Assembly: GCA_041746255.1 (NCBI GenBank)
Contig: JBGTHM010000117.1
Location: 1 to 21,574, forward strand
Direction of reading: 5' to 3'
DNA length: 21,574 nt
From: Fibrobacteria bacterium
GTDB lineage: Bacteria > Fibrobacterota > Fibrobacteria > UBA11236
Shown here: piece after piece, positions 1-21,574 of the stretch
How the letters are laid out: each line of letters starts with the position of its first letter
How positions within the stretch are numbered: the stretch's first letter is position 1
Notes under the pieces: generated by a model
Database searches by the model: none
What the model saw: the letters and a program-made list of their open reading frames with translations, nothing else
What the model was told of the DNA's origin: nothing
Program-made: the position numbers and the translations under genes

Positions 1-139
1 CTGGATTGAGAAGGACGAAAACCGGTCACTTTGAACCGGATTTTCACCCTCGGGTCAATCGTCCGAACCGGTCATCTTGAACCGGATCGGCCGGTCACTT
101 TGAATCGGATTAGCCGGTCACCATGAACCGGATTTTGCA
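1..139. mobile_element. Terminal region (probably right end) of an IS21-family insertion sequence; element body lies outside the window
   Basis: Four ~20-bp repeats CCGGTCAnnnTGAAyCGGAT at 22, 68, 91 and 114, ending in TTTGCA at 139. The reverse complement reads TGCAAAATCCGGTTCATGGTGACCGG, a TG...CA terminus with several internal transposase-binding repeats, as in IS21-family ends. No istA/istB is visible. Confidence 0.75.
22..133 (+). repeat. Four 20-bp direct repeats with 23-bp periodicity (start-to-start spacings 46, 23, 23)
   Basis: 22-41 ccggtcactttgaaccggat; 68-87 ccggtcatcttgaaccggat; 91-110 ccggtcactttgaatcggat; 114-133 ccggtcaccatgaaccggat. Confidence 0.95.
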
Positions 140-175
140 ACCGGGCACAAAATTCAGGTAGATTTACCTAGTTTC

Positions 176-199
176 AACCCTATCGAATTCGATAGGGTT
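176..199. repeat. Perfect 24-bp palindrome
   Basis: AACCCTATCGAA|TTCGATAGGGTT, with no loop. Confidence 0.9.
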
Positions 200-250
200 A
201 GACGGAAATTATGGATTCGCAAACCCCCAGCTGCAATCCACCCGCCCCCG

Positions 251-982
251 TCAACGCAGGGACCGGCGGATAATTCTGGATAGCAGGATGATACCCGTAA
301 GGTTTCCCGGCTCTTTCAAAGAACCCGAATGCAGCCCCACGATTTCTCCCCGGGCATTCACGTAGGGGGAGCCGCTTGTGCCGCCCAGGATTAATGACTG
401 ATTATCGAACAGACAAAACGTACGTTATCACGCATGGGCCTTGGTCCTCTTGATAATCCTGCAGCTATGGAGCAATTCCCCCGGCTCCTGACCGAAGCGC
501 GGTTCCCCAGCTTGTCGGACAATATCCCCGACTCTCAAGGTATCGAGCGCAAGGGTTCCCCAGGGTATATCCTTTTCGCCTTCGATTCGGAAAATCGCAA
601 GATCGACGTGCTTGTCGTAAAAGGGGTTTTCCGAGGTCAATTCAGGATCATCTCGAATTATCAGAGGGCGGACCGCGAATGTTCGGGCCATTCCATTTTT
701 AATTCCCGTCATTCGTATGGAAGATGCCACCTTATGCAATCCATTCGGAGGGATATCCTCGGGGAGCCCTCCCATAGGGCCGAAAAGATGATGGGCTGTT
801 ACGATATATCCCGTATTTTCCTTATCGGACCCTAGGAAGAAAGCCGTACCCGCGTCAAACTGAAAATCGCCGTGGATAAATGTTGGGCGGGCGACGAAAT
901 TTTCCGGTAAGATCGGATTTTCCCGGCAATAAAGAGAAATTGCCGAGATTAAGAGAAGCGCCGAAAAGATTTTCTTTAACAC
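251..982 (-). pseudogene. Secreted trypsin-like (S1) serine protease interrupted by in-frame TGA-TAA at 430-425
   Basis: The ORF carries TAHH (His) and DLAIF (Asp). Reading through the two stops in the same frame gives RTFCLFDNQSLILGGTSGSPYVNARGEIVGLHSG...RSLR* (stop 253-251), with the catalytic Ser motif GTSGSP (Ser codon 376-374). A likely GTG start at 982 gives the signal-like MLKKIFSALLLISAISLYC. Confidence 0.8.
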
Positions 983-1116
983 TTTATTCAGAATATACTT
1001 AACGTCCGTGTGAAACCAGGGGACTAACCGCCCAATGGGTAACAATACCCCCAGCGCTACCCCGAATCCCAAAATATATTATCGGGTACGACCTTCATCC
1101 CTTCCCAAAGGCATAA

Positions 1117-2889
1117 ATGCAAAATCCAACCCTGCTGCGCCATTGCCGAAAAATATTCCGCCTGCTACCCCTGATTGTCATCCCGGGTTTTGCCCAAATC
1201 GGAATCAACATCAATCTCGCGGAAAGGGGCGGCACCTTCATAGACCTGGTCCGGGAAAGCTACCGATGGAACATCAACGGAACCGCCATCACATCCGCGA
1301 ATGTCGATGCCCAAGGATGGCCCACCGCCGACGCCGACTTCATCTATGACGCCCGGCCGGTAGCCGAATGGGCTGGACAAATCGACGACCCGGAAAAATA
1401 CCGCATCGATATGAGCGGAACCTACAAATGCGCCTTCACCGGTCGGGCCACCTTGTCCGCCTCCGGTGGACGCATCGTAAATCAAACCTATGTCGACTCC
1501 GATAACCGCACCACCTTTGACCTGGTTATCGACGGACCCCCGGGACCCGGCCATGGCTTCCTCATCCTCAAATTCAGCAACACCGTGCGGACCCCGGGAG
1601 CGCAGGCCGGTTCCGGCATCCGCAATTTGAAAATCCACCGGCCAGGATACCCTCTCGATCACCCCGATGTGTTTGCCGCGCCCTTTATCCAGGCCTTGCT
1701 GGGCATCAATTTCGAAGCCATCCGCTTCATGCCCTTCTCCGGCGCCAACGACGTCGACCCCGTTTACCCCAAGGTTACCCACTGGAATCAGCGGAAAACC
1801 CTTGCGGACGCCTCCCAGGCCCGCATGGAACCTTTGGACAAACTGGACGGCGCCTCCTGGGAACTGGTGATTGCCTTGGGCAACCGTCTGCATAAGGATA
1901 TCTGGATCAACGTTCCCGTCAGCGCGACGGAAGATTATATCCGCCAACTGGCCGCTCTCATTCGCGACGGCCTCGAACCGGCCTTGAACGTTTATGTCGA
2001 AAGCGGCAATGAGGTTTGGAATAACATCTTTCCCCAGCATGCTTACAATCTCGCCCAAGCCGCCGCCCTGGGCATAGGAGAACACGAAAACCATGCGCGC
2101 CGCACGGCCCAACTGGCGGACCTGTTCGGACAGGCTTTCGGACCGGGTTCCCTGAACACCCGGGTGCGCGCCATTCTCTGCAGTCACGCCCCCATGCTGA
2201 AATGGTGGGTGGAACCCATGCTCACCTACCTGGACAAGAACCGAGGTAAACCCTCCGGCTACCTCTATGGCATCTCTTCCCAGGCGTATTTTTCCATCGC
2301 TCCGGATGCCGGGCTGAGCATTCCGGAAATTCTGAGCCGCGCCCGCGCCAATATCCTCGGCCAGATAGACGAAAGCGGCGGGGTCAACCAAGCCAGCCGG
2401 CTGCAATGGGTGCAAAAAGCCGCCCAATGGAACCTGCCCGGCGGGTATTTCATCTACGAAGGGGGAAGCCACCCAATCCTGGGCAGTCAAGCCAATCTGG
2501 GCAATACCATAATGGCCGAACGCGACCCCGAAATGGGAGTGCTGTTAAAACTCAATTACACGGAGGGATTCACGGATGTAGGCGGAAAGCTGGCCATGCA
2601 CTTCCTCTTGAGCTCGGCCTATACTCGCTACGGCTGCTTCGGCCTGACCGACGACATCGGCAAACCCGAAAGAAATTCCAAATACGCGGCGATGCGAGAC
2701 CTCGCCGGCGGCTCTACCACGGTACTGCCGCCCGGTTCCCGAGCTTCGGATACCCGCAACCACAACCTTTATCGCAATAGCCGCAAGCCAGAGGTCAGAA
2801 TCCGCAACGGGGCCGCACACAGGGTATACCAATCCGATTGGTACGACTTAAAGGGGGCTTTTCTGGAAAGGGAGGCTATGCCCGAGTGA
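1117..2889 (+). CDS. Secreted glycoside-hydrolase-like protein (GH-A clan-like TIM barrel; family unassigned)
   Basis: Signal peptide ending GFA-Q; motifs IRFM, WINVP, VYVESGNEVWN (putative acid/base NE) and YEGG (putative nucleophile); C-terminal tail with YDLKG. Confidence 0.7.
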   Translation: MQNPTLLRHCRKIFRLLPLIVIPGFAQIGININLAERGGTFIDLVRESYRWNINGTAITSANVDAQGWPTADADFIYDARPVAEWAGQIDDPEKYRIDMSGTYKCAFTGRATLSASGGRIVNQTYVDSDNRTTFDLVIDGPPGPGHGFLILKFSNTVRTPGAQAGSGIRNLKIHRPGYPLDHPDVFAAPFIQALLGINFEAIRFMPFSGANDVDPVYPKVTHWNQRKTLADASQARMEPLDKLDGASWELVIALGNRLHKDIWINVPVSATEDYIRQLAALIRDGLEPALNVYVESGNEVWNNIFPQHAYNLAQAAALGIGEHENHARRTAQLADLFGQAFGPGSLNTRVRAILCSHAPMLKWWVEPMLTYLDKNRGKPSGYLYGISSQAYFSIAPDAGLSIPEILSRARANILGQIDESGGVNQASRLQWVQKAAQWNLPGGYFIYEGGSHPILGSQANLGNTIMAERDPEMGVLLKLNYTEGFTDVGGKLAMHFLLSSAYTRYGCFGLTDDIGKPERNSKYAAMRDLAGGSTTVLPPGSRASDTRNHNLYRNSRKPEVRIRNGAAHRVYQSDWYDLKGAFLEREAMPE

Positions 2890-2957
2890 CGCGCTTGGCA
2901 GTTTTGGGTAGCAATTTCTTGGCCTTACCCCCTGCCAAGGAGAAATAGAACCTGCAT

Positions 2958-2990
2958 TTGCATAACTTGGCGTATATTGGTATAATATAC
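2958..2990 (+). promoter_or_regulatory. Sigma70 promoter of brnTA with an overlapping operator palindrome; probably a leaderless transcript
   Basis: TTGCAT (2958-63), 17 bp, TATAAT (2981-86) with an extended TG. The inverted repeat GTATATT (2972-78) / AATATAC (2984-90) overlaps the -10. ATG is at 2993 with no Shine-Dalgarno (SD). Confidence 0.75.
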
Positions 2991-2992
2991 AA

Positions 2993-3286
2993 ATGGATGA
3001 GCTCGGAACTCTAGAGGGGTTTGACTGGGACCATGGGAACCAGGATAAAAACTGGGAAGCCCATCAAGTGCAATCGGCCGAGTGTGAAATGATTTTCTTC
3101 AATCAGCCGCTCATAATAATCGATGACCAGAAGCACTCTAAATCCGAATCGCGATTCTATGCATTCGGAAAGACGGATTCAGAAAGAAAGCTGCTTATCG
3201 TTTTTTGCATTCGTAAAAACAAAATAAGAGTGATTTCTGCCCGTGATATGCATAAAAAAGAGAGGGCATTTTATGAGTCCAAATAA
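2993..3286 (+). CDS. brnT: BrnT family type II toxin (RelE-like RNase, DUF497)
   Basis: FDWD..N..KN..H, HS..E.RF...G.T...R.L..VF..R...IRVISAR.M...ER..YE. Confidence 0.92.
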   Translation: MDELGTLEGFDWDHGNQDKNWEAHQVQSAECEMIFFNQPLIIIDDQKHSKSESRFYAFGKTDSERKLLIVFCIRKNKIRVISARDMHKKERAFYESK

Positions 3287-3569
3287 AAAGAAGATTCCCA
3301 ATTTTAAATCTGAAGCTGAAGAACGGGCATTCTGGGATAAGGAAAGCCCTCTTGATTACCTCGATAAAAACAAGGCTAAGAAGGTGAAGCTGGCTAATTT
3401 AAAGCCGTCAACAGAGGTCATTTCTCTCAGGCTTCCGGCTGGACTGCTAAATGATATCAAACTGGTTGCCAATAAGAATGATGTTCCTTACCAGTCTTAT
3501 ATGAAAATAATGCTGGCGGAAAAAATTAAAGAGAGCCTGGCCACTTATTCAACAAGCAAGCCGAAGTAA
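3273..3569 (+). CDS. brnA: BrnA/CopG-family antitoxin with C-terminal ribbon-helix-helix (RHH)
   Basis: Overlaps the brnT end; ATG 3273 after GAGAGG; IPNFKSEAEERAFW, then ISLRLP...IK..A....VPYQSYMK..L.E. Confidence 0.88.
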   Translation: MSPNKKKIPNFKSEAEERAFWDKESPLDYLDKNKAKKVKLANLKPSTEVISLRLPAGLLNDIKLVANKNDVPYQSYMKIMLAEKIKESLATYSTSKPK

Positions 3570-3600
3570 AAAAGACGCAAAGGAAGCCAGTTCCGGTTTT

Positions 3601-4137
3601 TTAAGGGGCATCCCAAACTCCACTGCACCCAGTGTCGGAATGCTTTCCGCAGGCATCGGCCCTTAATTTATTCAAGCTTGATTCAAGGAATGAAGAGACT
3701 TCTTTTTCAAAACTGATTTTATATCCGGTGGAGTCAAAAAATAGATCGGCGACTTCAAAATTATTACATCCAAAAATTAATCGAGGAGGGTGTTTATGAC
3801 CCTCGTTGTGAAGTATTACAATAATTTTACTCAAATCATTGCAGATCCTACAGGATGAGACTGGATATTCACTTATTTCTGATTGTTTTGTCGCAGTTGA
3901 AAAAACCTTTTTCCAAAATGTTAAATCACGGCTATAATAATCAGCGATACATCTCACCTCTTTAACGAAATCAACATCACCAACAATGAAATCCTCATGG
4001 CTATTTTGAATGCTTCCCCCTAACACTCTAATTTTGACATATCCTTCTTTAGAAATGGGTTTCTCTGGAATTGGATCGCAATTACAATTCATCCATGTGC
4101 CGAGAATAACACACAAGAATAATGGGATAGTTCGCAT
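3601..4137 (-). CDS. Hypothetical exported or lipoprotein-like Cys-rich protein
   Basis: 178-aa AT-rich ORF with GGAG RBS and a hydrophobic N-terminus followed by Cys; no recognisable family. Confidence 0.6.
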   Translation of the reverse strand: MRTIPLFLCVILGTWMNCNCDPIPEKPISKEGYVKIRVLGGSIQNSHEDFIVGDVDFVKEVRCIADYYSRDLTFWKKVFSTATKQSEISEYPVSSCRICNDLSKIIVILHNEGHKHPPRLIFGCNNFEVADLFFDSTGYKISFEKEVSSFLESSLNKLRADACGKHSDTGCSGVWDAP

Positions 4138-4189
4138 AAACTTTCTCCGGTCTCTGATTAACCAAAAGGTTTCGTGCGACCCCTGGCCA

Positions 4190-4255
4190 CTAGAGGCGCT
4201 TCAGGCAGCGCTTATAGTCCTTCTTGAACTGATTCGTATAAGCCGGTTGCCACAT
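4190..4255 (-). pseudogene. yafQ: Truncated YafQ/RelE-family toxin (first ~20 codons only)
   Basis: ATG overlaps the dinJ stop (TGATG) and translates to MWQPAYTNQFKKDYKRCLKRL*, matching a YafQ N-terminus (YT.QFKKD.K...KR); stop at 4192-4190. Confidence 0.8.
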
Positions 4256-4515
4256 CAGTCGCTCAGGCTCTTGAACATCTCGTCAGCGTCCTTGAAGCGC
4301 TTGACGGAGTGGCCGGCCTTGGCATCCTTCATGGCTTTGCGGGTAGTGGCGTTAGGAATCCGGACCTCGAAGGGGAGGCCCTCGTTGAGGGCGACCTGCT
4401 TGTAAAATAGGTTGATAGCCGAAGTGGTACTGAGCCCCAACTTCTCAAAAATTTTCTCAACCTGCTCCTTTAGCCGGGAATCGGTCCTGGCCCTAATCAT
4501 CGCTGTTCTGGACAT
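4255..4515 (-). CDS. dinJ: RelB/DinJ family antitoxin
   Basis: IRAR.D..LK.....IF..LGLS.T.AINLF..QV....GLPFEV.IPN..T..A; GAGGTG RBS. Confidence 0.92.
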   Translation of the reverse strand: MSRTAMIRARTDSRLKEQVEKIFEKLGLSTTSAINLFYKQVALNEGLPFEVRIPNATTRKAMKDAKAGHSVKRFKDADEMFKSLSD

Positions 4516-4543
4516 AATTCACCTCTTGGATAGATAAGATAAA

Positions 4544-4563
4544 TGTACCTCATTTGGGATACA
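4544..4563. promoter_or_regulatory. Putative DinJ autoregulatory operator
   Basis: Imperfect palindrome TGTACCTCATTTGGGATACA, overlapping a TACATT -10 candidate on the minus strand about 30-50 bp upstream of dinJ. Confidence 0.55.
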
Positions 4564-4635
4564 AAAGTAAGTGGAGCTTCGAGCTTTCGCCGGGTGGGTG
4601 GTTTAAGCTGGTGGCCGGGCTGGCCCCTAAAAGGG

Positions 4636-4662
4636 TGAATTGTCACCCTGAGACACCGGACA
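4636..4662 (+). repeat. Direct repeat copy 1, resembling an IS3-family terminal inverted repeat
   Basis: TGAATTGTCACCCTGAGACACCGGACA; near-identical to 6556-6580; TG start and GGACA end. Confidence 0.55.
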
Positions 4663-4680
4663 ACTAATTGAGAAGGGGGT

Positions 4681-4876
4681 ATGAGTCGAAATAAAAAGAA
4701 GATTCCCAATTTTAAATCCGAAGCTGAAGAGCGGGCATTCTGGGAAAAGGAAAGCCCTCTTGATTACATCGATAAAAACAAGGCTAAGAAGGTGAAGCTG
4801 GCTAATTTAAAGCCGTCAACCTAGGTCATTTCTCTCGGGCATCCGGCTGGACTGCTAAGAGATATTAAATTTAGTT
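4681..4876 (+). pseudogene. brnA: Second brnA copy; open for 47 codons (4681-4824), then GAG>TAG; homology stops near 4876
   Basis: Near-identical DNA to 3273-3467; strong RBS GAAGGGGGT; TAG at 4822-24 where copy 1 has Glu48. Confidence 0.9.
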
Positions 4877-5047
4877 CTACCAAGGATTCATAGTCCTTCA
4901 TGGTCTTTTCAGAAAGTTTTTGTTCCACCCCCGAAAAGTTGGCCTAAGCCAGTAAACGACCCAAGCCGAATCCAAGGAAACCCCCAGAATGGCCCACGTT
5001 ACTTCAAACCCTCCGGGAAAGTCCCTGACCTCGCTAAAAAGGTTTTA

Positions 5048-5314
5048 GTGGTAGGAGCGTATTCGGATTTGATGTATCGAGTCAGCATGGCTTACCTGAG
5101 GGACAATATTTCCAAGTCGGTTATAACCGAAAATTACACCGGGAACAAAGAAGAAATTGGTGAAAATGAAAAACGCATACTCTTTCTTGGGTATGCCGGA
5201 GGCGAAAATGTATTCAAATACTTTGCGAATAATTCCATGGAAACCATGAAAAAACATAAGGAAATTAAACAGTCAATTAAGACTTTGAAGCCTGTCAAAC
5301 CCGGTTCGAATTAA
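5048..5314 (+). CDS. Small hypothetical protein or gene remnant (alternative ATG at 5072)
   Basis: AT-rich 80-88-codon ORF, co-oriented with the next gene; no motif recognised. Confidence 0.35.
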   Translation: MVGAYSDLMYRVSMAYLRDNISKSVITENYTGNKEEIGENEKRILFLGYAGGENVFKYFANNSMETMKKHKEIKQSIKTLKPVKPGSN

Positions 5315-5371
5315 TTCGGATTCTATATTCACCCCCAATCCACCCGAAACTCAGAAATTCCTGGAAATGAT

Positions 5372-6520
5372 ATGGAATCCTATAATTCTCGGATAGGAAA
5401 GAAACTTGCTGTTTTTATCGCTACCGTCCTTTTTTTACTTTTTTTGCCAATCGGTATTGCGAAATTATTTTATGGCATAATCCCCGATACCGCCCACACC
5501 ATAAATCCCCATTACCTGACATCCGACGGGCAGCAATTTCGTTTGCAAGGGTTTAAAGAAAATGTGAATGTAAAATCCGCCGTGTTATCGCGTGCCAACA
5601 CACCGAAGGGCCTCGGGAAAAAAATCCTTTTTTACGACCATGAGGGACGATGGTATGTTTTTCAGAACGACACCGGAGAAGTAGAAGATCTCACGCTAAG
5701 GCTGCATACATCATCTCGAAAAGCCAGGTTGAAATCCAATGTTACCGTCACCGGTTATTCTTCGATGGGCTATTCACATAAAACCACATTCAGTGATGGC
5801 ACCTACATTCAAACCAAGCCCGGCGTGGTCGGCGCCATGCAAGTATTCGCGCCCATGGAATCGCAGGTTGATATTGAGGACTTGCTTACCTCCATGGATA
5901 TCTTCCAGGAACGCGAAGATCTGACTCGTAGTATGAAGTGGCTTATTAAGAATAAATTCCCGGTCGGAATTGCCTTCCTTCTGACCTATTCTTTAATTTG
6001 GGTATTGGGAATTCTGCTTGGAGGAGAATGGGCCGCAAAGGTCACTCCTGAAAAAGGAACTCCCGTAAAAGCGCTGAAAGATTTAAAAAATGAGATTCTG
6101 GCGATGAATGCGCTCGACATCCCCTTTAAGTTCCTGGTTACCGGCCCCGAAACCCTTTCGGTAGTTTGGAGGGAGGATGAAAAGTGGAAGGAACTGCTGG
6201 AGGATTGGACATCCGACACCCGATATAGTTTTAACATTCGATTCCGGGAGAAGAACCATTCCGTCTCCGTGATGGAAACCTTCCGAACCGTCCATGAACA
6301 TAGGGGGTTTTTGAAGTTTTTCATATTTGCATACTTTTCCCGGTCGATATCGATTTTCGTCTATAGGAAGGATATGCCCTGTGCGCTTAAATACAACTCG
6401 GGAAAACTGGTGTTTACCGGCAGGAAATTCACAGCGGACCTCCAAGAGGTCAGAAATCCGCTGATTGAAATGTGCGTTTTCAATGGATGGTCCTATAATC
6501 CAAAGGTCACGTTCCTATAA
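5372..6520 (+). CDS. Hypothetical membrane protein
   Basis: 382-aa ORF with hydrophobic segments at about aa 12-34 and 197-217 separating two soluble domains. Confidence 0.75.
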   Translation: MESYNSRIGKKLAVFIATVLFLLFLPIGIAKLFYGIIPDTAHTINPHYLTSDGQQFRLQGFKENVNVKSAVLSRANTPKGLGKKILFYDHEGRWYVFQNDTGEVEDLTLRLHTSSRKARLKSNVTVTGYSSMGYSHKTTFSDGTYIQTKPGVVGAMQVFAPMESQVDIEDLLTSMDIFQEREDLTRSMKWLIKNKFPVGIAFLLTYSLIWVLGILLGGEWAAKVTPEKGTPVKALKDLKNEILAMNALDIPFKFLVTGPETLSVVWREDEKWKELLEDWTSDTRYSFNIRFREKNHSVSVMETFRTVHEHRGFLKFFIFAYFSRSISIFVYRKDMPCALKYNSGKLVFTGRKFTADLQEVRNPLIEMCVFNGWSYNPKVTFL

Positions 6521-6555
6521 ACCGGCAGCATACCCTCAATGTTCCTCCCTCCAGC

Positions 6556-6580
6556 TGAACTGTCACCCTAACACCGGACA
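6556..6580 (+). repeat. Direct repeat copy 2, IS3-family-like end
   Basis: TGAACTGTCACCCTAACACCGGACA. Confidence 0.55.
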
Positions 6581-6780
6581 ATTCAACAATCCGGCCATGG
6601 CTTTATGCCCTTAACCTACGCCAACAACGTCGACCTCAAGGTTATCCATTGGTTCCCATTTCCCCACAAATCGAAATCCCGGACTCAGGAAGAATGGATA
6701 TCGGAGGCACCGTAGGTTGAAAAAAATTGCGTAATTTGAGAAGGATGCCCAAATTTTGACCAATTTGAAGGGTTTCGAGG

Positions 6781-6817
6781 TGGACGAGAGTGTAAAGTAA
6801 AGTGTAAATTAGAATCT
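6781..6817 (+). promoter_or_regulatory. Candidate leaderless promoter with a tandem operator-like repeat
   Basis: TGGACG (6781-86), 18 bp, TAAATT (6805-10), 7 nt, ATG. AGTGTAAA is repeated at 6789-96 and 6801-08. No SD. Confidence 0.45.
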
Positions 6818-7606
6818 ATGCCCCAGCAATTACCTCGCATCAAATTGAAAAGCTCCCCACTGTCTCTGGTTTTGGTACAGGCAAGATTTCCATCGCTAAT
6901 CGATTTCGAGGCCAAACAGGATCTTCTGCGCAGGCCCCTGGAAAAGCTGGGATATGTGGTATTTCGCCCTGGACAAGAATCAGTAGTTCGCTTTGTATCC
7001 GGTAAGCCGGAATCCGTCGAATTCTCGCGTTGGGATTTCCTGGATAAATCGTTGGCATGGAATGTCGTTGTGACGAAAGAGTACCTGCTGCTAATGACCA
7101 CGCAATACGATGTCTTTGAAGATTTCCAGCAAAGATGGGCCAATGTCTTGGAAGCAGCGAAGTCATTGGAAATTCCCATCGTAGAGAGGTTGGGGTTACG
7201 CTACCTTGATGTGATTGAACCAGGCTCGCAAGAAAGTGTAGCCGATTACCTGGACTCGAGTTTCTCCGGCCCCAGCCTGAAATGGGATGATGCCCTCGAA
7301 TTGACGGGCCATCATGTCGTCAGCGAGATAAAATCGAAAACCGGTAAGCTGGTGATCCGACGATATCCCAAAGGCGGAAAGGGATCGTTACCCTCCGATC
7401 TGCATGCGCCACATATTAGGGCAAGGTCTGTCAAGGCTGATGCGGCATTCCTCGACTTCGATCATTTTACCGAAGAGATTCAAGATTTCGAAGTGGATTC
7501 TTTGGTTCGAAAAACCGGTGAGTTACATCATAATACCGATTTGGCTTTCCGCAACATCATCACCCCGCATGCCAAGGCCGTATGGGGATGGGAGGAGCTC
7601 ACATGA
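6818..7606 (+). CDS. TIGR04255-family protein
   Basis: PL..VL.Q.RFP N-terminus, TT.Y..FE.F, RLGLRYLD and LDFD motifs; 262 aa. Confidence 0.8.
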   Translation: MPQQLPRIKLKSSPLSLVLVQARFPSLIDFEAKQDLLRRPLEKLGYVVFRPGQESVVRFVSGKPESVEFSRWDFLDKSLAWNVVVTKEYLLLMTTQYDVFEDFQQRWANVLEAAKSLEIPIVERLGLRYLDVIEPGSQESVADYLDSSFSGPSLKWDDALELTGHHVVSEIKSKTGKLVIRRYPKGGKGSLPSDLHAPHIRARSVKADAAFLDFDHFTEEIQDFEVDSLVRKTGELHHNTDLAFRNIITPHAKAVWGWEELT

Positions 7607-8226
7607 GTGAGGTGGAGATTCAAGCCAAAGGAAGTGGATCCGAGAACTATTTGCCCGATGAAGCCACATTGAAAACTTTTTTTGAATCTTATTGGCCCTA
7701 TTCGCAGGCTACAGGCAGCGTTTACTGGAAACCGATTTCATTGAATCCCACTACAGGGACTGTATGGAGCGTTTCTGAAAAAGATGAAGCGAAACGCCTG
7801 ATCAAGGAAATTCAGGATAAATTGAGTTTGACTATCGGGGAAATTTCCAAGCTGTTGGCCGTTAGCCGTCAAGCCGTCCATAGTTGGATGCGCGGTGGGG
7901 CCATAAGTCCGACAAAACGAAAAAATCTGGAACAGCTGCATGAGTGGGCGCAAATTTGGGCCGAAAAAAGTGGTAACCAGTTCCCTGACACCAGTAGTTG
8001 GTTCCCCATCCGCGGCGAATCCATACTGAATATTATCGCTAAAGAGGGCGCGTCCAGTCCGGAAGGAAAGCGGGCCTGGGAAGCCTTTATGGCGGAACAA
8101 TTGGAGACTCTCGAGAGACGGGCTAAAATTCCTTCCGCTAAGGAAATTCTTGAAAGAATGGGTGCTTCCATGCCTTCCGAGGAAGGACAGGAAAGAACCC
8201 TGCGCCGCAATTTAGGCAGAATATGA
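7603..8226 (+). CDS. XRE/Cro-like HTH protein with an N-terminal aromatic/Ser/Thr-rich extension
   Basis: ATGA overlap with the upstream stop and a GGAGGAG RBS; LSLTIGEISKLLAVSRQAVHSWMRG helix-turn-helix. Confidence 0.8.
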   Translation: MSEVEIQAKGSGSENYLPDEATLKTFFESYWPYSQATGSVYWKPISLNPTTGTVWSVSEKDEAKRLIKEIQDKLSLTIGEISKLLAVSRQAVHSWMRGGAISPTKRKNLEQLHEWAQIWAEKSGNQFPDTSSWFPIRGESILNIIAKEGASSPEGKRAWEAFMAEQLETLERRAKIPSAKEILERMGASMPSEEGQERTLRRNLGRI

Positions 8227-8230
8227 GCGG

Positions 8231-9004
8231 ATGGGTCACGAGTTGGACACGATTGACATTGATAGTACGTGGAGGCAAGGCGCCATCCTGCAGGCGTCAT
8301 GCGTAGCGGCGTTATGTCCAATTCTTGATGGTGATCATTATGGAATAATCGTTTCCCATGATTGCGATGTTGTCAGCAGGTCCTTGGAAAAAGAACCGGT
8401 TTTTGAGTGGGTTCCGGCTAGAGAAATCCCCAAACCGGATTCACTGAAAGAGCGAGGTCGCAACCCTCGTGAATTGCACCTGCGTCATGCCCTCGAAGGA
8501 TCTGTCCACCTCGAATTGAAAATAGTAGAACGGCAATTCCATTCCCGAAAGGAATTGCTGCCGAGAAGACCATTGGGGGTATTGGCTCCCCACCACGTGG
8601 AAACACTTCGTGGTTGGATGGGGGGGCGATATAATCGGTCAGCCTTTCCGGATGCTTTTAATGAAAGACGTAGGCGGGTTTCCAAGGAAATCCGAAAGCT
8701 GTTTGATTCGCCAGAGGGCCAATTGGTTTCAAGTCTTTATGTTTTGCTGAACACAAAAAATGAACTTGAAGAGGGAAGCGATTATAGAATTGCAATTCGA
8801 GGTATTTTGACTGATTCCGAAAATTTACCAGTTGCCCGACAAGCAGCGGAAAAGATGATGGAGGAACTGACCAAAAGGCTCGAGAAATGTTCTGGTATAC
8901 AAGTTGAAGATTCGCGGGCAATACTTGCTAAAGACTTTTCGCTGGCTGAAGCAAGATTCTACGACCCATTCGACGATTGGGACGATTTGAGCCGGGTGGA
9001 ATAG
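8231..9004 (+). CDS. Hypothetical protein (WRQG...SHDCD...EP..E...R..FP motifs), possibly a MazF/PemK-like fold plus a C-terminal domain
   Basis: 257 aa, starting 4 nt after the HTH stop. RQGAIL...GIIVSHD...LGVL resembles the PemK pattern RGDI...LVLS...IG.L. The fold assignment is inferred. Confidence 0.7.
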   Translation: MGHELDTIDIDSTWRQGAILQASCVAALCPILDGDHYGIIVSHDCDVVSRSLEKEPVFEWVPAREIPKPDSLKERGRNPRELHLRHALEGSVHLELKIVERQFHSRKELLPRRPLGVLAPHHVETLRGWMGGRYNRSAFPDAFNERRRRVSKEIRKLFDSPEGQLVSSLYVLLNTKNELEEGSDYRIAIRGILTDSENLPVARQAAEKMMEELTKRLEKCSGIQVEDSRAILAKDFSLAEARFYDPFDDWDDLSRVE

Positions 9005-9061
9005 GAAGAGGAGCCTGTGGAATTCCGCATGGCAGATACTGTGCCTCAACGGGTCCGCAAA

Positions 9062-9293
9062 CTCGGAATACCAATCCGAATCGCGATTTTATGTATAAAA
9101 AAGAGAGGGGGGTATGAGTCCAAATAAAAAGGAGATTCCCAATTATAAATCCGAAGATGAAGAACGGGCATTCTGGGATAAGGAAAGCCCTCTTGATTAC
9201 CTCGATAAAAACAAGGCTAAGAAGGTGAAGCTGGCTAATTTAAAGCCGTTAACAGAGGTCATAACAAGCCGAAGTAAAAAGGGTCCCAGGTAA
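9062..9293 (+). pseudogene. brnA: Third, internally deleted brnTA copy; retains a 59-aa ORF (9114-9293) whose first 50 aa are the BrnA N-terminus
   Basis: Segments match 3141-3164, 3247-3421 and 3551-3572 in order; RBS GAGAGGGGGGT. Confidence 0.88.
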
Positions 9294-9783
9294 AGTGCGT
9301 ACAGACCTGCAGCAATGTATTGATCCGGCGTGCTGACCAGTACCGTGGTGGATTTCACATCCGGTTCTCGCATCTAAATGCAAAGGAACCAGATTTCATC
9401 CCAAGAAGGGGTTTCTCGTTTCAAATTTGCAGGGACTTCGCAAATTCCAACTTATCTTGTCTAATCGTTTGGTAATTCATCAGGTGCTCTGCTCTTCCAA
9501 TTTAGCCATTACCTAACGAGGTCTGATCTCCACCTATCCTAAGGCCTAAAATCAATCCTCCCCCTGGTACATTCGACAATTTTTAAACCTGAGGGTAATG
9601 TACAGAACTTCTTGTTTTACTTTTCTCTTTCTGAGTAAAATACAGGCTTCCATATTTTACCGTGAACTAACCACCCGGCTCGTTCAAATTATCCAAGATG
9701 CTTCCTAAAATCGACTTGCATTGCCCGTACCCGGATCTGCCGCCCCGATAAAACAGAAGAAAATTCGACCTTACGGAATAACA

Positions 9784-9801
9784 ATAATGAATTATCATTA
9801 T
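9784..9801. promoter_or_regulatory. Fur-family (Fur/Zur-like) operator
   Basis: ATAATGA-ATTA-TCATTAT palindrome overlapping TATAAT (9799-9804), 27 bp before the ATG of a metal-binding gene. Confidence 0.6.
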
Positions 9802-9828
9802 AATTTGAACCCCAAATCCGGAGGCATC

Positions 9829-11736
9829 ATGCCTATTTATCGCTCCTTTTTCCTACAGCTCATTCCACTTGCCGCATTGACCGTTTCAGCGAATACCGTC
9901 AATTTGACGGGCAAGGTTGTCGACCATGACGAAAAATTTCCCGTCGTCGGCGCCCAGGTCAGCCTGAAAACGGCAAAACTTTCCACGACAACAGGTAACA
10001 ACGGGCTTTTCGCCCTTGTCGGAGAGCCGGCCTCCCTTTTTCCGGGGAAACCGGGACAGTCTTTCGCGCCCCGCTGGCAGCATGGACTCATGTTGGTTAC
10101 GGCCCAGAGTCGAGACATGGCGACACTTTCGGTCCATGATTTGCAGGGCCGTCAAATCGGCATAACCCAGTGGCTCGCCGTAGCCGGAACCGAGTATACC
10201 TTAAACCCCAGGGCTCTGTTGGGTGGAATCCCGACGCAAGGCGTGCTTTTGGCGCGCATGCGCCTGGGTAAGCAGGAACACGTGTTTCGCATGACCGGAA
10301 ACGGCGTCGCAGGTCCCGCTTATTTTGCCAATGAAGCGCCTCGGCAAAGGGGTCCATTGGCGCGCCATTCGGCCGTTACCGTGGTAGACACTTTGGTGGT
10401 CTCCAAAGAAGGTTTCGAAACCGTGCAAATACCGATTTCCAACTATGTAGGCGAATTGGAAGACATCGAATTGGAAGAGGAAAAGCATGTCGCCCTCGGA
10501 CGCATGTTGATTGCGGATGGTGTTTCCGCCTACTTGAAAGTGTTGGACCTGGAAACCGGAACGGTACTGGACTCTTTCCAGGTTAGCGCGGCGGGTGCGG
10601 CGGTCTATACCACGGAAGATGGTCGATTCGGATTCGCGGTGCAAGGCGGAATCAACGGGAAGGTCAATGTCGTCTATAGCGGCCTTTACGTAGAGCCCCA
10701 CGGCGATCATGTGCATCTGGAAAAAGTTGCGCCTAAGTTGCTGCCTTGGGAACTCACCGGCGTGAAACCCGTTCATTTCGTATCCCATCATGGAGAAACC
10801 GCCCTCTTTTTCGACGGGGAACGCGATACGACCCTTGTTCCCGGCCAGGCGCCTTCCCAAGTCCATTTCGTCAAGGAATCCGAGTTCTTGATGACCGAGC
10901 CCACCATCAAGAAATTCACATTGGCGGGACCTCAGCATGGCGTCGCCCTCGCGGGAAACAGCGGACGCTATCTGGTTTCGGTTCCGGATTCGCGCTTCGC
11001 GGATTTTACCAGCACCGGTAGCACGCCTTTCGGCCTGAAGGTCTATGACGCGAATTTCGCCGAACTTCAGGACTTTTCCGACACCACGAATTTTGCCCGC
11101 TCCTGCCGAGGTTTGCACGGCGAGGCCGCCAACGATATCCATGTAATCTTCGGCTGCAACGGCACCTTGGATTCCGGCGCGCTGGTTTTGTCCTGGAACC
11201 CGGGAGCAAACGAGTATACCTCCAAAAAAATCAAGTATCCGCGGGATGGTCTCAACCGCGGCGCCGGAACGGTCAAAGGACATGCGGAGCGCAACTTCTT
11301 TTTGGGTAACCTGGGCGGTAATCATCTCGCGCGATTCCGCGTTGAGGCCGACTCTTTACTCGACTCCGACATTGTCGACCTGGGCGCGGCGCTTGGTGGA
11401 TTCGAATTTGAACGCGAACATGGTGAGCATGCGGTTGTCCTTACCCGGGACGGGAAGCTGCATGTCTTCGATGTTAAAACCGGATGGAACAATAAGAGCG
11501 AAATTCAGTTATGGGACAATGCCGCTTCGAATCGCTGGGAGACTGGAAAACGCGTTCCCAAGCTGGTAACCGGTCCGGGACGCGCCTATGTCAGCGATCC
11601 GCATGAAGGCAAGGTCTATGAAATCGACATTGAGCATGCAGAGGTTGTGCGCACGATATCGCTGCCCGGCCAACCTTGGAATATGGCCGTATTCGGATGG
11701 TACGAAGTCTTCGGAGAAAATACCGGGCACCATTAA
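9829..11736 (+). CDS. Secreted AztD-like zinc-binding beta-propeller with an N-terminal carboxypeptidase-regulatory-like/sorting module
   Basis: GGAGG RBS before ATG 9829; signal peptide ending VSA; His motifs PHGDHVH, PVHFVSHH, QHGVA and CRGLHGEA; YVSDP..G.V..ID propeller end. Confidence 0.72.
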   Translation: MPIYRSFFLQLIPLAALTVSANTVNLTGKVVDHDEKFPVVGAQVSLKTAKLSTTTGNNGLFALVGEPASLFPGKPGQSFAPRWQHGLMLVTAQSRDMATLSVHDLQGRQIGITQWLAVAGTEYTLNPRALLGGIPTQGVLLARMRLGKQEHVFRMTGNGVAGPAYFANEAPRQRGPLARHSAVTVVDTLVVSKEGFETVQIPISNYVGELEDIELEEEKHVALGRMLIADGVSAYLKVLDLETGTVLDSFQVSAAGAAVYTTEDGRFGFAVQGGINGKVNVVYSGLYVEPHGDHVHLEKVAPKLLPWELTGVKPVHFVSHHGETALFFDGERDTTLVPGQAPSQVHFVKESEFLMTEPTIKKFTLAGPQHGVALAGNSGRYLVSVPDSRFADFTSTGSTPFGLKVYDANFAELQDFSDTTNFARSCRGLHGEAANDIHVIFGCNGTLDSGALVLSWNPGANEYTSKKIKYPRDGLNRGAGTVKGHAERNFFLGNLGGNHLARFRVEADSLLDSDIVDLGAALGGFEFEREHGEHAVVLTRDGKLHVFDVKTGWNNKSEIQLWDNAASNRWETGKRVPKLVTGPGRAYVSDPHEGKVYEIDIEHAEVVRTISLPGQPWNMAVFGWYEVFGENTGHH

Positions 11737-11740
11737 GATC

Positions 11741-11777
11741 AAGGAAATTGTGAAGCAACTTGTTTCACAATTTCCTT
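11741..11777. repeat. 18-1-18 inverted repeat just after the stop codon; may act as a terminator
   Basis: AAGGAAATTGTGAAGCAA-C-TTGTTTCACAATTTCCTT (one G:T pair). Confidence 0.85.
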
Positions 11778-12121
11778 TGTGTGCGCTGCAATGGGCTAGG
11801 GTTCGCAGCCCCCAAAAAGACGTTCACTATGAATTTCACTGTTGCATTCCAGTCCCTTGAGGGATACGATGCCAGACTTCGTAGTCCTTTCCCAGAGTAT
11901 TGGCTTGAAGGAGGCCCACCCGTTTTTTTCACTATACTCAATTTGAGTATAGTGAAAAAAAGCCAAAATCAACAGAAATACATGAAAACTGCCGAAAAAT
12001 ACACATTTAAGCTATCCGCAATTTGAGTATACTCGTAAATCAATGGGGCCGCTCCGAACCTCATTCCCACACGATCACCCGAAACCCCGCAACTTGTTTC
12101 ACAATTTCCTTTGCGTGCGCT
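11755..12121 (+). repeat. 33-bp direct repeat (11755-11787 and 12089-12121), 334 bp apart
   Basis: GCAACTTGTTTCACAATTTCCTTTG(T/C)GTGCGCT with one mismatch; weaker ungapped similarity continues to GGTTCG (11800/12134). Confidence 0.9.
11923..11961. repeat. Perfect 19-1-19 palindrome
   Basis: TTTTTTTCACTATACTCAA-T-TTGAGTATAGTGAAAAAAA. Confidence 0.92.
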
Positions 12122-12204
12122 ATAACAAACCAAGGTTCGAACTCTAGCGGCTGACACAAGTTAGTTGCAGAGCAGAATTCAACACCCTCCCGGCGCCGCC
12201 TTCC

Positions 12205-13614
12205 TCAGGCGGACTGGTAGGCCGGGGCCGGAAGGGTGCGCTCGATGGCATGGATGGCATATCCAAAACCCGGTCCGGTCAGCGTAGAGCGATCCACAAT
12301 CCCGTTTCGACGACGGTAAAGGCCCGGATGCACCGCCTCCTCGGGTTTGGAAGCGTCCGGATAGAACTGCATGCTGTTGGTCTCGACGCCCATGATGGTT
12401 CCCACATGCGCCGCCAATTGCACGTGGGGAATCTGCGCGAGCATGGGATTGGTCAAATCCTGTACCATGAGCGGCATGCCATGAGCCTTGGCCCAGCAGG
12501 CGGCGAGGATGGCGCCGGTCTGGGTCTTGCAGGTCTTCAAGGCTACACCCGTCCACCCTAGACGAAGGCCCAGGCGGACCAGGGTCCAATCATGGGCGCT
12601 TTCATCCATGAACAAGGGCTTCTTCGCGGACAGCGAATGCACGTCGATGGGATACTTTTCCAATTCGTAGGGGAAGGGCTGCTCGACATACAGGATTTTT
12701 TTATGAACTTCCGGATGCTCGCGTTCCAGGCGATCGAGGATGTCGATCACATAGCGGGGATCGGTCACCGTGCAGTTGAAATCCGTGGTCAGCCAGGGCA
12801 CGCCCATCTCCACCGTGATGGCCCCCACCTGTTCTAGGCGGCGGTAATCGAAAGCGGCGTCGTTCCCGCGGAGCTTGATCTTAAGGCAGGTCAGGCCGTC
12901 GCGCCGGATCCAATCCCTGAGCAGAACGGGAAAGCCGTCGTCCAATTCGCTTTCGTCCAGCTCCGAGGCTTCCAACTTGTCCATACCGCCTACCAGATGC
13001 CAGGCGGGGAGCCGGGTCGGGATGTCTTTCACGAAGTAATCCTCGGGGTAGCGTCCCGCGAAGGTGACGGAGGCGCCCTCGGCCGGTTCCAGGAAAAAGC
13101 CCAGATGTTCGTTCATGAAATTCGCATTGTAGGTTTGGTACACGGGTTTCTGAAGCAGTATCCCGTAAGCGTCGTGCAGGGCCAGGTCGAAGGCCGAGCA
13201 GCAGACCAGGGAGGCCAGGTGCGGCATCGGTTCCGCGACGTTTTGCTCGTGGTTGAATTCCTCCAAGAGGGCATGGAGCCGGTCGCGCTGGAAGGCATGG
13301 CCGATTTCCATCGGGTGCCCGGCGACAGGGAAGTCGCTCCAGGCTTTGGCCAGGCGTACGCAGAATTCCTTCAGGGCTTCGTGGCGTTGGGCATAGGGTA
13401 GGGCGCTGGGCCAAACCCATTGCACCGAGAGCGGAGTTTCGCCCCATCCCACCGCGGATTTCCCCTGCTGGTCGCGTACTTCCAGGCGTACGCGGGCGCA
13501 GGTGACGCTGGTGAGGGTTTCGTTTCCGAATTTCAGCGGCACCCGAGTCTGCACGGGCAGGAAGTAGAGGCTGGCCCCGGCGGATACGATGTCGGTGGGT
13601 TTTCGGAATGGCAT
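12205..13614 (-). CDS. Enolase-superfamily (mandelate racemase/muconate lactonizing enzyme-like) protein
   Basis: N-terminal capping domain GWGE...SAFDLALHD; KIKL (KxK); metal ligands DFN, EQP and DES; KTCK; GGAG RBS. Confidence 0.85.
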   Translation of the reverse strand: MPFRKPTDIVSAGASLYFLPVQTRVPLKFGNETLTSVTCARVRLEVRDQQGKSAVGWGETPLSVQWVWPSALPYAQRHEALKEFCVRLAKAWSDFPVAGHPMEIGHAFQRDRLHALLEEFNHEQNVAEPMPHLASLVCCSAFDLALHDAYGILLQKPVYQTYNANFMNEHLGFFLEPAEGASVTFAGRYPEDYFVKDIPTRLPAWHLVGGMDKLEASELDESELDDGFPVLLRDWIRRDGLTCLKIKLRGNDAAFDYRRLEQVGAITVEMGVPWLTTDFNCTVTDPRYVIDILDRLEREHPEVHKKILYVEQPFPYELEKYPIDVHSLSAKKPLFMDESAHDWTLVRLGLRLGWTGVALKTCKTQTGAILAACWAKAHGMPLMVQDLTNPMLAQIPHVQLAAHVGTIMGVETNSMQFYPDASKPEEAVHPGLYRRRNGIVDRSTLTGPGFGYAIHAIERTLPAPAYQSA

Positions 13615-13921
13615 GCCTTAGGTCTCCGGGAAAGGTTCGCAGGGAAAGATATTAGTTTTCCATTCAGGTATACCAAATAATCCACGCTATTGTCCCTGAC
13701 CGGGATGTTGAAGCTCGTGCCCTCACCTTTGGAAGCGATTCTAATCGGTGTAATACACCTGGGTATTTGCATACGCGGCTACACAGCAACAAAAAGTCAG
13801 GTAGGTTGTCACAATTCGAAAGTAGGCGGGAAAGGAATTTTATGCTTCCTATCCATTTATGATTTTTGGTGAATTCGTTATAAATAAAAGGCAAGTTGGT
13901 AAAAAACCGAATCGAAGGGGG

Positions 13922-14887
13922 TTACCTGCTCAAGGCCGGAACGCGCCTGCCGGAAACCAGGTGGTAATCCAACCGTCCCGGTAGCGCATACAACGGATAG
14001 AGATGCGGCCAGGTCCGGTCCCCTCTGGAAACTTTATAACCTTGCCGTGATAACCCGGTCGTGGGTTCGAGGGGGAGGGTGGAAACCACGAATTCATCGA
14101 AAAGCGCGTAATTATCCGCGCTTGGGGCATCCACTATGTTACCCCCGAAAAACGTGGAAAAGAAAAACAGGGTTATACCCACTCGCGGATTGCTGCGAAA
14201 GCGGATGCCCGTATAGCTGCCCGCCGGATTTCCATCCAACCATGCCTCCATGAGGCCGTCCTGCGCCCCTACGGTATTCATCCGATAATGCAGTACAATG
14301 TGGTGCCATTTATTCGTCTGGAACTTGAAGGACGAGCCGCCCTGGATCCAGGGATATTTCTTTTCGCTTTCGAGCGGGCTGTGCAGATAGAATTCAGGGA
14401 TGGCCTCCCGCCACATCAGCTTACCGCTCCATTCGGTGGATGCTACTCTGTCCTGGAAGTCCAATCCTCCCCCGAAACCGGGTAGTTTGCCGATCTTATC
14501 GAATTCGAATCCAGATTCGAATTTCACGTAATAGCTGAGATACAGTTCATCGAAGGTTCCGCCCAAATCGGTTTTCCATTGGGCCCCGCTCGGACTACTG
14601 TCAAAACCGCCTTTAGGGAATTTCACCCTGAGCGACTTGCCCTTTCCATCCGGGGTATCGCTGACTATGGTCACCCGGTTTTCACCCTCCCCCTTGCGTT
14701 CAAAACCGGTTGCGCTGGTCGTTTTGAAATCGCGAATCAGCTGCTCCAGGGTATATTCGCCCAACGGAAAAGCATTGCAATCTTGTTGGAAAAGCACTTG
14801 CGCGGAAGTGATGTATCATATTGAGATTGCCATTGAGAAACCGATCGCGGTGAGCGTCCGATTAGCCGGCTTGACCAGAGTTGTCAT
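13922..14887 (-). pseudogene. PL14-like polysaccharide (alginate-type) lyase with an in-frame TGA in its signal peptide; mature-domain ORF 13922-14797 is intact
   Basis: LSYYVKF..GFEF.K.GKLPG, KLMWR, DGLMEAWLDG and FFSTFFGG motifs. The upstream in-frame ATG 14887 gives MTTLVKPANRTLTAIGFSMAISI*YITSA-QVLF, with TGA at 14818-14816. Confidence 0.75.
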
Positions 14888-14907
14888 GAGGTAATATAAT
14901 CAACGCA
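14871..14907. promoter_or_regulatory. Compact bidirectional promoter between two divergent SD-less ATGs
   Basis: Plus strand: TTGACC (14871-76), 18 bp, TATAAT (14895-900), 7 nt, ATG 14908. Minus strand: TATATT, 5 nt, ATG 14887. Only 20 bp separate the two genes. Confidence 0.55.
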
Positions 14908-15093
14908 ATGCGCTGGAAATTCATATTGGCCGTCTTCCTGTTACCCTTGCCCGCGTGGGCGTATCTGGACCCGGGTGCCGGCAGCTATTTCATCCAGATG
15001 TTTCTGGCCGCGATATTAGGCGGACTGTTTGCGTTCAAAAATTTTTGGAGGCATGCGTGGGCGCGCCTCCGGGATAAATTCCTTAGGCGCTGA
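14908..15093 (+). CDS. Small membrane protein with an AYLDPGxGS motif
   Basis: Signal-like N-terminus ending AWA, then YLDPGAGS, a transmembrane helix and a basic tail. Confidence 0.75.
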   Translation: MRWKFILAVFLLPLPAWAYLDPGAGSYFIQMFLAAILGGLFAFKNFWRHAWARLRDKFLRR

Positions 15094-15116
15094 TAATCCG
15101 GATACTTCTATCCACG

Positions 15117-16700
15117 ATGCGACGATACCTCCTGATGGGTCACTTTTTGCCCATCGGCGCTTACGCTCCCATATTCCTCTATTCTCAAAACCAGCATCGC
15201 TTTCCCGCGGAAGCGCTCGTCCGTCCCGTGGTCTTCGTTCTTATGCTGCTGCTTTTAGCCTGGGGAGCGATGAGTTTGCTGGTACGGGATTGCGCCAAGG
15301 CCGCTGTTTTCATCTCCGTGCAAACCCTGTTTTTTTTCAGTTACGGGTACGCCTTCGATGCATTGAAGCAATGGCATGGGGAGCGCCTGCTGGATTTCCT
15401 GGGGTGGCACATTGTTCTCTGGGTGTTCTGGTTGCTGTCTTCCGCTGCGCTGCTTTTCCTGCTGCTCCGCATGAGACGACTGCCTGGGAGAGCCCATGTC
15501 TTTTTTCACTGCCTCGCTTTGGTGCTTTTGAGCCTGCCGATACTGGCCATAGCGCGGTTTCACCTCACGGAGCGGACTTGGGAATCCACGGGAAAAGTCG
15601 ATGCGTTTGGGGAAAATTGGATCAATTCGCTCAACGCCCGGGTGCCGGATGAATTGCCGGACATTTACCATATCGTACTGGACGCGCACACGCGCCTGGA
15701 TGTACTGCGGGACGTATACGGTTATGATGCCGGCGACTTGGAACGTTTCCTTGAGGAGGAGGGCTTCCACATTGCGGACAAGAGCTATTCGAATTACAAC
15801 AGAACTTACCCGTCGCTCACGTCCATGCTCAACTTTGAGTATGTCCAGACCCTCGTTCCGGATTTGCGGGAAAATTCAATTGATTGGAACTTGTTGAACG
15901 AACACAAGGGAAATCCCCGCATCGTACGCATATTCAAGGAACTCGGGTACCGCTATGTCGTGCTGCAAAATGGTTGGGAAAAGGAAGAAGGGGAGTATGC
16001 CGACACTTTCATCGGACCCCAGCATTCCCTAAGGGGGATTTACGTTAACGAATTCGACAATGGGGTCCTCGCCATGACGCCCATCCCTTTTGTCTTCCGC
16101 CGTTTCAGTCCGGGGCTGATGCATTTCTCGGCTTTCGACCGGGAAAGGATTGTGTGGTCCTTGCAATATATGACAAAAATCCATATCGAAAAGGGTCCCA
16201 AATTCGTGTTCGCCCATCTCATGTCGCCGCATAGGCCGATACTGTTCGGGCCGAACGGAGAGACGATCGAGAATTTCCCCGACCTTGAGCAATTGCGCAT
16301 GTCCGATCCGGAAAAGGCGGCCGAAGGGGTCCGGGGCCAGACCCAATACTTGCATACTCACCTAAGGAAGATCGTGGGCTCCTTGAAAGAACATTCCGGG
16401 GGTCGGGCCATTATCCTCATCAATTCCGATCACGGGGAAGCCCTGGCGCCTTATGATGACGAGATAAACCATGTCTGGCAACAAAATGCCAATCTTCTCG
16501 CGCTTTACCTCCCTCCGGAAATGGACCGGAGTCAGCTTGAAGATGAACAATCCCTGGTGAACACGTACCGGATAATCTTGAATGCCGCATTCGGCACTGA
16601 ACTGCCCCTGTTGGAAGATCGGATATTCTATTCCTCCGGTAATTATCGGTTCCGGTTTCGGGATTATACCGACTCCTTGCGCGCCCAGGGCTTTTTTTAA
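15117..16700 (+). CDS. Membrane-anchored sulfatase/alkaline-phosphatase-superfamily protein (LTA-synthase-like architecture)
   Basis: About five N-terminal TM helices; PDIYHIVLDA, SNY..T..SL (Thr nucleophile position), FVFAH...PH.P and SDHG. Confidence 0.8.
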   Translation: MRRYLLMGHFLPIGAYAPIFLYSQNQHRFPAEALVRPVVFVLMLLLLAWGAMSLLVRDCAKAAVFISVQTLFFFSYGYAFDALKQWHGERLLDFLGWHIVLWVFWLLSSAALLFLLLRMRRLPGRAHVFFHCLALVLLSLPILAIARFHLTERTWESTGKVDAFGENWINSLNARVPDELPDIYHIVLDAHTRLDVLRDVYGYDAGDLERFLEEEGFHIADKSYSNYNRTYPSLTSMLNFEYVQTLVPDLRENSIDWNLLNEHKGNPRIVRIFKELGYRYVVLQNGWEKEEGEYADTFIGPQHSLRGIYVNEFDNGVLAMTPIPFVFRRFSPGLMHFSAFDRERIVWSLQYMTKIHIEKGPKFVFAHLMSPHRPILFGPNGETIENFPDLEQLRMSDPEKAAEGVRGQTQYLHTHLRKIVGSLKEHSGGRAIILINSDHGEALAPYDDEINHVWQQNANLLALYLPPEMDRSQLEDEQSLVNTYRIILNAAFGTELPLLEDRIFYSSGNYRFRFRDYTDSLRAQGFF

Positions 16701-16813
16701 ATTGGCAATCACGCTTCCTCCCACTCACTTTCCCCGGTGGGGCAGGGGATGGACAGCAAGCCAGCCATCGGGTTGCCTGACAGTACGGAGTAAGGGTTCG
16801 GAATTGAGGAAGA

Positions 16814-17227
16814 TCAACCGGCAATTTTTAGGGATTTATTGAGATAAGGCATATATTCCTTATCGGAACCCAGAATATGCCGCATCAACCAAACCTTGAG
16901 GAAACTCGTCAACTTGCCCGCGACTTCATAACTTTGTTCTTGGAGATATTTTTTCTCCAGTGATTCCAAAATTTTCAATAACTCCTGATGGCTGCGCTTG
17001 TGGACGGAAAATCTCGGATAGCCGGAGCGATACATAAGCTCTTCCTCGTCTCGGAAATGTTTGCCGGTAAAGGCCGTGAGCCGCTGCAAAAATATTTTCG
17101 CCTGCAAGGTTTGCCCGGTTTGGTGGTAGGAATAAAATTCATTCATGAGGTGGATTAATATCCGGTGCTGTTCGTCCAAACCTTCATTGTTAACGGAATA
17201 ATTCGGAGTCCAAACGAACTTTTTCAT
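16814..17227 (-). CDS. Single-domain bacteriohemerythrin
   Basis: Iron ligands DEQH, HF..EE..M, H...H and WL..HI...D..Y; GGGAG RBS before ATG 17227. Confidence 0.92.
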   Translation of the reverse strand: MKKFVWTPNYSVNNEGLDEQHRILIHLMNEFYSYHQTGQTLQAKIFLQRLTAFTGKHFRDEEELMYRSGYPRFSVHKRSHQELLKILESLEKKYLQEQSYEVAGKLTSFLKVWLMRHILGSDKEYMPYLNKSLKIAG

Positions 17228-17446
17228 GTTGTCTCCCACATACCTTGATTATCCGGGGGGCGGGGGATAAGCGCCAGTCTCTTTAACCTAGGTGCCAAGA
17301 TGGCAATAAAAGGGCATTGGCAGCATCCTATTGGAAAAGCGAATACCCGGTCATGTCTGCTTCGATTTTACCCATAGCTTGGCGCCGCTTTGGGCAATCT
17401 ACCCTCCAATTCCAAAAAAAATATTAGAATTGGCTGGGAGGTTGGC

Positions 17447-17998
17447 ATGGCTCTTAATATTGAAAGTATCTGGAACGACTACAGAACGAAAGTATTCCAT
17501 TTCGTTAAACGCCGCGTCAGCGATCCCGGTGAAGCAGAAGACATAACCCAGGATGTTTTTGTAAAAATATTCCAGAAAATTGAATCGCTTCAAACAGAGG
17601 ACAAATTACAGAGTTGGCTATTTCAAATTACCCGGAACGCAATCATCGATTATTACCGCTCCAAAAAACCGACATCTGAGCTTCCGGAATTACCTCAGGC
17701 CGATGAAGATTCCGTAGCGAAAACCTTAATAGAACTATCGGAATGCCTTCAGCCGATGATAGCCAGGCTTCCCCAACACTATCAAGAGTCGATTATCCTG
17801 TCGGAGATAGAAGGTAAAACCCACCGGGATATTTCCGAAACTCTGGGTATTTCGCAGTCCGGATCGAAATCAAGAGTTCAGCGAGGACGGGTAATGATAA
17901 AGGAAATGCTGATGGAATGCTGTCAGCTTGAATTCGATAAAAAAGGTCGATTATCCGACTTCGAAAAAAAGGACGAAGCTTGCGAGGGTTGCGGATAA
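17447..17998 (+). CDS. sigZ: ECF RNA polymerase sigma factor SigZ
   Basis: AEDITQDVF.K, SWLFQI.RN.IIDYYR, KSRVQRGR and a C-terminal ECC..E.D..G typical of SigZ; GGGAGG RBS. Confidence 0.88.
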   Translation: MALNIESIWNDYRTKVFHFVKRRVSDPGEAEDITQDVFVKIFQKIESLQTEDKLQSWLFQITRNAIIDYYRSKKPTSELPELPQADEDSVAKTLIELSECLQPMIARLPQHYQESIILSEIEGKTHRDISETLGISQSGSKSRVQRGRVMIKEMLMECCQLEFDKKGRLSDFEKKDEACEGCG

Positions 17999-18005
17999 CC
18001 GACTT

Positions 18006-18033
18006 TGCGTCCTTTTCCGGTTTTCTCCGTCTA
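18006..18033 (+). promoter_or_regulatory. Candidate ECF (SigZ) promoter for arsM
   Basis: TGCGTC, 16 bp, CGTCTA in the sigZ-arsM spacer; a CGTC -10 is typical of ECF promoters. Confidence 0.5.
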
Positions 18034-18078
18034 TAGGGGTGAGTGTACTTGATAACACCTTTACAGGAGAAAATTCCC

Positions 18079-19059
18079 ATGACTGTTTTAAATAAAGATG
18101 AAATCCGCAGTTTGGTACGGGAAAGCTACGGGAAGGTCGCGACATCGAATAGTCCGGGCTGCGGATGCTCCGGCGACGGCTGCTGCGGCACATCCAAGTC
18201 CGAAACGGCAGAAGAGGTCTCGCTGGCGCTAGGCTATTCCGGTGATGAGGTCAACGCCGTCCCCAAAGGCGCAAATATGGGTTTGGGGTGTGGCAACCCC
18301 CAGTCCATTGCGAGCCTGAAAACCGGCGAGGTCGTACTGGATCTCGGAAGCGGCGGAGGGTTCGATGCTTTTTTAGCCGCGCGCCAAGTGGGGGATTCCG
18401 GAAGCGTTATCGGAGTCGACATGACCTCTGAAATGATCTCCAAAGCGAGAGCGGGTGCGGAAAAAGGAGGTTACCGAAACGTTGAATTCCGTCAGGGTTT
18501 AATTGAAAATCTTCCCGTTGCCAGTGATTCGGTGGACGTCATTATTTCAAATTGCGTCATTAACCTTTCCCCGGACAAGCCGCGCGTATTTTCAGAAGCA
18601 TTCCGGGTTTTAAAACCAGGCGGCCGGTTGGCGGTTTCGGATATTGTGGCTTTCGCGCCGCTTCCGGAAGCAGTAAAATCAAATATGGAACACTTTACGG
18701 GTTGCTTTGCCGGGGCTTCCATGATTTCCCAGGTTGAAGATATGCTGCGAAACGCAGGATTTGAACGCATAAGGGTATCGCCGGTAGATAAGAGCAAGAC
18801 CTTTATGGGTGATTGGGTTCCCGGTATGAACATTACCGATTTTGCTCTATCCGCTTCGATTGAAGCAGTAAAGCCTTTCCGAGGTGGAACTGCCAAATCG
18901 TCGCCGGAATCGGCGGAGAAGAAAGCAGCAGCTACGGCATCTGGCTGTTGCGGAGGACCCGCCGCCAAAGGGGTTGATGCTTGCTGTGTTTTGGATGCAC
19001 AGGAAAAAGCCAAGGGGAACTCCGGTTGTGGCTGTAACGATCCCGCAGGACGGGCGTGA
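18079..19059 (+). CDS. arsM: Arsenite S-adenosylmethionine methyltransferase with a Cys-rich C-terminal extension
   Basis: VR..YG.VA, N-terminal CC, GLGCGNP, VLDLGSGGGFD, IISNCVINL and GCFAGA; AGGAGA RBS before ATG 18079. Confidence 0.9.
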   Translation: MTVLNKDEIRSLVRESYGKVATSNSPGCGCSGDGCCGTSKSETAEEVSLALGYSGDEVNAVPKGANMGLGCGNPQSIASLKTGEVVLDLGSGGGFDAFLAARQVGDSGSVIGVDMTSEMISKARAGAEKGGYRNVEFRQGLIENLPVASDSVDVIISNCVINLSPDKPRVFSEAFRVLKPGGRLAVSDIVAFAPLPEAVKSNMEHFTGCFAGASMISQVEDMLRNAGFERIRVSPVDKSKTFMGDWVPGMNITDFALSASIEAVKPFRGGTAKSSPESAEKKAAATASGCCGGPAAKGVDACCVLDAQEKAKGNSGCGCNDPAGRA

Positions 19060-19106
19060 CAAAAAGCGGGCGAAAGCGTGCCGACGGACTGTCGGTTCGC
19101 AGCCGG

Positions 19107-21119
19107 CTACTTCGAAATGGATTTGACTTCCAGCAGGCTCCTCAGCTTTTCCAATAATACCGGCGGAGAAAAGGGCTTGTTCATAAACTCCATTTCACTG
19201 TCCAGCACGCCGTGGTGGAGAATGACGTCGTCGGTATACCCGGAAACGAAAAGCGTCTTGATTCCGGGACGCAGCTTCGCCATTTTTTCGGATAGCATCC
19301 GGCCGCCCATTTCCGGCATCACCACGTCGGTCAGGAGAAGATGGATTTCGCCGCTATATTCCCTCGCAATGCGCAGCGCGCTTTTTCCGCTTTCAGCGCG
19401 CATCACATGGTAGCCTTTGCTTTTCAATAAATATTCCAAAAACCTTCCCACGGATTCTTCGTCCTCTACCACCAGGATGGTTTTGCCGCTTAAGTGGAGC
19501 GCTTCATCGGATTTTACCTCTACAGGGGTTTCCTCGGCCAATCGGTTGGCGGCGGGGAGCAGGATGGTAAATGTCGAACCCTTGTTTGGCGCGCTCTTCA
19601 CTAGAATATTTCCACCGGACTGGATTACAATCCCGTGAACCGTGGAAAGCCCCATGCCGGTTCCTTTTCCCAATTCCTTGGTAGTGAAAAAAGGCTCGAA
19701 TACCTGGGATAGCGTTTGTTCGTCCATTCCAAAACCGTCATCCCGCACCGTCAAGGTGACGTAGTCTCCGGGTTCGGTGTCCGGATAAAGCAAGGCATTT
19801 GCCTTACCTACTGACAAGGTTCCCGTTTCAATCCAGATTCTACCGCCACCGGGCATGGCATCGCGAGCGTTGAGGGTCAAGTTGAGTATGACCTGCTCCA
19901 TTTGAGTGGGGTCGGCCTTAACGCCTGGGAGGTCCGTAGGCAAGTTGAATTTCAACGCGATATCCTCACCGATGAGTCGCTGGAGCATGTTTCCGACATT
20001 GTTCACCAGGCGGCTGAGATCCAGAACTTGAAAGGCCATTATCTGTTGGCGGCTGTAAGCCAACAGTTGTTTGGTCAAGGAGGCTGCGCGCGTTCCGGAT
20101 TTCTGGATTTCCTCCAGTCCCATGCGGAGGGCTTCGCGGTCATCCAATTGCTCCAATAGCAAGGCGCTAAAGCCGTTTATGGCGGTAAGCATGTTGTTGA
20201 AGTCATGCGCTATTCCACCGGCCAATTTGCCAATCGCTTCCACCTTTTGCGATTGCAGGAGTTTTTCCTTGCCTTTGCGTATCTCTTCTTCCGCCGCAAT
20301 TCTGTCGCTGATGTCGATAGTGGCGCCCAACATGCGTACCGGCTTACCGTCCGTATAGGAAATTACTTTACCTCTCGAATACAGCCAGCGAAGGCCTTTT
20401 TTCGGATGCATGACACGAAATTGCACTTCGGCAAGCGGGTTTCCCTGCAAGACAGCTTCGATGCTTACTGCCAATCGCTCCCTATCCTGAGGGTGGTAAA
20501 AGGGCTCGAGGTCAAAAATGCTTCCACTGAAATTGGTGGGGTCTATCCCGTAAAAACTGTAGAATTTACTGGAGCCAACTAATTTATCGTCGGGAATGTT
20601 CCATTCCCAAACGCCGATTTTTCCCGCATCCAGGGCCAGGCGTAGGCGCTCCTCTCCGGTTTCCAGGCGTTTGAGGGTATTGCGAAGTTCATATTGATGG
20701 ATTCGGGCGCGCAATGCCATTTGTATGGTGCTGATAAGGGTCAATTTCCTGAAGGGCCGTTCCAGATAGGTTACGTTACCGGAAGGAGCGAAAATGTTGA
20801 GGGTCTTCAACTGGGTTTCACTGATAACTCCGCCGCTGGTTAGAATAATGATAGGAATGTCCGACCACGGATCCTGCTGCGAAATTCGCGTAGTGAGCAC
20901 CTCCAGGCCGTTAAGCAGCAAGGCCTCTTCCGCCAACAGCAAAACACTTGCACCTTTGTTCCACTCGGAGAGGAGACCGTTGAAATTCGCACATTCAACC
21001 GCGTAAAATTCGGATTTCGTTAATACCTCGCGCGCCATCTTCGCATCCCGTCCGGTGGGAGCCAGAATAAGGATGCGCTCATCCACGGGATTCAGGGGCT
21101 TTCCATTGGCATACAGCAT
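19107..21119 (-). CDS. Hybrid sensor histidine kinase (pseudo-receiver, PAS, HisKA, HATPase, receiver)
   Basis: RILILAPTGRDA degenerate receiver; G.WEWN...HPQDR PAS; AHDFNN H-box; NARDAM, FEPFFTTK and GTGMGL; C-terminal TDVVMP receiver. Confidence 0.92.
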   Translation of the reverse strand: MLYANGKPLNPVDERILILAPTGRDAKMAREVLTKSEFYAVECANFNGLLSEWNKGASVLLLAEEALLLNGLEVLTTRISQQDPWSDIPIIILTSGGVISETQLKTLNIFAPSGNVTYLERPFRKLTLISTIQMALRARIHQYELRNTLKRLETGEERLRLALDAGKIGVWEWNIPDDKLVGSSKFYSFYGIDPTNFSGSIFDLEPFYHPQDRERLAVSIEAVLQGNPLAEVQFRVMHPKKGLRWLYSRGKVISYTDGKPVRMLGATIDISDRIAAEEEIRKGKEKLLQSQKVEAIGKLAGGIAHDFNNMLTAINGFSALLLEQLDDREALRMGLEEIQKSGTRAASLTKQLLAYSRQQIMAFQVLDLSRLVNNVGNMLQRLIGEDIALKFNLPTDLPGVKADPTQMEQVILNLTLNARDAMPGGGRIWIETGTLSVGKANALLYPDTEPGDYVTLTVRDDGFGMDEQTLSQVFEPFFTTKELGKGTGMGLSTVHGIVIQSGGNILVKSAPNKGSTFTILLPAANRLAEETPVEVKSDEALHLSGKTILVVEDEESVGRFLEYLLKSKGYHVMRAESGKSALRIAREYSGEIHLLLTDVVMPEMGGRMLSEKMAKLRPGIKTLFVSGYTDDVILHHGVLDSEMEFMNKPFSPPVLLEKLRSLLEVKSISK

Positions 21120-21574
21120 CAGATAACATCCGACATCGAATTCACGTCATTGGTGAAACTCGGTAGACCCTTCATTATTCCTTGAAAACTATGCAGCGGG
21201 TTGCCTATTTTCAGGCCCCCATCGATTATGCTCAATTCGCGAATGGTATTTTCATGTGGACCGCCTCGTTTTTTGATGACGGATACGGCTTTTTTGATGG
21301 CGCCGCCATATTCAAAATAGCGAAGGAGAACCACCGTATCGGCAAGGTAGGTCAAATCCGCCGGTACTTTCATTTCGCCCAAAAGCCCATGCTGGGCCAT
21401 GACCAGAATGGTCGCTACGCCTTGTTGGCTCAAATAAGAAAGCAGTTCATGCAATTGCAGGATAAGAAATTTTTCCTGGGGCATGGCGTTTTGGTAGCCG
21501 TTAATACTATCGATGACCACTACGCGTACATCTTCAATCTTTACGGCTTGCCGAAGATTATGGGCCATTTGCCC
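21119..21574 (-). CDS. kaiC: KaiC/RAD55-like ATPase, C-terminal part (5' end lies outside the window)
   Basis: VVIDSING Walker B, TYLADTVVLLRYFE and KKR.G.HE.TIRE; the frame is open to the window edge; TGATG overlap with the kinase. Confidence 0.85.
   Translation of the reverse strand, partial: GQMAHNLRQAVKIEDVRVVVIDSINGYQNAMPQEKFLILQLHELLSYLSQQGVATILVMAQHGLLGEMKVPADLTYLADTVVLLRYFEYGGAIKKAVSVIKKRGGPHENTIRELSIIDGGLKIGNPLHSFQGIMKGLPSFTNDVNSMSDVI

Follow-up and report, generated by a model that had tools for sequence, protein, structure and literature searches.

MazF, Kid and ToxN are established binders of short single-stranded RNA motifs. The catalytic set of MazF consists of Arg/Thr residues, and MazE-type antitoxins are AbrB-like proteins. 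MazF-like proteins also occur in systems of other composition. According to the portion of the report drawn on here, the CalpL-CalpT-CalpS system associates a type III CRISPR-associated protease, a MazF-like anti-sigma factor and a sigma factor of ECF-like type (10.1101/2024.05.08.593097). In type II Gabija, a split MazF-like domain of GajC is the presumed defence effector together with the GajB helicase, as far as the consulted part of the publication describes it (PMC13069673).

This work addresses an operon of three genes carried by a stretch of 21,574 nucleotides from a Fibrobacteria bacterium (assembly GCA_041746255.1, contig JBGTHM010000117.1), hereafter called the window. Two results are new, namely the conservation of a tandem repeat in front of the operon and the predicted docking of the tail of the second protein on the third one.

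Organization and setting of the operon

As the first-pass annotation of the window had stated, the three genes are co-oriented and tightly joined (positions 6818-9004; Table 1). Indeed, the stop codon of gene 1 and the start codon of gene 2 share an ATGA at 7603-7606, GGGAGGAG is located 6-7 nt upstream of the ATG of gene 2, and a gap of 4 nt separates the stop codon of gene 2 (8224-8226) from the ATG of gene 3. Because other genomes carry conserved homologues in an unchanged order, the three ORFs are considered, on sequence grounds, to be real genes. The annotation also gave the operon a promoter candidate of its own; a sigma-70 scan of the region upstream of gene 1 found no promoter. By eye, a weak TGGACG-18 nt-TAAATT pair (8/12) can be seen in this region and may be a candidate promoter.

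Table 1. Coordinates in the window of the genes, protein regions and repeat of the operon
Feature	Position	Strand	Size or residues	Description
Tandem direct repeat	6789-6808	+		Operator-like; 2x AGTGTAAA, 12-nt period
Gene 1	6818-7606	+	262 aa	TIGR04255 family protein
Gene 2	7603-8226	+	207 aa	HTH protein
Gene 2, HTH	7792-7923	+	residues ~64-107	
Gene 2, C-terminal tail	8107-8223	+	residues 169-207	Predicted docking on gene 3
Gene 3	8231-9004	+	257 aa	
Gene 3, N-terminal domain	8231-8641	+	residues 1-137	MazF/CcdB/Kid-type fold
Gene 3, C-terminal alpha/beta domain	8645-8980	+	residues ~139-250	Predicted platform for the gene-2 tail

The description of the surroundings as rich in toxin-antitoxin genes, with a brnTA remnant downstream, proved correct. 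An intact brnT/brnA pair (2993-3569), a RelB antitoxin gene (4255-4515, minus strand) and two N-terminal fragments of BrnA (CopG_antitoxin; 4681-4824 and 9114-9293) lie in a stretch whose GC content is 0.40-0.49 (~3000-9500) versus 0.52-0.60 in its flanks, and a repeated segment begins downstream of the module at 9044. An IS-like end, which had been placed at 6556, was not supported: when compared with the 4.59-Mb genome, the intergenic segment 6521-6817 found no match but itself, and a search for inverted repeats in 2500-10000 found none. A six-frame search of this genome gave a single copy of TIGR04255.

The TIGR04255 protein

The assignment of gene 1 to TIGR04255 was confirmed. It matches the NCBIfam model with 98.5 bits (cut-off 30; E 5.5e-28) over positions 1-251 of the 252 of the profile and is, by this comparison, a full-length member of the family. 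It has no Pfam match at E <= 1, including to SecB, in line with the earlier description of the module as devoid of SecB; likewise, no match was obtained in PHROGs or among the sequences of solved structures. The AF2 model (pLDDT 93.2, pTM 0.89) displays a duplicated alpha+beta fold made of two tandem beta-alpha-beta4-alpha (TBP-like) repeats. Its matches to TBP, AdoMetDC, Med18/20 and guanidino-kinase-like proteins (PDB Foldseek, VIA wide, BFVD) are weak, with low TM or Z <= 7.8, and do not allow a family to be named. The role of sensor or chaperone that the annotation suggested for gene 1 gained no support. Comparison across cassette types shows two invariant residues, Y97 and D213, and conservation of R124, R128 and D215 in at least 90% of the proteins.

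The MazF-fold protein and its relatives

The proposal that gene 3 is PemK/MazF-like stands for the fold and fails for the family. The AF2 model (pLDDT 89.4) was compared with solved structures by two programs. Foldseek against the PDB listed MazF and CcdB chains exclusively (TM by target 0.56-0.69; the best with E 1.2e-3 and probability 1.00). In VIA-align, the top 11 are MazF, Kid and CcdB and the 12th is CptN (Z 10.6-7.9, rmsd 2.8-3.9, 92-110 residues aligned), the matches spanning residues ~7-139 of the model. Residues ~11-137 of gene 3 are thus modelled as a MazF/CcdB-type fold. The MazF and Kid rows have Z 10.6-8.0, CcdB (1vub_A) reaches Z 9.7, less than 1 below the best MazF, and CptN has Z 7.9; since CcdB (9.7) ties with MazF (10.6), the fold does not single out one type of activity.

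At the sequence level, gene 3 has no match to PemK_toxin (PF02452) in Pfam-A at E <= 1, its sole match there being DUF6046 (E 0.11), and no match in NCBIfam. As no family match exists, it is the fold that links gene 3 to MazF. Moreover, its 257 aa are about twice the size of a single-domain MazF (~100-120 aa), and they include a second alpha/beta domain, for which the fold matches are weak (MafI2, Z 6.3; MNT-like proteins, Z 5-6; C-terminal domains of CDF proteins, Z 5-5.7). The gene-3 profile gave only chance-level rows (E >= 0.025) against the sequences of solved structures, the only match in PHROGs is phrog_34320 (E 2.4e-4), of unknown function in that database, and the ESM Atlas returned only unnamed clusters. 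The N-terminal domain has a strictly conserved site with polar residues and a cysteine; its conserved residues are W14, Q16, G17, H43-D44-C45-D46, E55, E59 and G76-R77-N78-P79-R80.

Two assignments suggested by the structural neighbours were considered. For a CcdB system, gene 3 has the Z of 9.7 given above, and gene 2 has no CcdA match and only HTH matches. A type III ToxIN/CptIN system, in which antitoxin RNA repeats form a tandem array directly upstream of the toxin gene, was rejected, as no such array was detected beside gene 3 when 2500-10000 was searched for repeats; the sole tandem repeat, 2 x 8 nt, is in front of gene 1, 1.4 kb upstream of gene 3.

The HTH protein and its predicted contact with gene 3

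Gene 2 comprises a variable N-terminus, the HTH and a conserved C-terminal region. Its own match to HTH_17 (E 2.9e-4) is weaker than the Pfam cut-off; among 47 members of its family, 33 match HTH_23, 33 HTH_17 and 31 HTH_3, so that gene 2 is, by its family, recognized as an HTH protein. The role of HTH antitoxin and autorepressor that it had been given is partly supported, the HTH being found, the binding to gene 3 predicted and the autoregulation consistent with the repeat described below.

Predictions of the gene 2-gene 3 complex gave ipSAE values of 0.74, 0.77 and 0.76, versus 0.00 for the best control, with contacts agreeing at >=91% between runs and a partner pLDDT >=68. In a benchmark, 116 of 157 solved complexes attained this mark, as did 2 of 215 mismatched pairs. 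In the predicted docking, gene 2 uses its C-terminal tail and gene 3 its C-terminal domain, through residues 129 and 169-207 of gene 2 and residues 138, 168-188 and 226-246 of gene 3. Multimer modelling thus predicts the binding but places the contact on the extra domain and leaves the MazF-like half uncovered; because the contact misses this half, the model does not explain neutralization.

Conservation and mobility of the three genes

A search of 185,579 species genomes found 174 relatives of gene 3, of which the best 80 were kept. In these 80 loci, spread over many phyla, and after profile iteration, gene 3 is directly preceded by a homologue of gene 2 in 77, and a homologue of gene 1 is present directly upstream in 76. 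The exceptions include loci truncated at contig ends (L016, L043 and L062) or with fragmented ORFs (L063 and L070). By a heuristic search, the first in-frame start of gene 2 is at most 25 nt from the stop of gene 1 in 72 of 75 loci. Furthermore, over 2554 pairs, the identities of one protein rise and fall with those of the other two (Spearman 0.74, 0.71 and 0.66). The three genes travel as one obligate unit across phyla.

The relatives of gene 3 are 235-314 aa long and belong to an unnamed family of at least 2837 cluster representatives. Most copies of the triplet are chromosomal. A separate plasmid search found it on 11 plasmid records, with IS elements, integrase or prophage tail genes as neighbours, and one copy is located at the edge of a prophage. 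Its distribution is patchy: the gene is absent from a genome of the same genus (G265), only 24 of the 296 genomes from the phylum contain TIGR04255, and the Klebsiella copy of the triplet has no DNA match in complete genomes of E. coli.

A tandem repeat conserved with the operon

The tandem repeat reported in front of gene 1 was found there and in many relatives. In the window, AGTGTAAA occurs twice, at 6789-6796 and 6801-6808, the second copy ending 10 nt before the ATG of gene 1; at least two matches occur anywhere in 8 of 100 shuffles. The motif TGTAA-N7-TGTAA is present once (6791-6807), and at least once in 4 of 100 shuffles. Among the 72 loci compared, the exact motif precedes gene 1 in 47, with no match on either strand of the remaining 1.52 Mb of locus DNA. 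When up to one mismatch is allowed, it is found in 65 of the 72 loci, versus 16 matches in 1.52 Mb. The consensus of the repeat across loci is aaGTGTAAaGT.aAGTGTAAaGT.

The motif is carried by all three plasmid loci and by five of the seven cassettes of the window type from the same phylum; in the Acinetobacter copy, gene 1 is not preceded by an exact match. The motif is missing from all 20 other TIGR04255 loci. The tandem repeat is a conserved element found only with cassettes that carry genes 2 and 3. This restricted occurrence matches what is expected from autoregulation and makes the repeat a putative operator.

Defence genes in the neighbourhood and status in databases

Proximity of the triplet to defence islands was assessed in 35 loci from the PADLOC matches at E <= 1e-20 among the four nearest ORFs. 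As a raw count, 13-15 of these loci have such neighbours, two of the 15 looking generic, and 20 have none. Examples include BREX PglZ/BrxD, ThsB, HmaB/HmaC, AbiEi, DrmD and PD-T4-6; one copy (L060) lies between HmaC and HmaB and another (L001) adjoins BREX. Several flanks consist of housekeeping genes (thiC, dnaE, gyrB, asd, tRNA synthetases).

The module does not correspond to a named or candidate system of PADLOC-DB 2.0.0 (2023), where nothing at E <= 1 was obtained for gene 1 or gene 3 and the sole match of gene 2 is mad1, across the HTH (E 1.5e-4); eight other TIGR04255 proteins have no match in it either. Literature searches found no paper on TIGR04255 (IPR026349, CHP04255) or on a MazF-like three-gene anti-phage system of this kind in the library searched.

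Sister cassettes headed by TIGR04255

TIGR04255 also heads other cassettes of three genes, with different downstream pairs. Their middle proteins are small and acidic, and their third genes encode proteins that share the QG..., S-x-x-CD motif of gene 3 or, in cassette L096, a PtuB-like HNH nuclease (PADLOC E 1.3e-21). TIGR04256, considered as a possible partner family of TIGR04255, was rejected as a general partner: it occurs in 91 of 296 genomes and, among the places listed, adjoins TIGR04255 only in G070.

Kinship between the gene-3 family (A1) and two third-gene families with a 'QGD...S-N-T-C-D' pattern (A3 and A4) was not borne out at the profile level, the matches being non-significant (E 0.044 and 0.032, probabilities ~1%). 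Between A3 and A4, by contrast, the profiles do show kinship (95%, E 2.3e-8). A bridging protein, L098_d2, weakly matches A1, A3 and A4 (E 5e-4, 4e-4 and 2e-3), and the sole named structural neighbour of the Atlas model of an A3 member is a PemK_toxin cluster (TM 0.47/0.45). The connection of A1 with A3/A4 through these two observations is only a lead.

It is conceivable, although we regard it as somewhat doubtful, that many three-gene conflict systems make up a large undescribed superfamily in which TIGR04255 serves as common trigger or sensor subunit while the middle protein and the effector are swapped as a pair. The window operon would be the branch with an HTH adaptor and the TGTAA repeat, and other branches would combine small acidic proteins with PtuB-like HNH proteins or with MazF/PemK-fold proteins bearing an invariant Cys-Asp, whose domain might have a thiol-dependent enzymatic activity and not be a classical RNase.

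Possible function of the operon

The best explanation, which taken as a whole has in our opinion about an even chance of being right, is that the operon is a horizontally mobile, translationally coupled unit of three genes that forms an undescribed module of the tripartite toxin-antitoxin or abortive-defence type. Gene 3 would be the growth-inhibiting effector, which might poison gyrase or act as a nuclease or a thiol-dependent enzyme. Its tethering and restraint would fall to gene 2, which as a DNA-binding protein would also bind the tandem repeat and thereby repress the operon. Gene 1 would be an accessory subunit coupling this pair to a trigger, for example phage infection or loss of the element; this role is proposed because several cassettes invariably begin with TIGR04255, which has a conserved Arg/Asp face on its TBP-like sheet.

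The main rival, which we consider rather unlikely, is a regulatory switch resembling that of CalpT, in which gene 3 would be an anti-factor holding gene 2 through its C-terminal domain until gene 1 senses a signal and releases it, the output being transcription from promoters with TGTAA repeats. A precedent exists, as the MazF-like two-domain protein CalpT (DUF2080) is described, in the part of the report used here, as a regulator, not a toxin, bound to the ECF-like sigma factor CalpS within a tripartite system (10.1101/2024.05.08.593097). The predicted position of the HTH protein on the non-MazF domain of gene 3 and the DNA motif that accompanies genes 2 and 3 are also in its favour. However, DUF2080 is not matched by gene 3, nor Lon or SAVED by gene 1. 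Sigma region 2 is absent among the 25 families listed, of 58, for the relatives of gene 2, of which 5 of 47 weakly match Sigma70_r4_2, and the Pfam scan of the 17 window ORFs detected no cas gene. With the motif confined, in the loci examined, to the front of the operon, no regulon is visible. The strict conservation of H-D-C-D, E and R-N-P-R in the MazF-like half suggests an activity and not a mere scaffold, and sister cassettes end in nuclease-type genes. A pure addiction module, which would stabilize plasmids or islands by post-segregational killing with no role in phage defence and in which gene 1 would stabilize or regulate as in toxin-antitoxin-chaperone systems, seems less probable still. 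It would account for the plasmid copies, the adjoining integrases, IS elements and recombinases, the other toxin-antitoxin genes around the window copy and the TA-like, autoregulatory anatomy of the operon, but not for the predominance of chromosomal copies or for the many copies inside known defence loci, such as those beside BREX or between HmaC and HmaB, and gene 1 lacks the SecB match of such chaperones.

The repeat itself may be read in another way, to which we give little credence: the two GUGUAAAGU copies would form an RNA element within a 5' leader of small length, and the MazF-fold protein would bind or cut it for translational autoregulation, gene 2 having another role. Action in the mRNA instead of as a DNA operator is suggested because only 7-11 nt separate the end of the second repeat from the start codon of gene 1 in several loci, where it abuts or merges with a GGAG in six. 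Besides, the motif accompanies gene 3 no less than gene 2, and MazF-fold proteins bind short motifs in single-stranded RNA. Nevertheless, the distance between the repeat and the start deduced from the profile is 50-120 nt elsewhere, a TTG common in the consensus ~9-10 nt before repeat 1 would suit a promoter that the repeats overlap, and the co-conserved HTH protein is a simpler binder.

If the toxin-antitoxin or abortive-defence reading is right, it would give a function to TIGR04255, curated as a 'sporadically distributed' family, explain the unnamed gene-3 family and add to the toxin-antitoxin and anti-phage repertoire a new three-part architecture in which a MazF-fold effector has its own docking domain. 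The operator-like repeat shared across phyla, the predicted interface between tail and domain and the few invariant residues are handles for testing it. If TIGR04255 were in addition the common trigger for several effector types, it would offer a new guilt-by-association entry to defence systems.

Comparison with known systems

The operon shares with CalpL-CalpT-CalpS, as far as the cited part of its description goes, a three-part organization and a subunit with a MazF-like and a second domain complexed with an HTH subunit, the complex being predicted here. It differs by the lack of DUF2080, Lon/SAVED and sigma region 2 matches, the lack of a CRISPR context and the presence of TIGR04255 as the third subunit. 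As in type II Gabija GajC (PMC13069673, in the part considered), a MazF-fold domain would act as an anti-phage effector outside classical MazEF; unlike in the GajC described there, this domain is not split by a helical insertion, and its partners are different and include no helicase. Likeness to Septu and to retron Ec78 concerns not the window operon but the sister cassette L096, which ends in a PtuB-like HNH protein; there, TIGR04255 and an unrelated middle gene, and no PtuA ATPase, precede the HNH gene.

The TAC system of M. tuberculosis and CmdTAC resemble the operon, within the limits of the accounts used, by three co-transcribed genes and a third protein that modulates a toxin-antitoxin pair. 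In the operon, however, this component is a TIGR04255 protein with a TBP-like model rather than a SecB-like one, it is encoded first, and it is common to cassettes with unrelated downstream pairs.

MazEF/PemIK (Kid-Kis) differs from the operon in several respects. Gene 3 has no sequence match to PF02452, carries an added alpha/beta domain within its 257 aa and conserves H-D-C-D and R-N-P-R, which differ from the Arg/Thr catalytic set of MazF. Its partner is a 207-aa HTH protein instead of a MazE-type antitoxin, with a predicted contact on the added domain, and an obligate TIGR04255 gene comes first. Both nevertheless have in common the fold of residues ~11-137 of gene 3 (Z 10.6-8.0 against chains of MazF and Kid), a partner that is encoded just upstream and is predicted to bind by its C-terminal tail, an operon with an operator-like repeat, and a mobile, sporadic distribution.

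Organization of the module and its surroundings

The three ORFs are arranged as described in the first-pass annotation: gene 1 (TIGR04255 protein) and gene 2 (HTH protein) overlap by an ATGA at 7603-7606, with GGGAGGAG immediately 5' of it, and 4 bases separate the stop codon of gene 2 from the ATG of gene 3 (MazF-fold protein). Upstream of gene 1, AGTGTAAA is found at 6789 and 6801, its only two copies in the window. The module is present once in the genome.

Features of the module and of its surroundings in the window
Feature	Position	Strand	Remarks
Gene 1	6818-7606	+	262 aa ORF
Gene 2	7603-8226	+	207 aa ORF
Gene 3	8231-9004	+	257 aa ORF
brnT/brnA pair	2993-3569		intact
BrnA N-terminal fragment	4681-4824		member of a 190-nt repeat family
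BrnA N-terminal fragment	9114-9293		member of the same 190-nt repeat family
RelB antitoxin gene	4255-4515	-	Pfam E 3.8e-17

GC content is reduced from about 3000 to 9500. The surroundings agree in part with the first-pass annotation. The IS-like end is not supported: the intergenic region 6521-6817 has no second copy in the 4.59-Mb genome, and a search of 2500-10000 showed no inverted repeats. A brnA-containing segment is present in three copies (2802-3461, 4680-4869 and 9044-9302), the degenerate ones sharing 94% and 82% identity with the intact copy and keeping only the first ~47 codons of BrnA. This pattern suggests that brnTA-like sequence flanking the island was repeatedly a site of insertion or recombination. 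No recognisable RelE-type toxin gene adjoins the RelB gene; Pfam has no match for the ORF next to it on the minus strand (3601-4137). Two long ORFs within or beside the low-GC stretch, 5372-6520 (+, 382 aa) and 1117-2889 (+, 590 aa), also lack Pfam matches; the former, immediately 5' of the module, encodes hydrophobic segments.

Conservation, neighbours and mobility of the triplet

The 45 gene-3 relatives retrieved by a word-indexed search are all unnamed and devoid of Pfam domains. Searching 1.84 billion cluster representatives with a profile gave 2837 relatives at E <= 1e-3, of which 1155 reach E <= 1e-30; the best 150 are 235-314 aa long. In a set with a single genome for each species, a gene-3 relative is encoded in 174 stretches; the best 80 of these, retained as the locus set, belong to Myxococcota, Planctomycetota, Acidobacteriota, Pseudomonadota, Deinococcota, Actinomycetota, Spirochaetota and others.

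The three genes form a unit in these genomes, as the initial proposal of a tripartite system supposed. Upstream on the same strand, single-sequence phmmer recognized gene 1 in 72 and gene 2 in 30 of the 80 loci, and profile iteration brought these counts to 76 and 77, respectively. Contig ends explain the misses at L016, L043 and L062; L063 retains only fragments, and genes 1 and 2 are fragmented in L070. According to a start-codon heuristic applied to 75 loci, gene 2 starts at most 25 nt from the stop codon of gene 1 in 72, overlaps of 4 or 10 nt being the commonest. The identities of the three proteins co-vary pairwise (Spearman 0.74, 0.71 and 0.66; 2554 pairs, 75 loci), values that are only descriptive because related sequences are not independent.

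The neighbour survey covered the two nearest ORFs on each side, chosen heuristically, at the 35 loci with at least 3 kb of flank (140 ORFs). Pfam neighbours include BREX PglZ/BrxD with a KAP NTPase, ThsB-TIR, TIR with a serine recombinase, HepT with a recombinase, Fic, PIN, DDE transposase, AAA_21 and DUF499/DUF1156; housekeeping genes are also numerous. The proximity to defence genes anticipated by the first-pass annotation is found as PADLOC neighbours (E <= 1e-20) in 15 of the 35 loci as a raw count, two of them looking generic (ABC ATPase, sigma-54 activator). In two loci, the triplet lies between HmaC and HmaB (L060) or between PDC-S49 and PglZ/BrxD (L001).

A gene-3 relative is carried by 11 of 72,556 plasmid records. 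On Robbsia, Vibrio and Klebsiella plasmids, the triplet is annotated as 'TIGR04255 family protein / helix-turn-helix transcriptional regulator / hypothetical protein' and adjoins IS transposases, an integrase or prophage tail genes; in an Acinetobacter record filed as phage, it is located at a prophage edge. TIGR04255 is present in 24 of the 296 genomes of the window's phylum and absent from the single other genome of the genus. The evidence points to a mobile conflict module.

A tandem repeat specific to cassettes carrying genes 2 and 3

The tandem repeat is a conserved cis-element. Among 72 loci with enough upstream DNA, TGTAA-N7-TGTAA occurs in 47 of the upstream zones (159 nt, of which the last 9 lie in gene 1), versus no occurrence in the remaining 1,523,380 nt, both strands counted; with one mismatch allowed, 65 of the 72 loci match, versus 16 background matches. 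The consensus, aaGTGTAAaGT.aAGTGTAAaGT, is invariably on the operon strand, often with a TTG about 9-10 nt 5' of it. The repeat precedes gene 1 in all three plasmid loci and in 5 of the 7 window-type cassettes of the phylum; no exact match was found upstream of gene 1 in the Acinetobacter triplet. It is missing from all 20 TIGR04255 loci with other downstream genes, so that whatever binds it accompanies genes 2 and 3 rather than TIGR04255. With its 12-nt period, such a direct repeat would suit an HTH of the winged-helix or excisionase type that binds head to tail. As the repeat is close to the start codon of gene 1 in some loci, it could also act at the RNA level. In six Myxococcota-type loci (L020, L022, L027, L028, L038 and L053), the second TGTAA is directly continuous with GGAG(G), at 7-10 nt from the ATG, so that repeat and ribosome-binding site region overlap.

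The three proteins

Gene 1 encodes a full-length TIGR04255 protein (98.5 bits, cut-off 30), a family of which a literature search found no mention. Its model (pLDDT 93.2, pTM 0.89) comprises two beta-alpha-beta4-alpha repeats. Structure searches returned TBP, AdoMetDC, Med18/20, RnlA NRD and guanidino-kinase domains, with Z <= 7.8 or low TM, and no family could be named from these matches. When TIGR04255 proteins from several kinds of cassette are compared, Y97 and D213 never vary, and conservation is at least 90% at R124, R128 and D215; in the model, these residues alternate along two strands and may form a face for ligand binding or catalysis.

Taken singly, gene 2 gives only sub-threshold HTH matches (HTH_17, E 2.9e-4). 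At the family level, its earlier identification as an HTH protein is borne out, with HTH_23, HTH_17 and HTH_3 matched by 33, 33 and 31 of 47 members. The HTH follows an unalignable N-terminus and precedes a conserved C-terminal part. The sole conserved feature of the N-terminal third is G-T-G-[GS] (ATGS in the window, about 7690-7710), possibly a site of cleavage or contact.

No Pfam, NCBIfam or PADLOC family matches gene 3. In its model (pLDDT 89.4, 41-row alignment), residues about 11-137 have a MazF/CcdB/Kid fold. All Foldseek matches listed are MazF or CcdB chains, the best E being only 1.2e-3, and an independent aligner run on 48,161 chains filled its first 12 rows with MazF, Kid, CcdB and CptN (Z 10.6-7.9) before Z fell to 6.3. 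The MazF-like character initially proposed thus stands for the fold but not for membership of PF02452. An alpha/beta domain follows at residues about 139-250; its matches (Z 5-6.3) reflect common arrangements only. Conserved columns, mostly in the MazF-like half, are W14, Q16, G17, H43, D44, C45, D46, E55, P56, E59, G76-R80, R101, R106, W129, R133, Y134 and R136. The conserved cysteine starting helix 44-48 of the model could be a nucleophile. By itself, the predicted fold would suit an RNase like MazF, a gyrase poison like CcdB (Z 9.7) or another activity.

Genes 2 and 3 are predicted to bind each other, with ipSAE of 0.74, 0.77 and 0.76 versus 0.00 in all three controls, at least 91% of contacts common to the runs and partner pLDDT of at least 68. 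Of 157 solved complexes, 116 reach the binding mark, as do 2 of 215 mismatched pairs; these counts apply only roughly to this pair because the analysis used its own alignments. No similar complex is known, and a pass through memorised structures is therefore unlikely. In the predicted interface, the tail of gene 2 (residues 169-207) packs against the C-terminal-domain sheet of gene 3 (residues 168-188 and 226-246), leaving the MazF-like half outside.

Sister cassettes led by TIGR04255

Genes 2 and 3 lie downstream at 6 of the 27 other TIGR04255 places in the phylum, and gene 2 stands at a contig end in one more. Most remaining places carry two other tightly spaced co-directional genes, of several unrelated families (for example L093:1426-3136, L097:543-2208, L095:1483-3151 and L096:302-2214), without Pfam, NCBIfam or PADLOC names. 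One type encodes a small acidic middle protein, then a 190-210-aa protein whose QGD... and S-N-T-C-D motifs resemble the QGA...S-H-D-C-D of gene 3. The third genes of the types represented by L097 and L111 have 1103 and 67 relatives, respectively; these types are related to each other at 95% probability and linked to gene 3 by motif register and weak scores only, with one PemK-like structural neighbour (TM 0.47). In another type, the middle protein has 165-180 aa and the third 140-155 aa. The last gene of one cassette encodes a PtuB-like HNH nuclease (PADLOC E 1.3e-21), and type I restriction genes adjoin two of the sister cassettes. Middle proteins of one sister type, at L101:2162-2743, L102:975-1514 and L095:2229-2738, weakly match the C-terminal part of the PADLOC candidate PDC-M32A (best E 2.4e-5). 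There is a real chance that TIGR04255-led cassettes constitute a new class.

Proposed mechanism and comparison with known systems

The chance that the module works as a toxin-antitoxin or abortive-defence system of three parts is roughly even. In that reading, gene 3 would act as the toxic effector, tethered through the tail of gene 2 and presumably neutralised by it; gene 2 would repress the operon at the tandem repeat, and gene 1 may be the subunit coupling the system to a trigger. The main rival, a CalpT-like switch, appears distinctly less probable. It draws on a report describing CalpT as a MazF-like domain joined to DUF2080 and bound to the sigma-like CalpS within a three-part system (10.1101/2024.05.08.593097). 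The families defining Calp have no match in this operon.

Assignment to TAC, ToxIN, Calp or any PADLOC 2.0.0 system was rejected, in keeping with the undescribed status first given to the operon. Gene 3 would work at most 'like' a toxin of the MazF/CcdB fold. Type II Gabija provides a precedent for a MazF-like effector outside MazEF (PMC13069673).
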